Assembly: GCA_039030515.1 (NCBI GenBank)
Contig: JBCCEA010000007.1
Span: forward strand, 70,920-134,919
Reading direction: 5' to 3'
DNA length: 64,000 bases
Source: Myxococcota bacterium
GTDB lineage: Bacteria > Myxococcota_A > Polyangia > Polyangiales > Houyiibacteriaceae
In this document: in pieces, positions 1-64,000 of the stretch
How positions within the stretch are numbered: the stretch's first letter is position 1
Layout: each line of letters begins with the position of its first letter
The notes under the pieces: generated by a model
Told to the model about the DNA's origin: nothing
The model's input: the letters and a program-made list of their open reading frames with translations, nothing else
Databases searched by the model: none
Program-made: the position numbers and the translations under genes

Positions 1-17
1 ATACGGACGGGGACTAA
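1..17 (+). CDS. 3' end of an upstream gene ending ...TDGD*, possibly imelysin family
   Basis: ACG GAC GGG GAC TAA at 3-17; a terminal DGD is typical of imelysin-like proteins, which often neighbour HTTM genes; only 4 codons visible. Confidence 0.25.
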
Positions 18-67
18 AGCTCCATCGCTGCCGTACATCAGAAGATATTGCCATTTCCCGGACGTAT

Positions 68-1657
68 GTGATGAAGGTTCAAGCGGTAGGGAGGCAAAAA
101 GAAGCAAATCGAGTCGGTGCTTGGCGACTGTCCACCACGCTGCGCTCTTGGCTTGCGACCTCCTCCGATCCATCAGGCTTGGCCGCGTTCCGAATCTTGT
201 TCGGCGCGATCATGACCGCGGCGACTTTGCGATTCTGGCTTAAAGGTTGGATCCACGATCTCTACGTGGCCCCGACCTACCACTTCACCTATCTCGGTTT
301 CGACTGGGTTCGTCCCTGGCCGGAGCCCCTGATGTACCTTCACTTCCTGGTCATGGGCTTTGCGGCGTTCACGCTCATGCTCGGTGCCGCGACCCGACTT
401 AGCGCTGCGGTATTCTTTGTGGGCTTTACCTACGTTGAGCTGCTCGAAAAAGCGGCCTACTTAAACCACTACTATTTGGTGAGCCTGCTTGCGCTTCTCC
501 TGGTGTTTGTGCCGACGAGCGAAGTGGCTTCCTTAGAGTCCTGGTGGCGCTCCAGGAGGCGCCATCGAGTTCCTGACCAAGTGTTCCCGCGCAGAGGGAT
601 TCACGAAGCGCACTGTCGGGCGGAAGCCAGTCCACGCTTCACCACCCGGCGGTGGGGCTACGCGTTGCTGAGAAGCCAGGTTGCGATGGTTTATCTCTTC
701 GCAGGCTTTGCAAAGTTAAATCACGATTGGCTTTTTGACGCGGAGCCCCTTGCGACTTGGCTTTCTGCACATACCGATCTTCCGCTGGTCGGTCCCTTCA
801 TGGAAAGTGTGTATACCGCCTACGCGATGAGCTGGGCAGGAGCGATATACGACCTCAGCATCGTCTTCCTTCTCTCTTGGAGCCGAACCCGGTATTGGGC
901 GTATGGCGTGAGTATCGTATTTCACTGTCTGGTGTGGTGGCTGTTTCCCATCGGAGTATTTTCATGGGTGATGCTAGCCTCGGCTACCCTCTTTTTTGAT
1001 CCCAGCTGGCCGCGGCGTGTGCTCGAGTCGTTGCAGCATCGTCTCCGTGCGCATCGGCTCCGTGCACTGAAGCCCAGTGCACTGCATCGTAGCGATCCGG
1101 ATGGTTCGGCGCTTGTATTAGAGCCTTTGGAGAAACAGCATTTTGCTCCGGAGAAGACTCGGGCTTTGGGGGTCGGTGCTACGCTTGCGATCGGTGTGTA
1201 TCTGCTGCTTCAGGTATTGATACCGATGCGATTTGCGTTTTTCCCCGGCAACGTGCTCTGGACCGAGCAGGGCTTTCGTTTCGCTTGGCGGGTGATGCTC
1301 ATCGAAAAAACCGGCCAGTTGGAGTACGTGGTTCACGCAGATTCCAAACGGTACCGGATCGCTCCAAGACGCGAGCTTTCTGCGCAACAAGCCCGAATGG
1401 TCGCGACCCAGCCGGATATGATCCATCAGTATGCACTTCGCCTAGCGCAGAGATACCGTGAGGCAGGAGCGTCTGACGTTCGGGTGTATGCGCACTCTTG
1501 GGCCTCTCTGAACGGCCGCCCTCATCAACGACTGGTCGATCCCAGCGTCGATCTCGCCTCGTATCCGCGGAGCTTTGGTGCCGCCGCGTGGCTCGGTGCC
1601 ACCCCCTGGATCGTCCCGCTGAAGGAGCCCCGGCTTGGCTCGTTGCCCACGATGTAG
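68..1657 (+). CDS. HTTM domain / vitamin K-dependent gamma-carboxylase-like membrane protein
   Basis: Motifs LAAFRILFG, YLNHYYL, YLFAGFAKLNHDW, IGVFSWVM, FRFAWRVML, PDMIHQYA, SLNGRP; many TM segments. Confidence 0.9.
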   Translation: MMKVQAVGRQKEANRVGAWRLSTTLRSWLATSSDPSGLAAFRILFGAIMTAATLRFWLKGWIHDLYVAPTYHFTYLGFDWVRPWPEPLMYLHFLVMGFAAFTLMLGAATRLSAAVFFVGFTYVELLEKAAYLNHYYLVSLLALLLVFVPTSEVASLESWWRSRRRHRVPDQVFPRRGIHEAHCRAEASPRFTTRRWGYALLRSQVAMVYLFAGFAKLNHDWLFDAEPLATWLSAHTDLPLVGPFMESVYTAYAMSWAGAIYDLSIVFLLSWSRTRYWAYGVSIVFHCLVWWLFPIGVFSWVMLASATLFFDPSWPRRVLESLQHRLRAHRLRALKPSALHRSDPDGSALVLEPLEKQHFAPEKTRALGVGATLAIGVYLLLQVLIPMRFAFFPGNVLWTEQGFRFAWRVMLIEKTGQLEYVVHADSKRYRIAPRRELSAQQARMVATQPDMIHQYALRLAQRYREAGASDVRVYAHSWASLNGRPHQRLVDPSVDLASYPRSFGAAAWLGATPWIVPLKEPRLGSLPTM

Positions 1658-1740
1658 TCCCTGTTGGTTCCTTGCCGACGACGTAATCCCTGAACCCTTA
1701 GTAAGGCTGCGGCACATGCAAAGGTTCGAACGCTGTTTGG

Positions 1741-2778
1741 TCAGCGCAGAATACGTGCGATCCATGCGTCCATCTCCTGCCATCGCATGTGGAGCCAGCG
1801 TTCCAGTTCGGGGCCTACAGGCACGTCCGCCAACGGAAAGGTTCTGAGACGCAGGGTGATGCGGCGCCCAAAAGCAGCTGAAGTAAGCAGATCACGGGCC
1901 CCCGTAAGTCCTTCAAGACCGGTGTGCTCGAAGAGAACGACAGCGGCGGACGGCGCTTGCCGAAGGGTGCTTGTCACGGCCTCTATACCGCGCGCTCGGG
2001 GCACCAGTGTATGCTGCAGCGTTTCCGCGACCGGGAGTCGAGGATCATCACTACGCCTCAGCGCAGCGATGTGGCGGTTTCGGCGTTCAGGGGTGAAGCG
2101 GGTGCCCTCCGGGTACAATACGATCGCGTCCATCTGGGTTACGTCCTGACCCAGTGCCGCGATGCGCTTGGCTTCGAGCTCCGGGTGTTTGCCGCCCCGG
2201 GTTACAAACGCATTGGGAAGACGCTGACCCACCAGATCCAGACAGGGGTCCCAAAGCAAGGCCCGTTTCATCACGTAGCGAGGTTGGTAGCCGATTCTGC
2301 CGAGAAGCACAGCGGGCAGCAATGTGTCGATGATGCTCGCGTGGCGTGAGAGGATCAGCAGAGGTCCTTGCGCAAGCGAGTCGGGGCCATCGAACTCGAG
2401 TTCCCAGCAAAGTAGGTAGCTCAACGTCTTGAACAGAGCGGCAGCCCACCAGCGCTGAAGGCGATAATGGGCGTCTTGATAGCGGCTGTCGCGCAGCAGC
2501 CGCAGCATCCCCAGAAAACCTAAGACAAGCGCTGTTGTGATACCGGCTATTTCGATCCACAAGAATGCGGAGCATAGAAGAAGCGCGCGCAGACCGCTGG
2601 CTCGTCCTGACCGCGCGTCCAAAAACAGCACCAAGGGGAGTGCCGCTGGCCAGAGCACTGTGACGACCAGGGTGGTCGTGAAGACCACCGAGATCGATGT
2701 GATGCGTCGACTCCAGCGCCGCCAAAAAGACTCGTCGCTCCTCCAGCTAAATCGCTCGTCCTCAGGCGGGTAGTTCAC
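1741..2778 (-). CDS. 1-acyl-sn-glycerol-3-phosphate acyltransferase (PlsC family)
   Basis: HASIID (HxxxxD) and YPEGTRF motifs; N-terminal TM segments. Confidence 0.88.
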   Translation of the reverse strand: MNYPPEDERFSWRSDESFWRRWSRRITSISVVFTTTLVVTVLWPAALPLVLFLDARSGRASGLRALLLCSAFLWIEIAGITTALVLGFLGMLRLLRDSRYQDAHYRLQRWWAAALFKTLSYLLCWELEFDGPDSLAQGPLLILSRHASIIDTLLPAVLLGRIGYQPRYVMKRALLWDPCLDLVGQRLPNAFVTRGGKHPELEAKRIAALGQDVTQMDAIVLYPEGTRFTPERRNRHIAALRRSDDPRLPVAETLQHTLVPRARGIEAVTSTLRQAPSAAVVLFEHTGLEGLTGARDLLTSAAFGRRITLRLRTFPLADVPVGPELERWLHMRWQEMDAWIARILR

Positions 2779-2868
2779 GAGAAATTGGATCGACGATGGT
2801 GGATTCCCGGCCCGTCCCTGGAGTGGTCAGTCGTCACCAGGTGACAAGCAAGAGTCCTGTAACTAAGG

Positions 2869-2900
2869 GAAAAACCCGTCAGGAACGACGGGTTTTTTTC
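2869..2900. terminator. Intrinsic terminator downstream of the tRNA pair, potentially bidirectional
   Basis: AAAAACCCGTC-aggaac-GACGGGTTTTTTT hairpin with A/T tracts on both sides. Confidence 0.8.
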
Positions 2901-2902
2901 GG

Positions 2903-2978
2903 TGGCGTCCCCAGAGGGGTTTGAACCCTCGTTACCGGCGTGAAAGGCCGGGGTCCTGGGCCACTAGACGATGGGGAC
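2903..2978 (-). tRNA. tRNA-Glu (TTC)
   Basis: Reverse strand GTCCCCA...CCGGC-CT-TTC-AC-GCCGG...GGTTCAAAC...TGGGGACG-CCA; cloverleaf with encoded CCA. Confidence 0.96.
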
Positions 2979-3005
2979 TAAATTTCAGATTCCGAGTCGG
3001 TTGGG

Positions 3006-3078
3006 TGGGCCGTGCAGGGTTCGAACCTGCGACCGTTGGGTTAAAAGCCCACTGCTCTACCAACTGAGCTAACGGCCC
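3006..3078 (-). tRNA. tRNA-Lys (TTT)
   Basis: GGGCCGT-TAGCTCAGTTGGTAGAGC...TGGG-CT-TTT-AA-CCCA...GGTTCGAAC...ACGGCCC-A; followed by CCC, so CCA is not encoded. Confidence 0.96.
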
Positions 3079-3097
3079 GGAACCGCTTGGAATGCGC

Positions 3098-3126
3098 TTG
3101 ATAACGCCGCCCTGACTGTCGGTCAA
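3098..3126 (-). promoter_or_regulatory. Putative sigma70 promoter of the tRNA pair
   Basis: TTGACC-17 nt-TATCAA on the minus strand about 20 nt upstream of tRNA-Lys. Confidence 0.5.
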
Positions 3127-3258
3127 GCGAATGCGATCGATTCTTTTAACCGACCACGAGGGTGGCTTGCGGATCTGCGCCAAGTTGGCGATCGCACTTG
3201 CTGTTCTTGGTACGATTCATGCTTGTGGTTCTCGTGCTGGTGACAATTTAGGTACGTT

Positions 3259-3723
3259 ATGGCGCATTGTGGACATATAGGCGGATATACAGATTGGATG
3301 CTCGTGGCCGAGCGCGGAGCCGTGTGGCAGTCGTCCGAGGCCAGTGAAAGGCTCCCGAAAGAACCCGGGGCCTACTGCGTGCAGGGAGAGGGCGAGTCCT
3401 CAGCGGAGTTTGCATCTCGGGTTCGTCAGCGCCTAGCGTATGTCGACCGTTCACACCCACCCCTTGCCAACTTACTCATCTTGGGTGGCGAGGATCGCGA
3501 GCCGGCTGTTTGGGCCGCTCGAGCGAGTATGATTCAAGCGTTTGTCTCTACCCGGGAGGGGCGCGGTTCGTCAGAGGTGTTGCTGGCGCCCCATCCAAGC
3601 GACAGGCACTCGATGCGGGCCATCGCCAACTCGGTTTGCGAGTCGGTGCGAGGCACGGGCGTTGATGTTCGTGCTCTGGATACTGTGGGCTCGTGGAACA
3701 CCGCAGCGATGCAGCCTGCTTGA
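3259..3723 (+). CDS. Hypothetical protein
   Basis: 154 aa ORF filling the gap between the tRNAs and the dnaE 3' end; no recognised motif. Confidence 0.65.
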   Translation: MAHCGHIGGYTDWMLVAERGAVWQSSEASERLPKEPGAYCVQGEGESSAEFASRVRQRLAYVDRSHPPLANLLILGGEDREPAVWAARASMIQAFVSTREGRGSSEVLLAPHPSDRHSMRAIANSVCESVRGTGVDVRALDTVGSWNTAAMQPA

Positions 3724-3734
3724 AAAGCAGACCT

Positions 3735-6700
3735 CTAGCGAAGCTCGCACACCTTTTCTCCGAAGAGCTGCTCAAGCTCAGAAATCAGCGTGTCGGTCGG
3801 CGCTACCTGAAGCGGAATCGCACGCAGTTCCACGCTCCATCGATTCCTGCTCGCGAGACTCATCGAAACCCGGCAGGATCCCGGATGCTCTGAGAGCATG
3901 TGGCGAAGCGACTCCAGCTTCTCTGTCGAGATGCGCTCGATGTCCATGCGCAGATGAATCTGCCTGACCTTTTCCTGGATCGCGTCGGAAAGCAGCTGAG
4001 CACCGGTAAGGATCAGTTTGGTTTCTTGAGGAGCATCCGAGTCTGCGTTGCGGTCGCGCTCGTGCCTTACTGTGCCCGAAACAACTACGGGTTGACTGGA
4101 GTTGAGTACGCGCCAGTTGTCCGGATTCCCTAACGCTTTAGAGAACACCTTCACTTCTACTCGATCCTGAGCGTCTTCCAGAAAGAAGAACGCCATTTTT
4201 CCCATCTTTGTGTTGCGTTCACGAAATCCTTCGACAAGGCCCCCGACGGTCAGCCTGGTGCCCTCGCTTTGATGCCGAAGATTGTCGATCGTGCTCTCAC
4301 AAAATCGACTGAGCTCAGCCGTATATCGATCCAAAGGGTGACCTGAAACGTAAAATCCGAGTGTTGATTTTTCTCGGGCAAGTTGATCGCGACTGTCCCA
4401 GTTTGCCATCGACGGAAAGCGAAGCCCTGTGTGAGAACGGCTGTTTTCCGCTGGAGCGGGTTCGAGTAGACCGAAGAGATTGGTTTGACCACTCGAACGC
4501 TCGTTGCTGATCTTTTTCCCGCGCTCGATAGCAGCTTCAATAGCGGCGAAGGCTTGCGCTCGGGTCACCTCTAGCGGTTCATGAACTGAATCGAAGGCGC
4601 CGGACTGAACCAGAGCTTCTACTACGCCTTTGTTCACGCGGCGAAGATCTACGCGTGCACAGAACTCGAAGAGGTCGGAGAAGGGTTGTTTGTTCCCTTC
4701 GTAGGTACGAGCCTCAAACACCGCTTCGAGCGCAGCTTCCCCCACACCCTTAAGTGCGCCCAGTCCAAAGCGGATTTTGGGTGATCGAGGGTCTCTTAGT
4801 TTGCCTTTGAGACAAACTGGCTGTGTCGCCCGTTTACGTGGTTCCCCGTCGAGTGAATCTGAGTAGACGACAGAAAAATTGATCTCAGATTCATTCACAT
4901 CAGGTGGAAGTACAGTGATCCCCATCGAACGTGCTTCCGCAACGGTGCGGACTACTTTTTCGCTCTTGTCTCTGTCGGCAGTGAGCGTTGCACATTGGAA
5001 TTCGACCGGATAGTGTGTCTTGAGATAGGCTGTTTGATAGGTAATCAGTGCGTATGCAGCAGAGTGCGATTTGTTAAAACCGTAGCCTGCGAAATAGGCC
5101 ATCAAATCGAATACGTGTACGGCGTCTGCTTCCGAGTGACCGTTTTTTAGCGCGCCCTCTACGAAGATGGCTTTCTGTTTGGCCATCTCCTCGGCTTTTT
5201 TCTTTCCCATCGCGCGACGCAGAAGATCTGCGCCCCCAAGGGTGTAGCCGGCCATGTCCCGCGCGATCTGCATCACTTGCTCCTGGTACACGATCACGCC
5301 TCGGGTGGGCTCCAGGATGTGTTCGATGGAGGGGTGGGGATACTCTACTTTTTGCCTGCCATGACGTCGCTCGACAAAGTCTTTGTCCATTCCGGCGCCC
5401 ATGGGGCCAGGTCTGTAGAGTGCGACTGCTGCGACGATATCTTCGAAACAGTCTGGCTTAAGCTGTTTGAAAAGGCTCTGCATACCACTTGATTCCAACT
5501 GGAATACATTTGTGGTTTCCCCAGACTGCAAGAGGGCGAACGTCGCCGGGTCATCGGTCGGTAGCGTGTCCAGCTCGAATGGATCTCCGTCGCGACCGGG
5601 ACGACGCCGAATCAACTCGACAGCGATGTCCAGAACCGTGAGGGTCTTTAGGCCGAGAAAGTCAAACTTAACCAGGCCTGCAGATTCGACGTCGTCCTTG
5701 TGGAACTGCGTCACATAGGTGCCTGCCTCTGGGCAGAAGACGGGGACATGATCCCAGATGGGGCCTTCGCTGATGACCACTCCGGCTGCATGCATACCTG
5801 CATGGCGAGTGACATTTTCTAAGGCTTGCGCGGTATCGATGAGCTCCTTGACCGCGTGGTCCTCATCGTAAACCGCCCGAAGTCGCTGTTCCTGCGCTAG
5901 GGCTTTTTCTATCGGGACGCTTTTGCCCTGTATCGGTTCAGGAATCATGGTCGCAATACGTCCTGCGTCTCCGGGGCTCATCCCCATGACCCGACCGACA
6001 TCGCGTACCACACTGCGACTCTTAAGCTGATGGAAGGTCGCTATCTGACCGACGGACTGGTGTCCGTATGTCTCTCGTACGTAGTCGATGACAAGATCTC
6101 GCTTTTCCATACAAAAGTCGACGTCGAAGTCGGGCATCGATACCCGCTCCGGGTTGAGGAACCGTTCGAAGAGCAGACCGTGCGGAATTGGATCGAGGTT
6201 GGTGATGCGAAGTGCCCAAGCCACGAGAGAGCCAGCTCCGGAGCCTCGCCCTGGACCGACCGGAACTCCATTGTGTTTGCCCCAGTTGATGAAGTCCTGG
6301 ACGATCAGAAAATACCCGGGAAAGCCCATATTCGCGATGACGCGGAGCTCGAGCTCCAGTCGCTCGAAGTAGGCCTTGGGTTCAAAACGGAAGTCGATCC
6401 GGCGAAGTTCCTCAAAACGCGTTTCAAGGCCGGCTCGAGCAATCTGGCTGAGGTACTGTGCTTCAGTGAGGCCTTGAGGGACGGGAAAACGCGGCAGTTT
6501 CGGCTTACTGAAAGGAGAGACCTGACCGGCACAGCGCTCGGCGATTTGAAGTGTCGCTTGGATCGACTCTGGAACATGCCGAAAGAGATGTGTCATTTCT
6601 CCGGCCGATTTGAGGTGCATCTCCGATGACCCGTGGTGGATGGCCTGAACCTCTGCGAGCCTTTGGCCGCTCCCGATGCACTGAAGCACGACCTGGGCGT

Positions 6701-7343
6701 GGGACTGCTCTTTGGCGACGAAATGACAGTCGTTAGTGGCGACGATGGGAAGCTCAAGTTCCCGGGCCAGCTCCACGAGAACTTGGTTGAGCGGTCCGTT
6801 TTCTGGGAAGCCGTGGTCTTGGAGTTCGATGAAGAAAGAACCCTTTTCAAAAGCACCGGCAAGCTGGGCCATCGCTTCTCGTCCAGCTCCCGTGCCTCGC
6901 ATGAGTATCGTTTGTGCGAGCCATCCACCCATGCATGCAGAGAGCCCGATGAGACCCTCGCTGTGCCGCCTGAGGAGCTCGAAGTCGATACGAGGAACAC
7001 CAGCGTGTAGCCCTTCAACCCAGCCAAGGCTCACGAGTCGCACCAGGTTTTGATAGCCTTGCTGGTTCTCGGCGAGCAGGAGCACGTGGTGTACATCCCT
7101 TGCGCTGGGGTCTTTTCTATCGCCGGCGGTGATGTTGAGTTCCGCGCCGACGATAGGCTTCACATCGCTACCGCTTAGCAGTTGATGAAACTGCACGGTG
7201 CCGAACATGTTGTTCGTATCGGTGAGGGCACAGGCACGCATGCCCAACTCCTGGATCCGGGTTGCCAGAGGTTTGAGCCTGCTCGCGGCCTCGAGTAGGG
7301 AGTACTCAGAATGAACGTGTAGGTGTACGAACTCGTTCGCCAT
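3735..7343 (-). CDS. dnaE: DNA polymerase III alpha subunit
   Basis: PHP HLHVHSEYS, GPGRGSGAGSLVA, FERFLNPERVSMPDFDVDF, KFDFLGL, FNKSHSAAY, OB fold; no intein. Confidence 0.98.
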   Translation of the reverse strand: MANEFVHLHVHSEYSLLEAASRLKPLATRIQELGMRACALTDTNNMFGTVQFHQLLSGSDVKPIVGAELNITAGDRKDPSARDVHHVLLLAENQQGYQNLVRLVSLGWVEGLHAGVPRIDFELLRRHSEGLIGLSACMGGWLAQTILMRGTGAGREAMAQLAGAFEKGSFFIELQDHGFPENGPLNQVLVELARELELPIVATNDCHFVAKEQSHAQVVLQCIGSGQRLAEVQAIHHGSSEMHLKSAGEMTHLFRHVPESIQATLQIAERCAGQVSPFSKPKLPRFPVPQGLTEAQYLSQIARAGLETRFEELRRIDFRFEPKAYFERLELELRVIANMGFPGYFLIVQDFINWGKHNGVPVGPGRGSGAGSLVAWALRITNLDPIPHGLLFERFLNPERVSMPDFDVDFCMEKRDLVIDYVRETYGHQSVGQIATFHQLKSRSVVRDVGRVMGMSPGDAGRIATMIPEPIQGKSVPIEKALAQEQRLRAVYDEDHAVKELIDTAQALENVTRHAGMHAAGVVISEGPIWDHVPVFCPEAGTYVTQFHKDDVESAGLVKFDFLGLKTLTVLDIAVELIRRRPGRDGDPFELDTLPTDDPATFALLQSGETTNVFQLESSGMQSLFKQLKPDCFEDIVAAVALYRPGPMGAGMDKDFVERRHGRQKVEYPHPSIEHILEPTRGVIVYQEQVMQIARDMAGYTLGGADLLRRAMGKKKAEEMAKQKAIFVEGALKNGHSEADAVHVFDLMAYFAGYGFNKSHSAAYALITYQTAYLKTHYPVEFQCATLTADRDKSEKVVRTVAEARSMGITVLPPDVNESEINFSVVYSDSLDGEPRKRATQPVCLKGKLRDPRSPKIRFGLGALKGVGEAALEAVFEARTYEGNKQPFSDLFEFCARVDLRRVNKGVVEALVQSGAFDSVHEPLEVTRAQAFAAIEAAIERGKKISNERSSGQTNLFGLLEPAPAENSRSHTGLRFPSMANWDSRDQLAREKSTLGFYVSGHPLDRYTAELSRFCESTIDNLRHQSEGTRLTVGGLVEGFRERNTKMGKMAFFFLEDAQDRVEVKVFSKALGNPDNWRVLNSSQPVVVSGTVRHERDRNADSDAPQETKLILTGAQLLSDAIQEKVRQIHLRMDIERISTEKLESLRHMLSEHPGSCRVSMSLASRNRWSVELRAIPLQVAPTDTLISELEQLFGEKVCELR

Positions 7344-7594
7344 GGCGCGAAGACCATAGCAGTCTCAGCAAGAGGAACGCAGCTTCAAGACGATTCCATC
7401 CGCGTGCAGCCACATCGTTTGAATAGTGAGTGAGGAGTTCAGCCGCGTAGCCGCTGCTGTCTGCGCAGTAGATCGCTCGCGAGGGCGCGGATCGCTCAGG
7501 ATTCGGCGTCAAGTTCCGGCATTCCGTTGCACGTTCCCCGTCCATCGTGCTACGAGCCTGCGCTTGAGGCGGCAGAGCGCTGTCCGGAGCAGAT

Positions 7595-7948
7595 ATGAAG
7601 AAGTCACCGATTCAGGTCACCAAGGAGCGTTTTGGTGGCAAAGCCGAACTAGTAAAGTCCATCAAAGAACTAGCCACTGAAGATCTGTGGATCGATCGGG
7701 TGAACGGGGACAAGGGCCTAGAGCGCGTATCCAATCGAAAGCTCCAGCACCTTCACGATGTACTTACCAAGGTCAAGGCGCAGTTTGGCACCCGAACAGG
7801 GCTTGTCGACGCCATCGTTGCCTTAGAACAACGTACCAAAGACTCCGACTACCGACAGAGATTCCTTGAGTGGTCCACTCCCAAACTCTGGGACTACTTC
7901 TGCTCGAAGCAAAAGACCTCAAAACAGTCCGCCGCCAAAGCGTCCTAG
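7595..7948 (+). CDS. Small basic hypothetical protein
   Basis: 117 aa Lys-rich ORF, GGAG upstream of ATG, divergent from dnaE. Confidence 0.8.
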   Translation: MKKSPIQVTKERFGGKAELVKSIKELATEDLWIDRVNGDKGLERVSNRKLQHLHDVLTKVKAQFGTRTGLVDAIVALEQRTKDSDYRQRFLEWSTPKLWDYFCSKQKTSKQSAAKAS

Positions 7949-8048
7949 ACCCTGCAGGACTGAGCGTCTGGGGGACCGATCGCGCCCCACTGCACTCCTC
8001 AAGACTTTGTTGCACACAGGCAAGGGCTGCACACCCTTAGTGCAGGTT

Positions 8049-9149
8049 TCACTGGGTCGTTTCGAGTCCAGAGATCCACAAAAAGAGGTTTGTGCGTCCG
8101 TCGGCATCGACGATTTCTGAGCCGAGAGGAGGCATCTGATCCTCTCCGCGGATCCCGGTCCGTAAGTACAGCGTACTGATATCGGGTCTCCTCGGCACAA
8201 TGCGTTGGTTCGCCTCGATGCTGCCGTCTACGAGGGTTCGCCATTCGCTGTCGACCTCGATGGCGGTGAGATAGGCTGGCGCTTGCTGCTCCGTAGCCAA
8301 GCCGACCGGTACCCAAAGCCGTAGACCCTCTGGAGCGCTTTCGTCCGCGCTGTGGCAGTGCCCACAGTTGGCGTGCAAATAGCCCAGAGCTTGTTGCGTA
8401 TGTTCCATGCCTGGAATCGCGGCAAGTTCAGTAGGTATGTCGTGTGAGAGCATTCCGAGATCACGAAGGTCCTGCAGCGTCGTTTCGCTTCGGTCGTGAT
8501 TCAACTGAACCGCTCCAAACCCGAGCACCATATCCCTTGGCCCGTATTCGGAGTGACACTCAACGCACTGAGCGAGTGACGGGATGTCGTGGGGTGTACC
8601 GAGGGCGTTCTCCTCACCGCCGAAAGGAACTTCGTTTGCTTCAGACGGGCCGTCCCAACGATAGGTCCGAAAGTCCCAGTGATTGACCCCAGTGCCCGAA
8701 GTTGTTTTCTCGAAATAGCGTGTCTCGACTCGGGCGCCTTGATAGGAGAAGGTTTTCCAAATCCGGGTGCCGACCGGAAAGACCCAATGATCTGCTTCTC
8801 TAGTATCGATTTGTGAGCCCTCGGGAAAAGAAATGAACCGCTCTTTTCCGGTACCGTCACTCCAAAGCCAGAAACGCGGGCTGTAGGCCAGAATCGACGG
8901 ATTGAGGACGGAGCAGTCGGCGTCGATATACAGGTCTGGAGGACCGTTACAGAAGTCGCCCGCGGCATCCTCGGACGACGAATCCACATTGGGTTCCTGC
9001 GCATCGGCCACGTCCGCATCGAAGGTTGTGACCGCTCCATCTGCGGATATTTCGCGGCTAGGGCCCGTCGAATCCGAGCAGGAACTCGCGAGCACAACCC
9101 AGACAACGACGAATCGACGTCTCCCCACGCTCTCTAGGAATAAGGTCAT
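8049..9149 (-). CDS. Diheme c-type cytochrome lipoprotein (SO2930-like)
   Basis: Lipobox-like LASSC; LWSDGTGKERFI, FPVGTRIWKTF, VETR; heme motifs CVECH and YLHANCGHCH; QMPPLG. Confidence 0.8.
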   Translation of the reverse strand: MTLFLESVGRRRFVVVWVVLASSCSDSTGPSREISADGAVTTFDADVADAQEPNVDSSSEDAAGDFCNGPPDLYIDADCSVLNPSILAYSPRFWLWSDGTGKERFISFPEGSQIDTREADHWVFPVGTRIWKTFSYQGARVETRYFEKTTSGTGVNHWDFRTYRWDGPSEANEVPFGGEENALGTPHDIPSLAQCVECHSEYGPRDMVLGFGAVQLNHDRSETTLQDLRDLGMLSHDIPTELAAIPGMEHTQQALGYLHANCGHCHSADESAPEGLRLWVPVGLATEQQAPAYLTAIEVDSEWRTLVDGSIEANQRIVPRRPDISTLYLRTGIRGEDQMPPLGSEIVDADGRTNLFLWISGLETTQ

Positions 9150-9248
9150 TTACCGTGCTCGTCCACTGTTGAATCGTGTACTCTGAGAGAAAAGAACCGT
9201 TCACACTGTATACAGGTGTTGGGTTCCTTTGCTTCTTGGGACGGGGAA

Positions 9249-10139
9249 ATGAAGTCGATCTCAGTAGTTACGCTGTCGGTCGCTGCGGTACTGCCTTGGC
9301 AGTCCGCACGGGCACAGGAGGAACAGCCACGAACCCCGAGCGCGGCCGAGCAAACCCCCGCCGCCGAGGGTGCGGGACAAGGCCCGATCACCGTCGATCA
9401 TCGGCAACACGACTCGCGATATGATTCTCAACTCGATCAGGCCGCTCGACTGACGTTTCTCGCGGGACGGGAAGCTTTTGTTCAGGGTGATTACGCTACG
9501 GCGCTGGATCGATTTCGCCAGGCATACGACCTCAGCCCGCGTCCTATGCTTCTTTTGAATATCGCCTCCTGTTTGGATCGGCTCCGTCGAGACGAAGAGA
9601 CGGTCGCTGCGCTCCGTCAGTATCTAGCGTCCGAAGATGCGCAGCATGCGCCCAACCTGGCTGAGGTACAGGCGCGTATCGAGGTGCTGGAAGAGGCCAT
9701 TGCTGCGCGCCGACGCGAAGAAGCGATGAATGAGGAGCTGTCTTTGGCCGCCGCTGTTGTGCCGCTGCCCGAGCAGGAGCCAGAGCAGGGCGGACTGAAC
9801 CCGATAGTGTTCTATTCGGTTGCGGGTGCGGCGCTTGCATCAGGAGCCGTCTTGATTTGGTCGGGAATCGATGCGTCTAGCCGCAACGACGACTACGAGT
9901 CGTATGCTGCAGACCTGAGTAATACCGACAGTGCCCGTGCACGTTCTCTATATAACGACGTTGAGGATGCCGAGCGGCGCACCAATATTTTAATAGGCGT
10001 CACCGCGGGACTCGGCGTGGCCGCTGGAGCGCTCGCTTTCTTTACTCGATGGGGCTCCCGCGAAACTCGTCCGGATACGGATGCCGCCGTGGCGGTGACT
10101 GCCGAAGGGTTCGTCATTCGAGCAGGTCGCCGTTTTTAG
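9249..10139 (+). CDS. Secreted TPR protein with C-terminal hydrophobic segments
   Basis: Signal peptide ending ARA, TPR helices (FVQGDYATALDRFRQAYDLSP), terminal GRRF; ATG at 9249 preferred. Confidence 0.8.
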   Translation: MKSISVVTLSVAAVLPWQSARAQEEQPRTPSAAEQTPAAEGAGQGPITVDHRQHDSRYDSQLDQAARLTFLAGREAFVQGDYATALDRFRQAYDLSPRPMLLLNIASCLDRLRRDEETVAALRQYLASEDAQHAPNLAEVQARIEVLEEAIAARRREEAMNEELSLAAAVVPLPEQEPEQGGLNPIVFYSVAGAALASGAVLIWSGIDASSRNDDYESYAADLSNTDSARARSLYNDVEDAERRTNILIGVTAGLGVAAGALAFFTRWGSRETRPDTDAAVAVTAEGFVIRAGRRF

Positions 10140-10148
10140 CCGGAAGGG

Positions 10149-11306
10149 ATGAACATGCTGATGAACAATGTGCGACATCGACCTCCGGCGTATGCTCTGC
10201 TGCTTCTTTGTGCCGGATGTAGTCTCGCCAACGAGAGTTTGCTGGAGCGTTTCGAGGGAAGCTCAATCGATGCGGGGCCTGAGGACGCGCAACCGGTAAC
10301 GAGCCAGGACTCCGGCGCCGCGGATGCGTCAGAAGGAGACGCGTCCGGATTCGATGCTGGACCTGCTCCAGCGGACCGTTGCGAAGACAACGGGGACACC
10401 TTGGTTCTCACCGACACCACTGAGGATCTGGTGATCGACACCCGCAACAATGTGAGCACGATATCGAGTCTCCCATCCTGCGGTCTGCAGGTGCCGGGTA
10501 GCGATGCGTTCGTTGCTGTCGACGTAGAGCCGGGCACCTACTGGCATTTTCATTTGCAAACCGATCCCACAGCCGCCAGCGATAGCCGAGAGCGAGACCC
10601 AACGCTTTATCTATTGCGTGACGGGTGCAATGTGACTCAATGTCAGGCAGCGACAGTTGCGGACTATTGCGGCTCTACCAGCGACGAGGAGCACTTCGGC
10701 TTCGAGTTCCCACAGGCTGGAAGATGGTTTATCGGCATCGATGATCGCATCAGCGGAGGTGGGGTTTACCTCCTCGACGCGGTGCGCCCGGTCTGCGGTG
10801 ACGGTCGTGTCGATCATGGAGAGGCCTGCGACGATGCGGTCGAAGATGGACCTGCATGTGAATCGTGTCGTCTGGTTCTCAATGAGGACGACCGGTTTGC
10901 GACGGGCTTCAACTTTAATCTGCAGGAAGCGCACCTGGTGGAGCCATCGGCAATCGATGGGACGCCCAGCGTTGGTTTGACCATCGGTGGACTGCTCGGT
11001 GGTTTGGCCGATTGTTCCTACCCGGCCTACTACGCGATTGCGGTAGAAGACGGGCGACCGAACCTTCGAGTCGAGTATCTGATGCAGGGCGTCGACGCAT
11101 GCGATGCAGATGGTGAGGCTCAGGACGTGACCATGGTTCTCGAAACTCTGGGTGGCGGGCAGCCGGACGCGAACATCACCTCAGGGGCTTGCCCAACGGT
11201 CCAAGCGCGATTGAGCGAAGGCTTATACTTCATAAGCATTGTCGATGATCGCGAGGATCGGAGTCGTGTTGTTCGCTACGAAGTCCGTTTCACCCTGAGT
11301 CCCTGA
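10149..11306 (+). CDS. Cys-containing lipoprotein with one Myxococcus Cys-rich repeat
   Basis: Lipobox LCAGC; CGDGRVDHGEACDD; two beta-rich domains. Confidence 0.78.
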   Translation: MNMLMNNVRHRPPAYALLLLCAGCSLANESLLERFEGSSIDAGPEDAQPVTSQDSGAADASEGDASGFDAGPAPADRCEDNGDTLVLTDTTEDLVIDTRNNVSTISSLPSCGLQVPGSDAFVAVDVEPGTYWHFHLQTDPTAASDSRERDPTLYLLRDGCNVTQCQAATVADYCGSTSDEEHFGFEFPQAGRWFIGIDDRISGGGVYLLDAVRPVCGDGRVDHGEACDDAVEDGPACESCRLVLNEDDRFATGFNFNLQEAHLVEPSAIDGTPSVGLTIGGLLGGLADCSYPAYYAIAVEDGRPNLRVEYLMQGVDACDADGEAQDVTMVLETLGGGQPDANITSGACPTVQARLSEGLYFISIVDDREDRSRVVRYEVRFTLSP

Positions 11307-11326
11307 CGGGCAGAGAGACCATCGCC

Positions 11327-13825
11327 ATGCTGCTCCTCATTCAGAGAACCAGTGGCTTGCTGCGCAGATCGGCAGGGAGCCTTTTATTCTTGGTGGTACT
11401 TTCGGTTCCGTATTCGACTCGAGCACACGAATTTTATACATCTAGAGTGCCAAATGCGGCAACTGCACTCTCATCCGATGGCTCGACCAAGCCTTGCATT
11501 ACCTGCCACGACAACGTGGATGGTGGTGCAGGATGTACCTCGTCCGGAGGCGCGAGGCCGTGCCTCAACCCTTTTGGGGTACAGTTTCGTGATGCAAGCT
11601 TTCTCTGGAGCAACGCGCTTTCGCAGCTTGACGCCGATGGGGACGGGTTTACCAACGGGCAAGAGCTGCAAGATGCGGAAGGGAACTGGATACCCGGTGA
11701 CCATAGTCCCGGTGTAACGAACTACGTCACTCGGCCCGGCTTTGACGACTCCACTCCGGGGCAGATCGATGCGGATGGTGATGGCTTTTGCTGGTTTGGG
11801 GAAGACCTAGACGGCAGCGGAAGCTGCGATGGCGTCACTGAAAACACCGGAGCGCTCGACTGCGACGACGGCGACGACAGCGTGAATAGCGGGGCGGTTG
11901 AGCTGTGCAGCAATGTGATCGACGACGACTGCAACGGGCTTACCACCCTTGAGGATCCTGCTTGCGAAGACGTGGTGGACCGGGATGGAGACGGCTTTTG
12001 CGTGCTCGGTCGAGACCTCAATGGTGACCGAGACTGTATCGACGGCAGCGGTGAGCAGACCTCAGACATCGATTGTGACGATACGCGAATTACCGTGTTT
12101 CCGGGAAATCGAGAGAACTGTACTGATGGACAGGACAACGACTGTAACGGACTAATTGACGTAGCGGATACGCAATGCCGCAGCGATGTGGATGAGGACT
12201 CCGACGGGTTTTGTCCGTTGGGGGTTGACTTGAATGGCGATGGTGACTGCCTCGACGCTGGAGAACTCGACGATAGCGTTTTTTCGGATGGTTTCGATTG
12301 TGATGATCAGAATGCCGCTGCAAATCCAGATCAGACAGAAATCTGCGATGACTCGATCGACAATGACTGCGATGGAGATGCAAATTTTATCGACTCTGAA
12401 TGCCAAGGTTTTTTCGATGCGGATGGAGATGGATTTTGTGTTTCCGGGATAGATCGCAACGGAGACGGTGACTGCATCGATGAGCTCGAGGGGCTTGCCG
12501 ACGGGGAACTCGGTGACTGCAACGATCTCGATCCACTCGTGGCACCCGGACGAGGTGAGGATGGAGACGCTTGCCGAGATTCGATCGACAACGACTGTGA
12601 CGGCAGCATCAGTCTCGCGGATAGCGACTGTGCGGGGTATCTCGACACAGACGGTGATCGCTACTGCCTCGTTGGGTTCGACGCAAACCTCGACGGTGAC
12701 TGCGCCGACATCGATGAGGAAGGTGGCACTTTAGTAGACTGCGACGACTCACTGGCCTCCATATCCCCGGTCGCGGTTGAGATTTGTACCGATGGACTCG
12801 ACAACGACTGTGATGGAAGCACCGATGCAGCAGATCCGGGGGATCCCGATCCTGAGTCGGGGACGTTCCTAAATAGCTGCACCGATTTTGCCGATCTCGA
12901 TCGCGACGGTTACTGCGTTCAGGGTCGAGATCTTAACGCCGATTTCGATTGCGCAGACGAGGGAGAACTGGATGCGGCCGAAGGTCTGAGCGACAGCTTC
13001 CCTCTCGACCCAACGATAGGCCCGGGAGCCTTCGAACACTGTGGCGATGGGGTCGACAACGATCTCGATGGACTTGTCGATCTCGAGAGCCCCTCATGTT
13101 CTCGGGACAGCGACGCCGACGGAGATGGGTTTTGCAGTATCGGACGCGACCTCAACGGCGACGGAGATTGCCTGGACAGCAGTGAAGACCCCTCGATGGA
13201 CGAACTGCGCTTCGGAGATTTCGATTGCGACGATCGAGATGCCGAGGTCTATCCCGCAAACGACGCAGCCGGTCTCGAGAATTGTTTTGATTTTGTGGAC
13301 AACGACTGCGACACGCGCGTGGATCTCGACGACGCCGAGTGTAAGCGTTTCTTCGATGCAGATGGTGACGGATTCTGCCCCACCGGAGTGGACGACAACG
13401 GAGATGGCGACTGCTTGGATGTTGCCGAGGATCGTTTTGGAGAAGACTGCTCCGACAATCCGCTCCTAGAGCCGCTGGCCGCTTCTATCAACATTCGTGC
13501 AAGAGAGATTTGCGACGACCTTATCGACAACGATTGCGACGGCGCTACCGATCTCGAGGACACCCAGTGCGACTGCATGACGTTTTGTGATGATGGCGAT
13601 CCGTGCACCATCGATGGCTGCAATGAAGCCAAGACTCTGTGCGCGTATCGTCCGGATCCCGCTTGCTTTGATGCCGGTGCGCCGCCTGTGCTTGATGGAG
13701 ACGGCGGCACACCGGCTCGCTCCGCAGGTGGTGGATGTTATGTCGGGGGTAGCCCACGTCACACCCTCCTGATTTGGATCGTCGGATGTCTGGGCTGGCT
13801 CATCCTTCGCCGGAGGCGTCCATGA
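11327..13825 (+). CDS. Surface protein: CxxCH temptin-like domain, 8 acidic Cys repeats (MopE-like putative metal-binding motif), MYXO-CTERM-type anchor
   Basis: Signal peptide; CITCH...CLNPFG...DADGDGFTNGQEL; 8x DxDGDGFC..DCDD..E.C..DNDCDG; GGGC-TM-RRRR tail. Confidence 0.85.
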   Translation: MLLLIQRTSGLLRRSAGSLLFLVVLSVPYSTRAHEFYTSRVPNAATALSSDGSTKPCITCHDNVDGGAGCTSSGGARPCLNPFGVQFRDASFLWSNALSQLDADGDGFTNGQELQDAEGNWIPGDHSPGVTNYVTRPGFDDSTPGQIDADGDGFCWFGEDLDGSGSCDGVTENTGALDCDDGDDSVNSGAVELCSNVIDDDCNGLTTLEDPACEDVVDRDGDGFCVLGRDLNGDRDCIDGSGEQTSDIDCDDTRITVFPGNRENCTDGQDNDCNGLIDVADTQCRSDVDEDSDGFCPLGVDLNGDGDCLDAGELDDSVFSDGFDCDDQNAAANPDQTEICDDSIDNDCDGDANFIDSECQGFFDADGDGFCVSGIDRNGDGDCIDELEGLADGELGDCNDLDPLVAPGRGEDGDACRDSIDNDCDGSISLADSDCAGYLDTDGDRYCLVGFDANLDGDCADIDEEGGTLVDCDDSLASISPVAVEICTDGLDNDCDGSTDAADPGDPDPESGTFLNSCTDFADLDRDGYCVQGRDLNADFDCADEGELDAAEGLSDSFPLDPTIGPGAFEHCGDGVDNDLDGLVDLESPSCSRDSDADGDGFCSIGRDLNGDGDCLDSSEDPSMDELRFGDFDCDDRDAEVYPANDAAGLENCFDFVDNDCDTRVDLDDAECKRFFDADGDGFCPTGVDDNGDGDCLDVAEDRFGEDCSDNPLLEPLAASINIRAREICDDLIDNDCDGATDLEDTQCDCMTFCDDGDPCTIDGCNEAKTLCAYRPDPACFDAGAPPVLDGDGGTPARSAGGGCYVGGSPRHTLLIWIVGCLGWLILRRRRP

Positions 13826-16800
13826 TGCAGCCATGGATGCGTCTCGCTTTGGGGCTTTTGTTGCTGTTTGGCTGGGCTCCTTCCGCTCAGGCCTATCCCT
13901 ACTACGGACACTACGGCTCGGGATCCAACCCGCCAGGCACCACAGATTTTGGAGTTGGAGCTCATTCGTCTGGATGCGAGATGTGCCACACCAACACGGG
14001 AGGAGGTCTCTCGTGCGCTGGTGGCTTTTTCCCCTGTCTCAATCCCTTTGGCCTAGCCTATTTTTCGAATGGTGGCTGGACCACCTCATTTGGGAATGCA
14101 GATTCCGATGCTGACGGTCAGTCCAATCTCTCCGAGGTGAACAATACATCTCGTCAGCCTGGATTTCCTCGCCAGGCGAGCTCCTGCGATCTCTCGGACT
14201 GCGCTTCCACGCTTTCTGATGACTGCTCGGGTGGCGGCACCGGGTTCAACATCACCTGTAATCGCATCCAGTATGCTTCAGGCAGGTACAGCTACACCTA
14301 TAGCTTCTCGTGCGATAATGCAGGTTACGATAGTGACTTTGCGTCAGACGAGAGCAGCTGGCTTTGCTCTGATATCAACGAGTGCTCGACGTCGAATCCT
14401 TGCGGTGAAGACAATACTTTCAGCAACAATGCTTGTTCGAACACTGCAGGAAGCTGGAGCTGTGACTGCAATGCTGGCTATACAGAATTTGGATCCGTAG
14501 CGGCGCGAACCAACGGCTGCAGTAGTAACAACGAGTGCAGTACGGGGGATCCTTGTAGCGTCTCTGGGCTGGGTAACAATATATGCACGGAACTGACGGG
14601 TTCCTACGATTGCTCTTGCGACTCGGGCTACAACCGAACCGGATCGATTACCGGTGTCAATCGGAAATGCCTCGATATCGATGAATGCTCCGCGAACAAT
14701 TACTGCGGTGAAGACTATTCTGATAGCGATACGAGCTGCGTGAATCAAACGGGAGGATTTTCCTGTGAGTGCGGCGTCAATGAAGGGTTTACCGCTGCCG
14801 GTTCAGGCAACCTCGGTCAGAGGTGTAACGATATCAACGAATGCAACGAAGAAAACCACTGTCGCGAAGATGACTTCTCGAGCGTCAACAGCTGCAGCAA
14901 CACCAGCGGCGGCTACCGATGCTCCTGCGGAGCGGGTTTTCAGCTTAGCGGTAGTGCCCCTCGAAGCCAGACTTGCCAGGATATCGACGAGTGCGCGCAG
15001 AACAGCGGTCTTTGCGGTCGAACCGGAACCTTTGGTAGCGGCGCGAATGTCTGCACCAACGTGGATGGCGGTTATAGTTGCAGCTGCATTGCAGGATTTA
15101 CCCACCAAAACAGCGGCGCTCCCGCGACAAATCGTAATCAAGACTGCATCCCCATCGATGAGTGCGTGAGTACTTCCGTATGTGGACAAAATCTTGGCCC
15201 TGGTGGAACCAACACCTGCACCAACTTAGTTCAGGGGTACAGCTGCAGTTGTCAGTCACCACAGTTTTCAGCCACAGGTAGCGGCAGCTTTGATGGAGAC
15301 TGCGTCGACGTAAACGAGTGCACCGACGGAGGCCCTTCTGACAACACATGTCATCAAGAGGACGGGTGGGGTAGCTGTACAAACTATACCGGTAGCGGTA
15401 GTGCCATCGGATACGGTTGCACATGTGGAGCAGGTTTTACGCGCATTAATGCTGGAACGACCTCCGAGGACTGCGCAGACATCAACGAATGTACCGACGA
15501 GTCTGGAGCCGATACGAGCTGCAACGCGCATTTAGGTTATGGTTCGTGCAATAATACGACAGGTGGATACAGCTGTACGTGTGCCGATGGCTACGAGAGT
15601 TTTCTCGATGGAGGCGACCCAAGCTGTCGTAACGTCGATGAATGTAGCGACGAAGCTGGCGCGGATACGAGCTGTAACGCGCATTTGGGATTTGGGACCT
15701 GTACCGATACCGATGGTGGGTTTACGTGCAGCTGCGATACCGCAAACGGATACGCGTTTGATGCAGGCGCTCAGACCTGTGTGTTGGAAAACGAGTGTAC
15801 AAATCCGGCCAACAACAACTGCGATGTGAATGCAACGTGCACGGATACGCCTACTGGATTTACGTGTTCATGCGATCAAGGTTGGACGGGTAGCGGCACA
15901 AGCTGCTCTAACGTCGATGAGTGTGCCGTAGCCACGCAGTGCGGTCAGAATCTCGGCGGCGGCGGGATCAATACCTGCATCGATACTAGCGGCGGGTTCA
16001 CGTGTGTCTGCGGCCCTGGTTTTTCGGCTCAAGGCTCTGGCTTTACCGCGACCTGTGTGAATCAGAACGAATGCAGCGATACGCCAGGCATTTGCGGGGC
16101 AGGCTCCTGTACTGATCTTGAGGGCTCTTACTCCTGCAATTGTCCCGAGGGATACTCATTTTCAGGCGGCACGTGCCAAAATATCGATGAATGCGGCAAT
16201 TCCAGCACGTGCGGTCAAGACCTCGGTGCGCCAGGCACCAACACCTGTACCGATCTGACTCCTGGGTACAGTTGCGTTTGCGACTCCAGCGGATACGACC
16301 TGAGCGGCTCTGGCTTCTCTGCTGCCTGCATCGACCGTGATGAATGTGCACAGACCAATCCGTGCAGCGTAGGATCATGCGACAACTCAGTCGGCGGGTA
16401 CTCCTGCAATTGCCCCTCTGGATATATCTTCCAAAATGGAACCTGCGAGGACGTGGACGAATGTGTGTTGTCGCCCTGCGGCTCTAACGCGACGGGCTGC
16501 AACAATATCGGCGGCAGCTATGAATGTGCTTGTGCCACCGGATACGCCGCCCCAGCTGCGGGAGGTAGCTGCGCGGATATCGATGAGTGCGTGGTGAGCG
16601 CGCCGTGTGGTTCGAACTCTTCTTCGTGCAGCAATCGTGACGGTACATACTCTTGCGCGTGCAGTGCGGGTTACTCCGCTCCCTCTCAAGGAGGCACGTG
16701 TGCCAACATCAATGAGTGTGCCGAGACTCCTGATATCTGCGGAGTGGGTAGCTGCGAAGATGATGAGGGCAGCTACAGCTGCAGCTGTCCTGAGGGATAC

Positions 16801-18369
16801 AGTGCGCCGGTAACAGCAGGTACCTGTGAGAACGTCGATGAATGCACCGAGACCCCTGGAGTCTGCGGCAGCAATGCAAGCCGCTGCAGCGACTCCGAAG
16901 GCAGTTACGTCTGTGAGTGCGAAAGCGGTTATGAAGCGCCGGCCAGTGGCGGCAGCTGCATCAATATCGACGAATGCAGCATCGGTACACCATGCGATCC
17001 AGGTAACTGCAGCGATCTTGAAGGAACCTACAGCTGCAGCTGCCCCGAGGGCTTTGCGGTGGCTTCGGGTACATCGGGTCCTTTCTGCGTCGATATCGAC
17101 GAGTGTCTGGGAGATCCCTGCGGTCCCGGGACATGTTTTGAGACAGGCGTTGGCGGTGATTCACGTGGCTTTGGAGATTATTTCTGCGTGTGTAACGCAG
17201 GATATGTGGAGAGCGCAGAGTTGAACGGTGTCTGTCAAAATGTCGATGAATGCCTCACTCCCGAGGTAAGCCTGTGCCCTAGCAACTCGACCTGCACGGA
17301 TACGGACGGGCGTTGGGAGTGTCCTTGCGATATCGGTTTCGAATACGATGTGTCCGGGACGATCTGCATCAACGTCGACGAGTGCGCCTTAGGGCTCGAT
17401 GATTGCGCTCCGGTTACGGCTACCTGCTCGGACCTCACGCCGGTTCAGGCAGACCCAAGAAGATGGGAGTGCAGCTGCAACGTCGGGTATCAGGGATCTG
17501 GAGTGACCTGCGTCGACATAGATGAATGCGCGATCGGAACGCCGTGCGGCGAAAATGAGCTCTGCGTCAATCGCTTAAGTGGAGAGCAGCCCGATTGTCG
17601 GTGCCGGCCGGGGTACACCCGCAATGAGGAGTCGCTTCTGTGTGAACTTAGCTGCGGTGATGGAACGCTGGGACAGACCGAGGTTTGCGACGACGGAAAC
17701 AGCGAGCCGGGTGACGGCTGTAGCGATGCATGTCTCATCGAGCCGGGTTACGTCTGCCTGACCCCGGGTGCTTCCTGCCTGCAGACTTGCGGAGACGGCG
17801 TCCTTCAGACTCACGAAGAATGTGACGACGGAGACGAGAACTCCGATACGGCCGCCGATGCCTGCCGTCTCAGTGGATGTGTGTTCGCGCGTTGTGGAGA
17901 TGGGGTGATCGATACCGGTGAGGCCTGCGACGATGGTGATATGGAGACCGTCGAAGGCATGGCGATCAACTCAGACCGTGATCCAGATGCCTGTCGCACC
18001 GATTGCTCCCTACCAAGATGTGGAGATGGCGTGGTCGATACCGGTGAGCTTTGCGATCCGGGGATCCTCGAAGATGAGGCCTGCACGAGTGAGGTCGCCT
18101 GCGGATTTGCGGTGCAGGAACCGCCGCCCGATGCATCTGCTGTAGCATTGGATGCGTCAAGCCCAGACGCGGGTTCATCGACGCCCGCCTCTTCGGGAGG
18201 AGGCTGCGCGCTTGGAGGCCGGCCCCAATCGTCCATGCCTCGAACTTCTTTGCTGTGGCTGGTCCTTTGGACGCTCACCTGCTTGCGGCGCGCTAGAAAG
18301 TCAGCAGGCCGAAGTACCAGTCGACGAGCGGCGTTCCGAAGAACAGATACTCAAGAGCGGCAAGGCTGA
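13822..18369 (+). CDS. Fibrillin-like surface protein: CxxCH temptin-like domain, 23 calcium-binding EGF repeats, 4 Myxococcus Cys-rich repeats, MYXO-CTERM-type anchor
   Basis: ATG at 13822 overlaps the upstream stop (ATGA); signal peptide AQA; CEMCH; 23 x[DN]EC-led repeats counted; 4x CGDG..E.CD; GGGC-TM-RRARK. Confidence 0.88.
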   Translation: MMQPWMRLALGLLLLFGWAPSAQAYPYYGHYGSGSNPPGTTDFGVGAHSSGCEMCHTNTGGGLSCAGGFFPCLNPFGLAYFSNGGWTTSFGNADSDADGQSNLSEVNNTSRQPGFPRQASSCDLSDCASTLSDDCSGGGTGFNITCNRIQYASGRYSYTYSFSCDNAGYDSDFASDESSWLCSDINECSTSNPCGEDNTFSNNACSNTAGSWSCDCNAGYTEFGSVAARTNGCSSNNECSTGDPCSVSGLGNNICTELTGSYDCSCDSGYNRTGSITGVNRKCLDIDECSANNYCGEDYSDSDTSCVNQTGGFSCECGVNEGFTAAGSGNLGQRCNDINECNEENHCREDDFSSVNSCSNTSGGYRCSCGAGFQLSGSAPRSQTCQDIDECAQNSGLCGRTGTFGSGANVCTNVDGGYSCSCIAGFTHQNSGAPATNRNQDCIPIDECVSTSVCGQNLGPGGTNTCTNLVQGYSCSCQSPQFSATGSGSFDGDCVDVNECTDGGPSDNTCHQEDGWGSCTNYTGSGSAIGYGCTCGAGFTRINAGTTSEDCADINECTDESGADTSCNAHLGYGSCNNTTGGYSCTCADGYESFLDGGDPSCRNVDECSDEAGADTSCNAHLGFGTCTDTDGGFTCSCDTANGYAFDAGAQTCVLENECTNPANNNCDVNATCTDTPTGFTCSCDQGWTGSGTSCSNVDECAVATQCGQNLGGGGINTCIDTSGGFTCVCGPGFSAQGSGFTATCVNQNECSDTPGICGAGSCTDLEGSYSCNCPEGYSFSGGTCQNIDECGNSSTCGQDLGAPGTNTCTDLTPGYSCVCDSSGYDLSGSGFSAACIDRDECAQTNPCSVGSCDNSVGGYSCNCPSGYIFQNGTCEDVDECVLSPCGSNATGCNNIGGSYECACATGYAAPAAGGSCADIDECVVSAPCGSNSSSCSNRDGTYSCACSAGYSAPSQGGTCANINECAETPDICGVGSCEDDEGSYSCSCPEGYSAPVTAGTCENVDECTETPGVCGSNASRCSDSEGSYVCECESGYEAPASGGSCINIDECSIGTPCDPGNCSDLEGTYSCSCPEGFAVASGTSGPFCVDIDECLGDPCGPGTCFETGVGGDSRGFGDYFCVCNAGYVESAELNGVCQNVDECLTPEVSLCPSNSTCTDTDGRWECPCDIGFEYDVSGTICINVDECALGLDDCAPVTATCSDLTPVQADPRRWECSCNVGYQGSGVTCVDIDECAIGTPCGENELCVNRLSGEQPDCRCRPGYTRNEESLLCELSCGDGTLGQTEVCDDGNSEPGDGCSDACLIEPGYVCLTPGASCLQTCGDGVLQTHEECDDGDENSDTAADACRLSGCVFARCGDGVIDTGEACDDGDMETVEGMAINSDRDPDACRTDCSLPRCGDGVVDTGELCDPGILEDEACTSEVACGFAVQEPPPDASAVALDASSPDAGSSTPASSGGGCALGGRPQSSMPRTSLLWLVLWTLTCLRRARKSAGRSTSRRAAFRRTDTQERQG

Positions 18370-19273
18370 GGAAGGGACCGAACTTGATTTTGAGCCGACC
18401 GAACTCAGCAGGTCGGCTCTCCTCCAGAGGATCCTCTGAGCTGTAGTCGTTTCCGGCTGAACTGTTCTCCGCTTCAGTCAGCGTCTCTTTTTGCGCCTCG
18501 GACTCCGGCATAACGCCGGTGGTCTCCGCCGATTCGGATTCGCCTTGGAGCACGCCTAGCTTGCCCGCTGCGCCGAGCAGCACTGTCGCGACAACGCCCT
18601 GCATGGACCCGATAGCGAGGGTGAAAAGCACGCCTTCCCATCCTAGGAATGCGCCGATCATCATGAGGAGTTTCGCATCTCCTTCCCCCATGCCGCGCCT
18701 GCCGGTCGCGAGTTCATACGCCCAGACAAAGGGAACTTGGATGATGAGAAAGCCGACTCCCGCGCCCACCGCAGCAGCTTCCGCGCCGGGCATGTGCCGG
18801 ACGGTGGCGGTGACGAGTCCGAGGGCACAGCCGGGCAAGCTGATCTCGTCGGGGATGATCATGTGCTCGAGATCGGTAAAGGTGGCGATGAGCAAGGCTC
18901 CCGCAAACGAGAACCAAAGTCCGGTTTGCAAAAGCCCGTCTGAGGCTGGAGTGAACTGAGGCGCTCGAACAAAAAACACCTCCGCCACCGCCAAGCACAA
19001 GAGGCCGGCGAGGACCTCGACAAAAACGTAGCGAGGTGAAATCCGTGCGCTGCAGCAGGCGGCTCGGCCGCGCAGCACACACCAGCTCACGATCGGGATG
19101 TTCTGCCAAGGGGGGATCTGCACGCCGCAGCTGGGGCAACGACTCGAGGGGAAGACTACCGACTCCTCGAATGGAAGCCGGTGAATCGCGACGTTGAAAA
19201 AGCTTCCCCACAGGCTACCGAATAAAAAGGCAAGCAAACGTACGGCGAAGGGTGTCAGATCTGAGGTGGACAC
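18293..19273 (-). CDS. pilD: Prepilin peptidase / N-methyltransferase
   Basis: GSFFNVAIHRLP, SRCPSC, NIPIVSW, DLEHMIIPD, GMGEGDAKL, FGPFL; GTG at 19273 preferred over the longer ORF. Confidence 0.93.
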   Translation of the reverse strand: MSTSDLTPFAVRLLAFLFGSLWGSFFNVAIHRLPFEESVVFPSSRCPSCGVQIPPWQNIPIVSWCVLRGRAACCSARISPRYVFVEVLAGLLCLAVAEVFFVRAPQFTPASDGLLQTGLWFSFAGALLIATFTDLEHMIIPDEISLPGCALGLVTATVRHMPGAEAAAVGAGVGFLIIQVPFVWAYELATGRRGMGEGDAKLLMMIGAFLGWEGVLFTLAIGSMQGVVATVLLGAAGKLGVLQGESESAETTGVMPESEAQKETLTEAENSSAGNDYSSEDPLEESRPAEFGRLKIKFGPFLSLAALEYLFFGTPLVDWYFGLLTF

Positions 19274-19367
19274 GCGGCGGCATCGTAGTCGCTTCATCAA
19301 GCTGAGGAAAGGTTTGCTAGCGGTATCCGGATGTGCGCGACGCTTGGATCCGCATACACTCAGACGG

Positions 19368-20498
19368 GTGACGGATGGCCACTCGATCGTAAGCAGCACA
19401 GCGCCTCGGAGTGCGCTCCGGGACGCGAGGCGGATCGTCGTCAAGATCGGAAGTCGATCCCTAGTCGAAGCGGAGGGTCGATTTGCTCTTCTCTCAAAGC
19501 AGCTTCAGGCGATGCGAGATCGAGGGTGCATGGTGGTACTCGTTTCGTCGGGCGCGATCGCGCTCGGGATCGACCGCCTCGAGCTCTTGGAGCGTCCAGG
19601 GTCTATCGCCGGACTGCAGGCGGTCGCCGCGGTCGGTCAAACCGAACTGATGCGTCGCTGGGAGCATGCATTGGCCGAATGTGGGATGGCGAGTGCACAG
19701 GTTCTTCTCACCCATGCGGATTTATCCGATCGGGATCGCTACCTTCACGTGCGCTCTGCGATCGATGCGATGCTCGATCTTCAGGCGCTGCCGATCATCA
19801 ACGAGAACGATACGGTCGGCTTTGAAGAGATTCGCTTTGGAGACAACGATCAGCTTGCTGCGATGGTGGCCACCCTCGTCGGCGCGGACCTCCTGCTCTT
19901 GCTCACCCACACCGAGGGGCTCCTCGATGCCGAGAACCGATGTATCCCGCTAGTGCAGGATATCGAACAGGCGCGAACAGCGATCCGTCCTGAAAAGAGT
20001 ACGCAAGGCAGTGGAGGGATGGCGAGCAAAGTCGATGCTGCGGTCCGTGCGACCCGACGCGGCGTGCCCGTCGTAGTCGCTTCTGCTTCAGAGCGGGAGG
20101 TGCTTACCCGCATTGTGGACGGAGATCGTCTCGGAACTTTATTTTTGCCGGTCGGTGCTCCGATGGCGAGCCGGAAGCACTGGATCGCCTACACCCTCCG
20201 CTCCAAAGGACAACTGTTTTTAGACGCGGGCGCGATACGGGCGGTCGTCCATGAAAAGAGAAGCCTGCTTCCCGCAGGTGTGGTCGCGGTGCGTGGAGAC
20301 TTTGAGCCCGGCGATGCGGTCGATCTCTGCACGATGGAGGGCATCGAAGTCGCAAAAGGACTGGTTCGTTACGAAGTGGGAGACGTAGCCCGGCTTGCCG
20401 GGGCGCATTCTCGAGATATCGAAGAGCGAACGGGAAGATTTGGCGGAGAGGCGCTGGTTCATCGCAACGATATGGTGGTACTCGATGCATATGGATGA
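19368..20498 (+). CDS. proB: Glutamate 5-kinase with PUA domain
   Basis: VVKIGS, VSSGAIA, PIINEND, FGDNDQL, GSGGMASK, PUA SLLPAGV; start approximate. Confidence 0.96.
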   Translation: MTDGHSIVSSTAPRSALRDARRIVVKIGSRSLVEAEGRFALLSKQLQAMRDRGCMVVLVSSGAIALGIDRLELLERPGSIAGLQAVAAVGQTELMRRWEHALAECGMASAQVLLTHADLSDRDRYLHVRSAIDAMLDLQALPIINENDTVGFEEIRFGDNDQLAAMVATLVGADLLLLLTHTEGLLDAENRCIPLVQDIEQARTAIRPEKSTQGSGGMASKVDAAVRATRRGVPVVVASASEREVLTRIVDGDRLGTLFLPVGAPMASRKHWIAYTLRSKGQLFLDAGAIRAVVHEKRSLLPAGVVAVRGDFEPGDAVDLCTMEGIEVAKGLVRYEVGDVARLAGAHSRDIEERTGRFGGEALVHRNDMVVLDAYG

Positions 20499-21756
20499 GG
20501 AAGTCTATCGGACCGTTCGGGTTCTGGCAGAACGCGCAAGGCCGGCTGCTCGAACATTGGGTCATGTCGATACCGCAAAGAAAAATGCCCTGCTGCGAGC
20601 CGTGGCCGAAGCGCTCCGAGGTGAGGCTCAGGACGAAGTGCTCTCGGCCAACGCTGTCGACGTGGAGGCGGCTCGCGGCAGCGGTCTTACCTCGGCGATG
20701 ATCGAGCGACTTGTGCTCGACCGCACACGACTGCTGCAGGTGGCGGATGGGTTGGATGACCTTGCGAAACTACCCGATCCGGTCGGGGAAATCGTGCAGA
20801 TGCGTATGCTCGAAAGCGGCCTTCAGGCGGGTCGAATGCGGGTCCCCTTGGGGGTGATCGCCATGATTTACGAATCAAGACCCAACGTCACCGCCGATGC
20901 GGCTGCCCTGTGCCTCAAAAGCGGCAACGCGGTGATCCTGCGCGGTGGGAGCGAGGCTTTTCGCAGCAATCAAGCGATCGCAGGGGTTTTTCGCCGGGCG
21001 CTCGATGTCGCGGGCATGCCCACGCACGCGGTTCAGCTTGTGCCGACAACGCAGCGTGAGGCTACAAAGGCCTTGATCGGCTTGACCGGTCTCATCGATC
21101 TGGTGATCCCGCGGGGTGGCGAGCCTTTAATCCGTTTCGTCACTGAACATGCCACCGTACCCGTCATTCAGCACTTCAAGGGCGTGTGCCATCTGTACGT
21201 CGATGGAGACGCCGACTTCGATATGGCTGAGAAAATCGCACTCAACGCGAAATGTCAGCGTCCTGGAGTATGCAATGCGATGGAGACGCTGCTGATCGAC
21301 CGAGCGTGCGCCGCATCCTTTTTACCTCAAATCCTCTCAAGGCTCGCGGAGCACAAGGTGGAGGTTCGAGGCGACTCGGGAGTCTGCGCTCTTGCTCCGG
21401 AGACGCAACAGGCATCCGAAAAAGATTGGGATACCGAGTACCTCGACCTCACCCTTTCGATTTCCATCGTGGAGGGAATCGATGGAGCGCTCTCCCATAT
21501 CGACAAGCATGGATCGCATCACACCGAAGCGATCGTGACCTCGAGCTATGCCAAGGCTCGCAGGTTTGTTCGAGAGGTAGACGCAAGCTGCGTGTTTGTG
21601 AACGCATCCACTCGATTCAACGACGGATCTCAGTTAGGTCTTGGCGCTGAAATCGGCATCAGTACCTCAAAGATGCACGCCTACGGGCCCATGGGTCTGT
21701 CGGAACTGTGCACCCTGAAGTGGATCGGGTACGGTGAGGGACACATACGCAATTAG
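20491..21756 (+). CDS. proA: Gamma-glutamyl phosphate reductase
   Basis: PLGVIAMIYESRPNVT, IPRGG, RPGVCNAMETL, NASTRFNDG, GAEIGIST. Confidence 0.97.
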   Translation: MDEEVYRTVRVLAERARPAARTLGHVDTAKKNALLRAVAEALRGEAQDEVLSANAVDVEAARGSGLTSAMIERLVLDRTRLLQVADGLDDLAKLPDPVGEIVQMRMLESGLQAGRMRVPLGVIAMIYESRPNVTADAAALCLKSGNAVILRGGSEAFRSNQAIAGVFRRALDVAGMPTHAVQLVPTTQREATKALIGLTGLIDLVIPRGGEPLIRFVTEHATVPVIQHFKGVCHLYVDGDADFDMAEKIALNAKCQRPGVCNAMETLLIDRACAASFLPQILSRLAEHKVEVRGDSGVCALAPETQQASEKDWDTEYLDLTLSISIVEGIDGALSHIDKHGSHHTEAIVTSSYAKARRFVREVDASCVFVNASTRFNDGSQLGLGAEIGISTSKMHAYGPMGLSELCTLKWIGYGEGHIRN

Positions 21757-21766
21757 GAGGAATCGT

Positions 21767-22183
21767 TTGGGAGCAAAGACCGGTCACGCGCAGGTTCAGT
21801 CAATCGAAGGTGAGACAAGCGAACTCGGACGGCAGCTGGCCCTCGCGATCGTCTCAGCGGGTTTGGAAAAAAAAGCCCTACAGACCGAGGTCATCGACGT
21901 TCGCGGCAAGATCGACTACGCGGACTACGTTGTCGTTATGAGTGGACGCAGCGAGAGGCAGGTCTCTTCGATCGCAAAGGAGATCCAAAGGCGTGTTCGT
22001 ACTGAGCTGGGTCAAAGATGCGTCGGGATAGAGGGTTTGCCTCGTGGTGAGTGGGTGCTGATGGATTTCTCTGACGTGATCGTGCACGTCTTTCACGAGG
22101 ACACGCGCGGATACTACGATCTCGAGTCTCTTTGGATCGATGCGGCGCGTATTGCCCCTGTTGAGATGGAGACCGTGTGTTGA
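21767..22183 (+). CDS. rsfS: Ribosome silencing factor
   Basis: DYVVVMSGRSERQV, WVLMDFSDVIVHVF, YYDLESLW; AGGAGG then TTG at 21767. Confidence 0.94.
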   Translation: MGAKTGHAQVQSIEGETSELGRQLALAIVSAGLEKKALQTEVIDVRGKIDYADYVVVMSGRSERQVSSIAKEIQRRVRTELGQRCVGIEGLPRGEWVLMDFSDVIVHVFHEDTRGYYDLESLWIDAARIAPVEMETVC

Positions 22184-22260
22184 GCCCGAGCCGCACTATG
22201 AGCACGCGCGCTGTCCGCCGCTTGGTCGAACGAGCGCCCCAATAAAGCGGAGACGAATCC

Positions 22261-22701
22261 GTGCAGGTCCGTATCGTCGCGGTAGGCAAGATTCGCAAAG
22301 GTGGTTTGCGTGAAGTGCTCGACGACTACTTCAGTCGCATCAAACGTTATGTGCGTTTCGAAGAGATCGAGCTCCGCGATGATCGGCCCAGCGTGCTTCT
22401 CGAGCGACTTAAACGGGAGTTCGACCCGCGCACCCGGGTGGTCGCGATGGAAGTCCAGGGTCGAACCATGACCAGCGGAGACCTTGCGGACTACCTCGGC
22501 GGTGGAGAGCACGCCGGTGTTCAACGTCTGACCTGCCTTATCGGCGGTGCGTACGGCTTGCCGTCCGTGCTTTCTGAGCAGGCCGATCTCCAGCTCTCAC
22601 TGTCTCGGATGACCTTGCCGCACCGCCTCGCGCGTCTCGTGCTGGCAGAGCAGCTCTACCGCGCCTACACGATCCTCCGTTGCGAGCCCTACGCGCACTG
22701 A
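22261..22701 (+). CDS. rlmH: 23S rRNA pseudouridine-1915 N3-methyltransferase
   Basis: IVAVGK, IGGAYGL, LSLSRMTLPHRLARLVLAEQLYRA, PYAH. Confidence 0.95.
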   Translation: MQVRIVAVGKIRKGGLREVLDDYFSRIKRYVRFEEIELRDDRPSVLLERLKREFDPRTRVVAMEVQGRTMTSGDLADYLGGGEHAGVQRLTCLIGGAYGLPSVLSEQADLQLSLSRMTLPHRLARLVLAEQLYRAYTILRCEPYAH

Positions 22702-22792
22702 TCGACTTGGTAGGCAGTCTGACGCACCCGATGGTTCAGCTGAGGGTACCGTCGGCCGGCAAGCTTCGCGTGCCCCACAAGGCGCTCCGTGG

Positions 22793-23431
22793 TCAGGGCG
22801 TGCGGCACAATGCGATGCGGCATACCCTGAGGGCGCCGGCGGCATAGAGCGCTCGCTCCGCATCGTTTAAGGTGGCCCCCGTAGTGATGACGTCGTCGAC
22901 CAGCAAGATCGAGGCTGAGGGTCGATGGCCGCGAAACAGACCACTTCGTGCTCGGCGATCCAAACCGCTGCCGCCGGCTTGTGGAGGCAGGTCGCACGTG
23001 CGTTTCAGGGCATGCCATTCGATGGGAACGGCAAGTCGTTTCGCGATAGGACGGGCGAGGAGGGCGCTCTGATTGTAGCCCCGTTTGCGTAGTTTTCGGG
23101 GGTGAAGCGGGATGGGAACGACTGCATCGATGGTGCCGCCGAAGCGATCGCATGCGAGTGTCGTCATCGCCCTTGCGAGCGGAACCGATAGGTCGCTCCT
23201 ACCGCCATACTTAAACCTGCGAACTGCGTCGGCAGCGGGCCCCAGATAGCGAAAGACGGCGGGTCCCAACGTTTCTCTCTCTACGAGTGGTGCGCAGGCG
23301 TCACAAAACACGGAGCCGGATCGCTTGGGCTCGAATACGACCGAGTCGCAGGCCACGCATGTGGCCGGAGCGATCAAGGAGAGCATGCTTTCGAAGGCTT
23401 GTGTGCAGCCATTCAGGGTAAACTTGGTCAT
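22793..23431 (-). CDS. ComF family phosphoribosyltransferase-like protein
   Basis: CVAC..CDAC zinc ribbon, FKY, VPIPLH..RGYNQS, LLVDDVITTGATL; start uncertain. Confidence 0.9.
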   Translation of the reverse strand: MTKFTLNGCTQAFESMLSLIAPATCVACDSVVFEPKRSGSVFCDACAPLVERETLGPAVFRYLGPAADAVRRFKYGGRSDLSVPLARAMTTLACDRFGGTIDAVVPIPLHPRKLRKRGYNQSALLARPIAKRLAVPIEWHALKRTCDLPPQAGGSGLDRRARSGLFRGHRPSASILLVDDVITTGATLNDAERALYAAGALRVCRIALCRTP

Positions 23432-23570
23432 ACTCGATACTTCGGATTCGACCGGGGTACGTATGCGATTCATCTGAGACTTAACGCACAGAGTCGCTCG
23501 TTTGCTTCCTCCTTGGCACTGCTGGAGTTCCCGTGGCACGCTCCGCCGCTCGGAGAAATCGATCCTTTTC

Positions 23571-24062
23571 ATGGGGAAGAAAAAGAATAAGGAGACACCC
23601 GGAGAAGTCCTCGTCTGCCGAAATCCGAAGGCGGTAAAAAGCTACGACTTTGAAGAACGATATGAGGCAGGGCTCGTCTTGTCGGGCTCAGAGGTCAAAA
23701 GCATGCGCGAGCGGAGGGCGGATCTGGAGGGCGCCTACGCCTCCGTGCACGGTGACGAGGTATTCCTGCACAAAATGCACGTGGCGCCCTATCTCCATGC
23801 CGGTGCCTTTGGTCACGAGCCTCGACGCACTCGAAAGCTGCTGCTGCATCGACATGAGATCGAGCGTATTCGCGGACGCCTGGTTCAAAAAGGGTATGCT
23901 CTGGTGCCGTTGCAAGTTTATTTCAAGAAGGGTTTTGCAAAGGTGCAGGTGGGCCTCGGCAAAGGACGCACGAAGGGGGACCAGCGTCATGAGCTCCGCA
24001 AGCAGCTCGATTTGAAAGAGGCTCGCGCTGCGGTACGCAAGATTCACGAGCGCGATCAATAG
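23571..24062 (+). CDS. smpB: SsrA-binding protein
   Basis: YEAGLVLSGSEVKSMR, EPRRTRKLLLHRHEI, LVPLQVYFK. Confidence 0.96.
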   Translation: MGKKKNKETPGEVLVCRNPKAVKSYDFEERYEAGLVLSGSEVKSMRERRADLEGAYASVHGDEVFLHKMHVAPYLHAGAFGHEPRRTRKLLLHRHEIERIRGRLVQKGYALVPLQVYFKKGFAKVQVGLGKGRTKGDQRHELRKQLDLKEARAAVRKIHERDQ

Positions 24063-24118
24063 GTCACGACCCTGCAGTCGCATGCAGTTTGTGCCGTGAT
24101 TCGCGTGCAGGGGCGACG

Positions 24119-24379
24119 ATGATTCAGGTTAGGGTAGGCGAATTGGCCGGAACGCTGGAGACGCTTGAGGGCGAGGTCGTTACTTTGCGTCTCGACGGAT
24201 CGGTAGCGCCTGGTGCTCCAAAGACCATGATCGCGCTGCTTGAGGACGGTGCGCTGGAGCTTCAGGGTAAGTGCGTGGGAGGTCGACGTCACGGAGAGGG
24301 AGTCTTCGTCGTTCAATTTCGGCTCACGAATCTTCGACGTCAGGTTCGAAAAACGCTCTCAGATGCTCTGAAGATCTAG
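24119..24379 (+). CDS. Small hypothetical beta-barrel (PilZ-like) protein
   Basis: 86 aa, alternating beta pattern followed by a C-terminal helix. Confidence 0.6.
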   Translation: MIQVRVGELAGTLETLEGEVVTLRLDGSVAPGAPKTMIALLEDGALELQGKCVGGRRHGEGVFVVQFRLTNLRRQVRKTLSDALKI

Positions 24380-24550
24380 TCAACCTCGCTTGCGGACACC
24401 GGCCGGCCTGCTGTGCGTCGCATGCGGCTCTCTACGGACCGGCTGCGGAGATGCCTCTGCCATCCTTATTTCTGGGGCGGAGTAAAGGGTTGTACTTCTA
24501 GGCTAATGTCTGCATATTTATAGGGACAGTAGAATGCTACTCCGGGGGGC

Positions 24551-24862
24551 GTGGTCATGGCAGAGTCGGTAGTGTTTCGACGGGTACTTGAAGAACTAAG
24601 TACGTTTGTCACCCGCCCAAAAGCTGAGGCGATCTTAAACGATTGTTTGGAAGAACACGGCATGATCGCCCGCAAGTTTGACGGATACGACGTGCGCATG
24701 ATTCTCCTGGAATCACTGCCTCGTCGTCTGGGAGTGCTCGTCGATTCGCAATCGATGCCCGCCGTGGTGCGGAGCCTAGAGTTCGCCTTAGTGGATATCC
24801 ACAACCCAAAGCAGGCGCGTCGGCGACGGGCGAGTAAGAAATCCTTCCCCCGGGTTATCTGA
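24551..24862 (+). CDS. Hypothetical protein
   Basis: About 103 aa helical ORF after an AT-richer upstream region. Confidence 0.65.
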   Translation: MVMAESVVFRRVLEELSTFVTRPKAEAILNDCLEEHGMIARKFDGYDVRMILLESLPRRLGVLVDSQSMPAVVRSLEFALVDIHNPKQARRRRASKKSFPRVI

Positions 24863-24884
24863 ACTACCGAATCATTTCGCTGAA

Positions 24885-25228
24885 CGCGCCGGAAGCGAAG
24901 GCGTACTTAAAGTACGTTGAGCTTTGAGCATGGGAGGCAAGCGGCTGTTTGGGCCGACTCAGCGACCACCCCCCAGCGGGTCTAGGTTGGTTCAAACAGC
25001 CAGCGCCCCCGACCAGCGCGTCTCGATGGGTTTGAACGCCCAGCGCCCCGCACGCGCAGACGTGAAGGAGTAGTTTTGCTACTACGAACGTCGAGCATGG
25101 GAGGTAAGCGGGCTTTGAGGCCTAGCGAGACGCGCTGGGGCGAGGAGGAGGAGGGTACGAGTGGGTACCTGACGACGAGGAGCAAGGCGGCAAGCGGCTG
25201 TTTGGGCCGACATAGGCCCGCTGGGGGG
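24885..25228. repeat. Intergenic modular palindromic repeat cluster (REP/BIME-like), locus A
   Basis: Three related units around a central xGTAx-loop-xTACx hairpin; shares sequence with 40429-40880 and 63620-64000. Confidence 0.88.
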
Positions 25229-26710
25229 TTAGTCGCACGGCAGTTCCCAACCCCCACCAGGCAACAAAATCGCTCCTGTCGCTCGCTCGAGGTCTGCAAG
25301 GGCGACCATTCGATCCCGTAGGGCGAGAAGATGACTGAATCTATTGGTGAAGTAGGCTTGCACTGCATCCACTAGATCTTTGGCGCTCATCGTGCCTACT
25401 TGGTAGGCCTGCCCGGCGGAAACAAACCATCTGCGGGTTTGTCGTTCACCTTCCGAGAACGCCGCTTCGCGACGGTTGGCATCTGTGACCGCGTAGTACG
25501 CGGTGGAAATCTCCAGCTCCATGCCGCGCCTGGCTTCCTCGCTCTTCGCTAAAGTTTCCGCCAGCTGCGCTCGCGATCGGCGCATGCGATGCAGGTTGCC
25601 CCAAAGATCGAGCGACCATGTGGCTACCAGGGCAACGCCTAGGTCGTTTCGGTTGGCACGGTCTACCACAAATGGGTTTTCCTGATCCGTTCGTGCGGGG
25701 CCTACCGCTGCGCGCGCCTGATAGCCAAAGACGAAGTCGGGAGCCAGTTGTGCACGTGCGATTTGTAGCTGCGAGTTTAGCGCTGATTGTGCCGCACGCA
25801 GTCGGCCAAACTCAGGCCGGCGTTGAACCCCTGCTACATATTCCTGTAGAGGGGAGAGCTGGACATCGACTTTCGCCATCGGACAGTCGCTGATGGTGAC
25901 TTCATCGAGTCCCGTAAGGGTGGTGAGTGCGCTTCGGGATGACTCTTCGAGCCGTCTGGCCTCAGAGGTTCGGGCTTCGATTTCGGCTGTCGCGGCTTCG
26001 ATTCGGTAGGTGTCGATTTCATCGACCTCCGTACTCCCTTGCTCCAATTGTTGCCGCAGCTTTGCCGCTGCCCGACGCAGGCGTCTTGTTCCCTCCGAAA
26101 GCATCTGGAGGGTGTCGAGTGCCAGCTGGAGTGAAAAGTAGGCGCGGCGTACGTTGTACCGCAGTTCCGATCTTGCCTGTTCGAATCCAAACTCTGCTGC
26201 GGAGATTCCTGCTCGGGCTGCCCTGCGGGCGTGCCTTAGTTTCCCAAATGTGAACAGGGGGATGATGCCCTCGACGCCCACTCTGTACACGGGTCCCCAG
26301 CCGTTTCCGAACGCTTCCTGAGTGCTGTCGCTAAACACCGCAGTTCCTCGTGCGCCGGGTGCCATCGTGAAGCTGAACGTGCCTTGTCCCTGGAAAAACG
26401 GTGAAACGGTAGCAGTTCCAAGCTGGGCTTCTGCAGCTTCGATGGCGTGCTGACAGGCGGTCAAACTGGGATAGGTTTGCTCCGCCTCCTCGATGAGCGC
26501 GCTAAGGCTAAGTCGGTTTGGCTCGAGTCGTGAGCTATCGACTCCGCTCGAGGGGACTTGGTCAGAGTCGGAAATCCATTCCTCTGTAAGTTGATGCTCC
26601 GCGCTAGACTGAGCGTCTGCTTCGTGGTTCTGTGCCGTTGTCGCCAGAGGCATCGAAATGCCCAGTGCCGCGATGGAGCATTGAATCCAGGGGCGATGTT
26701 GAATCGTCAA
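25229..26710 (-). CDS. TolC family outer membrane protein
   Basis: PLFTFGK, coiled-coil repeats, YQVGTMSAKDLVDA, ADLERATG; TTG at 26710 overlaps the skp stop. Confidence 0.88.
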   Translation of the reverse strand: MTIQHRPWIQCSIAALGISMPLATTAQNHEADAQSSAEHQLTEEWISDSDQVPSSGVDSSRLEPNRLSLSALIEEAEQTYPSLTACQHAIEAAEAQLGTATVSPFFQGQGTFSFTMAPGARGTAVFSDSTQEAFGNGWGPVYRVGVEGIIPLFTFGKLRHARRAARAGISAAEFGFEQARSELRYNVRRAYFSLQLALDTLQMLSEGTRRLRRAAAKLRQQLEQGSTEVDEIDTYRIEAATAEIEARTSEARRLEESSRSALTTLTGLDEVTISDCPMAKVDVQLSPLQEYVAGVQRRPEFGRLRAAQSALNSQLQIARAQLAPDFVFGYQARAAVGPARTDQENPFVVDRANRNDLGVALVATWSLDLWGNLHRMRRSRAQLAETLAKSEEARRGMELEISTAYYAVTDANRREAAFSEGERQTRRWFVSAGQAYQVGTMSAKDLVDAVQAYFTNRFSHLLALRDRMVALADLERATGAILLPGGGWELPCD

Positions 26711-27261
26711 CGCCTCTTTGATGCGGCTCCGCCGTTCGACTCTGCGCCGGAGTTGTAGCGTTGAATCACCGCATCCGTGAGATCCAGGTTGCTCGGCACC
26801 CAAACAACGCCTCCCTCGTTCCGCTCCAAGATGAGCGTGTAACCCTCAGCCTGTCCGATTCGTCGAAGAATTTCCTGCATGCGTTCGAGGATGCGTTTGG
26901 TTAGCTGACCCTCTTTCGCTGCAAGCTCACGTTGGTATTCCACGTAGGTGGTTTGAAGCTCTACAAAAGCTTTTTGGTACTGTTCGAGGCGCTGTTCTAA
27001 CGCTTCTCTACTGAGTACGTTCTTTTGTTTTTCGATCTCTTCTTTAAGGAGCTTTAGATCATTTTGCTGCTTGTCGAGGAACTGCTGTCGTCGCTTGAAA
27101 AGCGTCTTTAGTTGAGCCTTCGCGCGCCGACCATCCTCGGTTTCGTTCAGGGCACGCTGTAGGTCGACCGTCGCGACACGCATCTGAGCGTAGACGCTGG
27201 GTGCTACTGCAGAGATCAGCAGTGCGATGATAAGGGTAACGGCTTGGCGCGACAGGCTCAT
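26707..27261 (-). CDS. skp: OmpH/Skp periplasmic chaperone
   Basis: Signal peptide, VATVDLQRAL, long coiled coil, DLTDAVIQRYN; follows bamA. Confidence 0.92.
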   Translation of the reverse strand: MSLSRQAVTLIIALLISAVAPSVYAQMRVATVDLQRALNETEDGRRAKAQLKTLFKRRQQFLDKQQNDLKLLKEEIEKQKNVLSREALEQRLEQYQKAFVELQTTYVEYQRELAAKEGQLTKRILERMQEILRRIGQAEGYTLILERNEGGVVWVPSNLDLTDAVIQRYNSGAESNGGAASKRR

Positions 27262-27355
27262 TCAGTGTCCTTTCGAGCGGTTTTGCTACCTGTTGAGCTG
27301 TATTCGGTCAAGGGAAAGCTCGCATATCGCGATAGAACGAATCCAAAACGAATCT

Positions 27356-29926
27356 TCAAAAGAAGTTTCCAATAGTGAACTCGAAACGCATGTCGCGCTC
27401 GAAGGAGCGTGGATGAAACGGCAGACCCCATTCAAATCGGAGAGGACCTAGGGGACTGAACCAACGGAAACCAAAACCCCAGGAAGTACGTAGCCGAGTG
27501 ACGTCAATACTGCATCGATCCGAGAAATCATCTTCTTGAGTCGTGGCGGGGCCTGCGCAAATCTTATCCTCTAGGTTCCACGCATTGCCGCCGTCGGTGA
27601 ATACAAGCCCTCGAATCCCGACCGTCTCGACGATCGGAAACTCCAGCTCTACGTTGTAAAATGCTTGAAGGTTGCCTCCAACTGCGATCCCGTCTTCGTC
27701 GACAAGGTCGACATTCGGGTCAAATTCGGTCTGGAGTCCCAGGCGTGGCCCCAGGCTATTGAGCCTGAATCCACGAACGTTGAAGATCCCCCCGAGGTAG
27801 AACCGTTCGAAGATCGGCACTCCGATGTCTCGACGGGATGTGATCAGACCAAGTTCGGTGTTTACCTTGAGCGTGAGAAAATTAAATAGCTGTTTATAGT
27901 AGCGGAAGAATCCAGTGCTTCGAACGAAGATGTTTTGAGAACCAAACATCGATTCGGATACCTCAGTGGATGCCGAGGCGAAGATGCCGTCGGTTGCGGT
28001 AATGCGATTGTCCCTCGAATCCCACGAGAGTCCGAAGCGAACGGAGCTCGTGAAGCCGTCTCGCTGCAGTCCGTCCAGAGGAATGGTGTTGAATATTCTT
28101 GCACCAGAAGCGTTTGCGTTGCCGAAAAAGCCTGCGGTTCGCGCAGCGATGTCGACCATTTCAGCCCGGTACTGCAAAAAGAACCGGAAACGCGGGTCAC
28201 GTATGGGATGCCCGATGGTGACGCTTCCACCATTTGATCGTCGAACAAAGTCAGTGAAGTTTCGAACTGTAGAGAATCCCTCCACCGACAGGCTCCATTG
28301 CGTACCCAAAAACCAGGGTTCGGTCAGACGCACCTGTATGAGCTGGCGGATTCCGGAGAGCTGTAGCTGTAGGGCCAGTGCCTGCCCACGGCCGAATAGA
28401 TTTTGCTGCTGGATTTGGGCGGTAAGTATGAAGCTCTCGATAGAAGAGAATCCTGCACCTACTTGGAACGTTCCGGTGGATCGTTCCGCAACTTCCACGT
28501 TGACGATGATCTGGTTTGGGGTGCTGCCGGCTTCCTCCGACATATCCACTCGTTCAAAGTACCCGAGTGCGTTGATGCGTCTGCGTCCGCGTTCGAGTTT
28601 GGTTTGGTTGTAAAGCGCGCCTTCACTGATCGGGATTTCACGGCGTATGACGGGATCCCGGGTCTTGGTGTTTCCCTGTACGTTGATGCGCTCGATATAG
28701 ACTAGAGGGCCACGTCTGATAACGACGACCACGTCGACCCGCTCCTCTTCTAAATCGAGATCTGTGTCGGGCAGCATGTCTACTGCTGCATACCCGGCAT
28801 CGCGATAGGTGCGCGTAATAGATTGCAGCGATAGTGCGATCTTTGATCGACTAAACCACTGTCCCTCTTCGGTATCGAGTTGCTTGAGTATGGTTGCGCG
28901 TCCGCCCAACGGCTCGACCTCGTCGCCGTTCGCGTCGACTTCACGAACTTGAACGGATCCGACCTTGAACCGGGGTCCTTCCTCGATAGGAACTGTGATG
29001 TCTACGTAGCTTCGGTCCGGCGTGAGTTCGATGCTGGGGGTGCCGACTGCAACGCCTAGATATCCTTTGTCGTAATAGTAGGCCTGAAGACGGGTGACGT
29101 CCTCGTCGAAGGCGGTTCGGTTGAACGCATTGTTGCTGGCGATGAACGAAAAGAACCCGGTTTCACTCGTTTGCATAATCGAGTTGAGCTCTTCCGAGTC
29201 GATGTTTTTATTCCCCACAAATCGGATGCGGCGAACGATAACCTCGTCACCCTCATCGATATCAAAGCGCACATCGATCTCGTTTTTATCTCCTTCCACG
29301 GGAACAAGCTCGTAGTCGATTCGAGCTAGAAAAAAGCCTTCCTCAGCGTATTTGTCGCGGATTTTCGTGACGTTCCTGCGAACCGTCGGCACCGACAAGA
29401 TGGCACCTTCGCCGAGGGTGACGATCTCATCGAGATCTTCTTCATCTACCTCGTCATTGCCCGCAAACACCACGTTGCGTATCGCTGGGCGCTCTCGGAT
29501 CCTCACGGTGAGTACAACCGCCCCTGCTTCTTGCTGCGCGTCGAAGACGATATCGTCGAAAAACCCAAGCGACCAGAGCGCGCGAGCGTCACGGGTCACA
29601 GCCTCGTCCGTACAGAGACTGCCGGATTGGAGCTCAAGCGTTGCAAGGACGTCTTCAGCTTCGACGCGCCGGTTTCCCTCCACCCGAATGTCTTGAATGC
29701 GTCGGCCGTGGCACACGGTGCGGGGTATGCGAATGCCCTCTTCTGCAGACTCGGTTGGCGTGTAGGACGCTTGGTCCGATGTGGCGTCGCCCTCTTCAGT
29801 TTCTGTCTCCGCCTCCTCTTCGCCGGAGACCTCGAGCTGAGCATTCGCTTCGACCGATAAGGTAAGGGTCGAAAGAATAGGGACCGCAAAGAACCATAGA
29901 AAAAATGGGAGGCCGAGCCGCTTCAT
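27356..29926 (-). CDS. bamA: Outer membrane protein assembly factor
   Basis: POTRA repeats, GNTKTRDPVIRREI, VRGF, SPLGPLRF, C-terminal FTIGNFF. Confidence 0.97.
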   Translation of the reverse strand: MKRLGLPFFLWFFAVPILSTLTLSVEANAQLEVSGEEEAETETEEGDATSDQASYTPTESAEEGIRIPRTVCHGRRIQDIRVEGNRRVEAEDVLATLELQSGSLCTDEAVTRDARALWSLGFFDDIVFDAQQEAGAVVLTVRIRERPAIRNVVFAGNDEVDEEDLDEIVTLGEGAILSVPTVRRNVTKIRDKYAEEGFFLARIDYELVPVEGDKNEIDVRFDIDEGDEVIVRRIRFVGNKNIDSEELNSIMQTSETGFFSFIASNNAFNRTAFDEDVTRLQAYYYDKGYLGVAVGTPSIELTPDRSYVDITVPIEEGPRFKVGSVQVREVDANGDEVEPLGGRATILKQLDTEEGQWFSRSKIALSLQSITRTYRDAGYAAVDMLPDTDLDLEEERVDVVVVIRRGPLVYIERINVQGNTKTRDPVIRREIPISEGALYNQTKLERGRRRINALGYFERVDMSEEAGSTPNQIIVNVEVAERSTGTFQVGAGFSSIESFILTAQIQQQNLFGRGQALALQLQLSGIRQLIQVRLTEPWFLGTQWSLSVEGFSTVRNFTDFVRRSNGGSVTIGHPIRDPRFRFFLQYRAEMVDIAARTAGFFGNANASGARIFNTIPLDGLQRDGFTSSVRFGLSWDSRDNRITATDGIFASASTEVSESMFGSQNIFVRSTGFFRYYKQLFNFLTLKVNTELGLITSRRDIGVPIFERFYLGGIFNVRGFRLNSLGPRLGLQTEFDPNVDLVDEDGIAVGGNLQAFYNVELEFPIVETVGIRGLVFTDGGNAWNLEDKICAGPATTQEDDFSDRCSIDVTRLRTSWGFGFRWFSPLGPLRFEWGLPFHPRSFERDMRFEFTIGNFF

Positions 29927-30030
29927 GAGTGCAATCGAGACGTTCCCGAAGTTGTCGGGGCTTTAGCCGTCGGGGGAAGTTGGGTCAAGGCTGGGCTCGG
30001 TTTCGTACCGCGGGTTGGAGGCGCGGGCCT

Positions 30031-30723
30031 CTAGGGGTGGCGTATGTCTGATTCGATCAGCCCGTCGCGCATCGAGACTTCTCTCGGCATCCGCTTTGCC
30101 AATTCTTGAGAATGGGTCACGAGCAAGAAGGTAGTACCTCGCTCGGCATTCAATCGGCACATCAGGTCGTGCACTTGTTCGCTGGTTGCCGTGTCCAGGT
30201 TTCCGGTCGGTTCGTCTGCCAGAACGACGCTTGGCTGCATGAGAAGTGCACGAGCGAGCGCTACCCGTTGCTGTTCGCCGCCAGACAGCTCGGCAGGCCG
30301 ATGGCTGAGCCGGTGCTCGAGGCCCACCTCCTCCAGCAGTAGTGTGGCTCTACGCCGCGCTTCGCGCTTCGCGCCTCCTTGGATCAAACCCGGCATCATG
30401 ACGTTTTCGAGGGCGGTGAAGTCGGGCAGAAGATGATGAAATTGGAAGACGAAACCGATGCTCTGGTTGCGGAATCTGGCGAGTTGACTGCCGGAAAATC
30501 TCGTAACGTCCTGCCCTCCGTAGAGGATGCGTCCACTCGAAGGAAGGTCGAGCGTTCCCAGCAGATGCAAGAGTGTGCTCTTTCCGGTGCCGGAAGCGCC
30601 GACAACGCACACCATCTCGCCCTGTTCGATCCTCAGATCGACGCCCTTGAGCACTTCGACGTCACGCCCCTGATGCTTGAAGCTTCGGTGGACGTTTTCT
30701 ACCACCACGAGTTCTCGAGTCAC
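30031..30723 (-). CDS. lolD: Lipoprotein-releasing ABC transporter ATPase
   Basis: [46 protein letters not shown]. Confidence 0.92.
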
Positions 30724-30744
30724 CTAACGATCTCTCTTCCTAAT

Positions 30745-33105
30745 TCAGTCGTAACGCACAGCGTCTAAAGGTCGTACCTTGCTGGCGAGAAGTGCGGGGG
30801 AGATGGTGGCGAGAAGGCACACGACTGCGGAAGAAAGGCCGACCAACCCGAACTCGGTGGCGTCGAGGTGCACCGGAAGACGGTCGATGTAGTAGACTTG
30901 TGGATCCATCGTGATGCCGAAATTTTGGGCGGCAAAACATACGACAAATCCGAATCCCAGGCCGATCAGCGATCCGAGCAAACCGATCATGAGCCCTTCG
31001 CCGAGAAAGATCGCCACGATAGAGCGTTTGGTTGTCCCCATAGCTTGAAGAATGCCGACCTCCCGACTCTTTTCTTGCACCATGAGTGTGAGGGTCCCAA
31101 ACACACAAAAGCCGGCAACCATGATCGCTATTCCCAAGGTGATGAACATGGCGAGTTTTTCGAGTGCGAGCGCGCCAAATAGTTGCTGATTGACCTCTTG
31201 CCAATCTTGCACCAACAACTCCGGTTGTACTCGTGAGAGAGAATTTCTGACCTGCGCCGCTGTTTCCGGAGCGCGGTCTACGTCTTCAACTTTGACCTCG
31301 ATTCGACTCACGGTGTCTCCGGTACCTAAGAAGCCCTGAGCGGTGTGGAGCGTAATATATGCATGTTTCATGTCGTATTCGTACATGCCGCTGTAGAAGA
31401 TCCCCGCTACCCGAAAGGGGCGTGATTTGGGCATGGGTCCGGATGGGCCTAGATCTCCAAAGGGGGAAACGACATTGACCTCATCTCCCACGTAGAGTCG
31501 GAGGACCCTTGCGAGCTCTTGTCCAACAACGATTCCGGGCAATACCTCTGGCTCTGATCTAAAGAATTCATCTCTATCGAGATCTAGGATCGACCTGATG
31601 TCGAGTCCGTTTGAGGACGACGTATTTATCGCATCCCCTAGCTTGGCTGGCTCCTTACGCCCTGACCGCTCAAGTCTTTTGTCCTCCTGAGCTTTGCTGG
31701 ATTCGACTGGTTTTGGCAGCCAGGAGCTCCTTTGGCATGGACGAAAAGCCGACCCGCGTTCCTCCGGGTCAATTTCGAGCAGAAGCGCGGGGCGAGAGAG
31801 GTAGTCCAGCTTGCCGCACACCAGGTTTTCTTTGAGATCGCTGACGGAGTCTATGCTGATCGGATCGATGCCTCGCAGGAGTGCTCCTGCTAAATTCGTA
31901 GCGCTCGAAAGCATGACCTCGCCGGTGAGCACAGGAGTGGCGCCCACAACCCCGTTTGTTTCTTTGACCGTGACCAACGTCTCAGACCAGCCATCGAAAG
32001 TTTGGCGGCGACCTTTTTGAACCACGACGTGGGCGTTGTTGCCGAGAATCTTCTGTTTGAGATCGTCACGGAATCCACCCATGACGCTGAGCGTCGTTGT
32101 AAGCGAACAGGAAGAAAAGGCGACTGCGAGTATTGAGAGTGTCCCGATGGTGGTGAGAAAGCCGCTCTTTTTGGCTCGAAGGTGCCGTGCTGCAACCATC
32201 GCCCCAAAGTTCGTATTCTCGATCAGGTTGAGCGCGATCGGCAGGCACCAGAGTCCGAGGCGCCCGGCAAAGAGGATCGATACCGCAAGTCGGATGCTCG
32301 CCAGGCGCAATAGGAAGCTGCTTTCGTCCTCGGTGCCAGAATCCCATGCCCAGATGCCGGCCGAATCTGCGTTCGGAAGTAGAGGAAACGCTATCGACAC
32401 GAATACAAAAGCGATAAAGAGCGCCGCGTCGAGGGAGCGAACTACGCCGCTGCGAACGAATGGCGGCAAGAGCGACCAGCAAGAGGCGAGGGCGCTCAAG
32501 CAAACGAGCAGCGAGCTCAGCGAGATCGGGACCAGCACTGCGTGAGCGATTTCGAGCGCTCTAGGGGCGGGAAGCGGAGCGGGTCCTAGGTCGAGAAGCG
32601 GTACACTTGAGAACGAAGCCCACTGTTGAATTGCCTCGGTTCCGGCGGTGAAGAGGAGGAGCGATACTGACGTGCAGGAGGCGATGCAGTGGATCAGCGC
32701 AGATCCAGCGGCGGTCGCCAGTCGAGTGCGAGCTGGGGCGCTGCGGCCGAGCCGGCGACTCCAATAAAGCGCAAGCGCTGCGGCTGCCGCAAGAAGCGCT
32801 GTTGCCGGGCCGAGAATAGCCCACCAATTGATCCAGGCGAGTGCCCATCGATATCCGTACTCGATCGCGGAATCAAAAAGTCCCGAAGTCGCCGCAGTCG
32901 GGCTCGCTACCTGCGCGTAGAAGGAGAGGCTCCCCGCGTAGATGAACGCAGCGAATGCAAAAATAGCTGTGATGAGGAGGGTTCTTCTGGGCAAGCCCGA
33001 GACATCCTCCATGGAGTTTCGAGGTCTAGATACCCCGAGAGCGACTTGTTCGGCCTCGGCGGGTCTTACGTTTGTTTCTGAGGCCTCTCCGTCGGAGTTG
33101 CGCAT
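30745..33105 (-). CDS. Lipoprotein-releasing ABC permease (LolC/E) with about 300 aa extra N-terminal membrane region
   Basis: RHLRAKKSGF, SVMGGF, GIFYSGMYEYD, ALALEK, EIG-like EVGILQAMG, VYYIDRLPV; between lysS and lolD. Confidence 0.9.
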   Translation of the reverse strand: MRNSDGEASETNVRPAEAEQVALGVSRPRNSMEDVSGLPRRTLLITAIFAFAAFIYAGSLSFYAQVASPTAATSGLFDSAIEYGYRWALAWINWWAILGPATALLAAAAALALYWSRRLGRSAPARTRLATAAGSALIHCIASCTSVSLLLFTAGTEAIQQWASFSSVPLLDLGPAPLPAPRALEIAHAVLVPISLSSLLVCLSALASCWSLLPPFVRSGVVRSLDAALFIAFVFVSIAFPLLPNADSAGIWAWDSGTEDESSFLLRLASIRLAVSILFAGRLGLWCLPIALNLIENTNFGAMVAARHLRAKKSGFLTTIGTLSILAVAFSSCSLTTTLSVMGGFRDDLKQKILGNNAHVVVQKGRRQTFDGWSETLVTVKETNGVVGATPVLTGEVMLSSATNLAGALLRGIDPISIDSVSDLKENLVCGKLDYLSRPALLLEIDPEERGSAFRPCQRSSWLPKPVESSKAQEDKRLERSGRKEPAKLGDAINTSSSNGLDIRSILDLDRDEFFRSEPEVLPGIVVGQELARVLRLYVGDEVNVVSPFGDLGPSGPMPKSRPFRVAGIFYSGMYEYDMKHAYITLHTAQGFLGTGDTVSRIEVKVEDVDRAPETAAQVRNSLSRVQPELLVQDWQEVNQQLFGALALEKLAMFITLGIAIMVAGFCVFGTLTLMVQEKSREVGILQAMGTTKRSIVAIFLGEGLMIGLLGSLIGLGFGFVVCFAAQNFGITMDPQVYYIDRLPVHLDATEFGLVGLSSAVVCLLATISPALLASKVRPLDAVRYD

Positions 33106-34796
33106 CAGACCTCCGGACGCAGCAGGGGAAAGAGCAGCACGTCTCGAATAGAGTGTTGACCGCAGAGCGTCATCACCAGTCGATCAATACCCAATCCAAG
33201 TCCCGCGGCCGGTGGCATGCCGATCGAAAGAGCGCGTATGTAGTCGGCGTCATAGTCCATCGCTTCCTCATCTCCACCTTGTCGCGACGCTACCTGAGCG
33301 CGAAAGCGTTCTTCTTGATCCACCGGGTCATTGAGCTCGCTGAAGGCATTTGCGATCTCTCGGCCCTCGATAAAGAGCTCGAATCGGTCGACCCAACGAG
33401 GATCGATATCGCTCTTACGCGAAAGTGGTGAAGTCTCTAAAGGGTACTCGGTAATGAATACAGGTAGAGATCGAGTGCCGTCGCTGGTGCGATAGAGATG
33501 CGGCAGAAAAGGTTCCACCAAAAGCTCGTACAGCAAAAATATCCGCTCGCCGTGACTCTTGGTTTTGCGAAGCAGTGCCGCATCTGGTCCCGGCAGCGCC
33601 GCTCCGGCTTTTTCGCAGAGTCGTTCTAGTGTCTCCGGTTCATTTAGGGAGTTTTCGTCGAGTGGGTCAAAAGGGGTTTGCGGGATGTCTTTTTCTCCAG
33701 AGCGCTGAATGCGGTCGACGATGGCTTCTCTCATGGTCACGCGAGCGAACGGCTCTTCAAGTTCGAAGGTTTGGTTCGCGGTGAGTTCTGGATAGGCTTC
33801 GCGCACCTCATTATTCACCGCTTGGAACATCGTTTCAGTGAGCGCCATGAGGTCTTCGTAGGTGGCGTACGCCCGATAGAGTTCGAGCATAGTGAACTCG
33901 GGGTTGTGTCGGGTACTGATGCCTTCGTTTCTAAAGTTGCGCCCTATTTCATATACTCTGTCAAAACCGCCAACGAGCAGCCTCTTGAGATACAGTTCAG
34001 GTGCAATGCGCAAAAAGAGATCGAGGTCGAGCGCGTTGTGATGTGTTGAAAACGGCTTGGCCGTGGCTCCGCCTCGTACCTGGTGCAACATCGGTGTTTC
34101 CACTTCGAGGAAGTCTCTCGTCTCGAGAAAATTGCGGAGCGTTGAGATGATCTGTGAGCGTGCCCGAAACACCTGCCCCACGTTCGGATTGGCCCAGAGG
34201 TCGACATATCGTTCGCGATATCGCTTCTCTACGCTTTTCAGACCTGACCATTTTGCAGGGGGCGGTAGTACGGCCTTGCTCAGATGGAAATACCGACGTG
34301 CATGCACCGCCGCGTCGCCACTTTTGGTCTGAACCGCTACCCCTTCCACTCCCGCGTGATCGCCAAGATCACATAGCTTCAAGGCTTTTTGCTCTGCTTC
34401 GGTGAGCTCTCCTTTGATCACCAAAGCTTGGGCATCTCCATAAGGGGTCCGGAACACCAGAAATGGTCCGCGCTTGGCGATGACCCGTCCGTAGAGAGTG
34501 ATCTGCGGTCCTTTGTCCGGATGGACAGGTAGACTGCGGCGCCGCTCATGATCTTGCGCGAGTTCTACAAATGCTTTTCGGGCTTGCTCCACCTCGGGAG
34601 TGCACTCCAAGACGTCGTTGGGCCAGGCGTGCAGACCAAGCTCGCGAAGTTTCTGGGCCTTGGCGAGACGGGTGGTTCGGAGTTCTTCTTCGCTTGCCAC
34701 TTTGTGATTGCTCCGGTGGACTTCCGTCTCGATCAATTTCGGGATCGAAGCGGAATTGGTTCGGTCGAGGATCGAGGAACCGTGTCGATTCGACAT
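33105..34796 (-). CDS. lysS: Lysine--tRNA ligase (class II)
   Basis: [47 protein letters not shown]. Confidence 0.98.
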
Positions 34797-34808
34797 GGAT
34801 GAGGAGGT

Positions 34809-35958
34809 TCAAATGCTGTCTGAACCGTCCTCGGTATCGGTTTGTTTGTTGGCGTTCATGAGCAGGAACGCTTCGATGAACTCGTGAATGCTTCCATCGA
34901 GTACTGCGGCGACATTGCCTGTTTTATGCTCGGTACGCTCATCTTTCACCATCGTGTAAGGATGCATGGTGTAGGTGCGTACCTGAGATCCGAAGGCGAT
35001 ATCTTTATCGTCGGGTGCGTAAGCGTCTTCGAAGGCAGCTTCGCGCTCACTGCGCGCCTTTTCGTAGAGGGTGCCTCGGAGAATTTTCAAGGCTGTGGCT
35101 CGGTTCTGATGCTGACTGCGCTCTGCTTGGCATTTGATCACGATTCCCGTGGGAAGATGGGTGAGTCGCACGGCGGATTCAGTTTTGTTGACGTGCTGAC
35201 CGCCAGCGCCACCGGAACGCATAGTCTGCCAGTCCAACTCCTCGGGTTTGATCTCGATTTCTCCAACCTCATCGTCGAGATCGGGTACCACTGCGACCGA
35301 GGCAAAGGCCGTATGCCTGCGGGCGTTCGCATCAAAGGGGCTGATCCGAATCAACCGGTGCACGCCATTTTCAGCCCTGAGAAAGCCATAAGCGTTGAGG
35401 CCTCGGACGACAAACTGAGCGTCCTTGATCCCCGCTTCTCCTCCGGGTTGTTGGTCGAGCACCTCGGTTTTGAGGCCGCGATTTTCGCAATACCTGAGGT
35501 ACATGCGCAGCAGCATTTCCGCCCAGTCCATCGCATCGACTCCACCGGCGCCTGGGTGGATGTGCACGATCGCATCGGACTTGTCCTCGGGACCAGAGAG
35601 CATCCTCTGTAGCTCTAGTTCCCTGAGTCGCTGTTCAAGCTGTGGGAGCTGAGACGCCACTTCATGCAAGAGCTGCTCGTCTTCCTCCTCGGCAGCCAAC
35701 TCTAGGAGCTCGAGAAGATCGGGGATCTCAGCAGAGAGAGACTCTAGAGACTGCATGAGTTCCTCTGCGGCTGCGCGCTCTCTCAGTACCCCTTGAGCCG
35801 CGTTCTGGTCGCTCCAGAAGTCCTCGGCCATCGTGAGGTTGGTGAGGCGCTCGACCCGATGCCGTAAACCTTCGACGTCAAAGATACCTCCCCAGCACCT
35901 GATGGCGCTGCGCGAGGTCTTGCAGGTATTCCCTACTCTCACTCACGGACGTGCCCAT
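34809..35958 (-). CDS. prfB: Peptide chain release factor 2 (programmed +1 frameshift)
   Basis: First frame ATG 35958 MGTSVSESREYLQDLAQRHQVLGRYL*, then +1 frame DVEGL...; SPF and GGQ motifs. Confidence 0.97.
35877..35892 (-). promoter_or_regulatory. prfB frameshift cassette
   Basis: GGGAGG-TAT-CTT-TGA-C: internal SD, slippery codon, weak stop. Confidence 0.96.
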
Positions 35959-36066
35959 AGAATAACGCTCCCCGAAAGGCCCGGGCTAACCTGGACTCGA
36001 GGCTTTGTCAACGCTCCAGGCCACCCCTGCGTGTGGAACCCGTCGCTCGCTGTGGACAGTCTCCTT

Positions 36067-37077
36067 TTACTGACACGTACCCAAGGTCACGCCCGAGAAG
36101 GTCACCGTGCCAGGTGAGAGAGGTTGGCAGAGTTCTCCGGGAGCGCATTCAAACCCTTGGGTGACGCAATACCGACGGCAAGAGCCGGAAACACACCTGT
36201 GCTCGCTTGCGCAGTCGTTGTGCGTGCTGCAGCCGGCGCCGGCAGTCCCCGTGCCGATCGTTCCGCGACAATCCGTGTGGTGAACAGCAGAGCCGTTTGC
36301 TTGGGACGTGTAGACATCGCATTTTGTATCCGCAGGGCATTTTCCTACTCGTCCCGGAGTCGAGCGGTTGTTCTCGTCGTTCACCGGATCGCAGGAAAAT
36401 GAGCAGACCCGGATACCCGCAATCTGTTCGCCTTGCTCTGCAAAGAGTTCGAAAGGCACGACGCATCGCGTGCCCACAGAGGTCGGACAGTCTCCATCGC
36501 TTTCGCAATAGGGCGTGCATGCCCCGGCGTATCCCACGTCTACATCGTGACATGCGAATCCGGCATCGCACTGAGCGGACTCAGCACAAGGTTCGCCCAT
36601 ATGCTTATCGCCGCGCCCCACGCACGCGCGCGCTCCACCGCTTCCCACTACGCAGGCATCTCCGGGACTGCACCCGCATTGAGGCCACGCCAACTTGCAG
36701 GTATCCACCGAGCACGCCTGAGCGCAGCCGGAGAGTCTAGAGCAGGTTTGACCTGGCCCACAGCGCCCGTTGTTCGGGCTGAATTCGCAGCTCACGGTTC
36801 CCCCCGAATCCGTGCAAAGGTCTTCTGTGCAGTCGATCCCGTCGTCGCATGCCGAGGTGCCTGCAGTGCATACCTCGTTGTCGCAGGTCTCGGCTCCGTT
36901 GCACGCATCACCGTCATCGCAGTCGGACGCGCTGAAGCAGCCACCTTTTGGCGTCTCCACCAAGGGTGCATTTCGCTCAGAATGGCTTGGATCCTCCGGG
37001 CTGCTCTCGATTGCGGTGCCTTCAGAGGTGCACGAGATGGCGAAAGCACCTAAGAGAAATAGCTGAGCAGTTCGCAT
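36067..37077 (-). CDS. Cys-rich lipoprotein
   Basis: MRTAQLFLLGAFAISC lipobox; CDDGDACNGAETC, CDDGIDCTEDLC, PQCGC repeats. Confidence 0.8.
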   Translation of the reverse strand: MRTAQLFLLGAFAISCTSEGTAIESSPEDPSHSERNAPLVETPKGGCFSASDCDDGDACNGAETCDNEVCTAGTSACDDGIDCTEDLCTDSGGTVSCEFSPNNGRCGPGQTCSRLSGCAQACSVDTCKLAWPQCGCSPGDACVVGSGGARACVGRGDKHMGEPCAESAQCDAGFACHDVDVGYAGACTPYCESDGDCPTSVGTRCVVPFELFAEQGEQIAGIRVCSFSCDPVNDENNRSTPGRVGKCPADTKCDVYTSQANGSAVHHTDCRGTIGTGTAGAGCSTHNDCASEHRCVSGSCRRYCVTQGFECAPGELCQPLSPGTVTFSGVTLGTCQ

Positions 37078-37357
37078 GATCAGGCATTGGCTTCGCGGAT
37101 AGCCCGAAGAATTCTGAGCGATCGTCTGATTCTGTCCGGTCTCACAGGCACGATCGGCATTCCATCCAGGAGAGCGGTTCGGACTAGGGTCGCTGCCCGA
37201 GTTGAAGAAAGTCAAAGCCGACCCACCTGTGTGTTCTGGAAACGAGATGATTCAAAAGTGACTCTCCTTGCAGTCTTGTGCAACTGGAAGCGGTCTTCGA
37301 AACTCTCCTGTGACGATCGGCCGGCTTTGGTGCGCTCCTCAAGAAGCTGTGGGCCAC

Positions 37358-37789
37358 CTAATATCGCTTTCGACTGCCGAGCAACTGCTCGTAAATATGC
37401 TCTCCTAGACTGTCGATCATGAGTTTTTCGACTAAATTTTCGATTCGATGGCGATCGGCCTCCGACTGATACACAAAGCCAATCCCCATGCCCGGATCCT
37501 GACCTTCTGTGAGGTCTTCGGGTCTGACAATCCATTGAACTCGTCCATGCAGCTCAAGCGGCTCTTCGAGGTTCGGAATCACGAGCTTGAAGGTAAACTC
37601 GGTCCCTATGTTCAATGGTTTTTCGGTGCGGATGAATGTCCCGCCCTGACCGATGTTCTTGGTGTAGTCGGCAAAGAACGAGTTGAGTCGCTTGTATTCC
37701 ACCCTCAGTTCGATCGGGGTTCGGAGCTGCCTCCTGCGTTCTTCAAAGTAGGAGCGTTCTTCGGGCTTCTCTTCGGGTGTTTCGTCCAT
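37358..37789 (-). CDS. PilZ domain protein (TIGR02266 myxobacterial type)
   Basis: RRQLR (RxxxR), NIGQGGTFIRT, PGMGIGF. Confidence 0.9.
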   Translation of the reverse strand: MDETPEEKPEERSYFEERRRQLRTPIELRVEYKRLNSFFADYTKNIGQGGTFIRTEKPLNIGTEFTFKLVIPNLEEPLELHGRVQWIVRPEDLTEGQDPGMGIGFVYQSEADRHRIENLVEKLMIDSLGEHIYEQLLGSRKRY

Positions 37790-37934
37790 ACATGCCGAGT
37801 TCTTATTGTGCCTGTAAAGTTACGACGTAGTCTCGCGAAATCGGAGCGGGGTCGCGAAATCGGAGATTCTCCGGGTAAAAGAAGTGTTCGGCTAGGTCTC
37901 CACGCTGGCGTTCCGGGGCATTTGGTGGAGTAGC

Positions 37935-37963
37935 TTGACTCAATACGGAACAAAGTTTAGTTT
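37935..37963 (+). promoter_or_regulatory. Putative sigma70 promoter
   Basis: TTGACT-17 nt-TAGTTT upstream of the S1-domain gene. Confidence 0.55.
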
Positions 37964-38037
37964 TCCGGGCCCTGCGGCTGGACAGGTCACACTAAAGTCT
38001 TCCAAAGGTGCGAATACATCGTTGAAAGGCGTCTGAA

Positions 38038-40428
38038 GTGTCAAAAACCGACACATATCGCGATGATGGACGTCATTTGCGTCCGGAACAGCACATCGAT
38101 TCATCCGAAACCTCGGAACCCCAAACCGCTTCTGCTTCGTTCTGCGAAGCAGCGACCGACGGCACTTCCTTGCCGGTCGCGGAGACTACCACCATGACAT
38201 CTCCCCCGTCTGAACCCGCTTCTGAAACGATCGAAGCGACATCCTCCGCTACCAATTCAAGCCCCGACGGCAGTTCAGGGGAGCCCATCCAGGAGGCGTC
38301 CCCTACCGTGTCTGGCGGCGAATACAAAACGGTTGATGGATTGGCTGCTGCAGACGGAGTCGAACCAACTTCTGAGTCTGACGCGGATGGTGTGCCGCCG
38401 AAAGCGAGCTCCGGCGCTGCTTCGGCCGATGACGCTGCTGCGAGCGCGGGGGATGCGGTGGAGAAAACCGTCCAAGCCAATGCGTCTGAAGAAGGTGCGG
38501 AAAAAAAGAAGCGTAAGCGGCGCAAGAGAAAGAAGAAAAAGAACGAGGAGAGTCTGGAACAAAGAGCCAACACGCTCCCCTTCTCCAGCTACTTCGAGGG
38601 TCATTCCGGTGCACGTCGGAGCCCTTTCGCACTAGGAGAGGCGGTCGCGGGGGTCGTTAAGTCGACGGAAGGCGGAACCATCTTACTGGATCTGTTCGGT
38701 CGGGCTGCTGCTGTGGTGGATGTGGCCGAGCCGAGGGAAGTGCCCCCGCTGCCGGATTCGTCCGCAACCGAGAGCCAGGTGGTCGAATCATCTGCTGACC
38801 CCGGAGTGCTTCAGGTCCCGCGCCCCGAAGCGGAAGACGCATCCAGCGAGGAGCGACCGGAAGTGGGCGTCGAGAGTAGCGTCGTCGACTCGGATGAGGG
38901 TGAATCGGCATCACCACGCGCCGAGTTGTCTCCGGATGAGCATGCCGCGGCGGCAGAACCAGGGGCCATAACCGAGCTCAGTCAGACCGGCATCCACGCA
39001 GAGGAAGAACATTCTGAAGCGCACAGTCCCGCGGCAGATAGTGGCGTGACTCAGGTGGAGACTGCCCTACTTCCGGAGGCCGCTGTCGATGCTTCGGATG
39101 CTGTTGATGCGGTTGAGGAAGAGCTTCCCCCGGAGGAAGAGCTACAGCCACTAGAGCCGCCCCTGACCGGCAGCGTCTTTCGCGGTCGCATTGGCGCCAT
39201 CGCTGAAAGCGGCGATATAATTCTGCTCAACCGAACCATCGATCGGGGACTCGCCAAGAAAAGGTTGGTTGCAGCCCGCGAGGGTCGGCGCCGGGTGCGC
39301 GGAATCGTCTATGGCTTCAATCGCGGCGGCTTTGACGTACTCGTATCTGGAATCCGTACCTTCTGTCCTGCAAGCGGAATGTCGCTTGCTCCCATCGAAG
39401 ATCCCTACGCGTTTGTCGGCAAGAAACTAGAGTTTTCCGTTCCTCAAAGTCGAGCGACAGGCAGCGGGATCATCGTAAGTCGTCGAAGCATTCTCGAGCG
39501 AGAGCAGCGCAAGCACGCTCGAGAGAAGATGAAACTGCTCAAGCCGGGTGAGCGGCTCAAGGGACGGGTCATCGAAGTACGTGAATACGGATTCATCGTC
39601 GATGTGGGCGATAAAGTTGAAGGACTCGTCCACCAGAGTGAAGTTTCCTGGACCCGCGGTGTCCGGCCGGCAGATGTTGTCAAGCCCGGAGACGATGTAG
39701 AGGTCTTGGTGCTCAAGGTCACTCCCGCGACCAGAAAAGATCGCTTCGGGCGCCTTTCCCTCTCACTTCGTGCCGCACTGCCGGATCCGTGGGACGAACA
39801 GGAGGATCTACTGAAGCTCAACGCGCACCACACCGGAAAAGTTGTGGGGACCACCGAGTTTGGCGCGTTCGTAGAGCTGGCTCCGGGAATCGAGGGGCTG
39901 CTCCACATCAGTGAGCTCGGTCGGGACCTGAAACATGCAAATGCAGCGGTTTCCGAGGGTGACGAGGTTCATGTCATTATCGACCGCGTCGACCGCAAGC
40001 AGCGACGCATTTCGCTCTCGAAACTGAGTGATGCTGAAGTCGCTGCCTTGGCTTCGGGGGAGGTTGACCTCGAGAATCGTCCCAAGTCCCTCAAGCCAGG
40101 TGCCCACGTAACGGTTAAAATCGAACGGGTGGATCATGCTGGTGTGTCGGTTCAGGTGCAGGGGGTTCTCGGTAAGCGCGGACGTGGCTTTGTTGCCAAT
40201 CGCGAGCTGGGTGCTGAACAAACGGGTAAGAAGAAGCTCGAGGCAGGTCAGGAACTCACCGTCAAGATCATCGGTACGGATAGAGATGGTGGCTTGCGTT
40301 GTTCCATTCGCGCGCGGCAGCAAGATGAAGAACGCAAGGCAGTCGCGAGCTATCGGCGCGACGCAGCAAAACAAGGCCTGGGTACCTTTGGTGATTTGTT
40401 GAAGGCTAAGCTTGGTCGCGGCTCTTGA
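38038..40428 (+). CDS. RpsA-like multi-S1-domain RNA-binding protein with long acidic regions
   Basis: FCPAS, EGLVHQSEVSW, FGAFVELAPGIEGLLHISEL, RISLS, C-terminal GLGTFGDLLKAKL. Confidence 0.9.
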   Translation: MSKTDTYRDDGRHLRPEQHIDSSETSEPQTASASFCEAATDGTSLPVAETTTMTSPPSEPASETIEATSSATNSSPDGSSGEPIQEASPTVSGGEYKTVDGLAAADGVEPTSESDADGVPPKASSGAASADDAAASAGDAVEKTVQANASEEGAEKKKRKRRKRKKKKNEESLEQRANTLPFSSYFEGHSGARRSPFALGEAVAGVVKSTEGGTILLDLFGRAAAVVDVAEPREVPPLPDSSATESQVVESSADPGVLQVPRPEAEDASSEERPEVGVESSVVDSDEGESASPRAELSPDEHAAAAEPGAITELSQTGIHAEEEHSEAHSPAADSGVTQVETALLPEAAVDASDAVDAVEEELPPEEELQPLEPPLTGSVFRGRIGAIAESGDIILLNRTIDRGLAKKRLVAAREGRRRVRGIVYGFNRGGFDVLVSGIRTFCPASGMSLAPIEDPYAFVGKKLEFSVPQSRATGSGIIVSRRSILEREQRKHAREKMKLLKPGERLKGRVIEVREYGFIVDVGDKVEGLVHQSEVSWTRGVRPADVVKPGDDVEVLVLKVTPATRKDRFGRLSLSLRAALPDPWDEQEDLLKLNAHHTGKVVGTTEFGAFVELAPGIEGLLHISELGRDLKHANAAVSEGDEVHVIIDRVDRKQRRISLSKLSDAEVAALASGEVDLENRPKSLKPGAHVTVKIERVDHAGVSVQVQGVLGKRGRGFVANRELGAEQTGKKKLEAGQELTVKIIGTDRDGGLRCSIRARQQDEERKAVASYRRDAAKQGLGTFGDLLKAKLGRGS

Positions 40429-40880
40429 CTTCCCAGCGGGCCTATGTCGGCCCAAACAGCTGCTTACCTCCGATGCTCGTCGCTCAACGTACTTTAAAGT
40501 ACGCCTTCGCTCCTGCGCTTCGGGGGCGCTTGCTGTTTGGACCAACCTAGACCCGCTGGGGGGTGGTTGCTGAGTCGGCCTGAACGGCCGCTTGCCGGAG
40601 GTGCTCGTCGCTCAACGTACCTTAAGTACGCTAGTCCTCCTCGGCCCAGCGCGTCTCGATGGGTCTTAACGGCCAGCGCCCCGGAAGCACAGGAGCGCAG
40701 GAGTAGTTTGGCTACTTCAAGCTCCGAGCATGGGAGGAAAGCAGGCGTTCAGGCCTAGCGAGGCGTGCTGGGGAGCGCTTGCTGTTTGGACCAACCTAGA
40801 CCCGCTGGGGGGTGGTTGCTGAGTCGGCCTGAACGGCCGCTTGCCGGAGGTGCTGGGCGCTTGAAGGAGCGAAACTACGC
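40429..40880. repeat. Intergenic modular palindromic repeat cluster, locus B
   Basis: Units in both orientations; identical 80 bp at 40526-40605 and 40775-40854. Confidence 0.9.
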
Positions 40881-40925
40881 TTACGCTCTTTCGCTTCGAG
40901 GGCTACGGTGGCGCAAAGCGGGTTT

Positions 40926-42116
40926 CTAAAGTCGGTCGCGTAATATCACGTCGCAGTAGTAGCGCAAAGCACGAATCGTGGGCTTGTGTGCATGCCGTCT
41001 CAACCAGAGAAGTAGGCGTCTCTGAGCGGCGTATCTAGTGCGCTTGCGTCGCTTCCCTCCGGCACCGCCTGCTGCACTCGCGCTACGAGCTGCACCTGAC
41101 GCATCGCCCAATCCTGACGCATCGCCCAATCCTGACGCATAACGCACCTCTGAGAGCGCTTCATCTCGAGGATGGCCCCAAAGACAGAGATCGTCGTTGT
41201 CGAGGCGTTCGAGCATCGATTCGGCGAGTCGGTACTTCTTAGGGTTGCCGCTCAGTTCCCGTGCCCATGCGGTTAGAGACTTGGTGGTGGGACGCGAGTG
41301 TTGCCCAACCGTTATCGGATCTCCTCGTCCTGAGTTGACTTGAATATGTGCTCCGTAGTTAACCGCCTCGGGTTCATGCTGGAGACCTAGAAACGAAAAA
41401 ATGCGGCCCAGTTCGTCTTCGGGTTTCTGCACGAGCTCTTCGTAGCGGACTTGCAGTAGGGGCACTGGTTTTTTGCGAAGCAGATCGGCTATCGACGGTA
41501 CGTAGCGCTCCAAGACAGGGTTGTACCGATGGGCTTGATTCCAATCGCCACCAAAGAAACTATCTGCATATGAGTTGAATATGGCGATCGGATGTCTGGT
41601 GAGCACCACGTAGCTCGCTTGCGGAAACAGTCGAGTGAGAAAGGGAAGTACGAGTGCATAAGCGGGAGTTTTGTCTAGAAAGAATCGCTTGCCGGATGCC
41701 TTTAAATCCCGTCCGTATAGTGTGCCGGCGTAGGCTCGAAGTGCATCCAGATAATCCTCCTCGCCCTGAGGAAGCTCTTTGACGAATCCTCGAATCGCCT
41801 CGGCCGCGTGAATGGAGTCGTAAGGAGCTTTTGGGATCACATCGTGGTAGCCGAGGTATGCGAGAGGGGTAATCAAATGAGGTTCAGCTCGGGTATGAAT
41901 TTGTGAATGGGAGCCAAGCATGCGCTGCAGCAAAGTGGAACCGGCGCGTGGCGGGGAGATCACAAAGACCAGCGAAGAGTCCAACGCGGGTGTCTCTTTG
42001 GGCCGAGCGGAGGTGGCGATCGAGTGCGGCACGGTCTCTTCATACGTGTCTATCGCGCGAGCCGCTAGGCCCGATCGCCCACATGCCCTCCAAGGTGGTT
42101 CTTCGAGCGAAGTCAC
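40926..42116 (-). CDS. Sulfotransferase (PAPS-dependent)
   Basis: SPPRAGSTLL, DKTP, TRHP..S, VRYEELVQKP; start uncertain. Confidence 0.9.
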   Translation of the reverse strand: MTSLEEPPWRACGRSGLAARAIDTYEETVPHSIATSARPKETPALDSSLVFVISPPRAGSTLLQRMLGSHSQIHTRAEPHLITPLAYLGYHDVIPKAPYDSIHAAEAIRGFVKELPQGEEDYLDALRAYAGTLYGRDLKASGKRFFLDKTPAYALVLPFLTRLFPQASYVVLTRHPIAIFNSYADSFFGGDWNQAHRYNPVLERYVPSIADLLRKKPVPLLQVRYEELVQKPEDELGRIFSFLGLQHEPEAVNYGAHIQVNSGRGDPITVGQHSRPTTKSLTAWARELSGNPKKYRLAESMLERLDNDDLCLWGHPRDEALSEVRYASGLGDASGLGDASGAARSASAAGGAGGKRRKRTRYAAQRRLLLWLRRHAHKPTIRALRYYCDVILRDRL

Positions 42117-42182
42117 GCACTCAGGTTGGGTTCACCTGGTGGTAGGGGTTATACTGATAACTTGGGCCATAAGGAGGAACGG

Positions 42183-43541
42183 ATGCAGCTATCGGTGGTA
42201 TCAGAAGCCCGCCCGGTAAGGGCCCCGGTCGATCGCGACACCCTCTCGCATCGCGACCTTAAGTCAGGTCCATGGTGGAGGACCATCCCCGCGTACGCGA
42301 CCATCTCCGACGAGGATTTTCTCGATCACAAATGGCAGATGAAGCACACGATCACTCGCGCAGATCGTTTGCTCGATGCGCTTTCGGGGGTGGTTTCAGA
42401 TTCTTTTGTCGAGGATGCGCGTGAGGGGTTCCGGCTGGCTCCGATGGCGGTGCGCGTGTCGCCCTACATGCTCAGTCTCATCGATTGGCAGCGACCTTAT
42501 GAAGATCCTATCCGGCGTCAGTTCATCCCAGTCGCTTCGACCCGGCTGCCCGATCATCCGAAACTGACCCTGGATTCGCTGGGAGAGCAGACTGACGCTC
42601 CCGTCCCCGGATTGACCCATCGATATCCAGACAAGGCGCTCTTTTTAGCCCTCGATACCTGTCCGGTGTACTGCCGTTTTTGCACGCGCTCTTACGCTGT
42701 AGGGCCGGACCAGGAGACGGTCGAAAAGGTGAGTCTCAAAGCGACCCGGGCCCGATGGGATAAGGTATTCGAGTACATTCGCTCTCGCCCTGAACTTGAG
42801 GATGTCGTGATCAGTGGAGGCGACGCTTGGAATCTGCGGGCAAATCATATTGAGGCCATAGGCAACGGGCTTTTGGATGTCGCGCATATCCGGCGCATGC
42901 GTTTTGCGACCAAGGGACCTGCGGTAATGCCCCAAAAGCTACTCAGCGATCACCCTTGGTTCGATGCCTTCATTCAGGTGGTCGAGCGCGGTCGAGCCTT
43001 GGGTAAAGACGTCGTGCTCCACACGCACTTCAATCACGCCAACGAGATCACCGAGATCACGCGCATGGCGATGCATCGACTCTTCGAGCGCGGCGTCAAG
43101 ATACGCAATCAGTCGGTGCTGCAGCGCGGGGTCAACGATCGCATCGAAGATCAGCAGGTGCTCGCTCGGCGACTCGCGTGGATCAACGTGCAGCCCTACT
43201 ACGTCTATCAGCACGACCTGGTTCAGGGGACCGAGGAGTTGCGAACGTCCGTGCACACCGCGGTTGAGCTTGAGAAGTATGTCCGCGGAACCTTGGCGGG
43301 CTTCAATACCCCCACCTTCGTCGTGGACGCTCCGGGGGGCGGTGGCAAGCGGGGCGTGCACAGTTTTGAGCGATACGATCGCGTGACCGGAATCAGTGTC
43401 TATACCGCGCCCTCGGTCAAGCCCGGTCGTTGCTTTCTCTACTTCGATCCGGTGGACCTGCTGCCCGAAGAAGGTCGCCTGCGATGGAGCGACCCAAAGG
43501 AGCACGATCTGATGGTGCGGGAAGCGCTGCAGTCGCTCTAG
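42183..43541 (+). CDS. KamA family radical SAM aminomutase (lysine 2,3-aminomutase-like)
   Basis: THRYPDK, CPVYCRFCTR, ISGGD, HFNH, NQSVL, DAPGGGGK (PLP Lys); AAGGAGG before ATG 42183. Confidence 0.93.
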   Translation: MQLSVVSEARPVRAPVDRDTLSHRDLKSGPWWRTIPAYATISDEDFLDHKWQMKHTITRADRLLDALSGVVSDSFVEDAREGFRLAPMAVRVSPYMLSLIDWQRPYEDPIRRQFIPVASTRLPDHPKLTLDSLGEQTDAPVPGLTHRYPDKALFLALDTCPVYCRFCTRSYAVGPDQETVEKVSLKATRARWDKVFEYIRSRPELEDVVISGGDAWNLRANHIEAIGNGLLDVAHIRRMRFATKGPAVMPQKLLSDHPWFDAFIQVVERGRALGKDVVLHTHFNHANEITEITRMAMHRLFERGVKIRNQSVLQRGVNDRIEDQQVLARRLAWINVQPYYVYQHDLVQGTEELRTSVHTAVELEKYVRGTLAGFNTPTFVVDAPGGGGKRGVHSFERYDRVTGISVYTAPSVKPGRCFLYFDPVDLLPEEGRLRWSDPKEHDLMVREALQSL

Positions 43542-43665
43542 CGCCAAGAGATTCGACCCTGCAGACCTCCTGCAGCCTGCGGCAGGGTAAGAAACGCTCT
43601 GCAATCGTACCTATCGACCGGTAGAGCTACGTTTTTCGAGTGTGGCTTTTTCAACGGTTGCGTCG

Positions 43666-44891
43666 ATGATGAACCGTGCATCCTCGGCGTACCCTCCAGT
43701 CTACCCGCGCTCTGAGCCCTCTTTCGGGATCGAGTTGGAATTCAGTCCGAACCCGAGTTCCGTGAGAGTCTCGACCGCATTCTCGAGCTAGCGAACCTCT
43801 ACTATCGATTTCTGAATCTGCTGCGGTTTCAGCCCGGATACGAGAGCACCGCCAGTCTTGAGTGCTTCGTTCGATGGGTAAATGGTGAGGTGGCGCTGCG
43901 CGGAGTGCGCCTGCCGATTCGGGTAGGAGAGCAGTGCCTGAAGGCGAAACCCTCGGCTTCGGAGGTGTTTTTCAAGCCAGAGCATACCGCGCTGATTCCG
44001 AGGATGTGGCCTCAGCTCACCTTCTCGCTGCCGCTCCAAAGGGTCTGGGAGTTTTTTTCGGCAGAGAATGAACCGCATCGCCGTCGTTTTGGGCGAAATC
44101 GCTCGCTGTTGCGAGATTCGTCTGCGGCGGTTTCCATGTTGAAGGTCGAGTCGTCAGCGGCCGCGATCGCCGAGCGGTTTACCCAGAACATCGCAAAGAA
44201 GCGTGATGGAACTCAGGTCCGTAAAGCCCAAAAGCTCCGTGGATTCTTGACGATCGTGGCGTGCTTAGGGCTCAGTTTATATCTGCACTCACGGGGACGA
44301 TTGGCCATGGGTTCGGTGCCCGCCAACCACCGTCTCAGCTATGATGTGTCGCTCAAAGATGCGATGCGATTTCTGCCCAAGAACAATCTGCCGGCTCTTC
44401 GCGTCAACGGGCTTAGCTCTTCTGACAAGTCATGGCTGGCTCGTCAGGTTTCTTGTGACCTTGACCTTCATCTTTACAACGCAGTTGAGGCGGAGGCGAA
44501 GCAGTTGGCAAGGTCTTTCGTATACCAAGCAGATCAGGAATTCATCATAGATCAAATCAGAATGACGCTCGGTGGCACTCCCAATAAATACAAAAAACTG
44601 CTGGAACGTTCTATGAACCTCGTCAACCAGTGGGATCGCCGCAGGCTTTTTCGAGGGAGCGAGGACCGCATGGAAGCTACCTTCGAATGGCGGTCCTGCA
44701 GCAACCCCCGGAGTATGGACTACGCTTACCGATCGACCCGTGGTGTGAAGTCACGTCTACTGAGCGTCCTGCCCCTGATCCGAGGCGCCTACGGGCGGCA
44801 AAATCCACAGAAGTCTCCTCACATATCGCACGGCGGCACAAGCACGACCCGATCGATCTATCTTCCGCCCGGCTACTGCGTCAGAAACTAG
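43666..44891 (+). pseudogene. Frameshifted gene, possibly amidoligase (COOH-NH2 ligase)-like
   Basis: ATG 43666 frame gives PSFGIELEF then stops at 43791; the main ORF frame is open from 43716 and contains ATFEWRS. Confidence 0.45.
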
Positions 44892-45002
44892 AACATGCCT
44901 CGGCCAAACCGAGCGCTGCGGAGCGACCCACCGGCAGTACTCGCCGCACAGAGACCGCTTCGGCCCGTCTGAAATCCCGAGGCGATCCTTCAGGCGAGAG
45001 AA

Positions 45003-45869
45003 TCAGGCTGGCGCCCAGTCTGCCCTTTGACGCGCGACGATCACCTGCGACTCGGCGTAGTTGTCCAAAGCGTCCTCATCGAAGTTGCCGTAGCGTTCCT
45101 CCAACTCGAAGCCGTTGTAGTGCAAAAGCGCCTCGAGCTCTGCCGGGAAGAACTGCCGGTGGGTGAGCGGCGCGGAGATGTGCACCGAAGGACTGTCTTC
45201 TCGCTGAAGGGAGGTGGCCACGAGCTGTATTTGGCGCACGGCGTTGTAGTCAAATCGCTCGCGATAGTGGAAGCGGTGTTTCGTCTCGGGATGGGTGACG
45301 TCTTTCGAGCGATAGATTTTGTCTGGGTTCCGGTTGAGTTCGACAAAGTCGGGCATCCGCACATCAAATGCAAAGCGGCCCGAAGAGGCCAGGTGGTGTC
45401 GCACGGTGGTCATCGCCCGTTCAAAGTCTTCACGCCGGTAGAGATGCATCAGTACGTTGAAGGGAGCGATTACCAGCGCGAACTTTTCTTCGAGCCGTAT
45501 CGATCGCAAATCGCCTTGGTGTAGCGAGAGCCGCTCCTGCACCTGCGCTGGCTTTTTGGCGATCCGTTCTTCGGCACGCTGCAGCATGGTGCGCATGCGA
45601 TCCACCCCAGCGATCCGGATGCCCTGCTCGGCGATCTTGGTGGCGATGCGTCCGGTGCCGACACCAAGCTCGAGTACCGAATCTGCCTGCACTCGCTCGA
45701 TCAGCCTCAAGTAGAAGTTGAGATCCTCTTTGCGTTTCAAATAGCGATGGTCGTAAAACGCACCATCTCGATAGGGGGCAGAGCTACCATCTTCGGCCGG
45801 AAGCTCCCGATGCTCTTCAGAGGCATCGTCGTCTGGTCTCGTTTTGTGTTCGGGGGAGTCGTCACTCAT
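45003..45869 (-). CDS. Class I SAM-dependent methyltransferase
   Basis: VLELGVGTGR, GVD, QGDLR, APFN, HLASSGRFAFD. Confidence 0.92.
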   Translation of the reverse strand: MSDDSPEHKTRPDDDASEEHRELPAEDGSSAPYRDGAFYDHRYLKRKEDLNFYLRLIERVQADSVLELGVGTGRIATKIAEQGIRIAGVDRMRTMLQRAEERIAKKPAQVQERLSLHQGDLRSIRLEEKFALVIAPFNVLMHLYRREDFERAMTTVRHHLASSGRFAFDVRMPDFVELNRNPDKIYRSKDVTHPETKHRFHYRERFDYNAVRQIQLVATSLQREDSPSVHISAPLTHRQFFPAELEALLHYNGFELEERYGNFDEDALDNYAESQVIVARQRADWAPA

Positions 45870-46432
45870 GGAGCACCTCGATCCAGATCGAATGCTGCGG
45901 GGGCGGACGTGAGGATTGTCCCGAAGACGACCTCGCTGACGAACCAGCGATCCTCCATCCGTGCCAGGTTAAACTCGGTCTCTCTCCGATACGGTTCCCC
46001 CATGAACGCTCCGCTGGCGACCCCCGAGAGCTTGAGACGGTGGGGACCTTCGGTCTCAGCGGAAGAGACCCGCAGCGTGAGCTCGTCGGCCGCCATCACG
46101 TCCCAGAGCTGTTCTTTGAGGGTGCGCTCCTCTTCGGTGAGCGCATGATCCCGCGCTCGTCTCGCTTCTACCTTGCGCCGCGCCGAACCGATAGAAAGCG
46201 CCGCGGCCCGTTCGTGCTCGCGTTTGCGCCATGCGTTGAGAAAGGCTTCGGCCGCGCCTTCGGGCGTTGTGTTGCCTGCTTGCGTCCGCATAGTTGACTC
46301 GGTCTGGTCTTGCTGAGCGCGACTTTCCGAGCTGTACCAGGTCCAGCCGGCAGCGACGACGCCCACACAGACCATCGAGCCTGACGTCAACAGAACGAAC
46401 GTTGTGGGCAGCCTATGAGGCGCTCGGCTCAT
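45866..46432 (-). CDS. Membrane-anchored hypothetical protein (NTF2-like pattern)
   Basis: One TM, TPEGAAEAFLNAW, C-terminal WFV; ATGA overlaps at both ends. Confidence 0.72.
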   Translation of the reverse strand: MSRAPHRLPTTFVLLTSGSMVCVGVVAAGWTWYSSESRAQQDQTESTMRTQAGNTTPEGAAEAFLNAWRKREHERAAALSIGSARRKVEARRARDHALTEEERTLKEQLWDVMAADELTLRVSSAETEGPHRLKLSGVASGAFMGEPYRRETEFNLARMEDRWFVSEVVFGTILTSAPAAFDLDRGAP

Positions 46433-47241
46433 GGAAGACTGCCGGCAGTCGGACACGCTAGAGCGCGGAGAATGTGGTCTGCAACCTCGGCAAATCCCGC
46501 GCCTCGATCGGCCTGGGTGATGTCGGCCGGAAGCGGGGGAATTCGTTCGAGAGGGTCTTTCACGTGACGAACTCCGACAGCAGCGGGAAAAAACTGAAAT
46601 GCCGCAGCGTCCTTTCCGCTGTCCCCGACGAAAAGCCACTGCTCTTTTGTGGCGTTCAGATCTTCATCGAGAACTTCTCGGACCGCTTCGGTTACGCCCT
46701 TTGCTTTGTCCCAGCGCGCGCCGGAAGCATGGCACTGGATCGAGGACACCACTGCGCTACCCCCTTCGTCTTCGATGATCCCTACCAGCTGATCGACGAG
46801 CTCTGGGGACACATGCGTGGTTTCGCCAGTGTCGAAGGCAAGATCACAGCGTCTCACCCGACAGTCACGAGTCAAGCGCATCGAGGGCATCATGCGCTGG
46901 ACCTGGGCTTGAATCCGCTGGAGTTGGTTCCGCTGCTTCTGCCTGGCTTCTGCTCCGAAGAGATAGCCTTCCCCCAACACCCCGCGGCGCACCCAAGACC
47001 AGCCTGCGCCGTTTTCCCCGACGGCGATGGCGACCGGCCACTGCGAAGCAAACACGTCGGTCCATCCCAGAGGACGACCCGTGACCGCGATGAGGATCAG
47101 TTTCGCCTCTGCCAGTCGTAAGAGCGCCTCGAACGCGACCTGCTCGAGCCGTCCGTTGCGCGTGAGGGTGTCATCTACATCGAACACCACGCCCCTGAGC
47201 TGACGGAGGTTCGGTCCTGAAAGTTCTGTCAGGGGCTGCAT
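46429..47241 (-). CDS. HAD-IIB family hydrolase
   Basis: FDVDDTLT, VTGRP, GENG, DK, VGDS; GGAGG before ATG 47241. Confidence 0.88.
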   Translation of the reverse strand: MQPLTELSGPNLRQLRGVVFDVDDTLTRNGRLEQVAFEALLRLAEAKLILIAVTGRPLGWTDVFASQWPVAIAVGENGAGWSWVRRGVLGEGYLFGAEARQKQRNQLQRIQAQVQRMMPSMRLTRDCRVRRCDLAFDTGETTHVSPELVDQLVGIIEDEGGSAVVSSIQCHASGARWDKAKGVTEAVREVLDEDLNATKEQWLFVGDSGKDAAAFQFFPAAVGVRHVKDPLERIPPLPADITQADRGAGFAEVADHILRALACPTAGSLP

Positions 47242-47325
47242 GAGTTCCTCCAACCTCGCTTGCGCGAGAGTCGGTAGACGGTCCGCGAAGCGGCGGCTTT
47301 GCACCGTCTACACCGATGGTGTGCT

Positions 47326-47562
47326 TTACTTTTTCTCGATCACATCTGCTTCAGCGACTTCGGCACTCGGCTCTTGCTCGTTCGTGTCGCTGACGACCCT
47401 GCGTTCTGCAGGCGTGACCTCGATGTTGTCGTCCTCTGCGAGGCCTCGCTTGAGATTACGGACGGCTTTCCCGATACTCTCACCGATCGCCGGAAGTCGG
47501 CTGGCGCCGAAAACGACCATCACGATCATGAGAGTGACGATGAGTTCGCCCATGCCGGGCAT
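47326..47562 (-). CDS. tatA: Twin-arginine translocase TatA/E
   Basis: MPGMGELIVTLMIVMVVFGASRLPAIGESIGKAVRNLKRGL. Confidence 0.93.
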   Translation of the reverse strand: MPGMGELIVTLMIVMVVFGASRLPAIGESIGKAVRNLKRGLAEDDNIEVTPAERRVVSDTNEQEPSAEVAEADVIEKK

Positions 47563-47835
47563 GCCGATTGCCGGTGTCAACACTGCAGTCTCCAAGAGGG
47601 ATGATTGACGAAAACTACGCTGACCTGCTGAAGCAGGCAAGGTTTGCAGCGCCGCTTGCGCCAATCGATGCCCCCCCCGTACAGACACATCCCGCCCTTC
47701 GACTTGTGTCCTCGACAAGTTGTGCCATCGATACCGAGTGGCAGCGAACGTTCGCAAACGCGTTCTCGCTCTACGTTTCGAGCTGACCGAGGTCTTCTCG
47801 ACCGGTTCGAGACGCGATAAAGAAAGTTGGGCCTC

Positions 47836-48576
47836 GTGGAGACGGAACCAAAGGATGCGGAGGTCGGTGAGCGGCGCCTGGTGAAGCGGTATGCCAACCG
47901 TAAACTCTACGATACTCGCGACAGTAGATACGTAACCCTCCAGCAAATCGCAGAATTTGTTCGCGACGGAGAAGACGTTTGTATCGTCGACAACAGGTCC
48001 AAAGAAGATCTCACCTCGGTGACGCTCGCTCAAATCATTTACGAGGAAGAAAAAAAGGGCGAGGCAAGCGGGAGACGAGCTCGCTCCCTTCGAGACTTCA
48101 TCCAAGAGGGTCGTGACTTCATCCAGGAAGGACGGGAGCGGATCATCACGACGCTTCGAGACAGTCCGGTGACCAAGCTGGTGGCGCGGCGAGAGGACGG
48201 TGAAGAGGCGGAAGATGTGGACGCCGAGACAGCCGAGGTCACGGGATCGACTCCAGCGGCGCCGGAAGAAAGCACGCGCCGCTGGATCATCACGTCGCCA
48301 AAAGAAGCTTTTGAGGAGCTTTCACGACTTGCCGACGACCGGCTTCGAGCGCTCCTTGGGGGGGCCGTGACCCACATCCAGCAGCTGCAGTCCGAGGTGC
48401 GCCGATTGCAGACACGAATCGACGAAGTCGAAAAGCACCTGACGATCGCCGCGCGAAGGCGGCAGCCGCCCCAAGAGGAACAACCGAACGTTTCTGAGCC
48501 ATCGACCGCGAGAGAATCCCGGCCATCTTCATCCAGCGCCGTTGCCGAAACGTGCAACTCTGACGGCGGTGTTTAG
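47836..48576 (+). CDS. PhaR-like (PHA synthesis regulator DNA-binding domain) protein
   Basis: VKRYANRKLYDTRDSRYVTLQQI..EDLTSVTLAQIIYEEE; C-terminal coiled coil. Confidence 0.88.
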   Translation: METEPKDAEVGERRLVKRYANRKLYDTRDSRYVTLQQIAEFVRDGEDVCIVDNRSKEDLTSVTLAQIIYEEEKKGEASGRRARSLRDFIQEGRDFIQEGRERIITTLRDSPVTKLVARREDGEEAEDVDAETAEVTGSTPAAPEESTRRWIITSPKEAFEELSRLADDRLRALLGGAVTHIQQLQSEVRRLQTRIDEVEKHLTIAARRRQPPQEEQPNVSEPSTARESRPSSSSAVAETCNSDGGV

Positions 48577-48693
48577 GAGCCCTTCGATGTGGAGGAGCCC
48601 TGAAACCCTCCCTCAGCGTCCCCCACACCGACCTGCATGCGCGGCGGTAAGAGAAGCTGAAATATCTAGACAGGTCCATACGTTGAACCTCTC

Positions 48694-49347
48694 GTGAAGA
48701 CGCCACGAAAACGAAATCGATCGGCGACGAGAGAGAGGTTTGAACTCGACGTCGGTCCCCATCTCAAATCTCTTTATGGCGCTGCCGTTCGCATGGCGCG
48801 CTCACCGAGCGATGCTGAAGATCTGGTTCAGGATACGGTCCTCAAAGCCTTTCGCTTTTACGACCGCTTTGAGCCCGGTACCAACATGAAGGCTTGGCTG
48901 CTGAGAATCCTCACGAATACGTTCATCAATCGTTATCGGCGGCAGATTCGAGAGCGCAATACCCTGGACGAACCTTCAGCCCAGGTGATAGGCGAAGGGG
49001 TGATGAGTCGGGCGGCAATGCGGTCGCTTTCTGAACCTACGTCTGATGCCGAGAGGGCGCTCCTTTGCGCAGAAATTCAAAAGGCACTCGATGGGCTTTC
49101 TGACGAATACCGCCTCGTTATCGAGCTCTCGGATATCCAGGGGCTTTCTTACCGAGAAACCGCCGATGCCTTAGGTTGCCCGGTGGGTACCGTGATGTCT
49201 CGCCTTCATCGCGCCCGAAAGATCATGCAGCGAGAACTTGTCGAGCAGGCGAAAGCCTTGGGAATCCTCGCCGATAAAGATTCGAACGAGGCGAAGCCGG
49301 TTTCGCTCTTGGAGTTTCGGGATCGACAACGTGAGGCTGTGGGATGA
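48694..49347 (+). CDS. ECF sigma factor
   Basis: [46 protein letters not shown]. Confidence 0.95.
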
Positions 49348-50156
49348 ACTGTCGTTTGGTGCAGCGCCATTTGGGACCTTATCTCGATGGGGAGCTCAGT
49401 CCGTCTACCCAGCTTGAGTTCGAAAAGCACCTTTCTCATTGTCCGGACTGTCAACAGTGCCTCGAGTTTGAGCGTTCGTTTCGGGGCTATGTTCAGGAGT
49501 CGATAGAGTCACCGGAATTGCCTCTAGGTTTTGAGGATCGAATCGCAAAGTCGCTGGATGCCGTCGAGTCAGAACATCGGGGCCAATCGTACGTTGCTCC
49601 GGGACGGGCTTTTTGGATGGGACTTGTCGCAGTGTTCGTTGTGGGTTTTGCGGTTGCGATGGACGGCCTAGGCAACGACTCCTCGATCGTGCGCCGTGCC
49701 CTTCAGAGAACGGATCGCGCCGCATTTGTTCCAATGTTTGAGGAGGTGACTCGAATTCACTCGAGTGAGTTGCCACCCGATGTGCGTAATGGTGCTGAGG
49801 TACCCGACTACTTCCGAGGCAAAGTACGGTTTCCCGTGCGCCCCGCGGTCTTCGATTCCATCCAAGCTGAATTCGTCGGCGCTCGTCTCTCGAACGTTCG
49901 CGATCACAGTGCAGCAGCCCTTTACTATTTAGTGGACGGGCGTAGGGTGACCGTTGTGGTGACGGATTCACTGCCGGTGCGGGAACATGAGGGGTTGGCT
50001 CGATTTCGCTTTGGTGACAGCCATGTGCTCTACCGTCATGTCCAGGGGTACACAGTTCCAGTCAGGAATCATCGTGGTTTGACGTATGCCTTTACCGGAG
50101 ACTTGGACGAGGGTCAGGTGCTTCGCTTAGCGGCCACTTCGCGCATTGAACGATAG
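49344..50156 (+). CDS. Zinc-binding (zf-HC2) transmembrane anti-sigma factor
   Basis: [14 protein letters not shown], single TM; ATGA overlap with the sigma gene. Confidence 0.92.
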
Positions 50157-50272
50157 GGTTTGATAGAGCAGAGCGGTTCGTGAACACCGCTTTGTTTCTC
50201 AAGTGCTGCCTGACGGGGCAGGGCGTTTTGCTAAGTCCTTGTAACACGTCGATTTTCTCATTATCGCAAGCG

Positions 50273-50302
50273 TTGACAGTCTATCGATGCCCCATCTATC
50301 CT
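50273..50302 (+). promoter_or_regulatory. Putative sigma70 promoter
   Basis: TTGACA-18 nt-TATCCT, then GAGGAG RBS at 50311. Confidence 0.6.
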
Positions 50303-50325
50303 GGTTTTCAGAGGAGTGAGCACAC

Positions 50326-52602
50326 GTGATGGGCCAACGAATCCTGATCTTCGAAAGCGATACCGACTTTGCGAACCTCCTTCAATCTGGCTTCAAAAGC
50401 TTTGGCGTCAAAGTTGATATTGTGGCCGATGGCGCTGAAGGGTTGCAGCAGGCGATAAGCAAACCTCCTTCGCTGATCCTTTTATCGATCGAACTGCCGT
50501 CGATGAATGGATTTCAGATTTGCAAAAAGCTAAAAAAACATCCCGACTTAAAAGACGTTCCTTTGGTGATTCTGTCGAGCGACGTCAATGCTGAGGAGAT
50601 ATTCGAACAGCATCGGAAGCTTAGGCAGCGGGCTGAAGATTACATTCTCAAACCGGTTTCCTTCGATGCGATCGTTGAGAAGATTGAAAAGCTCATCAAA
50701 CTCGAGATGCCGGAAGATGAACTTTTGGATATTTCGGCCGAACTCGATATCGAAGAAGAGCCCGTCGTCAACGCCTCTGCCTCTGAGGTCGATGAGGAGA
50801 TCGAGGCTTTCACGGAGAGTGCTTTCGACAACATCATCATGGATGAAGAAACGCTTTCGATCGAAGTGGATCACGGAGTCGAGGATGTTTCCTTCTCGGA
50901 ATCCGGCGCGATCGAAGGCGCAGCAGCCGAGCACAATTCCGCATATCCGCCAGAGGTTGAACTGCCGGACGTAGAACTGCCGGATGTGGAACTCGCAGAT
51001 GAAGAACTTCCAGAAGTGGAGCTCCCGGAGGTACAGCTCTCAGTCGATAATGCGCCGATTCCTCCGGTATCGGTTGAAGACGCTTCAAAGGAAATCTCAG
51101 CTCTTTCTCCTGATGCGACGACATCGGGCCACATAGCCGAGTTGGAGGCTGCGAGATCGAGTGTTTTGGAGCTCGAGTCTCGGCTCACGGCTGCACAAAA
51201 AGAGAGTGAAGAAGCGCGACAACAGCTAGGGAGAGCTCAGGCCCGAATTCAGGAGGTGAACACCCTTCAATCTGAGATTTCCGCACTAAAAGCTCAGATG
51301 GCGAAGTCTTCTGAAGGGGGAGCTCGGTCTTCCGGTGGAGGAGGCGTATCAAGTCGAGAGTTCCTAGACCTTCGAGAGGCTCTAAACACAAAAGATCGGG
51401 AGCTTCTTAATCTTAAAGATCAGGTTAGTGCACGTGACAAGCAGGTTCTCGAGTTGCGCGATAGAAACCTGCAGTTTGAGCGTGAAAAAGCGGACTACGA
51501 CGAGAAAGTGCTTGGCTTGGAGAGGAGCCTGGCAGATGTCAATGATGTTGTAACCCAACTCAAAGAAGATAAAGCCGCAAGCGAGAAGCGACTTGAGGAC
51601 TTGAAGGGTCGCGCAGAGCGATCGGAAGCAAAAAACAAAAAGCTAGAAACGGAGATCGATCGGCTGCACGAGTCGATCGAGTCGGTGCGCACAACGCTTG
51701 GTGCAGAGCATGCCGCTGCTCTCGGCGCTCAGAAGGCGGAGTACGAAACGAAGTTCGGTGACCAGCAGGCTGCTCACGAGCAGGCGCACCGAGAGGCGCA
51801 AGCGGTTTTCGACCACGAGAAATCGCGACAGAGCACCCTGCACCAATCGGAACTGGATTCGCTTCGGACAAAACATCAGGCCGAAATTGCAGCGTTCAAG
51901 GAGCAGCAGGCGAGCGAGGTTGAGGCGCTCAAGTCGGAGCACGCAAAAGAAACGCTTCTCGCGCAAAAGGCTGCTGAGGAAGAGCGCGCAAAACAGCTTG
52001 CGGAACTGACGCAGAATCACGAAGAGCACGTGGCCAAGCTCCAAAAGGAATTTGAGGTCGAAGGAGATCGGCGGGTTGCTGAGACGATCCGGACAAAGGA
52101 AGAGCGAATTTCGCTGATTAAGTCGGAGCATGCAGCAGCGATGACGAGTAAGGAGCAGGAGTTGTCTGAGGCCCATGAGGGTTCGTTGCTCCAGCTTCGT
52201 GAGGAGCACCAACAGGAACTGGCTACCATGGGTCGGAAGCTTTCAGAGACCGAGTCTAGCCTTGAAACCACGCGGGTTGAGCTTTCTAAGACCGAGGAGC
52301 AGCGGGCAGAGCTCGACAGTGGGCTTGCTGCACGAACTGTGGAGCGAGATAAGATTTCTGAAGACCTCAAAGCGTCGGATGCCAAAGTTGCCCTGCTGAC
52401 AACGAACTGCTCCGGGTTGGAGTCCGACCTCACGGAGGCGCAGCAAACCAAGGACCGGCTCCAAGAAGATCTGGACCAGCTCCGCAGCAAGGTCGACATG
52501 GACACGGAGATTCTCGAGCGTGCCCGCAAGGCGGTGGCGATCAGTCTTGGTCTCCTGGAAGACCAGCGCAACAACTCGCTGTCGAAGGACGCCGCTCAGT
52601 AG
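50326..52602 (+). CDS. frzS: FrzS-like pseudo-receiver / coiled-coil motility protein
   Basis: ILIFESD, Ser at the phospho-Asp site (LLSIELP), NGFQICKKLKK, QHRKLR..AEDYILKPV; acidic linker; long coiled coil. Confidence 0.7.
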   Translation: MMGQRILIFESDTDFANLLQSGFKSFGVKVDIVADGAEGLQQAISKPPSLILLSIELPSMNGFQICKKLKKHPDLKDVPLVILSSDVNAEEIFEQHRKLRQRAEDYILKPVSFDAIVEKIEKLIKLEMPEDELLDISAELDIEEEPVVNASASEVDEEIEAFTESAFDNIIMDEETLSIEVDHGVEDVSFSESGAIEGAAAEHNSAYPPEVELPDVELPDVELADEELPEVELPEVQLSVDNAPIPPVSVEDASKEISALSPDATTSGHIAELEAARSSVLELESRLTAAQKESEEARQQLGRAQARIQEVNTLQSEISALKAQMAKSSEGGARSSGGGGVSSREFLDLREALNTKDRELLNLKDQVSARDKQVLELRDRNLQFEREKADYDEKVLGLERSLADVNDVVTQLKEDKAASEKRLEDLKGRAERSEAKNKKLETEIDRLHESIESVRTTLGAEHAAALGAQKAEYETKFGDQQAAHEQAHREAQAVFDHEKSRQSTLHQSELDSLRTKHQAEIAAFKEQQASEVEALKSEHAKETLLAQKAAEEERAKQLAELTQNHEEHVAKLQKEFEVEGDRRVAETIRTKEERISLIKSEHAAAMTSKEQELSEAHEGSLLQLREEHQQELATMGRKLSETESSLETTRVELSKTEEQRAELDSGLAARTVERDKISEDLKASDAKVALLTTNCSGLESDLTEAQQTKDRLQEDLDQLRSKVDMDTEILERARKAVAISLGLLEDQRNNSLSKDAAQ

Positions 52603-52651
52603 GTCGCAGGACGCCGCTCAGTAGGTCGAAGGACGCTGCTCAGTAGGTCGC
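52581..52651. repeat. 22 bp tandem repeat x3 containing the stop codon
   Basis: GTCG(A/C)AGGACGC(C/T)GCTCAGTAG three times. Confidence 0.92.
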
Positions 52652-52953
52652 TGAATAAGAGCGGTTGCCTTGAGCGGAGACGCGCTGCGCTCATAGATCG
52701 CGTTTGCGTCGATCGAGCGCAACTGACCCCTTCGGCGACCGATAAGCGAGGCAGGCTGTCCTGAGGTTGGGTCTCATCGCAGGTGCACACCTTGTGTGGG
52801 CATCTGCGTGTGTACGTCAATCGATTCGGTTTGCTGGGTAGACGCATCCAGGGATCGTCGATGCTGAGCCGCAATTGGGTGCGTCTCTGCGTTACAGGAC
52901 AAATCCTCAACCTTCGGAACACGCCAACGAATTGCGGGATGGATAGGTTTTGT

Positions 52954-54108
52954 ATGAATCGAGGTTTGTTTCTGGTCTCCATGCTCACCTTGGGGTTTTC
53001 TAACTTCGTTTTGGGATGCAACACATCAGGTCGCTTGGATGAGTCGAAGGGCCGCTGTGACGCAATCGCCTCGTCATGTGCCTGTGATGCCTCGTCATGT
53101 GCCTGTGATGAATGGGATCGATGTGACACCGGAGGGGCCTGTGTGCACGATCGCTGCGCGCCTCGAGATCGAGATCAGGGCTCTGTGGATGCAGGAGTTT
53201 CAAGAGAAATGGCCAATAAAGTGCAAGATTCGGGCACCTCTCCTCAAGACGATCCATTTCCGAAATACTGCGGTCCAGACGGGCGGGTTGTGCTCGAAGA
53301 GACTGCGATTCGAGGCACCCCAGAATGTCCTAGCGACAAGAATCTGCCGGGGTGTTCCTGCGAGCATATCGGCGAAGTAGCGGCGTGTTGGCCCGGCCTT
53401 CGCGCACATCGAAATAGAGGCATCTGCCGCGATGGGACCACGGTTTGCGAGCGTGCAGGTGAATTCGGCGCCGCTTGGGGCCCCTGCAAAGGTTATGTGC
53501 TGCCTGAAGAGCATGCCAAGCACGGAGCCGCCGCATGTGGTTGCTTTTCTGCGGGCACCTGGGAACTCGACAATACGAGTCCTTGCGTTGTGTCCTACCA
53601 AGACGGTGTGGAGTGGATGGTCTCCACGTTTGTCGACGGGGCAGGGCTTGCTCGATGTCCGACCCTGGTAGAGCCTGGTCTGCTTCCCCCGCAACCTGAG
53701 CCTGAAACACCTTGGACGACGCATCGACTCACCGTCGACTGCGAAGGTCAATTTCAGCTGTGTTACGCCATAAAGTCCGGAGATGCGCATCAGCCACTGG
53801 ACTCGGATTGCCTAGTTGCGCGCAGCTGCGTCGAAGTTTGGTACGAAGAACGCAATGTCCTGCAGGAGTTGCCTCCACTTCCAGGGTGGACGGCGGACTC
53901 CGCCGACTGCTCAGCGGAGTTCTCTGAGCGGGGAGGCTATGGTGAGATGACCGTTCTCGGACTCAGTGCAGACTGTGTCTCTGTCGATAACGGCGCTGGG
54001 GGCGCATATGTATTCCATCGCGTTCCCTACTGCGCCTCCGATTGCCAAGAGAGACCTATGGATCCGGATTGCCTCGATTGCGCGATGGGTGGTTTTGGAA
54101 CCTTCTAG
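52954..54108 (+). CDS. Cys-rich lipoprotein
   Basis: Lipobox VLGC; GICRDGTTVC..WGPCKGYVLP myxobacterial Cys motif. Confidence 0.8.
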   Translation: MNRGLFLVSMLTLGFSNFVLGCNTSGRLDESKGRCDAIASSCACDASSCACDEWDRCDTGGACVHDRCAPRDRDQGSVDAGVSREMANKVQDSGTSPQDDPFPKYCGPDGRVVLEETAIRGTPECPSDKNLPGCSCEHIGEVAACWPGLRAHRNRGICRDGTTVCERAGEFGAAWGPCKGYVLPEEHAKHGAAACGCFSAGTWELDNTSPCVVSYQDGVEWMVSTFVDGAGLARCPTLVEPGLLPPQPEPETPWTTHRLTVDCEGQFQLCYAIKSGDAHQPLDSDCLVARSCVEVWYEERNVLQELPPLPGWTADSADCSAEFSERGGYGEMTVLGLSADCVSVDNGAGGAYVFHRVPYCASDCQERPMDPDCLDCAMGGFGTF

Positions 54109-54298
54109 AAGCTTTAGAGTGAGGTCTAAAGGTATCCATAGGTCAGGCGAATTTTAGTTGGATATGCAGCAAGTCTAGACCTCTCGCACTCGGCGGGACG
54201 GTGCCGACATGAAGGTGCAGATGTGCTAGCGGTGCGCAGTCGACGAATGCTAGGAGAACCTCCAGTTCTCTTAAATCTCCAACTGGTTGTGTTTCAGG

Positions 54299-54646
54299 AT
54301 GCACGATACCGATACCGATACCGAGCAGAAGTTGGTCACCGATACCGAGCAGAAGTTGGTCGAAAAACTCGCCAGCGCTGTATGTGCGTCGCGAATGCAA
54401 GATCCAGCGCTTTTCATCCTCGAGTCGATCGGTCCATTGAACTTTTTACTGTCGCAACTGATGCATTTTAGCTACCCCTTGATGCATATCTTCCTGCAGC
54501 AGGGCGCTCTTGGCGAAGGGGGGTCGGGCGGGAGGACTCGTTTCCGCTTGAGTGCACGCGAGTACCGTGAGCTTGCCGGTCTTCTTGAACGGCGAGATGC
54601 GGTTGAGAGACTGATTCGTGCCCTTCAGGCGGAGGCGCAGCTGTAG
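54299..54646 (+). CDS. Small conserved-looking hypothetical protein
   Basis: PALFILESIGPLNFLLSQ..LLERRDAVERLI; AGGA before ATG. Confidence 0.72.
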   Translation: MHDTDTDTEQKLVTDTEQKLVEKLASAVCASRMQDPALFILESIGPLNFLLSQLMHFSYPLMHIFLQQGALGEGGSGGRTRFRLSAREYRELAGLLERRDAVERLIRALQAEAQL

Positions 54647-54745
54647 CAGGGAACCTAGGGAGGCCTTGCAGCAGGGAACCTAGGGAGGCCTTGCCGTAGA
54701 GAACCTAGGGAGGCCTTGCAGCAGGGAACCTAGGGAGGCCTAGCG
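54646..54745. repeat. 25 bp tandem repeat x4
   Basis: G(C/T)AG(G/A)GAACCTAGGGAGGCCT(T/A)GC(A/C/G), no spacers. Confidence 0.92.
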
Positions 54746-54921
54746 GTAGGGGAGCAAACATACCGGAGAGGCCGCCTGGGCACTGGCTCAGCAGCTCCCG
54801 AGGTTTGCGCAGCACATCCACCGCGCGCGGAAGGTTCGGCACTTTGTTGCGAAGACTGGGCGCTCAAGCGCGAACGCCACGGCTTCAGACTGTCTGCTCG
54901 AAAAGAACGTGCACAAAGAGG

Positions 54922-56421
54922 TCACGAATCAACCAGTTTGATCCCTGGCCACGCCGGATGTTTCGTTTCGCTTTCGCAAAGCAACGCTTGAGGATAGGTG
55001 CACTGTTTGCCTGCAAAGATGCCGACAGGGTGGTGGTTTCCGCTCGACTTGATGCCGCCAAAGGGAAGCCTTCCGCTCGCTCCGGCACTGCTGCGATTCC
55101 AGTTGAGAACGCCCACCTCGAGTTCGGCTGCGGCGTGTTCGAACAGCGCCCTCGATTTTGTAAACACTGCGGCGGAAAGTCCGTATCGGGTGTGATTGGC
55201 GTACTCGATCGCCTCATCCAGATGCTCGACCGGATAAATTGCGAGATCCGGGCCGAAAAGCTCGTCGTGGGTGTAGCCGGCTACCCGGATGTCGGGTGAG
55301 GGCGCTCGATGGATCGAAGGCTGCACGTAATATCCCGTCCTGCCCTCGATCGCCAGTGGTCCCCCAGGAACCAGAGGGTCGAATCCGGCTCGGACCGCGC
55401 GCTCCTGTGCTTCAAGGAGGCGTAGTCGGGCGGCTTCTTCTACCAGTGGACCCATGAAGACTTGTCGATCCAGCGGGTATCCGACTTGAATGGATCGAAC
55501 GGTTTGCTCAAGGGCTTGAAGGAACGCTTGTTCAACCTCTTTTGACAGGTACACGCGAGAGGTGGCCGTACACCTCTGTCCAGAAGAAACATACGCGGAG
55601 AATGCGATTTCTCGCACCGCGACGTTCACGTCGGCATCGTCAAGTACGATACTCGCGTTTTTTCCACCGAGCTCAAGCGCCAGGAGCCGACCCGGACGAT
55701 CCAAGTTTGCCTGAATCAAAGATTTCCCGACGTTTTCCGAGCCTGTAAAGAGTATGCCGTCCACCTCTGGATGGGACGTGAGCCGCTCGGCGATTTTAGG
55801 GCCGCCCTGAACGACATTGAACAGCCCATTCGGCAGGTCGGCTTCTTGAAAGCATTTGGCGAGCCAATAGGCCGTACCCGGTGCTTTTTCACTCGGCTTG
55901 AATACGACCGCATTGCCTGCATGCAGCGCTGGAAGAATCTGACCGTTCGGCAGATGCGCTGGAAAATTGAAAGGACCGATGACGGCAACCACCCCCAAGG
56001 GGCGGTACCGGAGTTCGCCGTTGATCTCCGGAATCTTGTGACTTTGGGTCAAGCTGGCTCCAGGGCCCAACACGAGATCGACTTTCGCCGCAAGGGCTTT
56101 GGCCTCTGTGGTCGCGTCCCAAATCGCTTTACCCACCTCTAGGGCGATGGTTTCTGCGATTTCCGACTGATGTCTCCTGAGCGCCTCTTGGTAGCGGCGC
56201 AGTGCGTCTTCGCGCGTTGCAGCGGGTACGCTCTTCCATAGCCTCTGTGCGTTTCGAGCCGCTTCGATCGCCTCTTCCACATCCGCTTCGGCAAAGGGAT
56301 GAATGCCGACTTGCTCACTCAAGTCTCCCGGGCATCGGATCACTAGCGCACCATCCGGCTTGGCTGGAGCGCGAAAGCGGCCATCGATAAAGTTGCCCGG
56401 CTGGTTTCCATATTCGTTCAT
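54922..56421 (-). CDS. Aldehyde dehydrogenase, succinylglutamate-semialdehyde dehydrogenase (AstD)-like
   Basis: GPFNFPAHLPNG, KPSE, FTGS, LELGGKN, GQRCTA, ELFGP, GASGRLPFGG..SGNH. Confidence 0.88.
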   Translation of the reverse strand: MNEYGNQPGNFIDGRFRAPAKPDGALVIRCPGDLSEQVGIHPFAEADVEEAIEAARNAQRLWKSVPAATREDALRRYQEALRRHQSEIAETIALEVGKAIWDATTEAKALAAKVDLVLGPGASLTQSHKIPEINGELRYRPLGVVAVIGPFNFPAHLPNGQILPALHAGNAVVFKPSEKAPGTAYWLAKCFQEADLPNGLFNVVQGGPKIAERLTSHPEVDGILFTGSENVGKSLIQANLDRPGRLLALELGGKNASIVLDDADVNVAVREIAFSAYVSSGQRCTATSRVYLSKEVEQAFLQALEQTVRSIQVGYPLDRQVFMGPLVEEAARLRLLEAQERAVRAGFDPLVPGGPLAIEGRTGYYVQPSIHRAPSPDIRVAGYTHDELFGPDLAIYPVEHLDEAIEYANHTRYGLSAAVFTKSRALFEHAAAELEVGVLNWNRSSAGASGRLPFGGIKSSGNHHPVGIFAGKQCTYPQALLCESETKHPAWPGIKLVDS

Positions 56422-56554
56422 GATCGATGCTCGTTTAAGAACGCGTAAGACTCGCAGGTGCATTAGACAAGGTGAGAGGCATCTACATCAAGGATCCGGT
56501 TGCGCTCTCTTTGTGTTGACACCCATAGCTCCCTCGTAAACGCTGTCGGCGCTC

Positions 56555-58462
56555 ATGTCGGATCCTTCGTCGATCGGGCGACCCGCTCTGGACTGGTCGC
56601 GGGTGCGGAGCGTGCTTGCCACGGACTGTGGTTCGACGACCACAAAGGCGATCTTGATCGAACGCCAACCGGACGGAACGTTTTGTCTCACTGCACGCGG
56701 AGAAGCGCCGACTACGGTAGAGGCGCCCTTTGAAGACGTGACCCACGGGGTTCGGAACGCAGCTTTGGAAGTACAGGAACTCTGCGGTCGACGCCTTGTC
56801 AGGGAGGAAGGCGAGGACGGCTGTGCGCCGCAGGACTGGCTCTTGCGACCTCAGACGGCAGAGGGGGGCGTAGACGCATATATCTCCACGTCGTCGGCAG
56901 GTGGAGGGCTTCAAATGGTGGCGATGGGCGTCGTGTCGTCGATGAGTACGGACTCGGCCCTCCGAGCGGCACTTGGCGCTGGAGCCGTCGTGATGGATGC
57001 GTTTTCAATCGACGATGGACGGCCGCCGCACCAGAAAATCGAACGCATCAGGCAGCTGCGACCAGATATGGTCGTGATGGCTGGCGGCGTGGACGGGGGT
57101 ACACAGCGGCACGTCCTTCAGCTCGCGGAGATCGTTTCGGCTGCGAGCCCCAAACCTCGCTTGGGCTCCTCGTACTCGCTACCGGTGGTCTATGCCGGCA
57201 ATCAAGACTGCCGCACCGAGGTCGAGCGGATACTGGCCGACAAGGTTACCGTCATCTCGGAGCGCAATGTTCGTCCGACTTTGGAAGAGGAAGATCTGCT
57301 GCCGGCACGAGAGAGGATACACGATCTCTTTCTCGAACATGTCATGCGGCAGGCCCCGGGTTATCCGCAACTGATCGAGCTTGCCGATGCGCAGATCGTG
57401 CCCACCCCAGGTGCAGTCGGGCATTTGATTCGTTCTGTCGCCGAGGAACGGAAGCAGAACGTACTTGGAGTAGATATCGGCGGCGCCACCACCGACGTGT
57501 TCAGCGTCTTTGGTGGGCGTTTCAATCGCACTGTGAGTGCAAATTTGGGCATGAGCTATTCGGTCAACAACGTCCTTGTCGAAGCTGGCTTTGAGAACGT
57601 CGTGCGCTGGCTTCCTTTCGATTGCGAGCAGGTAGAGTTGAGAAATCGGGTGGGCAACAAGATGATCCGGCCCACTACAGTTCCCGTCGATCTCGTCGAC
57701 CTCCAGATAGAGCAGGCCATCGCTCGGGAGGCCTTGAGGCTCGCACTCAAGCAGCACAAGGAGTTCGCGGTGGAGCTTCGAGGGATCCAGACCGATCGGA
57801 CCATTTCGGACGCCTTTCGGCAAAGTCATCGGAGCCGCAGCCTCATCCGAATGAACGATCTCGATCTCGTGATCGGCTCAGGCGGCGTATTAAGTCACGC
57901 GCCGCGGAGGGTTCAAGCCATGCGCATCCTGATCGATGCGTTCTTGCCGCAGGGGTTCACCGAGATCGCCGTCGACTCGATCTTTATGATGCCCCATCTA
58001 GGGGCGTTGGCCGCGCATCATCCCGAAGCTGCAGCCCAGGTTTTTGAACGCGACTGTCTGGTGAGGCTTGGCACGTGCATCGCTCCTGTAGGACGGGCTC
58101 GGATCGGAGCGCCTTGCCTTCGGGTGCTCATCGAGGCCGAACGCCGCACCCACTCTTTTGAATGCGCTGTCGGCGAGCTTCGTGTGGTTGCCTTGCCCTT
58201 AGGCGAGTTCGCGACAGTTCAGGTGACCCCGACAAGGCGGTTCGACCTTGGCAACGGGTTCGGTACGTCGGTACAGAAAAAGGTGGGCGGAGGTGTGGTG
58301 GGCATGGTCTTCGACACCCGGGGACGACCGAAGCCCTGGTTGAACGGGTCGGGCAGGCTTGAGCGTCTACGGCAATGGTCGCGGGCATGCGAGGAGTACC
58401 CGGAGGGGCACGAAGACGCGATCCAAAACCCTCAGGACGCAGGAATGCCCCTCTATGGCTAG
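56555..58462 (+). CDS. GlmL/MutL (glutamate mutase L)-like ASKHA ATPase
   Basis: TDCGSTTTKA, TSSAGGGL, AGGVDGG, VDIGGATTDVFS, IGSGGVLSHAP. Confidence 0.88.
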   Translation: MSDPSSIGRPALDWSRVRSVLATDCGSTTTKAILIERQPDGTFCLTARGEAPTTVEAPFEDVTHGVRNAALEVQELCGRRLVREEGEDGCAPQDWLLRPQTAEGGVDAYISTSSAGGGLQMVAMGVVSSMSTDSALRAALGAGAVVMDAFSIDDGRPPHQKIERIRQLRPDMVVMAGGVDGGTQRHVLQLAEIVSAASPKPRLGSSYSLPVVYAGNQDCRTEVERILADKVTVISERNVRPTLEEEDLLPARERIHDLFLEHVMRQAPGYPQLIELADAQIVPTPGAVGHLIRSVAEERKQNVLGVDIGGATTDVFSVFGGRFNRTVSANLGMSYSVNNVLVEAGFENVVRWLPFDCEQVELRNRVGNKMIRPTTVPVDLVDLQIEQAIAREALRLALKQHKEFAVELRGIQTDRTISDAFRQSHRSRSLIRMNDLDLVIGSGGVLSHAPRRVQAMRILIDAFLPQGFTEIAVDSIFMMPHLGALAAHHPEAAAQVFERDCLVRLGTCIAPVGRARIGAPCLRVLIEAERRTHSFECAVGELRVVALPLGEFATVQVTPTRRFDLGNGFGTSVQKKVGGGVVGMVFDTRGRPKPWLNGSGRLERLRQWSRACEEYPEGHEDAIQNPQDAGMPLYG

Positions 58463-59573
58463 CGCCTACACCCCCGGCCTACGCGTGACCGCAGAAGCGC
58501 AGATCGTACGGGAGCGGCGTCTGCCTCTGCAGGGGGAAGTGCTGGTGTCCGAGGGTGATCGCGTGGCGGCAGATTCGATCGTTGCCCGCACAGCGCTACC
58601 GGGAAGGGTATTTGCGCTCAACGCTGCAGGCAAACTCAATATCGTTGAGTCTGATCTTCCATCGATGATGCAAGTTACTCAGGGTGCGAAGGTGACCGAG
58701 GGCGATGTTCTGGCCGAGACTCCCGGTATTTTGGGCCTGTTCCGTTCTCGACTCGTTGCTCCGGTGGACGGCACGGTGGAGTCGATCAGCGCGGCCACCG
58801 GCAGAGTCATGGTGCAGGCCTCTCCCTTGCCGGTCGAGGTGCAGGCCTACGTCGACGGTGAGGTCGTCGAGGTCTGGCCCTCCGAAGGATGTGTCGTCCG
58901 CACTCAAGGCGCGCTTTGCCAAGGAATCTTTGGGGTTGGGGGTGAAACCCGCGGCAGGATTCTGGTTGTTGCCGGAAGGGGCGAGGTCGTTACCGAACGG
59001 CATTTCGGCTCGGAGTCGATGCAGGGTGCGGTTGCGGTTGGGGGGGCGCTTTTGACCTTCGAGGGATTTCAGGCGGCGCGCCAAGCCGGAGTTCGTGCGA
59101 TCGTTGCAGGAGCGTTAGACTATCAAGATATTGCACGCGTAGTGGGGCGTCAGGTAGGGGTTGCAGTCACGGGAGGTGAGCGGCTCGGGATAACCCTGGT
59201 ACTTACCGAGGGGTTTGGTCGCATCGAGATGGCTCGGCGTACTTTCAAGCTGCTGGAGTCACTCGAAGGAGATGTGGCCGCAGTCAATGGCGCAACTCAG
59301 ATACGCGCCGGGGTAGTTCGACCTGAGATCATCGTGCCCAGCCGCAGCTCGAGCGTGGAACTTCAAACAACCCATCATTCACGGCTCGACGTAGGCAGTA
59401 GGGTCAGAGTCATTCGGACCCCAAACTTCGGCAAGCTTGGCCACGTCACCGAGCTCCCGGTGCAGTCTCGGCGTATGCCCTCGGAGTCCTCGGTTCGGGT
59501 ATGTGTCGTGCAACTGGACTCGGGAGACTCAGTCACGGTTCCCCGCGCCAATGTGGAGCTCTTCGGGGAGTAA
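58455..59573 (+). CDS. Soluble hypothetical protein with barrel-sandwich hybrid motifs and C-terminal KOW/SH3-like domain
   Basis: Start MASAYTPGL overlaps the upstream stop; VSEGDRV, VTQGAKVTEGDVLA, LTEGFG, VGSRVRVIRTPNFGKLG. Confidence 0.82.
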   Translation: MASAYTPGLRVTAEAQIVRERRLPLQGEVLVSEGDRVAADSIVARTALPGRVFALNAAGKLNIVESDLPSMMQVTQGAKVTEGDVLAETPGILGLFRSRLVAPVDGTVESISAATGRVMVQASPLPVEVQAYVDGEVVEVWPSEGCVVRTQGALCQGIFGVGGETRGRILVVAGRGEVVTERHFGSESMQGAVAVGGALLTFEGFQAARQAGVRAIVAGALDYQDIARVVGRQVGVAVTGGERLGITLVLTEGFGRIEMARRTFKLLESLEGDVAAVNGATQIRAGVVRPEIIVPSRSSSVELQTTHHSRLDVGSRVRVIRTPNFGKLGHVTELPVQSRRMPSESSVRVCVVQLDSGDSVTVPRANVELFGE

Positions 59574-59576
59574 GAA

Positions 59577-61238
59577 ATGAGGGACTGCACGCGTTTACGT
59601 GGGACCAAAACGATCAAGAGCTCGCGCTCGGCAGACCGCGTAATCGGACTTCTGTCTCGTGCTCCGCTACTCATGAGCTGCATCATTTCGGTGCTGCCGG
59701 GCTGTCGTCCCCCACAGGTCGAGCTGGCACCTCCCGGAGTCCCTCGGGTGGAGGTCGAGGTGCAAGACGATAGCGAGCGGGTGTTTCTTCACGTGCCCCG
59801 TTCGCCTGATGGCTTGGGGGAGCGCCAGTTGGTGGTCGATTACGTACCGCTTCGGGCCAGGCTGCACGCGTCTGCCGATGAAGACCTCGAGTACCGTCCC
59901 TTCCTTTTCGAACCCTCGCCGAAATCCACCGCACAGACCCTTGTCTTTGAAGACCGAAGTGCCGTTTCTGGAGTCCGCTATCGATATGTGGTTGCGGCGC
60001 TGGCATCCAAGGAGCGCATGGGATTTGATCGGCCCGGAGCTCTCGCTGTGTTCTCCGAAGCCTCGCCCGTGCTGGTCTTTAACGAGATCGAGACCGAGGC
60101 CGCCTCAAAGAACCGAAGCTCTGATCTTCAGGTGGAGGTACAGGAAGCGCCTGGGGGTGCAGGAGAGGCGGTGGTTCTCTCTATTCGTGAAGAAGGCGCT
60201 TATGATGGTGTTCCCGGAGCAGATGGACTTTCTGGCTCAAGATTTTCGGCGCTCCGCGCACGCGGCGACGGACCGTATCTGCCCTTTCCGGGCGGCTTGA
60301 CCCCCCTTCAGCCGAACCGCGCAGGATGCATCGAAGGCACCTTGGCGGTCCCCGGACCCGGCCAGTATCGCTATCGAGTGTATGTGCTACCCGACCATGG
60401 AGAGGCGGCCGTGGTTGCAACCGTCAGGGTCGACGTAGCGGAACGGTTTTTTAACCCAAAACGTCTCGCTGTGTTCACCGTGTTGCTTTTGATCGCCGGA
60501 TTCACCCTGTTTTTTTTCGTACGCACGAGAAGCCACAAACGGAGCATCTTCATTCGCAGGATTCCAGGTGTGGACGCGATCGAAGAAGCGATCGGTCGTG
60601 CGACAGAGATGGGCAAGCCGGTGCTCTATGTTCCCGGCATCGAGGAAATTCAAAACATCCAGACGATCGCATCGCTGCTCATCTTGGGGAGAGTCGCGGA
60701 GACCGTAGCTGGATACGACTCCGAACTACTGGTTTCTTGCCGGATTCCGTTGGTCGCCACCGTGAGCGAAGAAGTGGTCCGTCAGGGGTTCTTTGACGCG
60801 GGACGCCCGGAATCTCATCGACCACACAATATTCGGTGGATCAGCTCAGAGCAGTTCGCCTTTGTTGCGGGTACGGCCGGCATTATCCTGAGAGAGCAAC
60901 CGGCCACCAACATCTACCTGGGACGGTTCTTCGCAGAGTCTTTGCTGCTCGGCGAGACGGGCTACGTCAACCGCTCCATTCAGATCGCCGGAACCGCCGC
61001 GATTCCTCAGCTGCCGTTTTTTATCGCCTCTTGCGACTATACCTTGATCGGAGAAGAGCTGTTTGCGGTCAGTGCCTACCTGACACGTGAGCCTCGCTTG
61101 CTTTCCTCACTGAAGGCTGCAGACTTTGTGAAAGCAGCGGCTCTGGTTCTGCTGCTCTTGGGGAGTCTGCTCTCGTGCTTTGACCCGCAAGGCCCACTGA
61201 CCCAGGCGGTTCTCGAGTTTCTAAACGTGAGGGATTGA
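59577..61238 (+). CDS. Membrane protein with FN3-like domains and DUF6754-like domain
   Basis: GVRYRYVV and YRYRVYV beta-sandwich patterns, TM, IRRIPGVDAIEEAIGRATEMGKP, DYTLIGEELFAVSAYL, terminal TM. Confidence 0.82.
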   Translation: MRDCTRLRGTKTIKSSRSADRVIGLLSRAPLLMSCIISVLPGCRPPQVELAPPGVPRVEVEVQDDSERVFLHVPRSPDGLGERQLVVDYVPLRARLHASADEDLEYRPFLFEPSPKSTAQTLVFEDRSAVSGVRYRYVVAALASKERMGFDRPGALAVFSEASPVLVFNEIETEAASKNRSSDLQVEVQEAPGGAGEAVVLSIREEGAYDGVPGADGLSGSRFSALRARGDGPYLPFPGGLTPLQPNRAGCIEGTLAVPGPGQYRYRVYVLPDHGEAAVVATVRVDVAERFFNPKRLAVFTVLLLIAGFTLFFFVRTRSHKRSIFIRRIPGVDAIEEAIGRATEMGKPVLYVPGIEEIQNIQTIASLLILGRVAETVAGYDSELLVSCRIPLVATVSEEVVRQGFFDAGRPESHRPHNIRWISSEQFAFVAGTAGIILREQPATNIYLGRFFAESLLLGETGYVNRSIQIAGTAAIPQLPFFIASCDYTLIGEELFAVSAYLTREPRLLSSLKAADFVKAAALVLLLLGSLLSCFDPQGPLTQAVLEFLNVRD

Positions 61239-61241
61239 CCG

Positions 61242-61919
61242 ATGCGTACGGCGATACCGATGGCGGTCACCTTTTTTCTCGGCATCTTCATGATTCTCGA
61301 GTTTTTTATTCCTGCGGGCAGCGTACGTACTGCGGTCTCCCTGTTTCAAGAATGGGGACTTGTGCTCGCCAGCGCTGCCTTTGTTCTCGGCGCGATCAAC
61401 GTGATTCAGGTCAATATCCCGAAGATTCGGCGTCGTGAGCCGGACTGGGAATACAAAGTCGTGCTCTTGATCGCTGCGCTCGCAATGGCGTTTGTGGGCC
61501 TGCTCGGAGGTCGTGAAAAACATACGACTTCAGTGGACTCCACTCTTTTCGAGCTGTCTCAGGCGTATTCAAGAGAGGCCTTCGAGTTTCTCTACCTCCA
61601 CGTGTTTGCTCCGGCGAACTCCACGATGTTCTCGCTGCTCGCGTTCTTCATCGCGTCTGCCGCGTTTCGGGCGTTTCGAGCTAGGAATCTGGAAGCGTCG
61701 CTCATGTTGATCACCGCGGTTGTGGTGATGCTGGGCGTGATCCCCGTTGGCGAGTGGCTTTGGTCCGGGATGCCCGAACTGACCGATTGGATACTCAACT
61801 ACGCGAACAACGCTGGCCGAAGAGCGATCTTGGTCGGCGCCGCGCTCGGTGGCGTTGCGACAGGTCTGCGGGTGATCTTGGGACTCGAGCGCAGTCATTT
61901 GGGAGGAGAGCGTCATTGA
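61242..61919 (+). CDS. Polytopic membrane protein
   Basis: About 6 TMs; STMFSLLAFFIASAAFRAFRARN, RAILVGAALG, RVILGLER. Confidence 0.85.
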   Translation: MRTAIPMAVTFFLGIFMILEFFIPAGSVRTAVSLFQEWGLVLASAAFVLGAINVIQVNIPKIRRREPDWEYKVVLLIAALAMAFVGLLGGREKHTTSVDSTLFELSQAYSREAFEFLYLHVFAPANSTMFSLLAFFIASAAFRAFRARNLEASLMLITAVVVMLGVIPVGEWLWSGMPELTDWILNYANNAGRRAILVGAALGGVATGLRVILGLERSHLGGERH

Positions 61920-62782
61920 TAGCCGAGCTACAGGCGCTGGACCGTCGATGGCTGTTTCTCTCGATGGCGCTTGCGATCGTCCTGCCTCTGCTTTTTCCCA
62001 TAGGCATGGAGTTTTCAGTAAGCCCTATGGTTCGGGCTATTTTTGATGAGGTGGAATCTCTGCCTCCAAAGTCCACCGTGATGATCAGTGTCGACTACGA
62101 TCCGGCGGCGCAGCCCGAACTCGAGCCGTTTACCCGAGGGTTGGTCCGTCACGTACTCAGTCGGGGATGTCGACTCGTGTTCGTGACGCTTTGGGATAAG
62201 GCGCCTCCCATCGTGCTTTCAATTCTGCGTGAAGTGGTCGATGGAGAGTACGTGCGAGGAAGAGGGTATTTCGAAGGCGAACCACACCCCGACTACAGTT
62301 ACGGTGACGACTACGTCTTCCTGGGGTTCAAAGAGGGCAAGCAGATCGTGATCAACGGTATGGGGCAGAACTTCCGGCAAATGTGGCCTACCGACTGGCG
62401 CGGCACCGCACTTGACGACCTTCCCGTCATGGAGTCGATCCAGACCCTGCGGGATTTTCGTCTGATCGTTTCTTCGGGTGCAGGCGCTCCTGGGCCGCGC
62501 GAGTACGTGCAACAGGTAGTCGCCCGTCATGGACTTCGATTTGCCGCAGCGTCCACGGCAGTGAGCGTGACCGACCTAACGCCGTACTACCCCAACCAAA
62601 TCTTCGGTCTGGTCGGGGGCATGCGAGGTTCTGCGGAGTATGAACAGCTCTTGGGGTACGCGGGTCAAGGCACTGCGGGGCTTAACGTACTGACCTTTGG
62701 CCAGCTCCTGACGATCGGAGCGATTTTGCTCGGCAATGTACTTTACTTCCTTGGTCTGCTGAGGGCGCGACGGCGAAGATGA
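61916..62782 (+). CDS. Membrane-anchored alpha/beta protein
   Basis: GGAGGAG then TTG overlapping the upstream TGA; DRRW-TM, YGDDYVFLGF, GMRGSAEYE, terminal TM. Confidence 0.82.
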   Translation: MIAELQALDRRWLFLSMALAIVLPLLFPIGMEFSVSPMVRAIFDEVESLPPKSTVMISVDYDPAAQPELEPFTRGLVRHVLSRGCRLVFVTLWDKAPPIVLSILREVVDGEYVRGRGYFEGEPHPDYSYGDDYVFLGFKEGKQIVINGMGQNFRQMWPTDWRGTALDDLPVMESIQTLRDFRLIVSSGAGAPGPREYVQQVVARHGLRFAAASTAVSVTDLTPYYPNQIFGLVGGMRGSAEYEQLLGYAGQGTAGLNVLTFGQLLTIGAILLGNVLYFLGLLRARRRR

Positions 62783-63600
62783 GTGTGTCTACCTCAGACG
62801 TGATCGGTCACTGGATCGGTATCTTCGTGACCCTGGCTATCTTTAGCTACCTCTATGCCGACAACGTATTCTACAAGTTCGTCGAGCACGTCTTTGTCGG
62901 GATCTCGATCGGTTATGTGCTGGTGATCCAGTACTACGAAGTCCTCAAGCCGAATCTCATCGACCGTTTGCTCGATCCAACGCTCGGAACGGCGCGGGCA
63001 GTCTACTTAACGCCTCTGATTCTGGTGGTGTTTTTATTTCTGCGCTTGTCTCGAAAGTTTGGATGGCTCGGCAGGATCGCGATCGCGTTCGTTATCGGGA
63101 CGTATGCGGGGATTGAGGTGCCGGCTGTCGCCAACAGCGACCTCGTGGAGCAGTTGGCGTCGACGGTGGGCGCGGTTCATCAATACTCCCTGCGCATATC
63201 GAGCTCGGGGCAGAGCGTGACCTCAGCCGTGATGGCGACCTGGACCGATGCACTCGGATGCTTTGTGCTCGTCTTTGGTATGGCGGCCGCACTCGTCTAT
63301 TTCTTCTTTTCCATCGAACACCGAGGTGTGGTGGGCGGCGTCGCGAAGGCCGGCGTGTGGGTCTTGATGGTCGGATTTGGTGCCGCTTTCGGGTATACGG
63401 TGCAGGGCCGCATCAGCTTGGCGATTGGCAGAGCGATGTACTGTCTCGGGACGAACCAGTCTCCAGAGCAGGCGATTCACTATAAGAGCAAGATGGTTTC
63501 ACTCATCCTCGTGGTGGTGATGCTCGGCGTAATTTTGTTGCTCGAGCAAAGAAAGAAGCGCGAGGAGTCTCAGCCTACAATCGGCGCAGACAATTCGTAA
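62779..63600 (+). CDS. Polytopic membrane protein
   Basis: ATGA overlap; TLAIFSYLYADN..EHVFVG, YFFFS, MVGFGAAFGYTVQGR; about 7 TMs. Confidence 0.85.
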   Translation: MSVSTSDVIGHWIGIFVTLAIFSYLYADNVFYKFVEHVFVGISIGYVLVIQYYEVLKPNLIDRLLDPTLGTARAVYLTPLILVVFLFLRLSRKFGWLGRIAIAFVIGTYAGIEVPAVANSDLVEQLASTVGAVHQYSLRISSSGQSVTSAVMATWTDALGCFVLVFGMAAALVYFFFSIEHRGVVGGVAKAGVWVLMVGFGAAFGYTVQGRISLAIGRAMYCLGTNQSPEQAIHYKSKMVSLILVVVMLGVILLLEQRKKREESQPTIGADNS

Positions 63601-63619
63601 ACCGACCAGTTCAAAGCAG

Positions 63620-64000
63620 AAAGCCGCTACTTCGAACGTCGAGCATCTTCGGTCAGCAGCCGTTCAGGCCTAGCGACCACCACACCCCAGGGGGCCTAGG
63701 TTGTTCGAAACAGGGAGCGCCCCCGACCAGCGCGTCTCGATGGGTTTGAACGCCCAGCGCCCCGCACGCGCAGGCGTGAAGGAGTATTTACGATACTTCG
63801 AACGTCGAGCATGGGAGGTAAGCAGGCGTTCAGGCCTAGCGAGGCGTGCAGTAGCGCAGGAGCGAAGGCGTACTTAGAGTACGTTGAGCTTTGAGCATCG
63901 AAGGTAAGCGGCTCTATGGCGTGCGTTTGTCGTAAACCCCCGCGGCCGTTCAGGGGCGTCAGAAAGCCAGCGCCCCCGCAGTGAGGAGGAGGAGGGTACA
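63620..64000. repeat. Intergenic modular palindromic repeat cluster, locus C (runs off the window)
   Basis: 63716-63786 is nearly identical to 25002-25072; same hairpin units. Confidence 0.88.

Follow-up and report, generated by a model that had tools for sequence, protein, structure and literature searches.

We found that seven genes, g0 to g6, form one conserved system at the end of the window, by which we mean the whole 64,000-nucleotide stretch of Myxococcota DNA that was analysed. The system consists of a soluble module (g0, g1 and g2) and a membrane cassette (g3, g4, g5 and g6). The six frames g1 to g6 were read directly from the sequence on one strand (Table 1), and all the tight junctions that had been claimed for them were confirmed: the ATG of g2 at 58455 lies inside g1, whose TAG ends at 58462; the TAA of g2 (59573) and the TGA of g3 (61238) are followed by the ATG codons of g3 (59577) and g4 (61242); and g4 and g5 overlap in a TTGA at 61916 as g5 and g6 do in an ATGA at 62779. 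The original prediction of a six-gene operon was correct in that these genes are conserved together, but it overlooked the seventh gene, g0. The contig stops 400 nt past g6 and the genome is 85% complete; the downstream context is not visible.

Table 1. Positions of the system genes, the ATP motifs of g1 and the intervening gene in the window.
Feature	Position	Strand	Description
g0	54299..54646	+	small helical protein, 115 aa, usually directly upstream of the ATPase gene
aldehyde dehydrogenase	54922..56463	-	AstD-like, below cut-off; separates g0 from g1
g1	56555..58462	+	GlmL-related ASKHA (actin/Hsp70-fold) protein, 635 aa, ATP motifs intact
phosphate-1 motif DCGSTTTK	56624..56647	+	g1 residues 24-31; invariant in 40 aligned rows
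phosphate-2 motif DIGGATTD	57473..57496	+	g1 residues 307-314; invariant in 40 rows
adenosine motif GSGG	57875..57886	+	g1 residues 441-444
g2	58455..59573	+	soluble, 372 aa; barrel-sandwich hybrid, swivelling beta/beta/alpha and KOW/SH3-like domains
g3	59577..61238	+	variable outer domain, then a Rossmann-type DUF6754 domain, predicted to be cytoplasmic, with one TM on either side
g4	61242..61919	+	polytopic; predictions give six TM helices and a cytoplasmic N-terminus
g5	61916..62782	+	TM, alpha/beta soluble domain (predicted periplasmic), TM; TTG start
g6	62779..63600	+	polytopic; predictions give six to seven TM helices and an external N-terminus

Of the 80 related loci that were fetched, which come from many phyla, 35 keep the order g1-g2-g3-g4-g5-g6 unbroken. 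This is not expected by chance, and all 35 belong to the 56 loci that have at least 7.5 kb of DNA 3′ of g1. The same order is kept in 11 of 18 additional loci from the phylum of the source organism. The soluble and membrane modules are often encoded apart: the order is incomplete in the other 21 of the 56 loci, and cassette genes lie nearby in only two of the 59 metagenome loci from the g1-g2 fusion search. A profile search found DUF6754, the family of g3, in 50 of 50 genomes with g1. Among 251 genomes of the source phylum, DUF6754 occurs in 29, PF13941, the family of g1, exceeds its cut-off in 30, and both are present in 28; the two genomes with PF13941 only have frames of 446-480 aa and lack g2. 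The system is spread over many bacterial phyla, mostly uncultured; it had been suggested for anaerobic lineages, but its range is wider and also includes Nitrospirota and Myxococcota. The literature searched contains no description of it. The seven proteins matched no family of the PADLOC anti-phage defence profiles at E ≤ 0.01, no neighbouring pathway recurs around the related loci across lineages, and a search of 26 loci and of the window revealed no riboswitch, whether of the cobalamin type or any other.

The g0 family is present in 70 of the 80 related loci and lies directly upstream of g1, within 700 nt, in 68. With the family profile, in which it is itself included, the copy in the window gives 106 bits; g0 has no match in Pfam, NCBIfam or the PDB. 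The aldehyde dehydrogenase gene that separates g0 from g1 here (Aldedh, 422 bits; NF006992, 419 bits against a cut-off of 514) is outside the system: such matches occur in only two of the 80 related loci, at least 7.5 kb away from g1.

A search with PF13941 (MutL) gave 404 bits for g1 against a cut-off of 27, in agreement with its proposed identity as a GlmL-type ATPase, and the intact phosphate-1, phosphate-2 and adenosine motifs are conserved across 40 relatives, with S442-G443-G444 of the adenosine motif invariant and G441 in at least 90%. The protein shares its ASKHA core, ATP motifs and inserted alpha/beta domain with GlmL/MutL and Or-4/OraF. In contrast to these proteins of 461-467 aa, however, g1-type proteins are about 600 aa long, and the alignment shows a C-terminal extension of ~130 residues that true GlmL and Or-4 lack. 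Whereas true GlmL loci have the order glmS-glmL-glmE, g1 has no glmS, glmE or ora neighbours and is accompanied by g0, g2 and the membrane cassette. It falls below the cut-offs of NF040745 (GlmL, 215/475), NF040744 (Or-4, 192/600) and TIGR01319 (160/204), while the positive controls pass theirs (L096, 633/475 for GlmL; L094, 752/600 for Or-4). In a quick LG+G4 tree with long outgroup branches, one branch of length 3.5 (SH-aLRT 100) splits 32 operon proteins from seven mutase-linked ones. The label 'glutamate mutase L' for g1 is wrong.

The g2 model (pLDDT 86) matches the His domain of PTS enzyme I (Z 9.3, rmsd 3.0, 110 aligned), RraA (Z 8.8), the Spt5 KOW domain (Z 8.6), RnfC (Z 7.8) and NqrA (Z 7.4). 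The hybrid barrel and KOW-like motifs proposed for this gene are thereby upheld, the former through weak barrel-sandwich profile matches of the sequence and the latter through the model. The swivelling fold (Z 8-9.3) belongs to a chain that is either separate from g1 or fused at its C-terminal side. A fused query retrieved 59 metagenome loci, and 41 of them show such a fusion; the three ATP motifs are retained in all 36 full-length fusions. They are eroded in one divergent g1/g2 pair (L105). Among 36 aligned rows, g2 lacks the invariant hairpin-tip lysine of lipoyl/biotinyl carriers (lysine at position 90 in 17, 94 in 19 and 97 in 28, and at none of them in the window protein). It has no conserved phosphorylatable histidine of the PTS enzyme I/PPDK kind in the swivel domain, the best histidine column reaching 12/36, and no cysteine conserved in more than 10/36 rows.

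The g3 protein starts with a signal/lipobox-like segment, and its C-terminal part gives 325 bits in the DUF6754 search that the original prediction had proposed. Its model (pLDDT 90) shows a Rossmann fold flanked by two predicted membrane-spanning helices, and a K/R cluster after TM1 is consistent with positive-inside topology. Rossmann, Sir2 (DHS-like), transhydrogenase dIII and RCK folds are tied as matches at Z 9-10.7 with 6-15% identity. The DUF6754 columns contain an invariant Cys-Asp-Tyr, and their mean identity (57%) is on a par with that of g2 (58%), above g5 (44%), g4 (38%) and g6 (33%), which fits a docking domain. The outer domain is different: by tblastn it matched none of 80 related loci, and six of them (L016, L046, L062, L068, L077, L078) lack it or have only a very short version. 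Relatives have fn3 over the Pfam cut-off (L112, L117) or a peptidoglycan-binding OmpA domain (L108) in this part. The FN3-like periplasmic input that had been envisaged is therefore real as a domain in relatives, but being variable and dispensable it is unlikely to be an essential input.

The remaining subunits agree with the claim that genes 3 and 5 are TM-soluble-TM proteins and genes 4 and 6 polytopic, and the predicted topology has the DUF6754 domain inside, the g5 domain outside, and g4 and g6 antiparallel. In the alignments, g4 has a conserved ASAAxRxFRAR motif and a C-terminal GxER, the second TM of g5 a conserved His and Asn, and g6 an invariant DN..K..E motif; conserved polar residues lie in or next to the TM helices (H/N in g5, E/R/T in g6, T/S/N/R in g4), and no cysteine is conserved at 90% in g4, g5 or g6. 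The g5 family has 5,497 representatives at E ≤ 0.001 and no named family in the Atlas; g5 and g6 are fused in two proteins (P0211, P0244). Segments predicted outside carry accessory domains, namely fn3, OmpA, CARDB (an Ig-like insert in the g5 relative P0157), PEGA, a 340-aa helical insert and a ComEA/GspK-like helix-hairpin-helix in the outer loop of g6 (L052, L123, L124), the last with three Pfam matches among 44 selected long proteins and seen only in a few source-phylum loci. No known transporter family was matched by g3-g6 in Pfam, NCBIfam or PDB profile searches, the last of which returned nothing for the membrane subunits. The Pfam/NCBIfam matches of 32 members of g4 and 27 of g6 were all weak and scattered, g4 has no credible family, g6 had no named family by features, with other structural rows at TM ≤ 0.38, and ABC_tran matched no system gene, PF13941 being the sole nucleotide-binding family. 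As g3-g6 match no transporter family, we only infer a pore. An inverted repeat of [g3+g4] and [g5+g6] is not established: hhalign of the g3 C-terminal part against g5 gave 1.5% and 0.5%, 5-12 of 150 block permutations did at least as well in the profile test, and comparison of g4 with g6 gave nothing.

Several genomes contain more than one cassette. Two to five DUF6754 copies exceed the cut-off in 16 of the 50 genomes, WOR-3-type genomes among them, and most additional copies examined lie within whole g3-g4-g5-g6 cassettes; one duplicated cassette (L080) has strongly diverged. Thirteen of the 16 have a single g2 match, two have one canonical copy plus divergent or fused copies and one has none, the soluble module of the WOR-3-type genomes being counted here by its g2 matches. 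Two genomes (G068, G098) have two DUF6754 copies and one PF13941 each, and fused g1-g2 paralogues also exist. A complex prediction of g1 with DUF6754 scored 0.46 against 0.01 for the best of three controls and 0.00 once g1 was replaced, the runs sharing at least 49% of contacts with a partner pLDDT of at least 70. Of 157 solved pairs 116 reached the mark used, as did two of 215 mismatched ones; scores of ≤ 0.60 account for only 18 of the solved pairs that reached it and for both mismatches. The tool rates the range of 0.46 as more often wrong than right unless the pair is likely beforehand, and it gave no interface. The modelling thus weakly suggests that g1 binds DUF6754.

As our leading explanation we suspect, at a little short of an even chance, that the system works as an ATP-driven translocator of an undescribed kind. 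The actin-fold ATPase g1 would grip the predicted cytoplasmic DUF6754 domain, and a small solute or cofactor would be driven from the outer g5 domain through the helices of g4 and g6. ATP hydrolysis by g1, transport and the cargo are all suggested by analogy, as is the direction, for which import is favoured; neighbourhoods and riboswitches gave no clue to the substrate. The stroke might be a subunit swap or ratchet as in the glycerol/diol dehydratase reactivase, which combines an actin-fold ATPase with a swivelling domain and acts by a swap mechanism (PMC7674605). By their named folds, g1 and g2, fused in one subfamily, resemble this ATPase-swivel pair of GdrAB/DdrAB. They differ in that the system has no Pfam match to that family and the predicted partner of g1 is a membrane protein. 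No reactivase chain is among the best 50 fold matches of g2, and dehydratase matches were found in 0 of 51 genomes in a search in which no positive control matched either.

Other membrane machines share parts of this arrangement. In ECF-type ABC importers, an energising module is shared by several membrane units, and here too one soluble ATPase module may go with several separately encoded membrane units, with an arginine-rich conserved cytoplasmic motif in g4; however, the system has no ABC/P-loop ATPase and no EcfT or S-component match, and each of its cassettes comprises four subunits, with one soluble domain predicted in the cytoplasm and another outside. Rnf contains the antiparallel RnfA/E pair. 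The system resembles Rnf/Nqr in the barrel-sandwich hybrid of g2 (RnfC, NqrA) and in two predicted antiparallel six-helix subunits with anchored inner and outer domains, but g2, g4, g5 and g6 lack conserved Fe-S cysteine sets, an ATPase replaces the NADH/flavin module, and there is no sequence match, no Rnf/Nqr family exceeding its cut-off in the window proteins. Hsp70 import motors are likewise actin-fold proteins in membrane machines, and PilM, GspL, FtsA and MreB are ASKHA subfamilies (PMC5597319). In all of these an ASKHA protein works on the cytoplasmic side of a membrane machine, as proposed for g1, but g1 belongs to another subfamily, and partners of the pilus, secretion, division or J-domain kind do not recur with the system.

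Because g1 weakly matches Hydantoinase_A (24 bits), it may instead be an ATP-using enzyme with hydantoinase/oxoprolinase relatives. We consider it unlikely that the system is a membrane-bound enzyme in which g1 acts as a kinase or activating enzyme on a substrate of the lipid, acyl or lipoyl type, which might be released across the membrane in a vectorial, PTS-like manner. The lipoyl-like barrel-sandwich and PTS-EI-like swivel folds of g2 would suit such a role, as would the invariant Cys-Asp-Tyr of DUF6754, but g2 lacks the lysine and histidine expected of them. Four contexts have lipoyl genes adjoining g0/g1 or up to about two genes away: gcvTHP in WOR-3, pdh-lipA in L066, and lplA in both Latescibacterota and L020. 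Near other copies there are plsX, accA, cdsA and lipases. These lipid/lipoyl neighbours, however, amount to ~16 of ~60 contexts in a rough hand count without formal control, are mostly lineage-specific and are not clearly above the level of housekeeping clusters.

It is rather improbable that the system is a transmembrane signalling device or envelope sensor, whose outer domains sense, whose cassette relays and whose g1/g2 act as a nucleotide switch with KOW/RraA-like output domains. The highly variable outer domains, including the OmpA domain, the diverged duplicate cassette and the pair with eroded ATP motifs would all fit, as would the RCK/KTN gating domains among the tied DUF6754 folds and the NusG/Spt5 KOW and RraA likeness of g2. 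These folds are common arrangements at Z 7-10, though; output genes for a kinase, cyclase, protease or DNA-binding protein do not recur nearby, and at least 12 conserved TM helices would exceed the need of a relay.

In PilM, GspL and FtsA systems, ASKHA proteins dock on the cytoplasmic parts of membrane proteins. On this precedent g1 could be a scaffold of an envelope assembly platform or exporter, or the system a translocator of macromolecules such as DNA, and the OmpA, fn3 and CARDB domains suggest envelope anchoring. We regard this as improbable to a slightly greater degree: genes for pilins, secretins, cell division or competence do not recur around it, and the ComEA/GspK-like helix-hairpin-helix insert, which would fit such a role, was seen only in the few loci named above.

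It is very improbable that g1 is an ordinary B12-enzyme reactivase with a client encoded elsewhere and with B12-linked or incidental membrane genes, since its homology to GlmL/Or-4 across 450 residues with shared motifs, the methylmalonyl-CoA-mutase-family genes in 35 of 51 genomes (in the source genome one copy shares the contig of g1 at a distance of ~92 kb) and the thought that cobalamin may be the cargo are set against the failed cut-offs, the separate branch and the lack of a cobalamin riboswitch, and GlmE exceeds its cut-off in one and lysine/ornithine aminomutase in two of 50 g1 genomes. Sixteen of the 51 genomes have no GlmE, aminomutase or MCM family member; EutB is also absent (0/17, with a positive E. 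coli control), and the genomes without all four include five of five labelled anammox and one single-chromosome Latescibacterota record. The survey covered these four enzyme groups, mostly in incomplete MAGs; the source genome, 85% complete, has no GlmE and no lysine/ornithine aminomutase, the aminomutase search being sensitive in other genomes. The role of g1 as a GlmE/aminomutase reactivase is largely refuted by the rarity of these enzymes, and the cut-offs, co-occurrence and tree all favour the proposed independence of the ATPase from B12 mutases.

Returning to the ATP-driven translocator, we tentatively propose a joint reading, in which the system would be a primary active transporter of a new class, related neither to ABC/ECF nor to P-type or rotary ATPases. 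In it, g1 and its swivelling partner would perform a reactivase-like swap on the cytoplasmic Rossmann domain and so drive cargo through an antiparallel six-helix pair, the cassette would have arisen by an ancient inverted duplication of [g3+g4] and [g5+g6], one ATPase would serve several cassettes, and GlmL/OraF may be an offshoot or a sister of this family.

As described in the original prediction, the sequence contains six ORFs joined by overlaps or 3-nt gaps, and g1, a GlmL-related actin-fold (ASKHA) ATPase, carries all three ATP motifs. In profile searches, g1 matched PF13941 (404 bits) and g3 matched DUF6754 over its C-terminal part (325 bits); the remaining membrane proteins (g4, g5 and g6) could be assigned to no family. 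The contig ends with the window, 400 nt past g6, in a genome of 4.08 Mb that is 85% complete, and its intergenic end (window 63630-63960) appears by eye to contain repeated motifs. Among the matches listed, the closest relative of g1 carries a Sandaracinaceae label (65% identity). We considered contamination and recent transfer and found that the GC content of the operon (0.58-0.62) is similar to that of its flanks (0.52-0.61). DUF6754 was found in 0 of 18 same-family relatives (0 of 17 in a second search); therefore, the system occurs patchily in its own lineage despite the flank-like GC content. In the window copy of g0, a small gene usually found directly upstream of g1, a DTEQKLV stretch occurs twice and 18 glycine-rich residues are inserted, features not seen in 28 aligned relatives. 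Farther upstream, a protein with a receiver domain and a long coiled coil resembles myxobacterial AglZ.

Coordinates of features in the window and in related loci (L numbers)
Feature	Location	Strand	Remarks
g0	window 54299-54646		opposite-strand aldehyde dehydrogenase inserted before g1
Receiver domain + long coiled coil	window 50326-52602	+	
ECF sigma factor + anti-sigma-like gene	window 48694-50156		upstream of the receiver/coiled-coil gene
Two tRNA genes	window 2906-3078	-	
Eighth small gene	L003:3269-3829; L016:9256-9693; L049:9246-9671; L057:9088-9621		upstream of g0
g1-g2 fusion family	L104:3008-5806; L103; L143-L195	- (L104)	about 840-980 aa; duplicated barrel-sandwich region; intact ATP motifs

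A GTDB genome scan confirmed at least 593 relatives among at least 600 pattern matches, and the best 80 (53-61% identity) were kept. Their labels include Latescibacterota, WOR-3, Nitrospirota, anammox and other Planctomycetota, Myxococcota, Marinimicrobia, Gemmatimonadota, Acidobacteriota, BRC1 and Bdellovibrionales. Two labels disagree with the tree, in which L022 (Enterobacteriaceae) lies beside deltaproteobacterial sequence and L080 (Desulfuromonas) beside WOR-3 sequence; both are possibly mislabelled bins. The proposed operon was borne out across many phyla: g1-g6 are kept together in order in 35 of the 80 loci, and only 56 of the 80 have 7.5 kb or more of DNA following g1. The split loci are chiefly WOR-3-type, Brocadia, Marinimicrobia and some Myxococcota, and the absent genes are located elsewhere in the genome. 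The soluble partner g2 was found in 53 of 80 loci and in 30 of 34 selected genomes, DUF6754 in all 50 genomes tested (picked from the 80 for spread), and g0 in 70 loci, immediately 5' of g1 in 68. Upstream of g0, 22 of the 80 loci contain an eighth small gene encoding two hydrophobic helices and a soluble tail (~140 aa), which has no Pfam family and was not found in the genome of the window. Among 251 genomes drawn evenly from the same phylum, DUF6754 was present in 29, PF13941 over its cut-off in 30 and both in 28; since related genomes are non-independent, these figures describe co-occurrence and are not a statistical test. The two PF13941-only genomes have short, GlmL-sized frames and no g2, and the one DUF6754-only genome, an assembly of 180 contigs, lacks g1 and g2. 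The g5 family comprises 5,497 representatives at 50% identity, the g1 search gave at least 7,999 candidates, and no confirmed DUF6754 relative was found on viral contigs.

g1 is very probably not a mutase accessory protein. True GlmL and Or-4 exceed their cut-offs whereas g1 falls under those of NF040745, NF040744 and TIGR01319, and these mutase-linked proteins are 461-467 aa long whereas g1 has about 600 aa. True GlmL is located between glmS and glmE in five annotated records, and two unannotated records have mutase-like flanking frames. A quick tree was built from 39 rows: 31 of the 79 full-length loci, the window, and 7 outgroup rows with long branches. In it, a branch 3.5 in length (SH-aLRT 100) separates the 32 operon proteins from the mutase-linked rows, in line with the orphan status originally proposed for the ATPase. 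Co-occurrence with B12 mutases was also examined: lysine/ornithine aminomutase was found in 2 of 50 genomes and the methylmalonyl-CoA mutase family in 35 of 51. The genome of the window has three matches to the latter family, one of them ~92 kb from g1; a match in this genome (C20:53261-54802, minus strand) contains one in-frame TAG. The 16 genomes without this family also have no GlmE, aminomutase or EutB match, and a dehydratase search, run without a positive control, gave 0 of 51; most of the genomes are incomplete MAGs. The database names of g1, 'glutamate mutase L' and 'methylaspartate mutase', may mislead metabolic reconstructions because just 1 of the 50 g1-bearing genomes has GlmE over its cut-off. 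A profile search returned no solved structure of any GlmL-type member.

The g2 model (pLDDT 86) comprises a barrel-sandwich hybrid domain similar to RnfC (Z 7.8) and NqrA (Z 7.4), a swivelling beta/beta/alpha domain similar to PTS enzyme I (Z 9.3) and RraA (Z 8.8-9.2), and a KOW/SH3-like tail; its alignment columns contain neither an invariant carrier lysine nor an invariant phosphohistidine. The DUF6754 model (pLDDT 90) consists of a helix, a Rossmann-type domain and a helix, with Sir2, transhydrogenase dIII and RCK tied at Z 9-10.7. From family-averaged hydropathy and K/R counts, the DUF6754 domain is predicted to be inside and the g5 domain outside, with six helices in g4 (N-in) and six or seven in g6 (N-out). 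The positions of accessory domains in relatives agree with this predicted topology: g3 has fn3 and OmpA domains at its N-terminus, the g5 domain contains CARDB, g4 has PEGA, and the g6 outer loop carries helix-hairpin-helix or long helical inserts. One g3 copy (L108:5601-7052, minus strand) contains an OmpA-family peptidoglycan-binding domain within its outer part. The predicted g6 outer loop gave Pfam matches to ComEA/GspK-like helix-hairpin-helix in L052 (18893-19924), L123 and L124, and L125 has a similar-looking insert there.

For five of the seven proteins, the greater part of the chain belongs to no Pfam family. Foldseek gave domain-level matches only, PDB sequence and profile searches with g0-g6 gave nothing significant, and the Atlas returned unnamed clusters only, including Chloroflexota zinc-ribbon fusions for g5. 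A word search scored no longer g5 forms, which is weak evidence as fusions turned up in another search. Weak matches to Mrp-G, CrgA and acyltransferase were dismissed as TM-composition noise. The symmetry between g3+g4 and g5+g6 suggests an inverted duplication. Paralogy between the DUF6754 domain of g3 and g5 was not significant by hhalign, reached a best E of 0.003 by cross-hmmsearch in a 200-sequence space and was borderline in our own permutation test; sequence tests gave no support for g4-g6 paralogy.

Fusions and copy numbers were examined for the soluble module (g0, g1, g2) and the membrane cassette (g3-g6). Fusions of g1 to g2 occur in L104, where the KOW tail is missing, in L103, and in 41 of 59 metagenome loci, which were found with a fused query; cassette genes are near only 2 of these 59. 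All 36 full-length fusions retain the three ATP motifs, and in one genome (G005) a fusion occurs alongside a canonical g1. Two proteins (P0211 and P0244) are g5-g6 fusions. Of 50 genomes, 16 have two to five DUF6754 copies, most of those examined lying in whole g3-g6 cassettes; 13 of the 16 gave a single g2 match. In genome G050, a second canonical g3 is followed by a g3-g4-g5 cassette that has diverged strongly (L080:17660-20305), and a divergent g1/g2 pair (L105:2721-5617) has phosphate-2 and adenosine motifs that are eroded; these are possibly a specialised or decaying copy. In complex predictions with g1, g0 and the DUF6754 chain, the DUF6754 chain scored 0.46 with g1 versus 0.01 for the best control and 0.00 once g1 was replaced, at least 49% of contacts were shared between runs, and the partner had a pLDDT of at least 70. 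Of 157 solved pairs, 116 reach the mark applied, as do 2 of 215 mismatched pairs; at 0.60 or below it is reached by only 18 solved pairs and both mismatches. These models, which gave no interface, weakly support binding of the DUF6754 chain to g1.

Nothing pointed directly to a cargo, and no pathway recurs in the neighbourhoods across lineages. Rfam searches gave no riboswitch in 26 loci and only the two tRNAs in the window, and a promoter/terminator scan was at chance level. A look-up of RNA data listed no run, which speaks neither for nor against expression. In four contexts, g0/g1 have lipoyl-related genes nearby (gcvTHP, pdh together with lipA, and lplA twice), and plsX or accA follows g1, g6 or g2 in other loci; such lipoyl and lipid neighbours appear in several lineages and, by a rough count, are not clearly over chance. 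These neighbours are found in L047, L066, L020, L021 and other WOR-3 and Latescibacterota loci, and oligopeptide ABC genes flank or interrupt the operon in L014, L017, L037 and Latescibacterota.

Judging from its anatomy, we tentatively favour an ATP-driven translocator because the system is predicted to have at least 12 conserved helices with polar residues and a soluble domain on each side of the membrane, because its conserved inner domain has a weakly predicted ATPase contact, and because one soluble module seems to be shared in an ECF-like manner. A membrane enzyme or vectorial kinase seems unlikely, a signalling device is more doubtful, and an assembly platform or macromolecule translocator more doubtful again. 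The ATPase-plus-swivel pairing recalls the glycerol dehydratase reactivase, which swaps subunits upon ATP hydrolysis (PMC7674605), as an analogy and not as membership. MutL/GlmL is termed a chaperone for glutamate mutase reactivation in another paper, which cites work on diol dehydratase (PMC4682846). That the present system is a reactivase with a distant client is very improbable.

Comparison with GlmL/Or-4, ABC/ECF, Rnf/Nqr, PTS and lipoyl carriers placed the system in none of them. The open-access papers searched yielded no description of the system and no mention of DUF6754 or the family accessions, and databases know its parts only as 'glutamate mutase L', DUF6754 and hypothetical proteins. 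The seven-gene system appears to be new as an assembly, with its mechanism as a proposal only. Common in little-studied phyla, nitrite oxidisers and anammox bacteria among them, the system also provides a handle on the workings of GlmL-type proteins; if it is a transporter, as in the translocator reading that we favour, it would represent a new mode of coupling ATP to membrane transport.
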